Shown here one piece after another: positions 1-64,000 of a stretch of 64,000 nt of DNA (the first letter of the stretch is position 1; each line of letters starts with the position of its first letter). A program made the translations under genes and the position numbers. The stretch is from Octopus vulgaris (taxonomy: Eukaryota). The notes below the pieces were generated by a model. That model saw only the letters and a list, made by a program, of their open reading frames with translations. It did not search any database and had not been told where the DNA came from. The stretch spans positions 92,938,001 through 93,002,000 of the forward strand of contig OX597818.1 of the NCBI GenBank assembly GCA_951406725.2, in the 5' to 3' direction.

Positions 1-428
1 TAGCTCTCATCAGGATTAAAAAAATGCAGAGTTTTTTTATATATATGACTCATATTTTAGGTGCCACATGGGAGTGGAACTGAGAGTGTGGTTTAATAGT
101 GTGTTTTTGTGAAATATGAAGACATCGTGATAAGTTGTTTGAACAGCAATCAAACATAAAGATTTTTACTTATAAGCTACAAAAATACACCATTAAGTCA
201 AACCTACATAGCAATTAATAAGTAGATTTCACAAGATGAACGAATATTGCATAAAACGTCTGGGAAACTTAATAAAAATTTTACAATCAGACCAAGGTTA
301 CTGAGATAAAACTTCAAAATCACTGTCAGTGTTTTTTTCTATTAAAAGTAAATGCGATACTTTTCAAAATGTTGAGCAAGGTTTTAATGATGTTTGAATG
401 TATTTATAATTTCATAATTAAAAGAAAA

Positions 429-430
<2 letters not shown>

Positions 431-478
<48 letters not shown>
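431..478. repeat. (AT)n microsatellite
   Basis: Pure AT run seen directly. Confidence 0.95.
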
Positions 479-482
<4 letters not shown>

Positions 483-745
483 TATTATAAAAGGCAGATT
501 TTATCTGCCTCCCTTTGGGAGTTATACAAATCTACAATATAGGATTTCTTCAATTACAATTTACCTGGCATTTTTGAGAGTACAATGCATCGCGTCATGC
601 CAGGTCAGTTTTTAAAATTTAAACTCCAATTAAGCAAAATTTACAGAAAACTCACATTCTGGTGTGTGTGTCAAATGCTTTTCTTAGTCTGGTTTACACC
701 ACACGCAAACGCACACACACAGTGGGCAACGTATAAAATGAAATA
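478..745 (+). mobile_element. Helitron-like 5' terminal segment (truncated; paralog of 2330-2600)
   Basis: Starts A|TC(TC)TTATTATAAAAGGCAGATTTTATCTGCC; about 260 bp closely match the segment starting at 2330. No 3' CTAG end of its own nearby. Confidence 0.65.
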
Positions 746-888
746 AATAGCGACAGAGTGATTTGAGGAAGACTAAAGTGAAAGTATTCTGTCTATGACG
801 CTGATAGATATATGAGTAAAATGTATGGGAAGCTAAGAGCTAAGAGTGAGTGAAAATGTTCTTGGAAGAGAGTAATTAGTAATAAAGT

Positions 889-958
889 AAACATACACTC
901 ATACATACATACATACATACATACATACATACATACATACATACATACATACATACAT

Positions 959-991
<33 letters not shown>

Positions 992-1074
992 TACACACAC
1001 ACATACATACACACACACATACATACATACACACATACATACATACATATACATACATACATACATACATACAT

Positions 1075-1105
<31 letters not shown>

Positions 1106-1255
1106 TACACACACACACAGTATTGAAGCTTGAGAACAATCAGATACATTTGCAACACATCTGTTGAAAATATTATTGTTCACACACATACATATACATA
1201 TATACATACAGACAGACAGACAGATAGACACACACACACACACACACACACACAT
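889..1255. repeat. (TACA)n/(CA)n compound microsatellite
   Basis: Seen directly; explains the CVCM/YVC ORFs. Confidence 0.9.
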
Positions 1256-1317
1256 GATCCAGCATGGCCACAACCTCAAGGCTGAAACATATAAAAGAAT
1301 AACAGAATATAAATGTG

Positions 1318-1670
1318 TGCAAAGTACAAGAAATATTAATGCAGTATATGGGGATTGGACAATAAGCGTAAGGCAGTGTCAATGGTGGTTCCAGAAATCC
1401 TGAGCCATAAACTACAGCCTAGAAGACGAGCCTCATCCTGAAAGATCTGTAGAACTCGACAAGGACATCCTGAAAACCCTGGTGGAACAAAATATCATCG
1501 TAACTGTTGAGGAACTAGCAGAGAAGCTTGGATTTGGTCATTCAACCATTCATTGAGACCTGTGTGCTATCGGAAAAGTCAGCAAATTGGGTCAATGGGT
1601 TCCTCACGAATTTTCCGAGTCTAATTGCATGCAGAGAGTGAATGTATGCTTTTCTTTGCTGTCATATCTC
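1318..1670 (+). mobile_element. Degenerate mariner transposase N-terminal (HTH) fragment
   Basis: Translation RNINAVYG..ISVRQCQWWFQKS*..SLEDEPHPERSVELDKDILKTLVEQN..TVEELAEKLG..KLGQWVPHEF matches the mariner HTH and WVPHEL motif; contains stops. Confidence 0.85.
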
Positions 1671-1691
1671 ACCACTACTGCGCTATGTATA

Positions 1692-2329
1692 TCTATATAT
1701 ATAAAACTGTAGTTGTGTGAGTGTCTGTCCCCTTCGATTTAGATTCCTAACTACTCCCACATTTTGCGGTACAGTTTAACCAAATTCGGGTAGCTTATAG
1801 TCGTGATTCATATCGAGCCCGTCTGAATATTAGCGCGCGTCTACGATGAGTCTACGATTTTTAAAATAATTTAACATCATTTTTTATTCCATTTTAATGC
1901 ATAATTTTTCGGGTGTCGATGGCGGCGGAGTTGGTGTCCACGCTCACACCTGCACCTGTGGGGAAGGGAGTGTAAGGAAATCAACGTCGTAATGCGTTGT
2001 CAAGGAGACCAGTGTTCTTTTAGAACAACGACTTCATGGCTTGAAGACACCAAAACAGAAATGGCTAAGAAAGCGTCTACATGAGTCTACGATTTAAAAA
2101 AAAATTTACCATCGTTTTTTTTTCCATTTTAATGCATTTTTTCGCTATTATATAAGGAAGTAACTCTCTAAAAATGTCTACGATGAGTCAACGATTTAAA
2201 AAAAAAATTTACCATCATATTTTTTCCATTTTTAATGCATTTTTTGCTATTTTTTGGCTATAACTCTCTAAAAATGCTTATATAGTTATTTCCCTTACAA
2301 ACCCGAGCAACGCCGGGCGATACTGCTAG
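1692..2329 (+). mobile_element. Non-autonomous Helitron
   Basis: A|TCTATATATATAAAA start; 3' hairpin CCCGAGCAACGCCGGG then CTAG at 2326-2329; related copy at 8598-8893. Confidence 0.85.
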
Positions 2330-2714
2330 TCTTATTATAAAAGGCAGATTTTTTATCTGCCTCCCTTTGTCACTTATAGAAATCTACAATATAGGATTTC
2401 TTCAATTACAATTTACCTAGCATTTTTAAGAGTAGAATGCATCGGGTTTTGCCAGGTCCACTTTTTAAAATTTCAACCCCAATTAAGCAAAATTTACAGA
2501 AAACTCACATTCTGGTGTATGAGTCAAATGCTTCTCTTAGTGTGGTTTACACCACACCCAAACGCACACACACAGTGTGCAACGAGTAAAATGAAAGTAA
2601 TTCACTTTCTGTAGTGAGTGACTCTTTCACTCTGCCTCCCACTTCCTCTTTACACACATAGACACGCAAATATATAAATAAAATTGTCAGCTAACGTGCG
2701 TGTGTGTGTGCGTG

Positions 2715-2757
<43 letters not shown>

Positions 2758-2801
2758 GTGCGTGTGTGTGTGTGTATGCGTGTGCGTGAGTGTGTGACAG
2801 G

Positions 2802-3466
2802 AAAGTTTTTTAGGACGAATATAAGACCTATATCCAAGTAGCAGAAAGATCGCCCAAAAGTGTATATTGATATTTAAATGTATTTATATATTCATCTATA
2901 CACAGATGTATGTATAATGTGTGTGTATATATTTCCATAGAGGTAACCTTTCACTCCATACAAAGTTTTTTAGGACGAATATAAGACCTATATCCAAGTA
3001 GCAGAAAGATCGCCCAAAAGTGTATATAGATATTTAAATGTATTTATATATTCATCTATACACAGATGTATGTATAATGTGTGTGTATATATTTCCATAG
3101 AGGTAACCTTTCACTCCATACAAAGTTTTTTAGGACGAATATAAGACCTATATCCAAGTAGCAGAAAGATCGCCCAAAAGTGTATATAGATATTTAAATG
3201 TATTTATATATTCATCTATACACAGATGTATGTATAATGTGTGTGTATATATTTCCATAGAGGTAACCTTTCACTCCACACAAAGTTTTTTAGGACGAAA
3301 ATAAAATCTAAAGTTATCTCTAAGTAGCACAAAGATCGCCCAAAAGTGTATATAGATATTTAAATGTATTTATATATTCATCTATACACACATGTATGTA
3401 TAATGTGCGTGTATATATTTCCATAGAGGTAATCATTCAATCCATACAAAGTTTTTTAGGACGAAA
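2802..3466 (+). repeat. 160-bp tandem repeat, about 4.1 copies, inside the Helitron
   Basis: TAGGACGAA recurs at 2811, 2971, 3131, 3291 and 3457 (periods 160, 160, 160, 166). Confidence 0.95.
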
Positions 3467-3716
3467 ATATTTATATATAAAAGAAAGGTTGTGTGTCTGT
3501 CTACTCCGATTTAGATTCCTAACTACTCCCACATTTTGCGATGCAGCTTAACCAAAACCGGGTATCTTATAGTCGTGATTCATATCGAGCCCTTCTGGGT
3601 ATTAGCGCGCGTCTACGATGAGTCTATGATTTTGCAAATAATTTACCATCATTTTTTTCCATTTTAATGCATATTTTTTTTAATAAAGGGAAGTAACTCT
3701 CAAACTTCACACCAAT

Positions 3717-4238
3717 ATGCGTGCTCATATGCGACGTAATATCACATCAGCAGCATTTCCTCACACCCTCCTTGCACTTGGCGAAGGCAAAATACCAGGG
3801 GATGAAAATGGTAATATTGCCATCGATTCCATTTGTACCATTGTTAAGACGCCTTCTGATCTCAGAGATGCAGCATTCCCAGATCTACAAGCTAATTATC
3901 AGAATATGGATTGGATTGGCCAAAAGGCTATACTGGCCCCGAGGAATAAAACTGTTCACCATATTAATGATGAAATGCTAAAACTCATTCCTGGGGAAGT
4001 CTATGTATATCAGTCTATCGATACAACTCCTGACCCAGAGGACGTCATCAACTATCCAATAGAGGTACTCAATTCCTTTGAGCATCCCGGACTACCACCA
4101 CACTTTCTCAAACTTAAAGTTGGTGCCCCTATAATGCTCATCAGAAATTTGGTTCCCCCAAAACAATGCAATAGCACACGTTTGATCGTTAAGTCCTTAT
4201 CTCCCACCGTAAACTTATATCAATATTTGCCTGAATAA
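3717..4238 (+). pseudogene. Helitron RepHel Pif1-family helicase fragment
   Basis: LLALGEG..AILAPRN..IN..YPIEVLNS..PGLPPHFLKLKVGAPIMLIRNL..CNSTRL is typical of Helitron Pif1-like helicases; truncated at both ends. Confidence 0.9.
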
Positions 4239-4492
4239 TCATCATAATTCAGTGCAATCATTAACAGTACTTTCAAGCAATTCAGCCCCGAGCAACGCCG
4301 GGAAATTCTGCTAGTATATATATAAATGCAGTGTACATTTAAACACATTTAAGGCATCCATCATAGGACTTGGTATTTAGAAAGGATGCAGTTTATTTGT
4401 ATTGAATTAATAAATAACAGTTGGTGTAAGTCAATTGCTGTTCATCAATATTTATTTCTCCATTTTCTGTTTCCTTTGAATTTTGTGTGTGC

Positions 4493-4526
<34 letters not shown>

Positions 4527-5279
4527 TTATTAGATCCAAGGATCTAAGTGTAGGAAGTTTGTAAGATTCGAGCAGTCTGTGATAGGTATAAAAAAAAACA
4601 ACGTTGAGGAGCAGTAATAATTTATTGGCGTCGAAAGTTGTAGGTTTTTCCCATATCGATGTTTGATAAGCTGAAAAGATATTTTAGAGCTCACCGTTAG
4701 CAACTTGAATTGCTATAAATGCGAATAAAAATCCAAATTGAGTGAGTGGAGCAGGTAAAATCCATGCTACATGTGTTTTCTAGCTAGCAGATCCTCTGAT
4801 GTAATAGATTACTCAACGAGAAGCACTAGCTACTCATCTAGCTGAAGATACCTTAATTATATGGATGTTAGATGGTCGTTAAGAAATACCAAGTTAACTC
4901 GCCGAAAATATAATTTAAAATGAGTGCTGAAACCGGAAAAACCTACTAAAAAAATTTTTTTTAATATTTTAAAATATGTTTGAAGAAATAAACTGGTCAG
5001 TATGTAAGGAAAGTGAAGGAAGAGGACCAATATTTGAGAGTGGGGAATTGTCTAAAGTTGTTGATAAAAGGAAAATTGAAGAGGAAGGGATTTTGTGTAG
5101 ATGGATATTCTTTGTGAATATTATTCTGGGACTACTTTACTCTATATACATATGTGTGTGTGTGTATGTATGTATGTATATGCATGTATGTATGTATATG
5201 CATGTATGTATGCATGTATGATTGTATGTATGTATATATGCATGTATGTATGTATGTATGTATTATGTATGTATATACA

Positions 5280-5428
5280 GGCGCAGGAGTGGCTGTGTGG
5301 TAAGAAGCTTGCTTACCAACCACATGGTTCCGGGTTCAGTCCACTGCGTGACACCTTGGGCAAGTGTCTTCAACTATAGCCCTCGGACCGACCAAAGCCT
5401 TATGAGTGGATTTGGTAGACGGAAGCTG
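5280..5428 (+). mobile_element. tRNA-derived SINE family A, 5' half (interrupted by an RTE LINE)
   Basis: GGCGCAGGAGTGGCTGTGTGGTAAG..GGTTCAGTCCCACTG (A/B-box-like) plus CCTTGGGCAAGTGTCTT; matches intact copies at 53927-54343 and 50100-50607. Confidence 0.9.
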
Positions 5429-5433
5429 TATAT

Positions 5434-7849
5434 ATCATCATCATCATCATCATTTAGCGTCCGCTTTCCATGCTAGCATGGGTTGGACGGTTCAACTGGG
5501 GTCTGGGAAGCCAGAAGGCTGCACCAGGCCCAGTCTGATCTGACAGTGTTTCTACGGCTGGATGCCCTTCCTAACGCCAACCACTCCGTGAGTGTAGTGG
5601 GTGCTTTTTACGTGCCACCCGCACAGGTGCCAGACGGGGCTGGCAAACGGCCACGGACGGATGGTGCTTTTTACGTGCCACCGGCATGGGGGCCAGGCAA
5701 GGCTGGCAACGGCCACGATCGGATGGTGCTTTTTACGTGCCACCGGCACGGAGGCCAGTCGGGGCGGCGCTGGCAACGGACACGGTCAGGTGGTGCCTTT
5801 TACGTGCCACCGGTACGGGGGCCAGTTGGGGCGGCGCTGGCAACGGACACGGTCGGGTGGTGCTTTTTACGTGCTACCGGCACAGAGGCCAGGCGAGGCT
5901 GGCAACGGCCACGATCGGATGGTGCTTTTTACGTGCCACCGGCATGGAAGCCAGTCGGGGCGGCGCTGGCAACGGACACGGTCAGGTGGTGCTTTTTACG
6001 TGCCACAGGCACGGAGGCCAGGCGAGGCTGGCAACGGCCACGATCGGAAGGTGCTTTTTACATGCCACGGAGGCCAGTCGGAGCGGCGCTGGCCACGGCC
6101 ACTATCGGATGGTACGCTTACGTGTCACCGGCACTGGTATCGCAGCTGCAATTTCCATTGATGTTAATCGACTTCGATTTTGGTTCTGATTTCTGATTTC
6201 ATTTGATTTTGATTTTGATTTCCGATTTCCACTTGCCTCAACGGGTCTTCACAAGTGAAGTTTTGTGTCCCAAGAAGGAAAGGTATGCATAAGTCGACTG
6301 GCTACATCCCAGGTAGAGGCCACGGGTAATGGTCTCACTAGTCCTGCCGAGTCTTCTCATGCACAGCATACTTCCATAGGTCTCGGTCTCTAGTCATCTC
6401 CTCAGTGAGACCTAAAGTTCGAAGGTCGTGCTTCACCGCCTCGTCCCAGGTTTTCCTGGGTCTGCCTCTTCCACAGGTTCCTTCAGGCGCTAGGGTGTGG
6501 CACTTTTTAACACAGCTATCTTCATCCATTCTCGCCACATGACCATACCAGCGCAAACGTCTCTCTTGCACACCACAACTGATGCTTCTTAGGTCCAACT
6601 TTTCTTTCAAGGTACTTACACTCTGTTGAGTATGAACACTGACATTACACATCCATCGGAGCATACTGGCTTCATTTCTAGCGAGCTTACGCATATCCTC
6701 AGCAGTCACGGCCCATGTTTCACTGCCATGTAGCATGGCTGTTTGTACACACGCGTCATACAGTCTGCCTTTTACTCTGAGCGAGAGGCCTTTTGTCACC
6801 AGCAGAGGTAAGAGCTCTCTGAACTTTGCCCAAGCTATTCTTACTCTAGCATTTACACTTTCAGCACACCCGCCCCCGCTACTGACTTGGTCACCTAGGT
6901 AACGGAAACTATCAACTATTTCTAGTTTTTCTCCCTGGAAATTGGCAGAAGTTTGTCTCAGAGCATTTTCAGTGTTTATTGCTCCTGAGCATCTGCCACA
7001 TACAAAAACTATCTTCCTAATTAGCCTTCCTTTGACATTGCTGCACCTCTTATGTGTCCATAGCTTACACTTGGTGCATCTTATAGAGTTTCTACCTACA
7101 CCTTTTCTACAGATCGAGCAGGGCCATCTACCTGAAGGCATTTGTGATTTGTCTACCTTACTACTTATTAGGACTCTGGTTTTAGCTAGATTGACTCTAA
7201 GGCCCTTCGATTCTAATACTTGCTTCTACACCTGAAACTTCTCCTCCAGTTCTGATAGAGACTCAGCAATTAGAGCAAGGTCATCAGCATAGAGGAGCTC
7301 CCAACGGCATCCTGTCTTGAATTCCTCCGTTATTGCCTGGAGGACTATGGTAAATAGGAGGGGGCTGAGGACTGAGCCTTGGTGGACCCCTACCTCTACC
7401 CGGAATTCTTCACTGTACTCGTTGCCAACCCTCACCTTACTAGCAGCGTCCCTGTACATGGCTCGCACAGCTCTCACTAACCATTCATCTATCCCTAGTT
7501 TCCTCAATGACCACCAGATAAGGGATCAGGGGACCCTGTCGAAGGCTTTCTCCATGTCAGCAAAAGCCAGGTACAGGGGCTTATCTTTGGCTAGGTATTT
7601 CTCCTGCAGCTGTCTTACCAGGAATATAGCATCAGTGGTACTTTTCCCTGGCACGAACCCAAACTGCATCTCATCTAAACTAACTCTCTCTCTCTAATTA
7701 GTTGGGCTATGACCCTCTCCGTAACCTTCATTACCTGATCCAACAGCTTGATACCTCTGTAATTATTTGTATCTAGGGCATCACCTGTACCTCTGTAGCA
7801 GTTGACTATTATGCTGCTACACCAGTCATTGGGTATGACTCCTTCGTGT

Positions 7850-7850
<1 letters not shown>
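5434..7850 (-). mobile_element. 5'-truncated RTE-clade LINE (RT, PHD-like finger, long 3' UTR, (ATG)n tail)
   Basis: RT motifs NYRGIKLL, QFGF, GVHQGSVLSP and YADD; RTE C-terminus RRLRWYGHVAR..GRGRPRKTW. In-frame TAG at 7226-7228 and a frameshift in a GA run near 7685; (CAT)n at 5434-5452. Confidence 0.95.
5600..6133 (-). repeat. GC-rich 62/67-bp tandem array in the RTE 3' UTR
   Basis: Core GGTGCTTTTTACGTGCCACCGGCA starts at 5600, 5663, 5725, 5792, 5859, 5921, 5988, 6050 and 6111 (last degenerate). Confidence 0.95.
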
Positions 7851-7906
<56 letters not shown>

Positions 7907-7910
<4 letters not shown>

Positions 7911-8107
7911 TGTGTCTGTGTGTGTGTGTCCAACATCGCTTGACAACCGACGCTAGTGTGTAACTTAGCGGTTCGGCAAAAGAGACCGATAGAATAAGTA
8001 CTAGGCTTACAAAAAATAAGTCCTAGGATCGATTTGCTCAAATAAAGGCGGTGCTCCAGTATGGCTGCAGTTAAAATTACTGAAACAAGCAAAAGAATAA
8101 AAGAGAA

Positions 8108-8109
<2 letters not shown>
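7907..8109 (+). mobile_element. SINE family A, 3' half
   Basis: CATCGCTTGACAACCG..GGTTCGGCAAAAGAGACCGATAGAATAAGTAC..TGAAACAAG..AAAAGAATAAAAG continues the 5280-5428 head as in intact copies. Confidence 0.85.
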
Positions 8110-8597
<488 letters not shown>

Positions 8598-8893
8598 CTA
8601 GCAGTATCACCCGGCGTTGCTCGGATTGTAAGGGAAATAACTATATAAGCATTTTTAGAGAGTTATAGCCAAAAAATAGTAAAAAAATGCATTAAAAATG
8701 AAAAAAAAATTATGGCAAATTTTTTTTTAAATCGTAGACTCATCGTAGACGCGCGCTAATATCCAGAAGGGCTCGATATGAATCACGACTATAAGATACC
8801 CGGTTTTGGTTAAACTGCACCGCAAAATGTGGGAGTACTTAGGAATCTACATCGTAGGAGACAGACACACAACCTCACTTTTATATATAAAGA
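8598..8893 (-). mobile_element. Complete 296-bp non-autonomous Helitron
   Basis: Minus strand reads A|TCTTTATATATAAAAG...CCGAGCAACGCCGGG..CTAG|T; AT target, no TSD; homologous to 1692-2329. Confidence 0.9.
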
Positions 8894-9968
8894 TATGAAT
8901 ATGTTCACATACATACATTCACACACACACATATATATATATATATACATAATTATAGATACATATATGTATGTGTGCATCTACGCATGTATCTATGCAT
9001 GTAAGTACGTACTCATTTATATATATAAATCCTGATATGTATATATATATATTATACATACATACATACACATACACACACGCGTGCACATACATCTGTG
9101 TTTGCGTGTGCGTGTGTGTGTGCGTGTTATTTTGATCTCGTCAGTTTCTTGTTCCTCTGAGTTTTGCCTATGGTTGCATAGGCTCTTCAGGCAAATTATA
9201 ACAGGGAAAATTACTGAATTTTCAAACCTACATATAGTTCCTATCATATATGGTTAGTGAAAAGAATATATAATATGGGGGAGGGCACAGAAATAAGATG
9301 AAAAGAAAGAAGAAAAAGAAACTAAAGAAAAGGAAAAGAAAGAGGGAGTAAGAAGAGAGTAAGAAAAAGAAGAAGAAATTAAGGGTGTGTTTTAATGGAA
9401 GAGAATGAAGTAGAGTGACTGGTCGAAGAATTCGATAGAAGGAGTATAAGATAAGTAGATAAATGAATAAACTATTATATATTGAACGGTTACATGAAAC
9501 TCTGAGTGACAGTTGGTGAGATTTTTATCAGCTTACACACACACACGCACACACACGAGCACTTACACGCATAAAGAGTTGCACAGCTTAAAATAGTGAT
9601 AAATGTGAGGGGAGGTCACTCTAAGCACGCTTTCTGCCTTTGAGGGGAGGTCACTCTCCACTTATTTTTGTCTCGATATATTAATTTTCACTTTTCATTC
9701 ATTGTTAGTATTGCCTTTCATAACATAAATGGCGTACAGAGATATCAGCAGCACATATTCATGAAAAAATGGTTTTAATGCATTTTAGGACCTAGGATGA
9801 TTTTTGGAAAGAATTGCGTTTAATATGCTATGAAATACGGTGATTTACTAACACAGGAATTTACGTATTTTATCCGCATGTAGTTTTATTGTATTTATTA
9901 TATTTCCATGAATGAGTTCGGGTTAATATCGTTGTTGTAGTATTATTAGGACTTTATTATTGTTGCAG

Positions 9969-10031
9969 ATTAGTGATTCTATCGTATCCAAAAATCAGTT
10001 TCCTAAAAGTACAAAGTTATTAACACACCTA
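9969..10031 (+). CDS. Candidate 63-nt stem-region exon of the sulfotransferase (ISDSIVSKNQFPKSTKLLTHL)
   Basis: Acceptor ttattattgttgcag and donor gtaagg; open, phase 0/0, in frame with the exon at 10286. No homology support. Confidence 0.4.
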
Positions 10032-10285
10032 GTAAGGAACGTCTCAACTAATACTACGCACTTTCCTACTTCATATAAATAACGCAAAATATTATGTAGA
10101 AATTATATAAAAGCTAGTTACAAACGTTTGGATAACATAGGATAAAATAGGATATGTTTGGATTACGTAGGATAACTTTCATATTTGCATATATACTCAT
10201 ATTTGTATTTATACAAATAATATATTTATTATTTCATGCTTATATTTATAATGTCTGATATTTCATAATTTAATTCTACATGCAG

Positions 10286-11230
10286 GCTCAATTCACAGAA
10301 GATGATCACAAAGCCTTTTTGGTAGATCAGCAGAACAGAAAATCTTTTTTGAGATCAGCCTGCAAGAAACTCGGTTTACTCCCCAGAAAACGTGAAATGA
10401 AGAAAAGCGAGTTTTCCAGTATTCTTGTCGACGATCCACACGGATTTATGTATTGCCAAATTCCAAAAGTTGCGTGCACTAATTGGCGGCGAGTGTTACT
10501 TGTGTTAACAGGATATTACAATACGACGAAAGGGTCTCAACTGAGAGCTATGGATGTCCATGATTCTTATGATAAGCATTTGACTTACCTCAGTGACCTA
10601 TCAGCTGGAGGAATCACATATCGTTTGCGCAAGTACAAGAAATTTCTATTCGTTCGAGAACCATTTCAAAGACTAGTTTCTGCTTTCAGAAACAAAATCC
10701 TCTCTTCAAAAAATGAATACTTTTTCCAAAGATTTGGCCGCATTATTCTCAAAAGATATCGAAATCGTTCAATGAGTGAAAATTCCATGAGAAAAACAAA
10801 GGTTAAATTTAGTGAGTTTGTGCATTATCTTATCGATGCGTCAACACGGAGAGTTAGTTTAAATGATCATTGGGGTCATTTTAGTCCTTTGTGTCATCCG
10901 TGTTCGATAAAATATGATTTTATAGGTAAATACGAGACATTGGAGAGAGATGCGCATTTTATTCTTCGTGATTTGACACCGAAACACTCGGTTAAATTTC
11001 CATCGCGTAATGACACCTACAGAACTGCACAAACTGGTAATGATTTGGCAGCGCAATATTTCAAAACTCTTTCGCCTGCATCTATAAATAGACTGTGGAA
11101 GATATACCGCATGGATTATTATCTCTTTAATTACTCCTACCCCACGTGGTTAGTACCATCTTATAACAGGAACACAACAATCATTAAACAGTCTTCAAAA
11201 GTAAATCCAGTTAAAATTAAAACTACCTAG
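10286..11230 (+). CDS. CHST11: Carbohydrate sulfotransferase (CHST11/HNK-1ST family), terminal catalytic exon
   Basis: 5'-PSB motif YCQIPKVACTNWRR, 3'-PB motif FLFVREPFQRLVSAFRNK, HW..LCHPC.IKYDFIGKYETLERDA and YRMDYYLFNY. Acceptor tgcag at 10281-10285; TAG at 11228-11230. No N-terminal TM segment, so upstream exon(s) are needed. Exact paralog uncertain. Confidence 0.92.
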   Translation, partial: AQFTEDDHKAFLVDQQNRKSFLRSACKKLGLLPRKREMKKSEFSSILVDDPHGFMYCQIPKVACTNWRRVLLVLTGYYNTTKGSQLRAMDVHDSYDKHLTYLSDLSAGGITYRLRKYKKFLFVREPFQRLVSAFRNKILSSKNEYFFQRFGRIILKRYRNRSMSENSMRKTKVKFSEFVHYLIDASTRRVSLNDHWGHFSPLCHPCSIKYDFIGKYETLERDAHFILRDLTPKHSVKFPSRNDTYRTAQTGNDLAAQYFKTLSPASINRLWKIYRMDYYLFNYSYPTWLVPSYNRNTTIIKQSSKVNPVKIKTT

Positions 11231-11273
11231 AACTTGCTTCTGTGTTATGTGTGTGCGTGAGTGTGTGTATGTA

Positions 11274-11328
<55 letters not shown>

Positions 11329-11460
11329 TTATTTATATATTATATTATATAAGTAAATATGGGAGTGATAGTACTATTAAAATACCATCACTAGTGGCGG
11401 CGAATACCAGCCGTACAGACAAAATTAATGAAATATATATATTATATACATATATATATT

Positions 11461-11622
11461 CCGCAGGTTCCCTCAACCGCTAGGGTGTGGCACTTTTTCA
11501 CACAACTATCTTCATCCATTCTCGCCACATGACCATACCAGCGCAAACGTCTCTCTTGCACACCACAACTGATGCTTCTTAGGTCCAGCTTTTCTCTCAG
11601 AAGCATCAGTTGTGGTGTGCAA
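11461..11622 (-). mobile_element. Short RTE LINE fragment ending in a fold-back inversion
   Basis: Matches 6471-6608; its last 24 nt are the exact reverse complement of 11556-11579. Confidence 0.85.
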
Positions 11623-11729
11623 TATTTGTATATATCTTATATATATTTGTATATATCTTATATATGTAATATATGTATATATATGTATACATGCACATAT
11701 GTATGTATATGTATACATGTATGTGCATG

Positions 11730-11768
<39 letters not shown>

Positions 11769-11891
11769 GTAAAGGTGTGTGTGTGCATATATATTTGTAA
11801 AAATATATGTGCATGCATATTTTTACAGATATGTATACATACGTACATTCATACATACTTACATACATACATACATACATACATGCATGCA

Positions 11892-13140
11892 TATTGTCTG
11901 TAGAAGAAATCCACTCCATAGACATTAAAACCCACAAGATTCTAACATCAACTGCAAATCTCCATTGAAATAGTGATATCGACAGGCTCTGCCTAAGAAG
12001 TGTTAAAGGAGCTAGAGGTTTATCAGTGCAAACAGCCTTCGAATGTCGTACAGTCTCTCAGACAGCACATGCTTAACAACTGCAGCAAAAATTAATAAAT
12101 AAACTTAGTGCTAAAAAGCGAAGTAAACAATATCTTACGAATGAAGTGATCTCCTAAGGATGCACTTTCTTCCTGATGACATCCTGTACAACTCCAAATC
12201 TTCAAAGAAGATCTGGAGTTGAAAGGTTCAGCATACTAAAAGAAGGACCATGCGTGGGTATGTTTTCCGAAGACTTGAAGAAGATAGTAACATTGACATA
12301 AAGCGAAGCCTCTCTTGGTCTTGTGACCGCTGCATCACATCACACTTCGAAGACTTTGCATTTATAATCCAAGAACAGGAGATTGCTACTTGCCTAATCA
12401 ACAAAAGAGAGAGTGAAAACCTTGGAGTTAAAAGATGCAACTGTAAATGTAGATTATGTCATATTTTTGTGGAAGACATCACACGTAATTAGCAGCTGCC
12501 CAAAAATGTCATCAAGGTACTACCTCCTACTGCGACATAACATTGTCGCAAAAACACTGTACATTACCATTCGAGAAAAGTACTGCCCTGGAATGAATTT
12601 AGAAAATTCCCCTGTTACTGAATATGTGCACAAATATTAGCACAAGGAATACTGGTGGAGCATTCGCATCAAAACTTCTGTCAACTGTAAGCATAACCTG
12701 CCGGATATTGTTGTTTGGGACAGACAAGACATGTTATGTACCATCATAAAGTCAGCTGTCCTGATGATGTGAATATTTCTTTGAAAATCAGAGAGAAAAG
12801 AAGATAACTATGGACAACTGCTTTAAAATCTCCAGCTTCTATATCCAGATTACAAATTTACATTTAAACCAATGATAATTGGAGCACTTCGTTTTGTAAG
12901 TAAATTCTTAACTGGCAGTGGATAAGCTTGGATTATCAGAAAAAGAAATCAACCAACTGTTTTTTTCTTATTACAAATACAATCTGTAAGTGGAACAATG
13001 AAACCATGCAAGACTTTTCTCAGGTTTAAACTGTGACATTGTTTTCGTTATTTACATTCCAATGATGGAGCTTTGTATCTTTGTTAGAAACCAGCTCCTT
13101 CTTCAGAGGAAGCGTTTAAATGTTTAAAAATAGAATAGAA
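11892..13140 (+). mobile_element. Degenerate 5'-truncated R4/Dong-like non-LTR retrotransposon (zinc knuckle and REL endonuclease)
   Basis: Fragments NSDIDRL..GARGL, QEQEIAT, CRLC..EDI..SCPK..RHN.VAK, HNLPDIVVWD and P.IIGAL; candidate TSD ACATACATGCATGCA at 11877-11891 and 13141-13155. Confidence 0.8.
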
Positions 13141-14015
13141 ACATACATGCATGCAAACATACCTACCTACATACATACATACATAACATTTTAATAAACA
13201 TGTCATTTTCCTATATACATCTCAACCACCACTTTCTAACTACCCACAACTGATCTTCATTATATCATGATACAACGATTATTTTAGATACTTGTTAATC
13301 TATATTCCTCATTTCCGTTTTGTCACAAAGTTCAGCAGGATACTGAATAGAGATTATATATAAAAGGTTACATCAACATTGTAATATAATATTTCCATCT
13401 ACCTACTTATTCAGATGAAACCGTCCACCCACCCCTCTTTATATTTTATTTTCATTATCTTTGTTAGAAGTTTCTCTTTATCCAGTACCCACTGGACATC
13501 TTTCTGCCTTATTACTGCAATAACTAGCATTGACATATCACATGGTAAATATTCCATAAAAGTTTTAAGATAAAATTCTTTGTACACTTTTCATGATTAT
13601 ACTGATATATACAGATATAAATATAGAACTTGAATGAAATTAATGTAAAATCAGAGATGAATAACTGTGTGGAAGTAAGTGAGCTGCAAAAATCAGTACT
13701 CGGTATCTCTTAATTATCAATATTCACAGCTGAAGTCAAACTACATTAAAAGTCGATGGGTTTTCATAAGTGTATGTGTAAATATTTCATAACTGTTTAA
13801 ACGTTACCTTAATGATGTAAAGTAAGTACTTACACACACACACACACACACAATATACATACATACATTTATATCATGTAACAAATTAAAAGGGTGGCTA
13901 ATTAGCAATTAGTACCTAAAGGCAAAATTAATAGAGGTCACAAAAGTGGCGAGGTGTGCTGACTAGCACCACTTATGCTAAAATAACAGTTAACTGACCT
14001 CTGTTCATTTTTATC

Positions 14016-14021
14016 TATATC

Positions 14022-14063
<42 letters not shown>

Positions 14064-14225
14064 TCACACACATACATATATACACACACACACACACACT
14101 CACACATATATACACATACACACACACACACATATATACACACACACACACACATATATACACACACACACATATATATATATACACACACATACACACA
14201 CACACATATATACACACACACATAT

Positions 14226-14256
<31 letters not shown>

Positions 14257-14263
14257 CATATAT

Positions 14264-14316
<53 letters not shown>

Positions 14317-14360
14317 TACATATATATTTAAATCATATATGTGTGTGTCTGTGTGTGTGT
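14016..14360. repeat. (TA)n/(CA)n compound microsatellite
   Basis: Seen directly. Confidence 0.9.
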
Positions 14361-14617
14361 ATAATCCAAATAATAAGACAAAGAAAATTCTTTAATACAT
14401 CTTTAATGATTTGTTACAAATGCTTCTGGACAAACTCTACTTGCAACGCCAGATTACACAAAAATTTGAAGTGAAAATTTACTTAGTGTTTGCAGTTTTA
14501 GATATTAGAGAGGCACTTCAGCAGACTTGCATCAAAGGTGTGCTGTCACATTGTGTAACAAATCATTAAAGATATGTAACAGAATTTTCTTTTTCTTCTT
14601 CCAATTATTTGGATTAT
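14361..14617. repeat. Imperfect inverted repeat of about 60 bp (MITE or inverted retroelement end)
   Basis: ATAATCCAAATAAT..AAGAAAATTC..ATCTTTAATGATTTGTTACA versus TGTAACAAATCATTAAAGAT..GAATTTTCTT..ATTATTTGGATTAT. Confidence 0.65.
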
Positions 14618-16346
14618 TTACTCTTCGCCAAAATCACTTTATGGTGTGATCAACGTGAAACTTGGATTTTCTACACTTGAAGAATTCCGGCATTAGCCTG
14701 GAACCTGGGAGTGTTGATAGCCAAGTATTTGGGTTGAGTGATTCTCCGGAAACACACTTACTTTACACCCGACCAGGACCTAAAATACAAACACACACAC
14801 ACACATGTATGGATATAAATAGCATTTAATTAAATAAGTATTTGTATGTATGTATGCATATATATATCCTATATGTGTGCATATATGTATATACGTGTGT
14901 TGTGTGTGTATAATTATATATACATATATGTGTGTGTGTGTATTTCGTTTTGGGATTTGGTTTGCAAAATTCTTTATGTGAGTTCGTATGTTGAAGCATA
15001 TTCTGTTGTGTCTGGGGAAAATCATTCTCTTTCATTATCTTTGTTAGAAGTTTCTCTTTATCCAGTACCTACTGGACATCAGCTGCGACAAAAATATGAA
15101 CTGAACATTATTCGGTTATTGTTCAGTTTAGGGATACTTAAAAAGTGAAAAAAAAAAAGTAAATAAAAGGAAGAGATAACTAGTAAAGGGACATATATAG
15201 GGACCGCAATTCATTGTTCCTGAAACTGAAATCATCAGCCGTGAATCAATCTTGGAATACCACCCGATTAGCCAAATTACAAGTTTTTCAGTGGTTGGCA
15301 CCGCGTCGACTAATTAAGTTGACTTGTTTATGTCCCTTTACCTCCCCATTAATTTTTATTTACTTTCTTAATATCCCTAAACTGAACAATTACCCATTAT
15401 TCTTTTCATTTAATTTTTTTGTATTAAAAAAATTATTTATCTCTTTGTAATTATTTTACCACTAATATGTAATATATATATATATATATACACACACACG
15501 CACACAAAAAAGGTATATATACAGATTATATATTTTTTATGTATATATTCACACATATTTTTCTGTTAAATTCACATGTGGTTTTCTATTCAAATAAAAG
15601 AAATGTATATATCTGGCTGTTTTATCATGTTATATATAACAAAATGGACTCACTTATCATTTAATGGAAATGTCGTAAACATTGTAGTATTTTGCTATTT
15701 AATATTGTTTTGTTTCAGTGATGAGAGTGTGGATTCTTTAGAAAGTTTCGAAGATTTAGGAGAAAATTGTTTCATTAGTGAATATTTACTCTCCAAATAT
15801 TCACTATAGGATCTTCACATAGTGTAGTATCTCCACATAGGTATTGAAATCCCTTGTACGATCGTATACATATAATACATACATACATACAAATGGATGG
15901 AGAGAGAGAGAGAGAGAGAGATAGATAGACTGCAGTGAACTTGCCGAAAGAAATGGAATGTCCAACTTGTCAGACAGATTTTCTTCTAGGAAAAGTTGAA
16001 AGAACAGAAATTAATGAGACACACCAGAGTTGTGTCTCATTAACTAAGCATGGCATGGCACTTTGTCCAATGCACTATAAATGCAGTCATCCATCATCCT
16101 TTTAAGGTGAATTATAAAATAGAAAGCTCAGCTTTAAACGGTCCATTGCTAAAATGTGACTTGACCAGAGGTCAATTGTAAACAATGGCCTGGATAACTG
16201 ACTATTTATCCTAAAAGTCATAAGCAAAAATTCTCAGATCTAGGGAAGAGAATATTAAACAAAATTTTGTCTCAGCCAAGATGAGGAATATAAGTCTCTG
16301 GAGGATTAAAAAATAGTTAGACAAGGCTTTTTGTGTAGACATGGAT

Positions 16347-16720
16347 AGGTGCAGGCGTAGCTGTGTGATTAAGGGGTTTGATTTCCAACCATGTGGTTTT
16401 AGGTTCAGTCCCACTGTGCAGCACCTTGAGCAAGTATCTTCAAATATAGGCCCAGTCCAACCCAAGGCTTGTGAGTGGTTTTGCTAGATGGAAATTGAGC
16501 AGAAGCCCGTCATTTATATATGTACATGTGTGTGCATGTCCACCACCACCTCTAGACAACTAACATTGGTTTGCTTATATCCTAATGGTTTAGCAAAAGA
16601 AAGCAAAAGAGTAAGTATCAGCCTTAAAGTTAATATTGGAGTAGATTTGTTTTATTAAACTCTTTTAGGCAGTATCCCAGCATGGTGACGATGCAAAGAC
16701 TGAAACAAGTTAAAGAAAAA
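16347..16720 (+). mobile_element. SINE family A (diverged)
   Basis: Same head, core and tail as the other family A copies. Confidence 0.8.
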
Positions 16721-16758
16721 AGACAATGTAAATTAGAGAATGATAGCGTTGTGTTGTA

Positions 16759-17006
16759 TTAGGTTGTTGCATAATTATTGCGGCTTTTTTTCAACAAATT
16801 TTATTCAACAAAGACAATAACATGTAACAAAAACATTTTTAAATGATAATTCCAGAGCATATTCACCATCTACTTCAATTACTGCTTCCCATCTGCTTGG
16901 CAGACGGTCAGACTGTCATTTAAAGATGGTTTTGTTAAATATTGTTATTGTTTTTGTTGAATAAAATTTGTTGAAAAAAAGCTGCAATAATTATGCACCA
17001 ACCCTA
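16759..17006. mobile_element. Mariner-derived MITE with inverted repeats of about 90 bp and TA TSD
   Basis: TA|TTAGGTTGTTGCATAATTATTGCGGC...GCTGCAATAATTATGCACCAACCCTA|TA; interior reads DRLPSRWEAVIEVDGEY on minus (mariner C-terminus). Confidence 0.9.
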
Positions 17007-17247
17007 TACCTGTGACCTCTCATCTCAGCATAGAAAAATTGACATTAAAACAATATCTATGTAAATTCTTGTTGGTGTTGTTTTCAGGGGTTTTTTTTTG
17101 GGGGGGGGGGGGTTAGCTGGTAGATAGATCTAAGAGTGGTACAGAATAGAGGTGAATTAACTAAGGTGAAATAGTTACAGCATACTGAGTGGAAAATTAA
17201 TCTGATGCGCAAAGTCACGGTGGAAATTAGCCTGTTTCAAGACAATC

Positions 17248-17560
17248 GCATAATTACAAGAATACCAATCTTTTGAAATATTTACCACCACTTAAATATG
17301 GCTGTTCCTTAGCAACTGACGCTACAGCTATTTTTAATCCCAGGAAGACGCTTCCTCCAGCTGGTTATTCGATGCAATCTGCACCTGATACACAGTATAT
17401 TGAACTCCTACTATCTTCTAACCAAGAGACCACCAGAGCATCCGGTTTCGATCTCTTTGCGGTCATCCTTAGTGGTGGATACTTGCTCTCTAGACATAGC
17501 AGCAGTCCACTCCAGCTCGCAATATATAGAAAACCAAGTGACACACAGTAAGTGATCTTG
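17248..17560 (-). mobile_element. Penelope-pLTR/retrozyme-like repeat with a degenerate hammerhead
   Basis: Shares ordered motifs with 48896-49250 (GCATAATTA, ATGGCT, CCCA.G..CTC.AGCTGG); minus strand has CUAAGGA..GAAA-CCGG at 17430-17475. Boundaries approximate. Confidence 0.5.
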
Positions 17561-17744
17561 CAATAAGCAATATAACTAGTTAGAAAATCTCTAAAAAATG
17601 AGAGCAGTAACTATACTGGAAAGTAATGTTAATCGCCACAAGGAACCAACATTACATATAAAAAAAAAATAGCAGCAATGACGGTTCGTATGGAACAGCC
17701 ATATTTGAGTGGCGATAAACATTACTACTCAGTATAGCTACTGC

Positions 17745-17963
17745 TCTCATCTCTTATTCTATTCTTTTACTTGTTTCAGTCATTTGACTGCGGCCATACT
17801 GGAGCAATGCCTTTATTCAAACAAATCAACCCCAGAACTTATTCTTTGTAAGCTTAGTTCTTATTCTATCGGTCTCTTTTGCCGAACCGCTAAATTACGG
17901 GGATGTAAACACACCAGCATCGTTTGTCAAGCGATGGTGGGGCGGACAAACACAGACACACAA

Positions 17964-18008
<45 letters not shown>

Positions 18009-18183
18009 CATACACACACACGATGCACTTCTTTCAGTTTCCGTCTACCAAATCCACTCACAAGGCTTTGGTCAGCTCGAGGCTATAGTAGAAGACACTT
18101 GCCTAAGGTGCCACACAGTGTGACTGAACCCGGAACCATGTGGTTGAGAAGCAAGCTTTTTACCACACAGCCACTCCTACGCC
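17745..18183 (-). mobile_element. SINE family A, full length
   Basis: Reverse complement of head, core, central microsatellite and tail. Confidence 0.9.
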
Positions 18184-18639
18184 TATTATCCTATTATAGA
18201 GATTTTCTAACTAGCTAATTTTGCTAGTTACCTCCCTTTCTGGAAAATATAGTCATCCAAAACTTTGATAGAAACAAAGCATCATCTTGTTTCTTCGTTG
18301 TCATCATTTTAATGTCTGTTTCCATATACTTGTATGAGTTAGATGAGTGTTGGAGCAGAATTTTCTATGTCTGCATGTCCTGCCTGTTGTTAACCTCCAT
18401 TTATTTTCAAGTGAAGTAATATTCTCCTGGCCTGACTTATTTTCATGTGGATGACTGAAAATGTGACATTGTATGAATGAACCTCTTGTTTATAAAGGTT
18501 GTGCAATATATCAAGGCATGTCAAGAGCCCTGGACATGCTTTCATCATGGATTACTATCAAACAATACCAGCAAATGTGAGGGAAATACATACACACACA
18601 CATACACTCCATTGATTACTGCTTGGTCTGGGGATCATA

Positions 18640-19200
18640 ATGATGAAGCCAATTTTCATCCATGGTAACTAAAGGAGCCATAAAGTCAGCCTCTCCCATT
18701 GCAAAATTGGTCCAAAATATCCTTTGATGAGCTTCTTACATGCATTCAGACATTCAGACATTTCGACACCTTTTTTGTGGAAAACTTTCTCATGTCCAGA
18801 ATGTTGTGGCCAACTCTTTCACAGGAAATCCCCAGAGTCTCGGCTATGGCTTTAGTTGAAATCTGATGGTCCTCTGGTGAGAAAAGTTGGCCATCATGAC
18901 TGGGGTTCATCTGTGACCCCAAAATGACTAGTCCAAAACCTTAACACCTAGATTTTCACTATCGAGTAAGATGGTCAGATATCCTTCCTGACTTCCTTCA
19001 TCTCACCATAGATTTCTTCCACTCCTTTGCCTTACAAAAAGAGGAGCTACGTGACTGCTTGTGCTTCAATTTTATCAAAATCCACTGTAGGAGCTGCCAT
19101 CATGCACTAAATCTTCAAAAAAATATATATTGTACACCATGTATTTTTGCATATCTTCTAGATAGTTGCCCTACTTTCTCTGTAATAGTAACAGCTCTAC
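18640..19200 (-). mobile_element. Old mariner transposase remnant
   Basis: Minus translation EDHQISTKAIAETLGISCERV..LDMRKV resembles the mariner second HTH. Confidence 0.55.
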
Positions 19201-20274
19201 CTTTTTGCAACACCCTTAAAACCATGAACTTTTCAGTACCCACTCCTATATAGACATACATATGTATAAGCAAACCATTTCTTTCAGTTTCCATCTAACA
19301 AATTCACCTGCAAGGTTTTGGTTTGCTCAAGGCTATAGTAGGAGGGACATGCCCAAGGTGCCATGTAGTGGTACCTTGGTGCAAGTGTCTTGAACTAAAT
19401 CACATGGATAGGAAGTGAACTTCTTAATCACACAGTCATGTTTGCACCTATATATAACAAAATAAAAAGAAAAGATAAAACAAAAAAGATAAAACTAATA
19501 TGAAACATTTTATTTTTTGTTCATCAAAATATTTCATTCAAAATCTGGACTGGAAGATTTTGCTGATAATTTTAGACTAAATGTAGAGATATATGATCAT
19601 ATATCATTAACAAACAGATCCAATATTGAATCTAAACAGCCAACATCTGAAGACAAATTGAAATAAGAATATTGTATCCGATAATAATCCATCTTAGAAT
19701 ATTTGACAACACAAAATAGAGGGCAAAATATTAAGAAGACAGGACTGAGAGGAACAGTTCAGAATGGGATAACAAAAGTAAGGAACAAGTGGAAGACATA
19801 AGTTTGCCTTTCTGGAGGGAAGAATTTAAATGCTAAAAGTGATAGCTTAGTTTGATATAACTGTAAATTTGTACCTACCTAGCAGCATTTGTTCATACAT
19901 GATAAGCAATACTACAGGCACTGCTGGTATTTCCATCAACAATCACAGCTATACTACAACTAGCAGTGTGTATATGTTGTGTAAATTTCACATATTTTCA
20001 TACTATCATTGAAACTTGTGAAATTTAGGAAAAATAATTATACCACAATTATACACCCTGCTTCACCATATATACTACATCATTATTATATCTTATACAT
20101 TGTTTCACTAACCTACTACATTATATTACTAAGTACACCCTACCCTTTTTCACTACCCACATTACATTACTGTATTATGGTATTCAGTACACACCATTTC
20201 TCTATCCACACTACTGTTATAACATTCAGGGTACACAATTTCACAACCTACATTACTGTATTATAAAGTTCAGG

Positions 20275-20714
20275 ATGGCTGAATTTATTTAAGGGTCAAT
20301 ATGGGCCATAGCCCAAGGGTCCCCAAGCTTAGGAAGCCTCATGTATTGGAGGCCTCTTAGAGAAACCTAAAGCTTGGAGTTAAAAATTATTAAATATAAT
20401 TAAAGCAATCAAATAAATAATTTGTAATTTTTTTTTTTATTCATTTAAATTTTTTTTAATCCAGTAGAGTTCTTTTAAAATTATTGAGCCTCCATTTGAT
20501 TTATTGGGCCCTTTTAGGTTTAAAAAGCCATTAAATTTAACCGAATCTCTCTGAACCTTTTACAGGGCCCTTTTAAGTTTTGCAGCCTCTTGAAACTGTT
20601 TGAGGCCCCTACATTTAATGGAGCCTTCTTTAATATTTTTAGAATTAGCAAAACTGTAGGGCCCCACCAAAACCAAATGGCCCAGAGGCCTGGCAAGGAC
20701 TAAATCCAGCACTG
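20275..20714. mobile_element. hAT-type MITE inside a degenerate minisatellite
   Basis: Ends ..GCTGAATTTA / TAAATCCAGCACTG; flanks AGTTCAGG and AGTTCAGT (8-bp TSD, 7/8 match). Confidence 0.7.
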
Positions 20715-21339
20715 AGTTCAGTCTATATGATTTCACAACCTACACTACTACGTTTTAATATTCCACATACAGTATTTCATAACCCACATCACAGTATTAT
20801 AAAGTTTGCTGTGCCCAGTTTCAATGCCCTCAATTTATAAAGGTTTAAATAATGACATAACAATGCTACATAGCAGAAAATTAATATGAAGTACACTATG
20901 AAGCTAGTTAAAACAGATCTCCATATCAGGGTGAATATGAGTCCAGTGGTGAGAATGGCAAGAGTCAGTAGCAAGGTTTCATCAACCAGTCTGTAGACTG
21001 CATACAAGCAATGTCACTTCATTGAAGACTTGGTCTTTGGATTTGCTTACATCACATAACTAGGAAATAATAATGCCTGTTAATTTCCTTCCAAGTACTT
21101 CTTTAACTGTAATTAGGCCTGCTAAATTTTTTTTTGAGAGGGGAGGGGCTAGGTATTCAAATGTCAGAATACGAAGACACTGCAAATGAGAGAATTTGTT
21201 TCCACCACACCCATATAATATTTTTCAAAACAATTTCCACTGCTCACCTTCACAAAATCTTCTTGCAACTCAAAGATAGTAATAAAGTATTTAAAGGCAG
21301 CAAGTTCTTTTGTTTTTGTTTATTTTAAAATGTATTAAA

Positions 21340-22950
21340 AAGACCAAGGCCAAAAATTTGTTGGGCAGGAAACAATCAAATAAATCACCCACACCACGAC
21401 TTGAGTGATGTTTTATTTTATTGACCAAAGTTGAACTTGATAGGATTTGAAATCAGGACAAACACTACAAGACATTTTGTCTGATGCTCTAACGATTCTG
21501 CCAAACCAGAAACAAAAGCACAAATTTGCAATGAAAGAGTATATTCAAATGAACTGGCCACAGCATATGACTGGTACTCCCAAAATGTACGAAAGGAAAA
21601 TTCAACCCTGAATGATGGTAATGCCACAAGGCCACTATTTAGAGAAGTTAAATTGAACCCAGTATTTAACCCATATATACCCCTAGTTGTGTTTTCCCAA
21701 CGCAAAACCTGCTCCTACTTGTTTGGATATGAAATTGTCGGGAAGCATCTGACTGAGCACACAAAATGTTCAGTAGGTAGTCAACATCCATAGCTAACAG
21801 TTGTATACTGTCCTTCTCTTCCAGATTGTGAAAGCTTACCATAAACATTTAATCTAAATACAGTGAAATTTTTGTATGGGCATATATGGGTTAACCAGAG
21901 CTGTATTTTTTATCAATTCCAAAAGGATGAAAGGCAAAGACAACTTTGGATGGATTTGAACTCAGAACATAAAATATAATTTACAAGGCATTTTGATAAA
22001 TACTAACTTGTCTGACAATCCATCACCTTAAGGGTGGTGATGATGACAATAATAATAATAATAATAGTTTCAAATTTTGGCACAAGGCCAGTAATTTCAA
22101 GGGTGGGTGTAAGTCGATTACATCATACCCAATGCTCAACTGGTACTTAGAACCCGAAAGGGTGAAAGGCAAAGTCAACCTCAGTGGAATCTGAAATCAG
22201 AACAAAGACAAACGAAATGCCACTAAGCATTTTGCCTGATGCAGTAACAATTCTGCCACTCATCACCTTACTAGTAACAATAATGGTTTCATATTTTAGC
22301 ACAAAGCCAGCAATTTCTGGGTAGGGGTAAAGCCAATTACATCAACCCCAATGCTCAACTGGTATTTATTTTATCAAACCATAAAGATGAAAGGTAAAGT
22401 CAACCTACACAGGATTTGAACTCAAAATGTAAAGAGTTAGAACAAATAGCACAAGGCATTTCATTCTGACTCTACATTCTAAGTAAAACAGTTACTTTTG
22501 ACTAAGCCGAAGGCCAAATTTTGTAGGGTAGGATACAATCAATTGAAAAGACTTTGTAGGCATCAGCTGTCCTCATTATAATAATAATGATAATAATAAT
22601 AATAATAATTTCAAATTTTGGCACAAGGCCAGCAAGTTTGAGGAAAGTCAATAACATCAACCTCAGTACTTGACTGGTACTTTATTTGGTGGGATATGAA
22701 CTCAGACAAAGAGTTTGAAGAAATGCTGAATGCTGATAAACATAATAATAATAATAATAATAATTCTTTCTAAATTTTATACTAAGCCAGCAATTCTGTG
22801 GAGAAGGGCAAGTCAATAATATTAACCCCAGGATGAAGGATGATAGCCAAAGTTGACCTTGAAATTTGAACTCAGAAAATAAAAGGCCAGAAGAACTACC
22901 ACTAAGCATTTTGTCTGGTACGCTAAAAATTCTGCCAAATCAAAGCCTTA
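21340..22950 (-). mobile_element. Cluster of about 6-7 SINE family B (Nin/Deu-domain-like) copies separated by (TAA)n
   Basis: Repeated reverse complement of GGCGAGCTGGCAGAA..GAGTTCAAAT..GCCTTTCATCCTTTC.GGGT.GATAAA.TAAGTACCAG. Confidence 0.8.
21670..21890. mobile_element. TTAA-flanked (piggyBac-like) MITE, family 1
   Basis: TTAA|CCCATATAT...ATATATGGG|TTAA; inverted copy at 40211-40430. Confidence 0.85.
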
Positions 22951-23235
22951 TGTAGTAGCAGTAGAAGTAGTAGTAGTAGTAGTAGTAATCTATCTAAGCA
23001 CAAGGTAAATTTGTGGAGGGGAAGGGCAATATATAACTAATGATAATAATTATAATTATTATCATCATAATAATTACTGACAACACTGAAGGTTACCAGA
23101 TGACAATATTTAAAAAGAAAGCCAGAAGCCTGGTTTGTTAAGTTTTAATCTCTCTGAGAGAATCAGTAAATGTTTCCTAGACAGCAGTCAGGTTAAACCT
23201 GTCAATATTTCACAGTGTTTTCTGAACATCATTTT

Positions 23236-23426
23236 TCACTTAGGTGATGCAGTCCTTAATGTAGACTCTGCAGCTACATTGCTCACTGCTGAGGGTTTGC
23301 AAAACTGATTCAGCTGGATCAACCAGCAGTGACATTCCTCTCGACAGCAGGCCAGTAGAGTAAGGCGTCGTCCCTTCTTATCCTTCATGTATAGTTGATG
23401 GCGTTTAGATTCACTGAGGTCATCAT
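23236..23426 (-). CDS. PLEK: Pleckstrin-like gene, last coding exon (end of C-terminal PH domain)
   Basis: Acceptor ttttatag, phase 1; DDDLSESKRHQLYMKDKKGRRLTLLACCREECHCWLIQL includes the PH terminal-helix Trp; TGA at 23236-23238. Confidence 0.85.
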
Positions 23427-24770
23427 CTATAAAAGAAAAAACAAAAAAACACATATTAAACATGCAATCATAATACATCATCATCACCATCATCTTAACA
23501 CCCATTTTTCCATGCTTGTATAGACAAAATGCAATTAATTCAAGCAGACTTTTTATTGCTGGATCCTCTTCCAGTCACCAATCCTCACATATTTCCAAGC
23601 AGTTTTCTGAGTAGATTGGAGAAAAACAACTCTGCTTGTATTATGCCTATCATTTACAGTTATCACATAACGTCAAAACAACTGGACACAAACACAGTCA
23701 CACACTTGTGCACTCCTAACCACATGGTTCAGGTATTCAGCCCCACCGTGCAACAGCTTAAGCAAATATCTTCCACTATAACCCTGGGCCAGTTAAAGCT
23801 TTGTGAATGAACTGGTAGATCGAAACTGAAAGAAGTGTGATGTGATGTGGTGTGGTGTGGTGTGGTGTGGTGTGTGTCCTCATAGTTATAGATGATTGTC
23901 AGTCATACAGTCATTCATTTCCAAAGATTCTGTGAAAACATGTCTGATAATGAAGAAATATTACCTTGCTTGGAAACAGGTAAAGATTGATGCCAGAAAG
24001 GGCATCTGGCCATAGAAAATTTGCTTCAATTAACTCTGTCTGGTCCATGCAAACATGGAAAAGTGGATGTTAAAACGATGATGATATCTATGCCCACAAT
24101 GGGCTTCTTTCAGTTTCCATCCACCAAATCCATTCAAAAAGTTTTGGTTGGTCCAAAGCTACAACTGTAGACACTTGTCCAAGGTACCATGCGGTGGGAC
24201 TGAACCTTAAAACATGTAGTTGAAAAGCAATCTTCTTAACCACACATCCATGCTTGTGTGTGTTATACTACTGAATCTAAACAGGCCTGCAATGGTCAGA
24301 TATACAATCCCTCCTCTATCTCCCAGAAATACACACAGTCAAACTGTGCAACAAACTGACAGAAACATTTCAACTGCTTACAGTAGTGCACTGTACCTCT
24401 GCCTAGGAGTAGTTAGGTGAACAGAACAAGCAAGAGTTGTGTATCTTTACTCTGATTACAGCACAGCACTAGCAACAAGATACAAACCAACATCCTTTTT
24501 GTTGGTAAAGCATTACCTCATCTACTCAACCAGTATTAACTCTATACTGGAGATAGTATGGGTGCATGCACATACACAACTTGGTCTTCATCAAAATGTT
24601 CAGATATTTTAATGTGATCACTCAATGTCTTTAATATAACAGCTAAATCTTCCTGCTGTTTTTTCAGACAGGGTATCAGATGGTTTAAGTCCAGTATGCT
24701 CACAATAAAGAGGAGATAGTACTTATGTTCTAGATGTTTAATACATTCATATTAAATGTATTATTATTAT

Positions 24771-25868
24771 TAAGGTGGCGAGCTGGCAAAATTATTAGCA
24801 CGCTGGACAAAATGCTTAGCAGTATTTCAACAAACAAATTCTACTGAGGTCAACTTTGCCTTTCATCCTTTCAGGGTTGATAAATTAAGTACTAGCGAAA
24901 CGCTGGTCGATGTAATTGACTAGTTTCAGGCCTTGTGCCTCTAGTATAAGGGATTATTATTATTACCCCTGCCTTAGGGAAGGCGGGGGTATTGTTTTCA
25001 GTCATGTTTGTTTGTTTGTCCATGGATAAGATATCTCAAGAACCACTGGATGGATTCGGATGAAACTTTCAGGGATGTTTGGCCTCGTGACTGACACGAA
25101 CTGATTAGATTTGGGGATCGATCCAGTACCGGACAAAGATTCTGGATTACTTTTCCAGTTTTTTTTACTTAATTTTTGAGAGTGGTTGGGCTCATTTTTA
25201 GTATTTTCGTTTGTGAGAGAAGTCGAGTTTATTTCAGATATTCTCATTTTAAAAATCATCTCTGGCTAATCGTTGAGAGGACGTTGGTGTTGCCTTGGCA
25301 GAGGTTTGTGCTCTGAGTGTTATTGTTATTAATATTATTGAGTGAGTGAGAGAGCAGTGCATGCCATCAAAGAGACACTGGGGTAAAATATATGAAGCTC
25401 AGTATATCCATCATGACTACTGTCTGATAAGGATACATCAGGCAAGTGCATCACAACCATATGTGTGCGACATGGAGATCTCATAACAAGATAAACAGTG
25501 CATGACCTTGCAGGTAGGACCTAGTTACAATTTTCTTCTGGTCAAGTAGCCTGTCCTGCTCAAAAGGTTGTTGAACAAAACACCCATGTTCCCAGAGGAT
25601 AATTATTCAAATCCCAAAGAATTCCTCTCAACACTATAATGCTATAATGCGCCTCAACTACTTCTGCTTGTGATCAGAGATGCACATATCTTCATCTACC
25701 AAGGGACATGCTCAACTGGTTATGGTCAAACAGCCTACAAGCAAATCTGTGGTATTGAGCAAAATATTTGCTGTAAACTATCTTTTATACAAAACATGTA
25801 CATGATAACACTTCCAATCAGTTAAGACCAAAAGCCATGAGAGCTACTGCCTGGTATTGCATCAGGGC

Positions 25869-25901
<33 letters not shown>

Positions 25902-26572
25902 CATTGAGAAGGCAGTGTGCTGACAGAATTGTTAGCACGCCAGGCAAAATGCTTAATGGTATTTTGTCTGCTGCTATATTATGAGTTCAAATTCCATCGA
26001 GGTCAACTTTGCCTTTTATCTTTTTGGGGTCAATGAAATAAGTTCCAGTTGAGTACTGGGGGACGATGTAATCGACTATGCCCTTCTCCTAAATTTCAGG
26101 CCTTGTGCCTATAATAGAAAGGATCATTATTAGTATTGTAGTGGTGGTGGTGAGCTGGCAGAATCATCACCACCATCTTTATGTTCTGAGTTCAAATTCT
26201 GCCCAAAGTCAATTCTGCTTTTCATCCATTCAAGGTTGATAAAATAAGTACCAGCTGAGCACTGGAGATTGATTAATCAACTAGCCCCCTTTCCCAAAAT
26301 TTCACACCTTGTGCCTATAATAGAAAGGATTATTATCATCATTATTCCTAGTTTTATAATAGCAAACTGGTAGAATCATTAACACATCAAAGTGCTATGT
26401 GGCACAGCTTCTGAATCTTTATGAACTGAGTTCAAATCTTACTGAGATCAGCTTTGCTTTACAATCTTTCAGAGTTGATAAAATAAAGTACCAGTTAAGT
26501 ACTAGGGTCAATGTAATCAACTAGCCATCCCTCCTCTCAAAATTCCTGGCCTTATGCCAAAAGTAGAAAGAA
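24771..26572 (+). mobile_element. Cluster of SINE family B copies (about 24771-24955, 25908-26125, 26145-26335, 26358-26572) with other repeats between
   Basis: Plus-strand GGTGGCGAGCTGGCA..GCCTTTCATCC..GGCCTTGTGCCT units, each following (ATT)n-like runs. Confidence 0.8.
24960..25328 (+). mobile_element. Helentron-associated (HINE/DINE-like) non-autonomous element
   Basis: Start TTATTACCCCTGCCTTAGG..GGTATTGTTTTC then (TTTG)n; subterminal inverted CCTTGGCAGAGG, 3' hairpin GTGCTCTGAGTGT and a T-rich end. Confidence 0.65.
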
Positions 26573-27426
26573 TTGTAGTTCCTAGCCATGTAATAAAATA
26601 GTTTTGGTGTTATAGCCTAGGATGAAAACTTATGCATCTAACAACTGAAGGACTGAAATTCTGGTCTAGTTGCATTTCATTCAATTTTGATTATACACAG
26701 AAAATCATACATACTGTTACTTCCTTAAGCCAATGATCTACTAGCAGGAGAGCTTCAGGGTTGTCAGTCAACCTGTTAAAAACTACAACTCACTCACTCT
26801 CAAACCTAACCCGGTATTCTAATAGAAATGGCAAGACACAGTGGATATAGCAGGGCATAGTGGGTAGGGTAGTCCAAGATGGGTATAAGACATGTTGGCA
26901 CAGCCTTTTGATATCAAATAAGTCAGCATCAATTCAGTAATGCCAAATAAGTGGCACCCAGACATTTTAATGTTTCTCTCTCTTTATCTATGTTAGCATC
27001 TACTTATGTTTGTATGTATAATATCTCTCTCACTCTGTCCCTCAGTCACTGTCTCTCTCACTCCGTGTTGGCCTTCAATGCCAAAAAGTACTGTTCTCCA
27101 AAACAGGCCAGAACATCCAGTCAACCAGACCAAATTGTCACTGCCCAAACAACTGTGCCCTGCCACCTCCTTCCATTCTGAGATACACTGTTATGGCTGG
27201 ATTTTCTCCGCTCATAAGGTAGCTTAATCACAGCTGATCTGAGGCTAAACAGCAACAATGCTACAATCCTCAATGATATCGCCATGACCAAACAACAATG
27301 AGTGAAACATATTTAGCTGCAGCATGAAGGAATTTTCCCTACTTTAGGGAAATAATATCACCAGTTAAACCCTCTGCTCCACCACCCCTAACCTGTCCCA
27401 TGAAACAATAAAATTCTCAAACCTAC

Positions 27427-27499
27427 CTTTCCTGACAATCTCTTTTACAGTACAGCCTGTCAGGTCCATTATGGTAGATAGCTTCTCAGAGTCTAATGT
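27427..27499 (-). CDS. PLEK: Pleckstrin-like exon (TLDSEKLSTIMDLTGCTVKEIVRK)
   Basis: Acceptor ttttgtag, donor gtaggt; phase 0 to 1; DLTGCTV fits the PH L.GC.V strand. Confidence 0.85.
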
Positions 27500-29462
27500 C
27501 TACAAAAACAGTGCAGAATTTTAATTAACAACATGGCCAAGAAGGGTTTGAGACATTAACATCAACATTATCATCACTTAACATCCATGTTCCATGCAGA
27601 GATGGTTTAGACAATTGATGGATCCAAAAAGTGCATTATACTCCAATATCTGCTATACTGTTTTTTTTACAGCTAGATGTCCTTTCTAATATCATCAACC
27701 TTACAGCATATGATTGGTGTTTTTTTACATGGTACCAGCATGATTGAGGTCGCTCTGCAGTCTGCAAGACTAAAATCCCTTTGTTTGAGTGGGGCTACAG
27801 TAGAAAGGAAGGCAGCTTTATGCTAGGAGATGAGGGGATAAAGGTTGAGGGAAAGGGTCCAGAATAGAAGAGGCTTCCTATTGTAGAGGAGCTAAATGGT
27901 TATTCATATTATAAAAGAGAGGTTGAGAATGGCCAGGGTGGATCTTCAAGCTACACAATGAGGAGTGAGTGGGGATTAGAGTATAAGGAGCACAGATGGG
28001 TAAAGGTTGCAAGAATGAATGGGAGAGAAAGATGGTTTGAGATGGGTATGGGTGAGAGGATGAATAAAATGATGAACAGGAGTTAAAGGGATAAATAAGG
28101 AAGGTAGGGAAGAGTGACAAGTGTAAAAATTATGTAGGGTTCACAGATGACCAATAATACATTTGAGTTGCTGACAAAATCGGTAAATGTTGATTTCTGT
28201 GAATGATGGAACATTGACAATGAAGTAGCTTGCTATGGGTTGGATGGGAAAACAAAGAAAAGAGATCAACTGACACAAACTTTTATAACTTGTTCTGACT
28301 TACCATACAACAGGAATAAACAAAGAGAGCTGCTACATGGTTGCTCAACCATACAGTAGCTAAGTTTCCCTTACACCATGCTATCTTAGAAAAAACATCT
28401 TTGTGATTATCCAATGTGCAAAAAATAGCAGCCAAATCTACCTCAAACTACACCACACCATCTTTTAAAAAAACAGAAACATTGCATAATATAGTCTGGG
28501 GGAATACATGGCCAAGAAAAAAAAAAAAATGACAAGGTCATGGCTGGGATGTCTTTAATCATAGATCTGTTCAAGCAATACCAATTTATAAGAAATAGCA
28601 ACCAAATTTTCTGAAAATCACACCACAATTTTTTAAAAAATGGTATGGTCACAGCTGTTATGTGAAATAGTATTCTTTGTCTACGTTGCTGTAGCAATTG
28701 AGATATTATGATTGAAATATTTGGTTGTGTGAAGAAATGAATATGACTAAGAGAATAGTTTTGGTCATATGTTCAGATGTCTGATTTAAGTTAGCAGTGA
28801 AGTATACTTACTGCTAGAGGTCATTGGTATAGGACTGGCAAAATTTTGACTAGTGGTCTACATGTACCAGATCTTTCAGGAATCAATGTTGATATGCAGC
28901 CAGAAAATATCAGTCTGACTACCTGACAAGTGTAGAGACAGTCATGGCTGGGTAAAAGCTGGATTTTGAGATGATAAGGAGGTCTAATGTGGATGGAGTA
29001 TTAGCATGTCTGTCAGATATTTTTAAACAAGGAAACCAGCTGGTGCAGACAGTTCAAAATAATAGTCAATAGAGAATTCAATAGCTCTTACTTTTCAGAG
29101 GAGTATGAGAACCAAAAGGAGTAGTGTGGTGAATTTATTAATAAGAATGATGAATTCAATGAAAAGTAAACTGAGATCACTGACCTCAATACAGGATGAG
29201 CAATACTTGAATAAATTGAAGGTGTTCAGTGAATGACAGAGACGGGAAATGAACTTAGTGAGGAATACAGAGTGTGGCTAGAGTAACTTGAAGTGTTTAA
29301 CTTGGGGATACAAGAAAGGTGTGAGTAAAGGGAAAGCAGACACCATCTACCAAAAAGAAAATACAATAAAGTGTGAGAGGAATGATTTATAAAAGGGTAT
29401 TAAGGAGCCATCAGATGCTAAAGTAACCAGACTGACAAGAGGTCGACAAGATGAGAACTCAC

Positions 29463-29546
29463 AGCTGTAGCTTTATGATATTCTAAAGTTGTGGGATTTT
29501 CTCGAAGAATCACTTTCACAGCTTGCCATCCTGGACTCAGGTTTTT
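29463..29546 (-). CDS. PLEK: Pleckstrin-like exon (KNLSPGWQAVKVILRENPTTLEYHKATA)
   Basis: Acceptor cttttcag, donor gtgagt; phase 0/0; aligns with pleckstrin W..RKFILREDPAYLHYY (recalled). Not in the ORF-track frame. Confidence 0.88.
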
Positions 29547-29721
29547 CTGAAAAGACAAAAATACAGCAGATACAATTAACATTTCTTCTCAGTTTCAGTA
29601 AATATTGAGAAAAACAATTCAGAACTGAAGATGGAGGGTAGTACACAGAAGGTATTTTATTGAAAGGGATAGAGAACAAGTACTGACTGCAGCAGAAACA
29701 CCTCAATGAAATGAGGTGTTT

Positions 29722-30025
29722 CATCATCATCATCATCGTTTAATGTCTGTTTTCCATACTAGCATGGATTGAACAGTTCAACCAGGGTCTGGGAAGCCAG
29801 GAGACTGCACCAGGCTCCAGTCTGATCTGGCAGTGTTTCTACAGCTGGATGCCCTCCCTAATGCCAACCACTCAGTGAGTGTTGTGGGTGCTTTTTACGC
29901 GCCACCGGCATGGACACCAGTCCAGGCAGCGCTGGCATCGGTCACGTTTGGATGGTGCTTTTTACGTGCCACCGGCATGGGTATCACAACTACAATTTCT
30001 ATTTGATTTTTATTTTGATGTTGAT
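29722..30025 (-). mobile_element. RTE LINE 3' end with only two copies of the array core
   Basis: Matches 5434-5680 and 6120-6200; (CAT)n tail. Confidence 0.85.
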
Positions 30026-30718
30026 AATGAGATAATGAGAGTGCTCAACTGGTACTTCATTTAATCAACTCTAAAAGAATGACAAGCAAAGTCAATCCTT
30101 GAACTCAGAACATAAAGGACCAGAAAAAAACCCATCAAGCATTTTGTCTGGTATAGTAACAATCCTGCCAGTTCACTGCCTTAATAATAACTCTTTCTAC
30201 AATAGGCACAAGGCCTGAAATTTGTAGGGAGGGAGCTAGTTGGTTACCTTGACCCCAGTGCTCAATTGAGCAGGATGGATTACTTGACCAGAAGAAAATT
30301 CTAACTAAGCCCCACCTTTAAGATCATGCACTGTTTATCTTGATTTGAGATCAACACATCGCACAAATATGGTTGTGATGCATGTACTGGTATACCCTTA
30401 TCAGATGGGTAGTCATGATGGGTATATTGGGTTTCGTATATTTGTACCCCAGTTTAAGGTGGCAAGCTGGCAAAAACGTTAGCACACCAGGCAAAATGCT
30501 TAGCAGTATTTCATCTATCTTTACGTTCTGAGTTCAAATTCCACTGAGGTCGACTTCGCTTTCATCCTTCCAGGGTCAATAATTTAAATACCAATTGCAT
30601 ACTGGGCGTCAACCTAATTGACTGGTCCCCTCCACCAAAATTTTGGGACTTGTGCCTACAGTAAAAAAGTATATTTGTCACTTTGATGGCATGCACTCCT
30701 CTCTCATTCAATAATTTA

Positions 30719-31530
30719 CTAGCTGGACCCATGAAAACTTCACGGAAAACAAAAAATATAAGCATCTGTAAATAGAGTCTTCACTTAATAACTATCGAAT
30801 AATTATATATAAGCAGGACCCTGGGAAATTATACAAAATACTAAAAATGTAAGCATCTTTAAATAGTGACCATATTTGAGTATCGAATACTTTTTGTTAT
30901 ACTACTAATAATCATAAATATTTATACAATATAATTTGATATTTTTGAAATTCAACAGTTCATATACATGCACATTGCACAATGCTGACTTCCACGTGAG
31001 CACTGAGGTTTTTTTTTTAACTGGTACCACCTGTAGTCCAGGAGGTTTGAGCATTGATGCCTTTTGTTCTTAACTGATACCACCTGTAGTCATTGAGTTC
31101 ACTCCCTCCAAGAGTTTTCCTCTCCTGCTAAACAGCTTGAGTGTTGTTGTAATTGACTATATTGAATTGGAGGGCAGCGAAGTATCTCGTGCTGGGGGTT
31201 GAACACTATTAGACTGAGTTGCTGTCAATGCTGCAGACTTTGGAGATGGTGGTGGTGGTGGTGATGCAATTTCGTGGTTTGCTGGTATGGTGTGGGAGGA
31301 GGCCGCTGCGAGAGAGATCCAGCAGGCTCCGCCAACTCATTCTCCGGTCTTGAAAGTGTAATCTGGATGTGTAATGATGGAGCTAGCTGGCAGGTGTGGT
31401 GGTGATGGTAGCTGGCACAGTGGTCTTCCTCACAATACTTCATGGTAGACAATATTTTGTGTGTATGTCACACCACGGGCAGGCGGTCAGTCAGTCGGCA
31501 GACAGACAGACAGGCAACATTACTTTTTGC
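30719..31530 (-). mobile_element. Probable Helitron of a second family (5' end degenerate)
   Basis: Minus strand ends CCGTGAAGTTTTCATGG hairpin + GTCCAG-CTAG|T; (TCTG)n near the presumed 5' end. Confidence 0.5.
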
Positions 31531-31779
31531 AATTTCCATATTTTCAACTGCTTTACCATATAGCCGAAAACGAAAAGTTTTGCAGTGTTTTTTCTATGAC
31601 GATATGAGAACGGTTTCATTCTCTTTCACTATTATTCTGTATCCACTTCTTTCTTTCACTCAATCTATCTAATTCTGTCTCCCCCTCTCACTCTCTTTCC
31701 ACTCCCTACCCTCTCCCTCCTCTATGTCTCCTTGGATCTCACCCTTCCTCCTGCATTTAATATATCTCCCCCTCAGCTG

Positions 31780-33040
31780 TCCTCATCTATAAATATCACA
31801 GGTCCATACCAGCAGGATTTCTTGCACACTACATCTGATTAATTCTGATGCCCAGTTTTTCACTTGAAGAATTTGTACTTTGTCATATGCTGACACTTAT
31901 GGTAAACTAGCAGCATAGCCCAGCGTTGCCCGGGTATGTAAGAGCCCCTAGTAGGCAACGACTAATCCCAATCTAGTTCTTTCCCTCTAGGGAATGAAGG
32001 CGCATGTGTAGGTTGCAATGTCTTCTCTTCACTCAAATACTTCTATGTATACGATGTTCCTAGCTGTCTCCCGACAGAAAATGTGTTGCATATAAAAAGC
32101 TTAGATTCTCGACCCCATGTCGAATTTATCGATTTTTTTCAGAACTGGGGGAACTTTTCAAAATTTTCACTGCGTTAGTTTTGAATTATGACATTGGGCT
32201 ATGTGTGTGTCAGGTTTCATCAGAATCGGTTGAAAGCCGTGGTCAGGATGAGGGTACAACCTGACAGATACACAGACAGACAAACTGCCGTTTATATATA
32301 TAGATGTCCAGTAGAACATACTAGCTTCATTTCTTTCCAGTTTTAAGTCCTCTGCATTCAAGGCTCATGTCTCACTAGCATGCAGCATTGCAATTCTAAC
32401 ACAAATATCATGTAATCTGTCCTTCACTGTGAAGGAAAAGGCCTTGTTGCCAGAAGTGGTAGAAGCTCCTTGTACGTTTACAACTTGGTTCCTATACTTT
32501 CAGAACAAACATCTTCCTTCCTTAGTAAATGTAGGTAACAAAAGTTATTGACTAGTAGTGAGTCAGTCAGACATTTAAGACAATCAACGTCTGTTGTGTT
32601 CATTGTACTTACAGCTCCAGTGCATCTGTTACAAATGAAGCTTACTTTCTCTGTTAGCTTGTCTATTATTCCACTATACCTGCTCTGTGTCCACAGCTTA
32701 CATTGTGTATAGCATTTGCGGTTTGTACTCAAATTTATATTTACTCCTTTCATGCATATTTAGTAAGACCATTTTCCTGAAGATACTAGGGTCCTGTTTA
32801 ATTCCCCTATAGATTCAGCTAAGAGAGTTAGATCGTCAGCATATGAGAGTTCCCAAGGAGAGCCTGTCTTCATCTCTTCAGTGATGGTACATAGGGTTGT
32901 GATGAATAAGAGACTAAGAACTGAATTTAACCTGGAACTCCTAACCTCACATCAAATTTATCACTGAAATTGTTGTTGACCCTCCTCACTTTGCTTGCTT
33001 CATCTTTGTACATTAGCTTGTGCAGCTCTCACAAGCCATT
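31780..33040 (-). mobile_element. Old RTE LINE remnant interrupted by a Helitron
   Basis: AEDLKLERNEASM, CTQCKLWT-like and YADDL(TL) fragments homologous to 6338-7500. Confidence 0.75.
31907..32304 (-). mobile_element. Complete non-autonomous Helitron (398 bp)
   Basis: Minus strand reads A|TCTATATATATAAACGG...CCCGGGCAACGCTGGG..CTAG|T; AT target inside the LINE. Confidence 0.88.
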
Positions 33041-33208
33041 CTACACCCAAAAGCAGTCTATTGTGGACAACAATGTAGTTACTGTCCACTCAACAACCAG
33101 CTGGAGCCACACCAATGAGCAGTAATCAACAATAACTAAACCAATCAAGGAACTATATGTAGGAACCATCCCAAAAGACTGTAGCAAGAACAAACATAGG
33201 GAACATAC

Positions 33209-33364
33209 CTTTCTTAATAAGAAACTTTCTTTTATCACTTTCCCCTTCTTTGGAGATCTTTTCTGGCTTTCTCCTTCGTCCTCATCTTCCTCTTCTGAGC
33301 TGCTGGAATCACTGTCTGTGTTGTCTGAGTAACTATCACGTTTGGCCCCCATATTCAGAGAAGT
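33209..33364 (-). CDS. PLEK: Pleckstrin-like exon (acidic linker and start of C-terminal PH: KGKVIKESFLLRK)
   Basis: Acceptor ttctgttgtag, donor gtatgt; 156 nt, phase 0/0. Confidence 0.88.
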
Positions 33365-34759
33365 CTACAACAGAACAGAAATTTAAAGATGTCACTAGCG
33401 TTATTTTGGACAAGAGTGTTATAAACAGTAAAATTGGTGATATTTCCTTTCACAATATCAACTGTAAAACTGTTTCAAGGATCAGGACATATATTTAAAT
33501 AAGGAAAAAAAAATAAAACATTAGTGTCAGTAAACAATAACAGAGCAGCACAAAAATAAAGGAATATGCTATCCCCAACAGTGCACAGAATATTTTACTA
33601 CAGAGATTTTAGATATATTCACTTAACTCCAGCTCCACTGAAAGAAACAACTCAAACTCATGTTGAAATGCTTTGTACCTCAAGAAATGCCAATAATAAA
33701 CACACTGGTTCTATTTCACTTCTTTTATTGTAGTTAATCAATTGATAAACCATTTAACAAATCAACTGTTTAATTATTCAGTCAATTAATCAATTGGCTA
33801 AGTTTGGCAAAGTCCTTCTCTTACTATTCACAGCCTCATCAATGACATGCCTTCTCTACTCTAGGTCTGCTTTACAAAAAGAAAGGAGTAATAACGAGGA
33901 TATAATTGAACAAATCCAATCCCTACCTTTAATTGTCTTTGGATTAGTGCTACTAAGTACTCTATTACTGTAAAAAAATTTACCATAAGCACAAACTGGA
34001 AATTTAGTGATCATTCAATAAAGATGCATTGAAGTGGGATAAATTTCTGAAGGGTTTTATAGTTATGGAGGAGTTTTTCATAGTTGGCCATTAATAGCAA
34101 TTTAAAGTATATACTAACACTACTACAAACATACCTAAACTGCAACACTTACTGAGTAGAACAGGTACAGGCAACCTTTTTCAAGAAGTGGGCTGCATGA
34201 GATGTAACTTATTAGGTGTGTCACACTTCTAAAAAATTTCAAGGTAATTTTTGTTAGGTGTGCCATTCAGAAAGGTGCCACTCAGTGGGATTGAACCCAA
34301 AACCATGTGGTTGGAAAGCAAATTCTCAACCACTCATCTATGCCCCTTTCTGATAACACATTTGTATGTTTAGGGTAGACCCCAGTCAAGCAGACCTATA
34401 AGCATGTAAATGGTCGTCTGAGAAATTAGGTGCAATTCACAAATCTATAACTCAGAAAATGCTTTAACTTTGTCTATCTAGTTGAGGATCATACTTCACA
34501 TTCTAAACCAGTCAAGAGCAACCAACCCAATCTTTCAAATTAATTTAACCAAACAGGATATTGTTAGATTCCTTTCAACAAGGAGATTATTACACATGGG
34601 CTAAAAAAGACAAACCACAGAGTATATGTTGACTAACAGACAGACATGTTATTTCACCAGTGAATTATTCAACTAGTACTGATTTAGACTATTTTATCAA
34701 AATTCCAACCACAAATCAGTTTTATGAAAGAATGGTAAAAATAATTATTGAACACTTAC

Positions 34760-34932
34760 AAATCTGTACAGACTCTCACCATCTTTAAACCTTTCACCAG
34801 CAATAGCAGAACCATCATTGAGTTCAATCTCCTGCAGATGGCCCAGCTTCAACAGAGTCTGGGCCATGGCAGCACCATCCTCTCTGTTTCGAACAACTGA
34901 CCACCTTAGCAGCCAGTTGACTAAATCACAAC
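34760..34932 (-). CDS. PLEK: Pleckstrin-like exon (DEP domain)
   Basis: GCDLVNWLL..NREDGAAMAQTLLKLGHLQEI..FKDGESLYRF is a DEP signature; acceptor attgcag, donor gtaagt; phase 1 to 0. Confidence 0.92.
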
Positions 34933-35706
34933 CTGCAATGAAAATAAACAAACACACGAGGAATATACAGATAGTTTCATACATCGGCTAGCTGTGAGAA
35001 TGATCTCAGGAAGAAAACAATCCAATGTCAGCCTTGGAAGGATTCAAACTCAAAATCAAAGTGGTGCAAGACATTTATCCAGCTGTGTGATAAGAAGTAT
35101 GCTTCCCAAACACATGGTTTCAGAGTTCACTCCCATCATGTGATACTGAGGGAAAGGCATCTTCCACTGTAGCCCAGGGTAATCAAAGCCTTGTGAATGG
35201 ATTTGGCAAATGAAAGCTGAAAGAAACTAATTATGTATGTGTGTGTGTGTGTGTGTGTGTGTATGTGATTGTCTCTTTGCCTTGACATCATATGATAGTT
35301 GTAAACAAATGTCATTCTCAAGCAAGTGGTGCACCTTTCCAGTCTTCCATGAAAACATGCCTGGTCTGGGGAAATATTACCTTACTTGGAAACAAGGATT
35401 GGAGGTATGAAGGGCATCTGGTTGTAGAAAATCCACCTCAACAAAATTTTGTCCAACTCATGCATGCATAGAAAAGCAGATGCTAATGCAATGATAATAG
35501 TTTTCTGAAACCAGCAAAGTTGACCCTCAGCTCATAGATTCAGTATCACTATCCATTTGACCAGTCCTGGCTAGCCTTCTCAAAACAATAAAAAAATAAA
35601 ATAAAAAGCTATTTCTCCACACTCTAACATGAAGGCACAAGCCATCGCTCCAAACACACACACACACACAAAATGATTTTAGATGGTACAAGCTAATTCT
35701 TCTTAC

Positions 35707-35798
35707 CTTGGAAACAGTTTCTATACACAACTCCACCTCGTAAGTGCATGCCAAGTTCAACCCCAGCACCAGGCTCTTGGATTGTACCAATTATTTCA
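35707..35798 (-). CDS. PLEK: Pleckstrin-like exon (DEP start: EIIGTIQEPGAGVELG..YRNCFQ)
   Basis: Acceptor ttgactccag, donor gtaaga; phase 2 to 1. Confidence 0.9.
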
Positions 35799-36209
35799 CT
35801 GGAGTCAAGAGAAAAAGAAAATGCAGAAGTTGGAAATAATGTCACACTAAATATTTTATTGTAATAAAAGGGAATGTAATAATCTAGAGAATAATGTAGC
35901 ATAATAATGAAGAGGAGAGGAATGTTAAATTCATTCTGTTTGAAGGGTATGCATGTATATATATCAAAAGGATGTGTTATAATACTATTCCACATATACA
36001 AAAACAGCCATACCAACGATCCAACATACCTCTATCATCAGCTGCCTCACGGATATCATTAGGGGTTCGACACCTGGGCAGTACCATTCAATCCAGCAAT
36101 GTCAACAGCCCTAAAATAAGTGTTGTTTGGGAACAAACAAACCAAAGAAACCACAACTTTCAAACATATTTACCCTATGTACAACCGTATCAGTAAATAA
36201 ATTTAATAA

Positions 36210-36246
<37 letters not shown>

Positions 36247-36419
36247 TTTGGTGATGCAAACAGGAAAATAAAATTCAAAACATGTATTTTAATAATCATC
36301 ATCAGAAGTTACAGAGAGATTAAAGGACCAAGAGTTTGTGCATCGGTAAGTTCCAAGGCATGAAACTCGCAGTCCTTGAACCAGTCTAACTTCTTCCAAT
36401 TATTAATGAAGAAGTGTGA

Positions 36420-36458
<39 letters not shown>

Positions 36459-38044
36459 CAGATAAAAATATGGTGTTAGCAAATCATAGTTTATGATTTT
36501 AAATCAAATGCTGATATGTCATTATTTTTAAAGAAGATACTATTCCATGTGTCTTAATTCACTTAAATGACAGGAAATTGGTAGTAGAACTTCTGGGGAA
36601 AAGTTATTACTGAAAGTTGCAGAACACTATCCAGTGTTTTATAATCTTTCATCCACTGAACACCATAGAAACTAAAAATAAATACCAGTTCTGTGAAGTG
36701 TGTAGTCTTGAAATGCATGTCACAACTGGCTGCACCAACAGTATAACTGTAAACTGGTTAAAAGGGTCAGTCACCTTGTTAACCCAATCTATAGAGCTGT
36801 TAATAGGAACCATATGCTGGTACAGTTCAGCAAAGCAATCACATCACAGAACTGTTGCTACACCTAGAAAATCTAAAATATTTCAGAACCTCAATCAATT
36901 ATTCTCACTAAGTTGCTTAAAGACTTGACACTATGGTTTCCAGTCTCAATTGGAACTATTTCACTCCACATATCATATTTACTCATGAATCATAAGTTGC
37001 ATCCCTAATTTAGTGTTAAATCTTAGTACAAAATTTTCTTCTTTCATATTCAAACTTGACATCAACTTTGCCCTATATATAAGTCCCTCATTTTTTTTTT
37101 TGCAGTTAAAATTAGGCATAACATTGCGCAACTTATACACATGTAAATATGGCATACATTCAAAGGATTTAAAAAAAGATATCAATGGTACCACTTCACA
37201 CTTAACACGTCCTCTTCAAAGTCTCAGCTTCTTAGTTCTTAACAACATAAATGGTTTTATTGCATTGTAACTCCAGATCAATGGATAAGCTACAGCAAGC
37301 CACTTTACCCAACCTAACAATTATCTTTAAAAAAGCACCCAGTACACACAGTAAAGTAGTTGACATTAAGGACATCCGGCTGTAGAAACCACGCCCAAGT
37401 TACACAATGGGGTTCAGTGACCAGTGCTGACCTCTAGCTCGTTGGTTCCTGGCAAATTGTGCCACTCTTGCCAGCATGGAAAAAGGGACATATGATAATG
37501 AAAAAACAGTTTGCAAATGTATGCAAATATCTGAACATGTATAATACAACTTACTACTAGCTTTTAAAAAAAATCTGTAATGATTTTATGCACCACAAGA
37601 CTAATTCTCACAGAAGACCCGTTGGTTTATTGCACTCCTTTTTAGAGGATAACTGAGAGCATCTACTCAAAGGATTTGAACTCAAAACATTGGGAATCAA
37701 TCTAAATAAAGTTTGCACACACTAATCTTTCTCCATTATCAACAACTCTGGAAATATCACTACAGTAATATAGCACAGAGAAAGGTCACCATAAAACCTG
37801 GCCTCATGGAAAAACATTCATAATTTTTTTCCCTTGGACCTTGTGATTATGGTGTTGCTATAATCTATATATGCAATAAAGGATGATCAGAAAATGCAAG
37901 ACCTAAGAAGTACTTTGGACAGTAATCAGAAAAAAAAATAATGTGCTGAAGACTATTGCTTAGCATTCTTAGTAGGGCTAGATCTACAGAAAATCAAAAA
38001 GGTACATATGGTGCAGTAGCAAAAAAGAAATGAGGTGCAACCAA

Positions 38045-38077
<33 letters not shown>

Positions 38078-38862
38078 AAGTAAGATCCATCAAAACCTCA
38101 ACATTCATTCATGTAGCTTAACATATAGAAGAGTTATTCAAACTTCGATTTGCTCTACCATTCATCTCCAGACACACTGCTATTAATACTTATTTTAAAC
38201 TGCAGCTATTATAACAGGAACTTCTACTTAACCTTCAAGTAAACTTCAAGTAAAATGTCAGTGAACTAGTTTCACCTGTTTGGGGAAGTGAGAGAGCAGC
38301 AAATATTATGAGAATGCTCCTAACTTCTATTCCTCTTCATGTTAAACTTAAAAAACTGTAATAGATGGCCAACAAAAAATTATTGAATTAAGAGTGAAAA
38401 GTGAAGTGAATTTTGACGGAAAATGAACTCAGAATGGAATATGATACCTTACAATCTGTGCTACTTGAGGATTCGGGTATAATGCTCTTGCATTTTTTTT
38501 TTTTTTTGCACCAGTATACATCATTTTGGTCTTCCTCTACTAAGAATGCTAAGCAATAGTCTTCAGTACACAGTAAATGCTAAGAAACTTGGGGAATCTT
38601 TTTAACTGGCCTTTGAAGTTCTTTTTCTACTGATTGCTGCCCAAGAGCCTTTGCAGGACAGTAGGTACTGTGGTATTTTCTTAATCATCCTTTACCAGAT
38701 ATCAATTATAGCATCATTGGGCCCAAGAAGAAAATTTTGAAGGTCTTTCCTTGGGGTGAAAAAGGGTCAAACAGTCTTGTAGGAAGAATGAAGAGAAAGT
38801 GGAGGGGATCAGAGATGCAATGCCAGAAACAAACAAAATAATATATAAAAGTTGCCACTCAC

Positions 38863-38918
38863 CTAACATTTGCATAAACTCGAAAGTGTTGGAACGGCAC
38901 TTTTCTGTGACATGACAC
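38863..38918 (-). CDS. PLEK: Pleckstrin-like exon (linker VSCHRKVPFQHFRVYANV)
   Basis: Acceptor ttttctgcag, donor gtgagt; phase 0 to 2, exactly bridging the neighbouring exons. Confidence 0.8.
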
Positions 38919-40210
38919 CTGCAGAAAAAGAACAGTGTATCAACATAAACATCACTCAGTTACAGCTACTAACACCAATGCCACAAACATTACTTCAAAT
39001 GCAACTCCAAAAGAAGTAGCAAATATAACTTCCAATTGGCACAATTTCATCTCAGTTAATTCAAGCTTCATCCTGACATTCTTCATTATCACCATTTAAT
39101 GATTCCAGACATCACCATTGGATGGTGATGTCAAGAACAGGATGTGGCAAACCAGAGGACTGAAGCAAGATCCACTGTCTGCTTTGGCATGATTTGTACA
39201 GCTGAATGTTTTCCTAATGCCAACTACTTAACAGAATGTACTGGTTGCTTTTTACATGGCAACAGCACTGGCAAGATCACCATGCAACTCACAAGACCCC
39301 TCAACTGAGAATGTCAGTAGTATCGAGGGAGGTAGTTTTGTGCCAGGAGATGAGAGGTTAAAGTATGCTAGAGGAGCAGAAACAGGTACCTTGCTGTAGA
39401 GGAGATACATGGCTATCCAGTTGGAAAAAGTAAAAGGAGATGAGACATAAAGAGGAGAGAAATAGGATAGTAGTGAAAATGTGTCAGGGCATGGACCTTA
39501 TGGAGGCAAAGTGGCTAATGCTGGTGGCATGTGAAAAGCTCCTTTCAAGTGTTGGGCCTCACAGAGGCAATGACAAATGACTTAGACTTTTGGTATTATA
39601 TTGTGCTTGAAAAGAAGACCCATCAAGCTAAGTTAAACCGCAGTCAGGGCAGATACAGCTGTCACGTGAATGGCACATAAAAGCACCCATTACACTCTCA
39701 GAGTGGTTGGCATTAGGAAGGGTATCCAGCTGTAGAAACCATGCCAAATCAGACTGGAGTCTGGTGCAGCCTTCCAGCTTGCCAGTCCTGGCCAAACCGT
39801 CCAACCCATGCCAGCATGGACAACAGACATTATATGATGATGATGATAATGATGGTACAAACATTGATTAGCCCTAAATTAGCACTTATCCAGTAGATCT
39901 ATAATTGCTTCAAATTTTAGCGTAAGACCAGTAATTTTAGCAGATGGTTGATTACACGGACTCCAATATTTGACTGGTACTTATTTTATAAACCCGAAAT
40001 GACGAAAAACAAAGTTGACCTCGGTAATAATTGAACTCAGAACATAAAGAGTAGAAGAAATGCTGTTGAGCATTTTATCCAGTGCGCTAATGATTCTGCC
40101 AGCTCACTGCTTTCAGTAGACCTGTAATCAAAGACATTCTACACATGACAACACCACCTGTTAATTAAATAGTGTATCTAGGATTACATTATCAAATCTG
40201 TCCCTTTTAA

Positions 40211-40430
40211 CCTATATATGCCCATAAAAAATTCCACTGTATTTAGATTAAATGTTATGGCAAGCTTTCACAATCTGGCAGAGAAGGACAGTATACAACT
40301 GTTAGCTACGGATGTCGACTACCTACTGAACATTTTGTATGCTCAGTCAGATGCTTTCTGGCGAGTCCATATCCAAACAAGTAGGAACAGGTTTTGTGTT
40401 GCGAAAACACAACCAGAGGTATATTAGGGG
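40211..40430. mobile_element. TTAA-flanked MITE, family 1 (inverted relative to 21670-21890)
   Basis: TTAA on both sides; interior is the reverse complement of the first copy. Confidence 0.85.
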
Positions 40431-40908
40431 TTAAGATGTAAAAGAAATTTGGTCACACCACCGCCACCATCTATCTTCTTTCCAGTTACTCCAACCCACC
40501 TTTATATAATATGGGGAAGTTCTGTATTTACTCCATAGCCACACACCAGTGTTTGTTCCTCCATCATGCTTCAGTATCTCAACACCTGGCATAATGCCAC
40601 CACACTCTCTCAAATACTTCTCCCATACACACTTACTCAAGGAGACAGCTTCCTTTTCTTTTCCTTTCTTGCAAGTTACTTGGTGACCTCACGAGTGCCA
40701 GTGGCACAAAAGGAGCACCCAGCACACACTGTAAAGGGGTTGGTGTCAGGAAGGGCATCCAGTAATAGAAACTATGCCAAACCAGACACTGGAGCTTGAT
40801 GCAGTGCTGCAGCTCATTAGATCCTGTCAAACCCACCAACCCATGCTCGCATGGAAAACAGACATTAAATGATGATGATGATGAAGTGTTAATACTGCTA
40901 CTGTTGGT

Positions 40909-41104
40909 TGTTGTTGTTGTTAAGCAACAAGACGGGTAAGGGTGATTGTCTAGGGCTTAGGGGCGGGAGACCCCAGACCTTGGACAAAAATAGCTTTGGT
41001 CGTCTTGTTGTAATCAAGGGCTCTTCGTTGACGCCCGACACCACTGGGAGGTGACCCTCGAAGTTGATGGAAATGGAGATCTCCAGGTCCAAATTTTTGA
41101 ACAG
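40909..41104 (-). mobile_element. Short GC-rich retroposed insertion with (AAC)n tail
   Basis: (GTT)n at the left end; flanks CTGCTACTGTTGGT (40895) and CTGCTGCTATTGGT (41105) resemble a 14-bp TSD. Confidence 0.55.
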
Positions 41105-41338
41105 CTGCTGCTATTGGTGGTTGTATTAGTATTGTTACTGCTACTGTGAAAGGATAATAGAAGTGGTGGTGGTGAGGATGGTGGTAGTGTTGTTATTACT
41201 GGTAGTATTGATAATTATAGAAGCTATTTTACAGAGATTAAAACAGATTTTACTGCTACATGGCAGCACAACCATTCTGGAGTCCCAGTAACTAATAAAG
41301 AGTCATTAGTATGTAGAAAGTGAATGCAATAGACAAAC

Positions 41339-41467
41339 CTGTTTTATCGTGCTGAGAGAGCGAATCACTGCACCAATAGCATGTGCCCACTGATTCCTTT
41401 CTTCCTCTCCAGCAGCCTGAAGATAAATTTCCCGATCTCCAGATGGCATACATATTTTGAAAGTCCC
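41339..41467 (-). CDS. PLEK: Pleckstrin-like exon (second half of the N-terminal PH domain)
   Basis: GTFKICMPSGDREIYLQAAGEEERNQWAHAI is a PH terminal strand and helix; acceptor tttcag, donor gtttgt; phase 0/0. The eight exons total 954 nt in one open frame. Confidence 0.92.
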
Positions 41468-42205
41468 CTGAAATAAAAGAAGAACAAAGATCAGCAAATG
41501 GCACCACTTCATTAACAGAAAACTTAATTAGTTTACTTTGGACAACAAAAACCATTAAAGATTTTTTCAACATAGCTAACAACTTCCACAAGGTCAGTTA
41601 AATATTCATCCGTGCAGGACTGCATATTATGAATACCTTAAAAGCTTTTATGTGAAGACACAGCATTCACAGCAGTGTATATTAACCTCCTTTGTCCCCA
41701 ACACTGTGATTAAAAAAAGTAAAAATAAAAATAAAATAATGATGATGACAATGATGATAAAACGGCAGTTGCAGGCATGGCTGTGTAGTGAAGCTCACTT
41801 TGCAACCTCATGGTTTCAAGTTCAGTCCCATTATGCAGCTCCTTGGGTAAAGTGTCTTGTACAAATAGCCCCTACTCGACCAATGTGTTGTGAGTGGTTT
41901 TGGTAGAGGGGAAACTGTGTGGAAGCCTATCATGTGTGTGTGCGTACACGTGTATATATGTTGTAATTGTATGCATCAGTGGATCTTTGTTTACCCCACC
42001 CTGCCACCGCTTGACAAACCTGTGCCAGTTTGTTCACATCCCCATAACTGAGTGGTTTTGCCATAACAGGGTGATGGAATAAGTAAGAGCCTTAAAAAGG
42101 GGAGAAAAAATAAGTACTGAGGGCGATTTGTTTGACTAAAACCCTTCAAGGTGACACCCCAGAATGGCCACAGATAGACCATCATGAACAGACAGTTAGT
42201 ATATA

Positions 42206-42251
<46 letters not shown>

Positions 42252-42333
42252 TTTAAGTGAAACTTTATTGCAAGTTACATTCATTTGCTACTCATGTCTC
42301 ATTCTGAAATAACCAATGCCCCATCAAAATATT

Positions 42334-42546
42334 CTTTTCTACTCTAGGCACAAGGCCTGACATTTTTGGGGAGGGGACCAGTCGATTAGATCAACCCCAG
42401 TACACAACTGGTACTTAATTTATCGATCCTGAAAGGATGAAAGGCAAAGTCAATCTTGGCAGAATTTGAACTCAGAACGTAAAGACAGACGAAATACCGC
42501 TAAGCACATCCCCGGAGTACCATTTCTGCCAGCTTGCCGCCTTAAA
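42334..42546 (-). mobile_element. Young SINE family B copy with 19-bp TSD
   Basis: AATGCCCCATCAAAATATT at 42315-42333 and 42547-42565. Confidence 0.92.
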
Positions 42547-44795
42547 AATGCCCCATCAAAATATTACCCAGCAACACAGGTGGGGAGTGTATTCCATCTT
42601 GAGAAACACTGATCTACAGCATATGTTAGGGAACTTTTTTAGCCAATTACCCCAAAATATCTTTATTTATGCTGATGTCACCCTCTTGATTAGAAAGAAA
42701 GAAAATCATAGATAACAAGGAATACGTTTTTTTTATATAATTTTACTTATGTCTAATGAGCCCTCATTACCCCAAAGAATTTCATTTTTACCCAGCCTGG
42801 GGTAATTTACCCCAATTTGCCAACCCCTGATCTAAAGTGACTAAAGAAGAATTTTCATCAAATGTATCAGAATTGTGATGATGTACTGAAGTGAAGCATG
42901 AGAGTTGCAGTGAGTAGAGCACAAAATGTGGGCATGGTTTATTGAATGTGTAATGTGAAGTGAAATAGTTTGTGCACAAGTCGGTTATGAAAGTGACTGG
43001 GAACCCAAATAATTAAACTGTGTTTGAGGACTCAGATGTTTCAGTGAGTCAATGGACCTTTCATCGGTGTTTTAATTATTTTATCTATATTTCTACTTGT
43101 ATTAGTCAGGGGATAGTAGCCATGTTGAGGTACCACCTTGAAGAGTTTTTATCAGACAAATTAAACCTCAGTACTTCTTTCTTCCTTTTTGTAATCTGGT
43201 ATTCATTCTATCAGTCTCTTATGTCAAGCTGCTAAATTATTTAGATGTAACAAACCAACACTGGTTGTCAAGCAATAGTGGGGGACAAACTGAAACACAC
43301 ATATTCATACACACAGTGGCTTCTTTCAGTTTCTGTTTACCAAATTCACTCACAAGTCTTTGGTTGGCTTGGGGTTATAGTAAAAGGCACTTACCCAAGG
43401 TAGGACTGAACCCAGAACCATGAGGTTGGAAACAAACTTCTTAGCATATAACCATGCCACTTCTCTATGTTTGCATCTATCAAGAAATTCAGTGAGGTAA
43501 ATTTTCTACAGCTGGATACCTTTTCTGTCACCAACCCTCACCTAGTCCAAGCAAAGTAGACCTTCCTTTTGGCAGGACATGTTTTCATGGAAGACTGAGA
43601 ATGAATTACACTGCTTGTATGATGGTGAAGCTCATTTACAACTACCAGGTAATGTCAAGATGGGACACATACACACACATACATCCACCTCCCTACTTCC
43701 ATAACTTACTCTCACAATACAACTATAGCTATCTCCCACACCACTACCATCCAAAAAGAAAAAAAAACCGCATCAGTAACTCTCCATCTCAAGACAGTTA
43801 CACTCTTCTCCCCATCCTATCTTTCTCTATACTGCTTTCTCCTCCCATCCTCACACAGACACAGACCCCTGCCACAGAACCACATTCCAACCTGCCCTCT
43901 TTAATCCACTTTTTTTTTTGTCTCCAATCACTTTTTCTCATTCATTCTGAAATGTCAAAACTACTTTATTCTTTTTTTTTAAAGCGTCAAACTAATACAT
44001 TTGTTAAAACTTGCTCCTACTTGTATATCAATGTTCACTTGTGTTCATTGTCTTCAACCCCACACACTCAATGGGCTTCTTTCAGTATCCATCTACCAAA
44101 TCTACTTATATGGCTTTGGTTGGCCCAGGGCTACAGTAAAAGATATTTGCCCAAGGGCCACACAATGGGACCAAACCTGAAACAATGTGGTTGGAAGTGA
44201 ACCTCTCAACCACACAACTATGCCTGTGTGAAAATATAATGTAATGTGTGTTAGCGGTGGTTAAAGCTATTAGTGATGGTAGAGACAGACCAATAAAGAT
44301 TTTAAGCCATAGATTATTACATCAGTTACAAGATTGGATGTCAAAACACACAACCTACATAATTATGGTGATATGTTTAGATGCAGTAAGTTCTAATTTT
44401 AAAGCATCAAGTCAGAGGCTTACTGTATGGTTGGTATTCAGAATGACATGCGAGCTACGTTAATAGAAGCAAACAGGTGGATGCCAACAACTAAGTACAG
44501 CTACTTCAGAAAGAAATATTGGTATCTAAGAATATAATCTAAGCCAAAAGGTATTGTATAAAAGGGGAAAGTAAATTCAGATGTTATTTTGTAATTTTGC
44601 ACTAGTATTTTTACTGCAGTGATTCATGCTGTGTTGCATCAATTTAGCATAACATAGATTCATATTTTAGTGTTCAAAAAGTTGTTCCACATCATGGCTT
44701 CTAATCTGACATGATGGTATGTTACTGTCTGTGCCAGTCATCCCCCATCAGCCTTCTGCTTCCACTAACTTCAAAGCTGTGGAAATAAACATTAA

Positions 44796-45016
44796 CCCTT
44801 TAGCATTTTAAACCAGCCATATATCCAGCCCACACCTTTCTACCTGTTTTATGTTCAAATCATCCAGATCCAGCTTCTCATACTTACCTAACGTCGTTTT
44901 AAAAGTTAACAATCACATTATCAAAATCTTGAAACTGCAAGATAACACATGATTGATTCAAAACCATGTGAATAAATAAGCATTATTCTTGACAGAGTAA
45001 TCTGAATGTTAAAGGG
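44796..45016. mobile_element. TTAA-flanked MITE, family 2
   Basis: TTAA|CCCTTTAGCATT...AATGTTAAAGGG|TTAA; further copies at 50871-51087 and 53567-53787. Confidence 0.85.
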
Positions 45017-47684
45017 TTAAAGTTATTTCTTCAATAAGTATAGCTGTGTGGTTAAGAAGTTTACTTCCCAATAACATGGTTTCAGGTTCAGTTCCACTGT
45101 GTGAAACCTTGGGCAGGTGTCTTCTATAGACTTGTTAGTGGACTTGGTGGGCAACAGCCCAGAATAAAAGACAAAAAGTGAACAGTGAAAGAACTATAAA
45201 GTAGAAAGGGTACACAAGCATGTCAGGGGTGGTGTTGGTGAATTTTTGTTGGAAAGAATGGAATTTTTGAAGGGTGCAGTGTCCTATGTCTGAAAGTCTT
45301 AGGTATTGCACTATTTTTTGATGTTATGGATGGTAGAAATATCAAATTGAAAAAAGGTAGTCAAAGTTGTTATTGAAAAGATGGTGGATAATCTTGTAAT
45401 CTTATGATGATGCTCAGAGAAGTAAGACATTCAAGATTCAGTAAGTGACTGACAGAAAGTATTTGTGTGGATATATGTCTCAAGATAACTTGATATTCTG
45501 AACAAGATGGTGGTTCCAGGTTGGTGTTGCAAGCTTGTGCGTAGACATATAGCTTTTGATGAGCACCACTTAACCTTCAAAGAATTATATTACAATCTTA
45601 ATAAATTAATCTGAATATACAGAACTGACCGAGTAGATAAAAGTAACAAAAAAAAAAATCAAGATAAGTTCACATCTAAAAGCATTTCATTGATTTTAAT
45701 CAAAAATATTTTATAATGTAACTGATAAAGACCGAATGGAAAGAAAGATGTTTGTTAATTTTATAACCACATTCTTGTATGCAATTATTTTTAATAAACT
45801 GCTTTTTAATTATAATTAAACAAGTTTGTTTACATCCAAAACATTTGCAGGATGGTTTTCAAAACCTTTTGGATATAAATTAATGAAGACTATTTCCTAA
45901 TACACAAGTGGTAGACATATGTGCATGTGCATGCATGATTACTACATTTTCAAATCTTTTTATTGATTTTAGTGGAATTTATGGTTCATGCCTTATAATA
46001 CTGGTAATATATTAATAAACTCATTCTAGACTCAGTACTTGTCAAAATAATATACAACTTTCATGCTAGCTAGTCCAACCCATGCTAGCATGGAAAGCAG
46101 ATGTTAAACGATGATGATGATTAAACAGGGAAATAATCAAGATATTAACTTGATGCATCATCATTTAACATCCACTTTTCCATGCTCATATGGTCAGATG
46201 GAATTTGTGGAGATAGATCTGTCACCATCTCTCAGTTTCCAAGCAAAGTAATATTTCCCATGGAAGATTAGAAAGAAACAACCTCACTTGTATGACAACG
46301 ATGCTCATTTACAACCATCTTGTGATGTCTAGGCAAGGGTACACACAAAACACACAGAAATACACACACACTTCTTGTCAACCAAATCCACTTACCCAAA
46401 TTACCATGCAGTGGAACTGAACCTGAAACCGGAATTTCAGTTTACCAGACAACTATTTATGATACACAGCCTCGAACAGATCTCTAACAGAAATACTGAA
46501 CTACCTTTGATACATAAATCCACTTAACTATTTTCGCCTTCCATACTGTGACTGGTTATGTAAAATATTTGTGACTCTGGCCATGCAACTACATCCACAT
46601 AGCTATCTCAGTATGTTCTCATATGAAATATCTGTCAATTTATTTTTGTATAATTTGCTTTCAGCAGTCTTGATTTAATAGCTGCACTGTGTCTTTAGTT
46701 AAATTGCTCAGTGCTTTGTTCCTGTTGATGTTGAGATGAAACAGTTAAATGTATATGCAGTTAGAATACTCTCTCGTGACTTAACAATTCAAATCCAGCA
46801 CAAATATTATATCCTTTCCAGGAAAACCAATTCTAAACCATCTTAGTTCATCTAGCTGCTATGCATAAAATATTTACCATGCTTCTCTGGAGAATGTTAA
46901 CCAGATAGAGATCTCACATTTAGAACCAAATACACACAGTTTGTGAGCCAATAATGAAAGACATAAACCATGCCATTACACTAACAATATCAGGTCCTTG
47001 TGAAAATGTTATCACACAATTTCATTACCTCTCTCCTATAAATATCAAGAAATTAATCATTATGAGTAAGTAGACCTGAAGAATTAGTTCTGAATTAAAA
47101 AGACCAGATTAGATCACCTCTGATTAGTGCATGCATAAACAACAGGTAAATAAGTTATTTATTCACCCTAGGCTAGCACTGACCAAGTGAAACCACAATC
47201 AAGGGCTTCCTAGCCATAACCACTGTCTTTTCTGCATATACCATTTTTTATCAAGGTGGTAAGCAGATAAGATTTGGTTGCTATTTCTAACAGAACTAGC
47301 AACCACCTACAGAACCCTCCATTAGATCAAGATACCTAAGTGGGTGGAGAGGTTAGTCAGTGCTATGTTAGTCTTCAGAAAGAACAGGAAATAGGGGTCA
47401 CAGTAGTTCAGGCTTTGGGTTCAGTTTCTGATTTCACCATTCTCAATTAATCAACTGGAAAATGTCAGTCCAAGAAAGAAGAGAAAACTTAGTGGTGGTG
47501 GTGGGGTGTGGGGAGGGGGATCCAGTAACAGTTTCCACTGCTTACTGAGAGATTAACTGGACAGATCTCTTTCCACAGTCTGATTACTAATGCCAGTAGA
47601 GTAGGAGGGAGAGAGAAGTGAAGTCTTTCATTCATTGAAGCAGACACAAACAGTTGGAAAATATGGATGAGACCAACTGTTTAT

Positions 47685-48462
47685 AAAGAGAGACAGAGAG
47701 ACAAAGAGAAGGAAAGAGGCAAATAGAGTGAGATAGACAGTGAGAGAGACACACAGAGAAAAAGAGGTAAATACAGAAACAAATAGAATGAGAGAGAGAG
47801 AGAGAGAGAGAGAGACAAATGGAGAGAGAGATATAGACAGAGAAAGACAAAGGAGGAGAGAGATAGACAAAGAGAGACATGGACATATATACAAAGAGAT
47901 GTAGAGACCAAGAGAGAGCGACATACAAAGACAAAAAGAGAAACGCACAGAGGCAGAGAGAGAGAGACGCACAGAGAGGGAGAGAGACGCACAGAGACGG
48001 AGAGAGACGCACGGAGACAGAGAGAGACGCATGGAGACATAAAGAGAGATGCACAGAGACATAAAGAGAGACGCACGGAGACATAGAGAGAGACGCACGG
48101 AGACAGAAATAGAGAGAGAGATGCACAGATACAGAGAGACAGAGAGAGAGAGAGTGTGAGACGCACAAAGATGGAGAAGGAAATGCACAGACAGTGAGAG
48201 AGAGAGAGAGGGGGCACAGACACAGAGAGACACAGAGAGAAACTCCTAGAAAAAGAGAGAGACACAGAGACAGAGACACAGTGATAGAGAGATGCACAGG
48301 GAGAGAGATGCACAGAGACAGAGACGCAGAGAGAGAGAGGGGGAGAGAGACACAGAGAGAGAGAGATACAGAGACAAAGAGATAAATAGAGAGGGAGAGA
48401 CAAATAAAGAGAGACAGACACACAGAGACAAACAGTTAGAAAAACAACTAGAGAGACAGAAA
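47685..48462. repeat. Degenerate (GA)n / GAGACGCAC purine-rich tract
   Basis: Seen directly; source of the SLSL and RERE ORFs. Confidence 0.9.
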
Positions 48463-48895
48463 CATAAAAAGGGGGCGAGGGAATTAAGGGTGGGGTAATG
48501 TTCTGTTAGGAATTCAGTTGACATTTTCCAGAGAGTGCTGAGAACTGGCAAGTGAAAAAAAGTGATTATGTACACGCAGGAGCAGAGGAGATGTAGGGCC
48601 AACCCTAAATACTGTTGTAATTAGAGAAGTGCCTTCCTCTGAATCACACCCAACAAATTATTGAAGTCTCAAAAAAAAAAAAAAAAGAAAAAAGAAAATA
48701 TTGTTTTTAAATGTTTCATTTATTTTCCTTCCCCTCCCATTTCTCCTTTCTTAAATATCATTTTTGTCATACAAACAGCTTTCAATGACCAAATAATTTA
48801 GATACTTGTGTGTGTGGTCAGGACGTGGGGGAGGTAGATACACACACACACATAGGTGTGTGTGTGTGTATCAATTTATATATATATATATATAG

Positions 48896-49410
48896 GCATA
48901 ATTAAATCTCAGAATGAGATTGAAACAGTAATCGCTCGATAATGTAAAGTATAGAAGCCATCTTATCATGGCTAACCACATTGGAGAGGGGGTTGTTACT
49001 GTAGCTTTATAGCCCCAAGAGATCTTCGTCTCTAGCTGGCTCTAAACACAATATCTGTGTCTTTGGAGTATTTGCAAAGGGAGGCCATCCTTTCCTCGCA
49101 AGTCTGAGTGATACGCTCAAACTAGTTTCAGGATGTTTGTCCCTCGTCAACGGGCGGCAACCACCAGGTAGCGATGAAAGTGAAGACTCCTTTGCAAATA
49201 GATATAAGTTTTTCTAATGGCGTCTGCCACTGATGTCGAAAAACGAACAGTAAGCATAATTAAATCTCAGAATGAGATTGAAACAGTAATCGCTCGATAA
49301 TGTAAAGTATAGAAGCCATCTTATCATGGCTAACCCCATTGGGGAGGGGGTTGTTACTGTAGCTTTATAGCCCCAAGAGTCCTTCGTCTCTAGCTGGCTC
49401 TAAACACAAT
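48896..49410 (-). mobile_element. Partial tandem repeat (358-bp period) with a minimal hammerhead; Penelope pLTR/retrozyme-like
   Basis: 48896-49052 is repeated at 49254-49410; (TA)n on both sides; hammerhead-like motif in between. Confidence 0.7.
49114..49156 (-). ncRNA. Minimal type-I hammerhead-ribozyme-like motif
   Basis: Minus strand: CGCCCG-UUGACGA-GGGA-CAAACA-UCCU-GAAA-CUAG-UU-UGAGCG (stem I, core, stem II, GAAA, palindromic tetramer, UH). Confidence 0.65.
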
Positions 49411-49425
49411 TATATATATATATAA

Positions 49426-49665
49426 ATGGCCCAGTGATTGGGACAGCGGACTCGCAGTTGTAGGATCGTGGTTTCAATTCCCGAGTGTTTATTGAGCAAA
49501 AACACCTAAAAGCTCCACGAGGCTCCGGCAGGTGGGGGTGGCAATCCCTGCTGTACTCTTTCGCCACAACTTTCTCTCACTTTTTTTTCAGTTGGCCTGC
49601 TTGCTTAACCTGCGGGGTGGCGTCATTTGAAGGCTAGATGTGTAGCAACATCTGATAGCCTGGTG
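49426..49665 (+). mobile_element. Third tRNA-derived SINE family (Arg-TCG-like head)
   Basis: TGGCCCAGTG..CAGCGGACTCGCAG..GGTTTCAATTCCC has A/B-box spacing; not a complete cloverleaf. Confidence 0.55.
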
Positions 49666-50099
49666 TGATATATACACACACACACACACTTTTCATCAAC
49701 AATACAAGTTTATGTGGTAACTGAACTTGCAAGAAATAACAGCCAACAACCCCACAAATCTCACCATGCTGTCTTTAAAATAGGATACAATGGAGAATGT
49801 GATCCTGTAGTCTCCACATACATAGGTGTACACAGTTGAGATAGTCATAGCTGGAATACCCTTTAATCAAAGGTATGCATATAAAAGGTGACTTAGGGCT
49901 AAACAACCACCATATACTCATTTCTGTTGACATAACAACATTTTACATACAATGCTCACCTACCACATTCCTCACATTCTATACATTCACATTTCACTGA
50001 CCACATTAAGCAGTCTATATATTCACAAACTTTACATACCACATTAAACAGTCTATACATTCACACATCATTTAACACATTAAATATTGTATGAGAGTT

Positions 50100-50292
50100 A
50101 TACTCTTTTACTTGTTTCAGTCATTTGACTGGCCATGCTGGAGCACTGCCTTTAGTCGAGCAAATCCACCCCAGGACTTATTCTTTTCTAAGCCTAGTAC
50201 TTATTCTATCGGTCTCTTTTACGGGGGACGTAAACACGCCAGCATCGGTTGTCAAGTGATGTTGGGGGGGACACAGACAAACACACACACAC

Positions 50293-50374
<82 letters not shown>

Positions 50375-50385
50375 GTGTGTGTGTG

Positions 50386-50429
<44 letters not shown>

Positions 50430-50607
50430 CATACACATATATACAACGGGCTTCTTTCAGTTTCCGTCTACAAATCTACTCACAAGGCTTTGGTTGGCCC
50501 GAGGCTATAGTAAAAGACACTTGCCCAAGGTGCCATGCAGTGGGACTGAACCCGGAACCATGTGGTTGGTGAGCAAGCTACTTACCACACAGCCACTCCT
50601 ACGCCTA
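50100..50607 (-). mobile_element. SINE family A, full length, with expanded central microsatellite
   Basis: Reverse complement of the family A pattern. Confidence 0.9.
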
Positions 50608-50779
50608 TACTGAAAATATGACTAAAGTGAGCATAACATTTTTACGAGATGATATTTTGCATATACTGGTAGAATAACTCTTCCTACAGAGTAACTATTC
50701 TAGTTCTTTGTCAAGAAAATAATGAATTTCAAAAAAAAGTAAAGTATTGTCAATGAGTTCTTGATGAATGAGTGTTGCA

Positions 50780-51540
50780 AGCTATCTGATACCAACAGAA
50801 GGCTACTAGTTGTTGGTGGAGATGACAACTCTAGCAAGAGCTATGTACACAGGTGGATGAAGAAGTTTGACCATTCAGCATTAAGATTCCGTTAAATGTA
50901 ATGCTTATTTATTCACACTCTCTTGAATTGCTCATGCATTATCTTGTAACTTTGAGATTTCAATGATGTGATCATTTACTTTTCATATGACATTGTCAGG
51001 TAGGTATGAGAGACCAGATTTAACTAGTTTGAGCATTAAACAAGTAGAATATTTTGGTTGGATATGGTCAACTTAAATGCTAAAGGGTTAAAGAAGAGGG
51101 CAACCAGCACTGAAGACAGATCACACAATGGGAGACCATCAACTGTGACCACTGACAACACACCAGCAAGTGAATGAATTGATTCACATGGACAGACGAG
51201 TCAGAATCTGTTAGCTTACTACAAAATTGGACTGTGGTCACATTGCATTATAGAAGAAGTGGAAAGACTTCGGGTGTCAGAAAGTGTATGCAACCTAAGC
51301 AGTTGACCCCAGATTTGAAGGAGAAAAGAGTGAAAGTCTGCTCTGATCTAATTGGAAGCATTTCAAGCCAAAGAGGAAACATTTATTAATCACTTTTTTT
51401 TTTTTTCCCCCAAATCTGGCGAGAGAGGCCGAAATGCGGACATATCTTTATGATCTGGAAATGAAAGTTCAGTCAATGAAATGACATCACACTGCTTCAA
51501 GCACTAGGAAGTTTAAATGCTAATGATCTGCACAGAAAGA
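50780..51540 (+). mobile_element. Old mariner remnant interrupted by a TTAA MITE (50871-51087)
   Basis: EDRSHNGRPSTVTTD..VNELIHMDRRV..LTPDLKEKRVKVC..YDLEMKVQSM fragments. Confidence 0.7.
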
Positions 51541-52874
51541 CATTGTGATTTTTTTTTTAAAGGAAGGTCATGATTTGTTTGGAATGTGACTAGCAAAATA
51601 AAAAGATTTTTTTTAAAAAATGGAATGTCTAATCTACTATTCATGAACATGTACACCTAAGTGGTTACTTGACAAGAAACAACAGCTGAATGTCCTTCAA
51701 ATTAGATTGTTCTGTTTTTTAAAAATAATTAGAAAAAACATACAATAGCTCTGTTGGATCAGGTTATCCAGGGCTCATACAATAATGAACATAACACCCA
51801 AACAAATAGGCCATATGTCTTTATGACACCAACTATACTGATTGTACTTTTATAAGTTTGTTGAAGAAAGCTGGAGAATAGCATGGCACTTGCAGAGCAT
51901 CAAAGATGGGTGAAGAAGATGAAGTTGATACCAACTCTAGATAGAATGAGAACAAAGAAGTCCTGGTCCCTAAATATAATAATGACTTGACTAAAAGTAC
52001 CCAAGGAGCAAGTAGTGGTGTTAAACTAAGTGGAATATAAGAAGTTATGTTTACATAGTAAAACTTTCAACCAATCACAAACTTTCTAAACATTACATGG
52101 TTTAACTTTCAGCCAATCACAAGACATCTGAACAGTCCAGTCCATGTTATTACCTCAACTTTCCAGTTGTTATGGTCAATGGAAGAGCCTGCTCATGATA
52201 TTAACTGAGTGGGTGAGTTCTCCACAGATCTTTTAAACTAAGGTACAACTCATTTTTGCCAGCTGAATGGATTGGAGCAATGTGAAATAAAGTGTCTTGC
52301 TCAAGGACACAATACACTGCCAGGAATTGAACCCACAACCAATCGTGAGCCAAATACCCTAGCCACTAAGTCACGTGCCTTCACAAGCTATATAAACAGT
52401 ACATAGTGTTACTAATCTTCCCCTGCCAGAATATACATCACTAGTTCAATGCTTCTCTACTCCTTTTGTATTGACTAAAAAATAAGGACTTCCGACTACC
52501 TCTTTTCGTACATGGTGACTAACACTGTTAGTCACTGAAGTTTCCAGTGCTTAGAGATTGTCAAACAAACAAACAAAAAATTAAATAAAAGAATTTTAAA
52601 AAATGAAAATAAACAAAAATATTCAAATGTTGAACTGTTACCAATTTGAAAGTATGCCACTAATATTTTATATAATTCAGCTTAACAATGATAGCTTCAT
52701 GTAAAACCAGTTCAGCTAAATGAAGTTACAAATTAAATCAATATGAGACATTCACATTTTCATTTGCTTTAGGTTTTAGACACAATTTTATTATTGCTTT
52801 TTTTTTTTTACCATATTTTTTAAAAATTATTTTTAACTCATTTTTTAAATCATATTTTTATACCTGCAATCATA

Positions 52875-53075
52875 TACTGCACCCCACCACTACTACTGCC
52901 ATATTATACGGCTGCCTCCTGCTCTACAATCCTCCACCACCACAATATACAGCTGCCTCCTCTACAATAACCCTCATCACTGCCACCACATTATATGGTT
53001 GCCTCCTACTCTACAATAACTCCATCAACACCACCACCAGTACCACGATATATGGTTGCCTCTCGCCCTACACTG
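52875..53075 (+). repeat. Degenerate minisatellite of about 50 bp (CCAC..ATATGGTTGCCTCCT..CTACAAT)
   Basis: Four recognisable units. Confidence 0.6.
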
Positions 53076-53926
53076 CTCAACCACAAAACATTACATTTGT
53101 AGGAAATGATGGCTCCCATGGTAAAAACAGTACACATTATCTTGTCTCAGGGAGCGAACCACTATCGCTTCCTCTATCTTTTGTTGGAATCAGAGAATTG
53201 GTATGGAAACTCACTTTAATTCAACAATTTTTGCTGGTTCAGTTGAGGTACTATGCCAGATAGAGTATTCGCACTTTGGGAAAAAACAGTTCCATTCCTT
53301 GAGAATTAAAACACGAACACCTCAGAATTTGTGATCCCAAATGGTTTTCTAACCTGGTATTGTTAATAGTTTTAACATATTTAAACAACTTGAATTTCCA
53401 GCTTCAGGGGAGAAAAAAATTAGCTGATATACAGTGTGTAGAGGTACATATTCATCTTCAACTGTGAGAATGCCAGCTTGGAGAAATCAAACTATGCCCA
53501 TTTCTCTATACTCAGAGATCAAATCTACAGAAAGCAACATATTTAAGATTCTGATATGTGGTTTAACCCTTTAGAATTTCAACTGGCCATATCCAGCTCA
53601 AATATTCCACTGGTTTTATGTTAACACTGGCCAGATCTGGCCTCTCACACCTATACTACAATATCATTCTAAAAATAAAGGAAGCACATCATTGAAATCT
53701 CAATGCTACAACATACAGCAGGACTAATTCAAAGCAATATGAATAAAAAAGCATTATATTTAACAGAGTAATCTGAATGTTAAAAGGTTACAAGCTAACT
53801 CAATTTTGAACTATGGAGCATATTTCATGTGGGAATAGACACAGCACCAGGAAATTTTCAAATGAAACTTATGTATATGCAATGCTATGACAAATTAAAC
53901 TTCAAAATATATGTAGTGGATATATA

Positions 53927-54343
53927 GGTGCAGGAGTTGCTGTGAGGTAAGTAGCTTGCTTACCAGTCACATAGTTCCAGGTTCAGTCCCACTGTGTGGC
54001 ACCTTGGGCAAGTGTCTTCTATTATAGCTTTGGGCCAACCAAATCCTTGTGAGTGGATTTGGTAGACGGAAACTGAAAGAAGCTTGTCATATATATATGA
54101 ATGTATGTATATATATATATATATATTTATTAGTGTGTCTGTGCTTGTCTCCCCCACAACATCGCTTGACAACCAATGCTGGTGCCTTTACATCCCCATA
54201 ACTTAGTGGTTCAGCAAAAGAGACCAACAGAATAAGTACTAGGTTTACAAAGAATAAGTCCTGGGGTGGATTTGCTTGACTAAAAGACGGTGCTCCAGCA
54301 TGGCTGCAGTCAAATGACTGAAACAAGTAAAAGAATGAAAGAG
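53927..54343 (+). mobile_element. SINE family A, full length
   Basis: Head, core, microsatellite and AAAAGAAT tail. Confidence 0.9.
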
Positions 54344-54937
54344 TATCTAGCCCCAATATCTACTTCAGCAGGATGTCTATGATTGGATGCCCTTCCTAAT
54401 GCCAACCACTTTATATTGTACTGAGTGTTTTTTTGTTTTTTTTTGTGGCACCAGCACTAGTGAGGTCACCAAGTAACTTGCAAGAAAAGACACCCCACTC
54501 AACTGAGTGGGGCTGTAGTACTGAGAGAGATGGCTTTATGCTCCTCTCTCAGAGAAAGAAAGATGCATATATATACGTATATACACACACAATCAAAATA
54601 CAACCGTACGAAAAAGATGACAGATGACTGAGATATGTGGCACGTTGCTGTACTCAATAAAACTTGTCCACCACAACAGAATTGATACACTAAAACCAAG
54701 GTGCCACATAAAAAGCATTGATGTGGGCACTCGTGCCATGTAAAATGCACCCAGTACATTCTGTAGAGTGGTTAGCATTAGCAAGGGCATCGAGCTGTAG
54801 AAATTAAGCTCAAGCAGACTATGGAACCTGGTGTGAAATCTTGTCAGTTCTTGTCAAGCCATCCAACCCATGCCAGCATGGAAAACAGATATCAAACATT
54901 GATGACACACTACATATTAATACACATACAATATATA

Positions 54938-55325
54938 TCTCTCTTTTACTTGTTTCAGTCATTTGACTGCGGCCATGCTGGAGCACCGCCTTTAGTCGAG
55001 CAAATCGACCCCAGAACTTATTCTTTGTAAGCCTAGTACTTATTCTATCGGTCTCTTTTGCCAAACCGCTAAGTTATGGGGGACGTAAACACGCCAGCAT
55101 CAGCTGTCAAGCGATGTTGAGGGGACAAACACAGACACACAAACATATATATATATATATACGACGAGCTTCTTTCAGTTTCCATCTACCAAATACACTC
55201 ACAAGGCTTTGGTCAGCCCGAGGCTATAGTAGAAGACACTTGCCCAAGGTGCCACGCAGTGGGACTGAACCCGGAACCATGTGGTTGGTAAGCAAGCTAC
55301 TTACCACACAGCCACTCCTGCACCT
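54938..55325 (-). mobile_element. SINE family A, full length
   Basis: Reverse complement copy, inverted relative to 53927-54343. Confidence 0.9.
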
Positions 55326-55924
55326 ACACAACACACACAATACATGTACAAACACACCATCATAAACATCATCATTTACCTCTTTTTCATGCTAGTGTGA
55401 GTTGGATGAGTCATCACAATCCAAGTCAGTTTATATTTGGAGTAACTGATCTATCATATTTGGACAGGAAACCATGTTTTCTTCATACATTTTATTTTGG
55501 CATGGTTTCTATGATTGGATGTCTTTCCTAATACCAACCATTTTAGATATTTATACATAAAGTGTATGTATGTGTATGTCTGTCAGTGTGTGTGTGAGAG
55601 AGAGTACGCCCACATATGACTGACTGACTACTCAATGAATACCAACATCAGTAGCTATTTGTTGAACAAGTATCTCAGTGAAGTGTCCTTCAGATTTTAA
55701 GTACTTTGTTCACATACACAAATCCTAAAACATAGAGCCGATATGCAGTGACTCAGACCACTAGAAAGAACAGTCTAATCTACTTCCAATAACATCCTAT
55801 TCATCATCATCATTTTAATGTCTACTTTTTCATGCTTGTAAGGGTCCAGCAGAATTCATAGAAGCAGATTTTCTAAGACTAAATACCTTCCTTTCAACAC
55901 CCTAAGCTGTTTCCAAACAAGGTA

Positions 55925-57169
55925 TTAGAAAGTTCTTGCAGAATTTTTAATTAATTTTTGTTAAATTACTTTGACTTTATATATAATTTTAAAGCCTGTT
56001 TTTCACTCTATCTAATCATGTTGCTCTTTTTATGTTTTTAATAATTAGGCCATTTTTTTTCCGGAACGTTGAATACAACATGGACAAAAAGCAAATTTGC
56101 ACAATTTTCTTATTCCAGTTCAAGCTAGGCTGAAAAGCTGCTGAATCAGTTCATGATATCAACGATGCATTTGGCCCAGGAACCACTGATGAACGTACAG
56201 CACAATGGTGGTTCAAGAAATTTCGTAGTGGTGACGAGAGTCTTGAAGATAATAAGAGTAGTGGTCAGCCATCGGATGTTGACAACAATCACCTAAGAGC
56301 CTTAGTCGAAGCCAATCCATGCACAACTGTTCGAGAGCTTGCTTCTGAATTAGACATAACATATATGACAATTTCCAACCACCTGAAAGAGATTTGAAAA
56401 ACAAAAATACTTGAGAAATGGGTGCCGCACAAATTGAATGACAACCAAAAAAAACCGCCATTTTGAAGTGTCACCTTCCCTTCTTTTAAGCAACAAGAAC
56501 AACCCGTTTCTCAACCGGATTGTGACTTGCGATGAAAAGTGGATTCTGTACAACAACCGGCAATGCCTAGCTCAGTGGTTGGACGCTGATGAAGCTCCAC
56601 GGTACTTCCTGAAGCCAAAGTTGCACCAAAAGAAGGTCATGGTGACTGTTTGGTGATCTGCGGCTAGTCTCATCCATCACAGCTTTTTGGATCCAGGCGA
56701 AACCATTATGGCGGAGAAGTACTGTCAGCAAATGGATAAAATGCATAAGAAACTCCAACAGCTAGCATTGGTCAATAGAAAAGGACCAATTCTTCTCCAC
56801 AACAATGCTTGGCCGCACATCACACAACTGACCCTGGAGAAGTTGAACGAATTGAACTACAAAACTGCCTCATCCGCCATACTCACTAGACCTCTCACCC
56901 ACCGACTACCACCTTTTCAAACATCTCAACAACTTCCTGTATGAGAAATGCTTCAAAAACCAAGACGATACCAAATACACCTTCAACGACTTCATCACCA
57001 CCAGAACACAGGATTTTTGCGCTACTGGCATAAATAAACTTGTTTCGCGTTGGCAAAAGTGTGTTAATTCTGATGGTATTTATTACGATTAATAAAGTTT
57101 TGTTGGAGCTGAGATATGTGCATCTGAATTTAAAGGTTAAAAACCACAAGAACTTTCTTGACAACCTAA
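55925..57169 (+). mobile_element. Near full-length mariner (cecropia/Hsmar1-like) with disrupted transposase at 56080-57092
   Basis: [47 protein letters not shown]..; right TIR AAGAACTTTCTTGACAACCTAA, left TIR partly deleted; TA TSD; inserted in an older repeat (CAAGGTA|ATATTTC). Confidence 0.93.
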
Positions 57170-57807
57170 TAATATTTCACCATGACCAGACATATTACTC
57201 ACAGAAGACTGGAAATGAACGACATTACTTGTATGATGCTGTCATATGCCTACAGCTAACACACAATGTCAGGAGAAAGACACTGAAACAGCCACACACA
57301 CAGATCATAGAAATCAGCTAACTTTTCTCTGAAGATTTCCTGAAGAAAGCCTCAGCCTAAAATATTAAAATAGCAGCTAAAAACCATCAAGCTGTATTAT
57401 ACATTTTTATAACTTGCATTGTTTTGGTTTTAAAAAGATCAAATACACATCACACACAATGGGCTTCTTTCAGTTTCCATCTACCAAACCATTCCAAAGA
57501 CTGGTTGGACAGAGGCTATAATAGAAGACCAAGGTGCCACATAGAGAGATTATATCCAAAACTATGAGCCTAGGAAGAGAAACTTATGACCCTGCCTGAA
57601 ACTATTACAAAAAGGAAAGATAAATAATGAAAGAACAAAAGAAAGGAAAGAAGGAAGAAACATTGATTATAATGCATACAAAAAGACAATCTTAAGGCTG
57701 CTTAACCTGAGCTGACCTAAAGTTAAGTGACAATAAAAAAGAAACAACAACAACTCTGCACAGTGTTTTTCAAATAATTATTTCATCACAATTAATTATC
57801 TTAATAA

Positions 57808-58188
57808 ATGCAGGAGTGGCCATGTGGTAAGTAGCTTGCTTACCAACCACATGGTTCCAGGTTCAGTCCCACTGTGTGGCACCCTGAGCAAGTGTCTCCC
57901 ACTATAGCCTCAAACCAACCAAATTGAGTGGATTTGGCAGACAAAAACTGACAGAAGCCCATCATATATATGTATGTGTGTGTGTGTGTCTGTCTGTCTT
58001 CCTACTATTGCTTGACAACCAATTTTGGTGTGTTTATGTCCATGTAACTTAGCAGTTCGGCAAAAGAGGTCAATAGAATAAGCACTAGCTTTACAAAGAA
58101 TAGGCCCTGGGGTCGATTTGTTTGACTAAAGGCAGTGCTCCAGCATAGCTGCAGTCAAATTACTAAAACAAATAAAAGAATAAAAAAA
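57808..58188 (+). mobile_element. SINE family A
   Basis: Same head, core and tail. Confidence 0.85.
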
Positions 58189-59964
58189 ATACACAAAGAT
58201 GTTGCTAAGTTACCCAATACAATGTCTTACTGCAGTAAGTTGCCTTTTCTATTTTTTCCCAGTACCTTTAAATTATATTGAAGTCATTACTTTCTATTTT
58301 TTTTTCTGTCTTTTATCTTGTGTTTTGATCATTGGTCTGCAGCCATGCTAAATGCACTACTTTGCAGGAAGAGTTTTAGTCAAACAAACCTCTCAAGCCT
58401 CTTTTGCTGAACTTCTAAGTAACTGGGACATAAGCAAACCAGCACCCATCGTCAAGTGGTAGAGTGGAACAAACAGAAATACAGGCAGGCACACACACAC
58501 AGGGCTTCCACTCAGTTTCCATCTGCCAATTTCACTCACAAGGCAATGGCTGGCCCAGAACTATAGTATAAGATACCTGCCCAAGGTGCTACACAGTGGG
58601 ACTAAACCCCAAAGTAAATGGTAGCAAAGTGATTGCCTATTTGTATAAACTTAGAAGGAAAATATGGACAAGAAATTTTCATTCAAAGTCCATTAAACAT
58701 CAGAGTGCAATGTCCTTTTCTTGTCTCACTTGGAATTTTTGCTTTAGTTTCTATTACTTTCTGATATTTATTGCCAACTTACAAGAATTAGCTCTAACGT
58801 TAGAAAAATTGAGAAATGAAAGAAAACCTGAAAGGAATTTACAGACTGCACCAAATGAGGCATGAATGAATTCAAAGACAGTTTTCAGTAAAGCATCAGT
58901 GTTTATAATAATAATACAAATAAACGTGCATAATAATAAATTTCCGTGTAAAAAAGAAATGAACATTCTGTTCATGAAGGCATATATAGCATGGTAAGAT
59001 GAAAACAAAACCACAACCCAAGATGTATAGAAACCTGTTATACTTCCCATTTATGACACTCGAGATGCAACAAATAGCCTTAAAAAGCATATTTGATGCT
59101 GGCAGACACTCAATGAATATAGGAATGAATGAACGAGTGAATGAACTGTCAGTCTATTTTTACAGCTATACAGCTAATGAAGTATATAGCAATAACAAGG
59201 TGAAACTTTATACAAGATATGTGCTAAGATGCAGAAAGGACAAACAAATGAGAGAGAGAGAGAGAAAAAAAAAGAAAATTAAATGAAATTTAAATTGCTT
59301 GCTGATCGCTTTAAAAATAAGATGTGGTTTTTCACAGTTCAGTTCAAGTAATTTCTAGTCGGCTATTACGATTTCAGATGTGTACTTGTTTGGCGACTTG
59401 ATTATAATTTCCCTATTTACAAAATAAAAAACACAGAATCTACCATACAGAGAATTTCAAAGAGGGGAGTAAAAAACAAACAATAAAAAAGATACCATTT
59501 AATTTCACCATTACTGTAGACGTAATAGATGAATGATTGTTGAGTTAAAGAGACATTTTCAACAACTATTGGCTGACCATCAATTACAGCCATTACATCA
59601 CTTTTTAACTCACTTTCATAATTACTGGCAAAGTTCAACCAACAAATTTCTTGTTTATTTGTAATCTTCTCTTCATACATACATACACGCATGTGTATGT
59701 GTGTGTTTACACAAGCATATGTGCATATTTATACAGACATGGGAGTATGTATATGTGTAGGTGCAGGCATGGCTATGTGGTTAAGAAGTTTGCTTCCCAA
59801 GCACAGTTTCAGGTTTAGTCTTACTACATGGTACTTTGGGCAAGTGTCTTTTACTATAGTCCTAGGCCAATGAAAGCCTTGTAAGTGGATTTGGTCAAAA
59901 GAAACAAAGAAGCTAATCATGTATATACGTGTGTGTGTGTGTGTGTTAGCACCTCCACTACACA

Positions 59965-60120
59965 CATTTTTTTCTCTCCTTGTTTTTTCTGTGTCCCTTT
60001 CTGTAGAAGAGCACAGGCTCGAAATGTAAAAGACTTTTTTCTATTCCTGAGCATTATACTAATACATCTGTTTGTCTTGTAAACCACCTGTCTTCGTCTT
60101 TTTCGTAAACTCTCCCTATG
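59965..60120 (+). mobile_element. Probable Penelope-like pLTR end with an atypical hammerhead motif
   Basis: CUUU-CUGUAGA-A-GAGC-ACAG-GCUC-GAAA-UG-UA-AAAG at 59997-60032. Confidence 0.5.
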
Positions 60121-63100
60121 TTTATAAATGCCTTTGACTGCTACAAACATCCCCCAAAAGCATTCTGTATAGACAATAGATACTAAAAAGCATCAAAATT
60201 CTATTATCAGTTGATGGAATTCTATTAGTACATCAGCAGATGGTGCTACCCGATCATGTGATATCACCTGTATCACACACCATCACAGCTAACCAAGCTA
60301 AATGTCAGAACAGAAAATCAGGCAAACTGATATGGAATAATACTGACCAAACAGCCATTGGTGTTGCAAAAAGCAGACGGGCTGTGCATAAATTAGCTAT
60401 TAGCAACAGAAGCAATTTTTGCAATGAAGATTAATTAGTGCATCCAACTTAATTTGGATATGTTGTTTATAATGCCTAAGACTGCTAACGTGTATGTGAG
60501 TTTGTGTCTCTTCGTTTTGACATTGCAATAGTTGTAAATGCATGTCACTATCATATATGCAGTAGTGTTTCAATATGAAAAATAGATGTTAAACAGATGG
60601 GTCGGAAGGAATTCACCAAAGCAGATTTTCTACAGCTGGATACTCTTCCTGTCACCAACACCCACCTGTTTGCAAGCAAATTAATATTTCCCCAACACCA
60701 GATATGTTTTTGTAGAATATTTGAAATGAATGACATTCATTTAGAACAATCAGGCAATGTGTTAGCAAGGACACACACACACACAAAATCATCAAGTAAT
60801 CATCATGATGTGATGATTACTTCACCTCTGTAACCAATACCACTAACATGATACCATTGCAGTCCTAAGTTCAATCTAAGTACATGTCACTGAGAAAGGA
60901 GTGGCCTTGACTAAATTGGTGTACTCTACATTATCTATGCAAAGATGAATTCCAATGAAATGCTATCTTTACATCCCATTGGCTTTTGGCACTCAGCACT
61001 AGCTAATCCAATAGTTAATACGATCATGATAAACTTACAGATCGCAATGGTTAACCAAGACTGTTGTGTCATCTTGGCAATATTGTGTAGGGTGGTGGTT
61101 AAAGTGATGGCTGGTGTTATATTTCTTTAATGTATATAAACTTTACATTGAATATCTTGGCTCCTCTCCAACTCTATGTATGTATGCTATGAGAATAAGA
61201 CTGGGTGAAGATATTCCCCAGTTTCAGATATCAAAGATTGTAAAAAGAAATTGCCAAAATGAAATATTTTTCTCAGGTAAATTTTTAGAATGTTGTTAAT
61301 ATTATAGCAAAGGCAGAGGGCAGTGGAATGGCAAAATAGCTAGAACATCCATGGTAAAATGTATTGCAGTATTTAAGGCTGTTTCATTTTGACATCAAAC
61401 CCCACAGAAGTCAACTTTACTTTTCATCTTTATTGTACTATAATATACACCAGTTGAAGACTGGCGGAGTCAATTTATAGACCATACTCTGCAACTCGAA
61501 ATTTGTGGCTCCCTTATGACAAATTTACAAATCAGTAATAGAGTGAAAGGACTAAATAAGAGTAAATACTTTACTGTACTTAGTGATTTCAAATCCTACA
61601 AGTGTTTCATGTGCCAGAAAGAAATGGGCTTAGCTAAGTCGATTTGTTCTACAGAGACTACATGAAGCTGAGTTGATGTCTTCACAATCCCATTGCTTTT
61701 AGCAATCAGTTGACTTACACTTATTGTGCAGATGTAAGGAGTCAGTCATGAAATGTAACTTAGGCAATGGTCAGATCTGATGGAGCAGACTACCTTATCA
61801 CTGTTATGTTATTTCTGGTTGTAGGTGCTGGCATGGTTAAGTGGTTAAAAAAGATTTTTCTTCAACCACATGTTCACTCCTACTGAGTGGCACCATGGGC
61901 AAGTGTCTTCCACAATAGCCCCTAGCTAACAAAGTCCTTAAGAAGCCTGTCCTCCCTCATGTATTTACCTACATACCAACACACAATGTGTTCCTGTTAA
62001 ATCCTTTTGTCACAATATATCTTTCAAATTACCCCTTCCTTCTATCAGTGCCCACTCCTTACACACTTCCCAACTTCAGCTACTACTTCTTTTGAAATTT
62101 TGTGAACTCACCTACCCACCCTCCCAAATCCCAAGTCCACTTTGCTATATACACCACTCTGTAACTTGAGTGTATGACCCCTGCCCCCACCCTGTCACAT
62201 CTTCACCCTCTTTCTCTCCTCTCTCTCCCCATCTGGGGTAGCCATGTTTCTCTTCTTATGCAAAACACCTTTTTTGTATCTTCAATACTACTCCCCACTA
62301 GGTAAGGGGCCTTGTCCAGTGCTGCATAGTACTTGGTGACCTCATTGTTGCTGGTGTTACATAAAAAGCACTCAGCACTCTTTGTAAAATGGTTAGCATC
62401 AGGAAGGGCATTCAGCATCAGAAACCATGCCAAAACAGACAGTGGTACATAAAGCAGTCCACTGCTTTGCCAGCTCCTGTTGAACTGTCAAATCCATACC
62501 AGCATGGAAAACAAAGATTAAATGATGATGGAGTCAATAAGTTATTAATGATTCCATGAGAATGGGTCAACGATATCAGAAGGCTCCTGACTCCTGCATT
62601 AAACTGAGAGGAGAAAAGTGGGGCATAAAGTATTTCCACTGAGATGGGGATGGATGAAAAAGTCAACCTCACTGCAACTTGAACTAATATGTACTAACCT
62701 CAGTACTTATTTCAATCTGGCATGTATTTTACAGATTTCTGCTTGATGCACTGCTAACTGAGACATTGTGGGACACAATACTCGATTCAACAACAAATGA
62801 AAACACACACATTAGGTGCAAGAATGAATGTGTGGTTGAAACATTTGCTTCCCAACCACATGGTTCCACGTTCAGTCCCTCTGCATGGTACCTTGAGTAA
62901 ATGTTTTCTACTATAGCTCTAGGCCAACCAGAGACTTGTGACTGAGTTTGGTAGACAGAAACTGCATCGTTGTTCATCAGAAAATGATCATAAAATTTTT
63001 ATAAAGGAGAGTAGCTTGCTTCATACTCCTCATATGCTGATTCCTAAGAAAGGAAAAAAAAATACAATGTAGCTCATAACACCTGGGCAACACCTGGGTG

Positions 63101-63563
63101 CATTTTCTAGAGTGTGTGTGTGTGCATATCTTTGTGTTTGTCTTGGTATGTTTACATACCTAAAACTTACCGGTTCAGCAAAAAAGACCAATAGAATATG
63201 TAGTAAAGCTTAAAAAATGAGGCCTGAGGTCAATTTGTTTGACTTAAAAAAAAAACCTTCAAGATGGTGTTCCAGCATGGCTGCAGTCAAATGACTGAAA
63301 CAAGTAAAAGAATAAAAGAAAGAATAAGAACATAAAAGCATGGTTGTGTGGTTAGGAAGCTTGCTTGTCAAACACATGGTTTCAGGTTCAGTACCACTGA
63401 ATGGCACCTTGTGCAAGTGTTTTCTGCTATGGCCTCAGACCAACTGAAGCCTTGTGATTGAATCTGATATGCAGAAGTTCCCATCATGTGTATACATGTA
63501 TGTGAAAGTGCTTATGCCTTCTATAACAGACAGGAGGGAAATACACACACACATATATCATCA

Positions 63564-63757
63564 TCATCGTTTAACGTCCGCTTTAAATGCTAGCATGGGT
63601 TGGACGATTTGACTGAGGTCTGGCAAACCAGACGGCTGCACCAGACTCCAATCTGATCTAGCAGAGTTTCTACAGCTGGATGCCCTTCCTAATGCCAACC
63701 ACTCCGAGAGTGTAGTGGGTGCTTTTACGTGCCACTGGCACGAGAGCCAGTCAGGCG
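63564..63757 (-). mobile_element. RTE LINE 3' end with 11-bp TSD and one array core
   Basis: ATATATCATCA at 63553-63563 and 63758-63768; matches 5434-5640. Confidence 0.88.
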
Positions 63758-64000
63758 ATATATCATCACACTACAAAAACACTAGCAGTAGCTTCTAATA
63801 TGATTGTCTATCCCGCTAGAAGTAACAGTCTAATCTCCCTCAAATCACACTCCATCTAAAATTGGATGATATGGTCCCGATTCTCAGCATATAAATGAGA
63901 AAAAAAACAAGGTGGTCATGGTTGGAGTACCTTTCATCATAAGTCTGCCCAATCAGGATTAATCTGGAGCTAAACAACAACCCTACTACAACCACCACCA

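What the first reader, a model, noticed from the sequence alone, without database searches (positions are those of the whole stretch)
48896..49410. 358-bp partial tandem unit carrying a minimal hammerhead ribozyme (retrozyme or Penelope-pLTR candidate)
Seen: a 157-bp block recurs exactly 358 bp later with few substitutions, and the element sits between two (TA)n runs. The intervening minus strand reads CGCCCG UUGACGA GGGA CAAACA UCCU GAAA CUAG UU UGAGCG. This gives stem I (5 of 6 pairs), a CUGANGA core with C3->U, a 4-bp stem II, GAAA, a palindromic CUAG in place of stem III, and a UH site. Established: minimal type-I hammerheads with palindromic tetramers occur in Penelope pseudo-LTRs and metazoan non-LTR retrozymes, and are thought to cleave as dimers. 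Inference: this is about 1.4 units of a non-coding, self-cleaving mobile RNA family, possibly copied from a circular or multimeric RNA. It lies on the same strand as the pleckstrin-like gene, in what is probably an upstream intron.
Basis: partly seen in the sequence, partly recalled or inferred. Interest (0 to 1): 0.75.

Follow-up and report, generated by a model that had tools for sequence, protein, structure and literature searches.

The report
Wobble-core hammerhead retrozyme, Penelope-copied
This is one worn copy of a 358-base non-coding repeat found at hundreds of sites in this animal genome; it carries a hammerhead ribozyme motif whose normally fixed C-G core pair is a U-G pair throughout the family, and it likely spreads as a small RNA circle copied by the enzyme of Penelope-type jumping genes.

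Summary
In detail: a 157-bp repeat 358 bp apart (4 mismatches), TA runs on both sides, and a minimal type I hammerhead on the minus strand. The insert is 1.44 units of a dispersed family (747 exact hits of one 23-mer). U3 is a family trait (261 exact U3 cores, 0 with C3), not decay. Two sister families (355 and 362 bp) keep stems I and II by compensatory changes; one shares U3·G8, the other has the published U3-A8. Copies show Penelope footprints: random 5' ends, two fixed 3' ends about 45 nt apart, and back-to-back arms with one end of each type (20 of 28 pairs; none with two alike). The arms mostly share subfamily alleles. Best reading: a non-LTR retrozyme, likely copied from an RNA circle by a Penelope-type enzyme. 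It is not the end of a known autonomous element; no partner was found. This copy has one ribozyme with two private stem changes, lies sense in a pleckstrin-like intron, and is likely inert. Cleavage and circles are untested. The scan noted such elements before, here and in other genomes.

The parts
48896..49410 (-). Whole insertion: 1.44 units of the 358-bp family, 5'-truncated at 49410, ending at the 'long' 3' end
49053..49410 (-). One full 358-bp unit (u1-u358 in this report)
49254..49410 (-). First copy of the 157-bp overlap
48896..49052 (-). Second copy of the 157-bp overlap
49114..49156 (-). Minimal type I hammerhead motif: stem I, U3-U4-G5-A6-C7-G8-A9, 4-bp stem II, GAAA, GUU site; private U at 11.1 (49130; family C in 57 of 61) and at 1.1 (49119; family C in 56 of 58)
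49121..49126 (-). Palindrome ACUAGU, predicted dimer stem III
   Evidence: sequence; palindromes ACUAUAGU and ACAUGU in the sister families
49119..49120 (-). Predicted cleavage site, after GUU
   Evidence: hammerhead numbering; untested
49065..49205 (-). Long stem predicted to enclose the ribozyme region (TTTGCAAA blocks on both sides)
   Evidence: circular folds of families A, B and C; not recovered by RNAalifold on the joint alignment
48896..48940 (-). About 45-nt 'tail' between the short (u~113) and long (u~158) 3' ends, with a hairpin at 48905-48921
48875..48895 (.). (TA)n target on the 3' side
49409..49424 (.). (TA)n target on the 5' side
41339..41467 (-). Host pleckstrin-like gene, exon downstream of the intron that holds the element (C-terminal part of the first PH domain)

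Best explanation
The locus is a 5'-truncated, 1.44-unit copy of a dispersed 358-bp non-coding repeat family with a U3·G8 minimal hammerhead motif, likely a non-LTR retrozyme that borrows a Penelope-type reverse transcriptase/endonuclease. Inferred cycle: loci with two tandem ribozymes are transcribed; the two motifs pair through ACUAGU and cut slowly after GUU; the 358-nt monomer is likely ligated to a circle; the Penelope enzyme nicks an AT-rich target and primes at two fixed points of the RNA, about 180 and 225 nt after the cut site; one or both target strands are extended for a variable length, which can exceed one unit, giving single arms (as here) or back-to-back arms with one short and one long end. 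This copy has only one ribozyme, with private changes in stems I and II, and is likely inert. Shown: family, copy anatomy, covariation, allele sharing. Inferred: cleavage, dimer, circle, helper.
For: Copy number: 1540 candidates, 40 scored, long matches 92-100% identical; 747 exact hits of a 23-mer, control 0. Core: U3 in 40 of 40 aligned segments from loci chosen by overall similarity; 261 exact U3 cores against 0 C3. Sister families B (355 bp, U3·G8, GUC) and C (362 bp, U3-A8, GUC) are homologous (local alignment z 76 and 14); 6 of 12 hammerhead pairs change on both sides, 93% of cells paired against 20-43% when slid. Unit circles fold below shuffles, z -2.9 to -5.9 in 7 of 7. Of 88 segments in 58 loci, 77 end at u103-115 or u155-165, while 81 of 88 5' ends lie elsewhere; 50 exceed one unit, the longest is 2.51. 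Back-to-back pairs with one short and one long end: 20 of 28 in A, 8 of 10 in B, 10 of 13 in C. This matches the Penelope partial tandem, inverted 5'-truncated copy and one-sided tail (PMC8557442, PMC3846280). Arms share subfamily alleles at 177 of 182 sites against 63% between loci. In 4 loci both arms exceed one unit, up to about 3.2 units in total. Intact RT plus GIY-YIG ORFs of 781 aa with paired terminal repeats and U3-A8 hammerheads exist in the genome.
Against: No cleavage or circle data. No autonomous element shares sequence with the unit among 60 GIY-YIG loci searched by blastn and 5 element 3' regions aligned (z below 1.2), a small sample of 6136 candidates. U3·G8 lies outside the hammerhead consensus (PMC3088659), GUU is a weaker site (recalled), and minimal Penelope hammerheads cleave poorly in vitro (PMC4209133); 8 of 9 Xenopus retrozyme dimers did not cleave (bioRxiv 10.64898/2026.07.22.740005). 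No 3' end falls at the cut site and only 5 of 88 5' ends lie within 5 nt of it. Covariation rests on three related families, and 23 of 500 shuffles reach the count of 6 pairs. Antisense circles also fold well (z -2.4 to -4.9). In family C arm concordance is weak (33 of 42, against 70% between loci). About half the A loci were picked by similarity to a 1.4-unit query, which favours long copies.
Confidence: 0.72

Rival explanations
1. The family is Penelope-mobilised, but its U3·G8 ribozyme no longer cuts; the template is a linear multimeric transcript, and the hammerhead fold is kept as a structural or dimerisation element or by inertia.
For: Non-consensus core; no insertion end at the cut site; Naiad elements spread without canonical hammerheads (PMC8557442); weak activity of minimal motifs (PMC4209133).
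Against: All other core positions and both stems are kept across three families with compensatory changes. Insertions of 2.5 to 3.2 units would need sources of three or more units, and the longest single arm seen in A is 2.51 units.
Confidence: 0.17
2. The repeat is the pseudo-LTR of an autonomous Penelope-like element, and these are its 5'-truncated stubs.
For: Same insertion anatomy and minimal hammerhead type as Penelope ends (PMC4209133); the search for a partner was shallow.
Against: The spacing is fixed at 357-358 bp across loci and 5' extensions continue into the previous unit, not into coding sequence. The one pair of ribozymes 3.7 kb apart that was fetched encloses an L1/Tx1-like insertion, not a Penelope ORF.
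Confidence: 0.08
3. A local tandem duplication or satellite with a chance hammerhead-like string.
For: No Rfam match; this copy's motif is not its best local fold.
Against: Hundreds of dispersed copies, fixed 3' ends, flanking direct repeats and covarying sister families.
Confidence: 0.02

Closest known systems
Metazoan non-LTR retrozymes (Cervera and de la Pena 2020, PMC7229834; Li, Clavereau and Pollet 2026, bioRxiv 10.64898/2026.07.22.740005)
   Same: Non-coding unit of 350-390 bp as in mussel, GC 44%, one type I hammerhead per unit, tandem copies, stable circular fold, co-occurrence with Penelope-like elements.
   Different: Minimal motif with a family-wide U3·G8 core and GUU site; dispersed short arms and back-to-back pairs rather than long arrays; circles and cleavage not shown; no sequence link to a Penelope end found. 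This single copy fails Li et al.'s 'active' criterion of two tandem ribozymes.
Minimal hammerheads in pseudo-LTRs of EN+ Penelope-like elements (Cervera and de la Pena 2014, PMC4209133; Craig et al. 2021, PMC8557442; Arkhipova et al. 2013, PMC3846280)
   Same: Tiny palindromic stem III, partial tandems, inverted 5'-truncated copy, one-sided tail, AT-rich and (TA)n targets; U3-A8 variant known from Schistosoma Cercyon.
   Different: No ORF; fixed unit; tail about 45 nt (59 in family C) against 30-40; U3 faces G8, not A8; no unpaired base between A9 and 10.1 in this family.
LINE-1 twin priming (recalled, no call)
   Same: Both target strands prime, giving an inverted 5' arm.
   Different: Here the second priming site is fixed relative to the unit and independent of where the first arm stops.

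Membership tests
Type I hammerhead ribozyme | Core C3 U4 G5 A6 N7 G8 A9, G12 A13 A14 A15, U16 H17 | tested here: not met
   All positions fit except 3, which is U in 261 of 261 exact cores with G8 kept; consensus from PMC3088659. So a core variant, not a consensus member.
Type I hammerhead ribozyme | Stems I and II with covariation | tested here: met
   6 of 12 pairs compensatory across three families
Type I hammerhead ribozyme | Site-specific self-cleavage | not testable with these tools
   needs in vitro assay
Minimal (dimeric) Penelope-type hammerhead | Palindrome in place of a stable stem III | tested here: met
   ACUAGU, ACUAUAGU and ACAUGU in families A, B, C
Non-LTR retrozyme | Small non-coding tandem unit with one type I hammerhead per unit | tested here: met
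   358-bp unit; loci with two tandem ribozymes exist, e.g. L007, L013, L017
Non-LTR retrozyme | Stable, self-paired circular fold | tested here: met
   z -2.9 to -5.9 against 40 shuffles each; antisense also folds
Non-LTR retrozyme | Accumulation of unit-length circular RNA | not testable with these tools
   only assembled contigs were available
Non-LTR retrozyme | Target-site duplications longer than 4 bp when present | tested here: met
Autonomous Penelope-like element | RT plus GIY-YIG ORF between pseudo-LTRs | tested here: not met
   no ORF in the unit or joined to the copies examined
Penelope-mobilised element | 5' truncation, partial tandem, inverted 5' copy, one-sided tail | tested here: met
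Penelope-mobilised element | Sequence shared with an autonomous partner's terminal repeat | tested here: inconclusive
   none among 60 loci and 5 aligned 3' regions, out of 6136 GIY-YIG candidates

The most novel reading that the evidence does not exclude
Three related retrozyme families in one genome spread with U3·G8 (twice) and U3-A8 cores, capturing the wobble intermediate of the C3-G8 to U3-A8 switch as a working, slowed ribozyme; and their insertions record a Penelope enzyme priming both target strands at two fixed sites on a single RNA circle, which would explain the long-unexplained Penelope 'tail' and inverted 5' copy.
Probability: 0.35. Interest if true: 0.65.

Novelty: new variant of a known kind. 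Interest (0 to 1): 0.42.

Why it matters
How Penelope-like elements integrate, and what their hammerheads do, are open questions (PMC8557442). A short, protein-free, high-copy passenger with two fixed priming sites and a predicted circular template is a minimal substrate for an in vitro Penelope assay, and intact 781-aa enzymes lie in the same genome. The A/B/C series is a natural test of how weak a hammerhead core can be while the element still spreads. The locus itself is probably a harmless intronic fossil.

Tried and rejected
Rfam scan: no hammerhead hit. Pair of ribozymes 3.7 kb apart (L061) as an autonomous partner: rejected, it encloses an L1/Tx1-like insertion. C3-type hammerheads with the same palindrome (121 hits, control 16; 30 loci examined) belong to other, diverse families without similarity to this unit. 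Autonomous elements L158, L159, L163, L164 and L089: no similarity of their 3' regions to A, B or C. Expression: no RNA holder listed; contigs of three guessed-RNA runs and one run of unknown kind cover parts of the family and one contig goes back 357 nt, which a genomic tandem explains equally; no evidence either way. A divergent loose end seen in run X15 has no exact match in this genome. No RNA support for the host intron was obtained. A-to-I editing as the source of G8: no clear strand bias, shared A>G against T>C sites 8:3, 3:2 and 2:3. Fold-back copying of the first arm: the two 5' ends lie within 10 nt in only 2 of 21 pairs, and either arm can be the longer (9 and 10 of 21). A general U3·G8 pattern gave 2126 hits against 788 in the control, too noisy to define more families. 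Pfam PH search of the genome missed this gene's short exons. Protein search with the 781-aa ORF gave many relatives but no clade name. Lunse et al. 2017, Przybilski and Hammann 2007 and Hammann et al. 2012 were not held; they bear directly on whether U3·G8 cores are already described and active.

Full report
1. Observation. The 157-bp block lies at 48896-49052 and 49254-49410, 358 bp apart, with 4 mismatches, between TA runs. The minus strand carries the motif as written. I number the unit u1-u358 from 49410 downward; the motif is u255-u297 and the predicted cut is between 49120 and 49119. Rfam has no hit, and the local fold of this copy is unremarkable (z -0.53), so the case for the ribozyme rests on comparison.

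2. Family. The window lies in a 2.8-Gb animal genome with about 30 large contigs; octopus-like is my inference from recall and from earlier scan notes, not from a call. The element has 1540 candidate sites, of which 40 were scored, and one 23-mer occurs 747 times, control 0. Copies differ from the column majority by 2.9% and form subfamilies. The exact core occurs 261 times with U3 and never with C3; U3 was also invariant in 40 of 40 segments picked without regard to the core. The family has C at 11.1 and C at 1.1, where this copy has U (57 of 61 and 56 of 58), so this copy has lost the conserved G10.1-C11.1 pair and the G-C pair beside the cut, both now G·U.

3. Sister families. Among GIY-YIG loci fetched in the partner search, two unlinked insertions proved homologous: family B (3216 candidates, 40 scored; direct-repeat spacing 354-355 bp in 7 of 9 loci that showed one; core U3·G8, palindrome ACUAUAGU, GUC) and family C (2861 candidates, 40 scored; spacing 362; core U3-A8, palindrome ACAUGU, GUC). 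On 13 aligned copies, 6 of 12 hammerhead pairs change on both sides and 93% of cells pair, against 20-43% for slid controls; 23 of 500 shuffles reach 6 pairs, and only three lineages are involved. Seven unit circles fold at z -2.9 to -5.9, antisense at -2.4 to -4.9.

4. Insertion anatomy. I mapped 58 loci, after dropping 9 of 67 as overlaps, near-duplicates or the LINE-interrupted locus. Of 88 segments, 40 end at u103-115, 37 at u155-165 and 11 elsewhere; 5' ends are spread over the unit. Fifty exceed one unit, two exceed two. Of 28 back-to-back pairs, 20 have one short and one long end, none has two alike, and 8 have at least one other end; B gives 8 of 10 and C 10 of 13, each with one long-long pair. 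The short end is 173-180 nt after the cut site in all three families. These are the features described for Penelope-like elements: partial tandems, an inverted 5'-truncated copy and a tail at one end only (PMC8557442, passages; PMC3846280, passages). Flanking direct repeats of 8-21 nt occur at 19 of 58 loci. The two arms share subfamily alleles at 177 of 182 sites against 63% between loci; B agrees (12 of 13), C only weakly (33 of 42 against 70%). Either arm can be the longer, and the 5' ends rarely match (2 of 21), which argues against simple fold-back copying, the model raised in PMC3846280. Four insertions have both arms above one unit. I infer two priming events on one template type, most simply a circle. 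The window copy is a single arm with the long end.

5. Helper. Intact Penelope-like elements exist: 781-aa ORFs with RT and GIY-YIG domains, near-identical terminal repeats and U3-A8 hammerheads; a CxxCxxC linker suggests the Neptune clade (motif as described in PMC8557442; no tree built). None of 60 GIY-YIG loci or 5 aligned 3' regions shares sequence with the unit. The helper is therefore inferred from footprints.

6. Host context. PH exons at L218:270-106 and window 41467-41339 are in phase and cover successive parts of the PH profile; DEP-type exons follow at 35797-35708 and 34930-34799 (Pfam scores below the curated cut-offs, short exons). The element lies sense in an intron of about 33 kb. 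With one damaged, dimer-dependent motif it likely does not cut the pre-mRNA.

7. Known and new. Non-LTR retrozymes are described from coral, mussel and axolotl as circular RNAs, with Penelope elements as proposed helpers (PMC7229834: passages and sections 14 and 17; PMC7761336: passages; bioRxiv 10.64898/2026.07.22.740005: parts 1-3 of 5). Minimal hammerheads, their low activity and the U3-A8 variant are in PMC4209133 (parts 1-2 of 4) and PMC3088659 (passages). I found no paper on cephalopod retrozymes (PMC13282606 has no 'ribozyme' or 'retrozyme' in its main text, supplements not read) and none on a natural U3·G8 family (0 papers), but the three papers most likely to cover it were not held, and bioRxiv supplements are closed. 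That C3U lowers activity is recalled. The scan had already noted one-short-one-long retrozyme insertions and wobble cores in other genomes, and family C in this one; I read those notes.

8. Verdict. A real element of a known class, with a family-wide core variant and a clear mechanistic footprint. New variant of a known kind; interest 0.42.

Noticed in passing
L061:3143-6430 (G000:C6:79931000-79940500): An L1/Tx1-like element (404-aa ORF1 with a CCHC knuckle, ORF2 remnant with zf-RVT) is inserted into a copy of this family just upstream of the ribozyme, with a duplication of about 20 bp; one case, possible target preference untested.
   Followed up: partly
L158:906-5672, L160, L161: Young, intact Penelope-like family: 781-aa RT-GIY-YIG frame preceded by a 330-480 aa upstream frame, terminal repeats 99-100% identical, U3-A8 hammerhead with palindrome AACAUGUU; many copies with the full open frame.
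   Followed up: partly
L167-L191 (family B) and L192-L216 (family C): Sister retrozyme-like families of 355 and 362 bp, more abundant than this one by candidate counts; B is younger (1.6% from majority).
   Followed up: yes
G000:C1:4098330, C1:81505150 and others: A further recurrent U3·G8 motif (TTGAYGATAGGCAA...GAAACCTAGGTC) with back-to-back pairs, probably a fourth family.
   Followed up: no
G000:C1:94322213-94326393: Four family-B ribozymes on one strand about 1.38 kb apart, a larger tandem unit.
   Followed up: no
L068-L097: 121 C3-type minimal hammerheads with palindrome ACUAGU (control 16) from other families; L089 has a GIY-YIG remnant about 600 bp upstream.
   Followed up: partly
window 10672-10709 (-): Second match to the U3 hammerhead-like pattern, without an obvious stem II.
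   Followed up: no
window 49425-49560: A very abundant short repeat begins right after the right TA run (high contig depth), likely SINE-like.
   Followed up: no
window 2802-3469 and 5600-6134: Tandem arrays of 160 bp (4.1 copies) and 67 bp (8.4 copies); dispersed ~120-190 bp repeats throughout the window.
   Followed up: no
run X15, loose end at window 49116: Contigs that share u295 onward but carry a different upstream sequence resembling another hammerhead 3' half; no exact match in this genome.
   Followed up: partly
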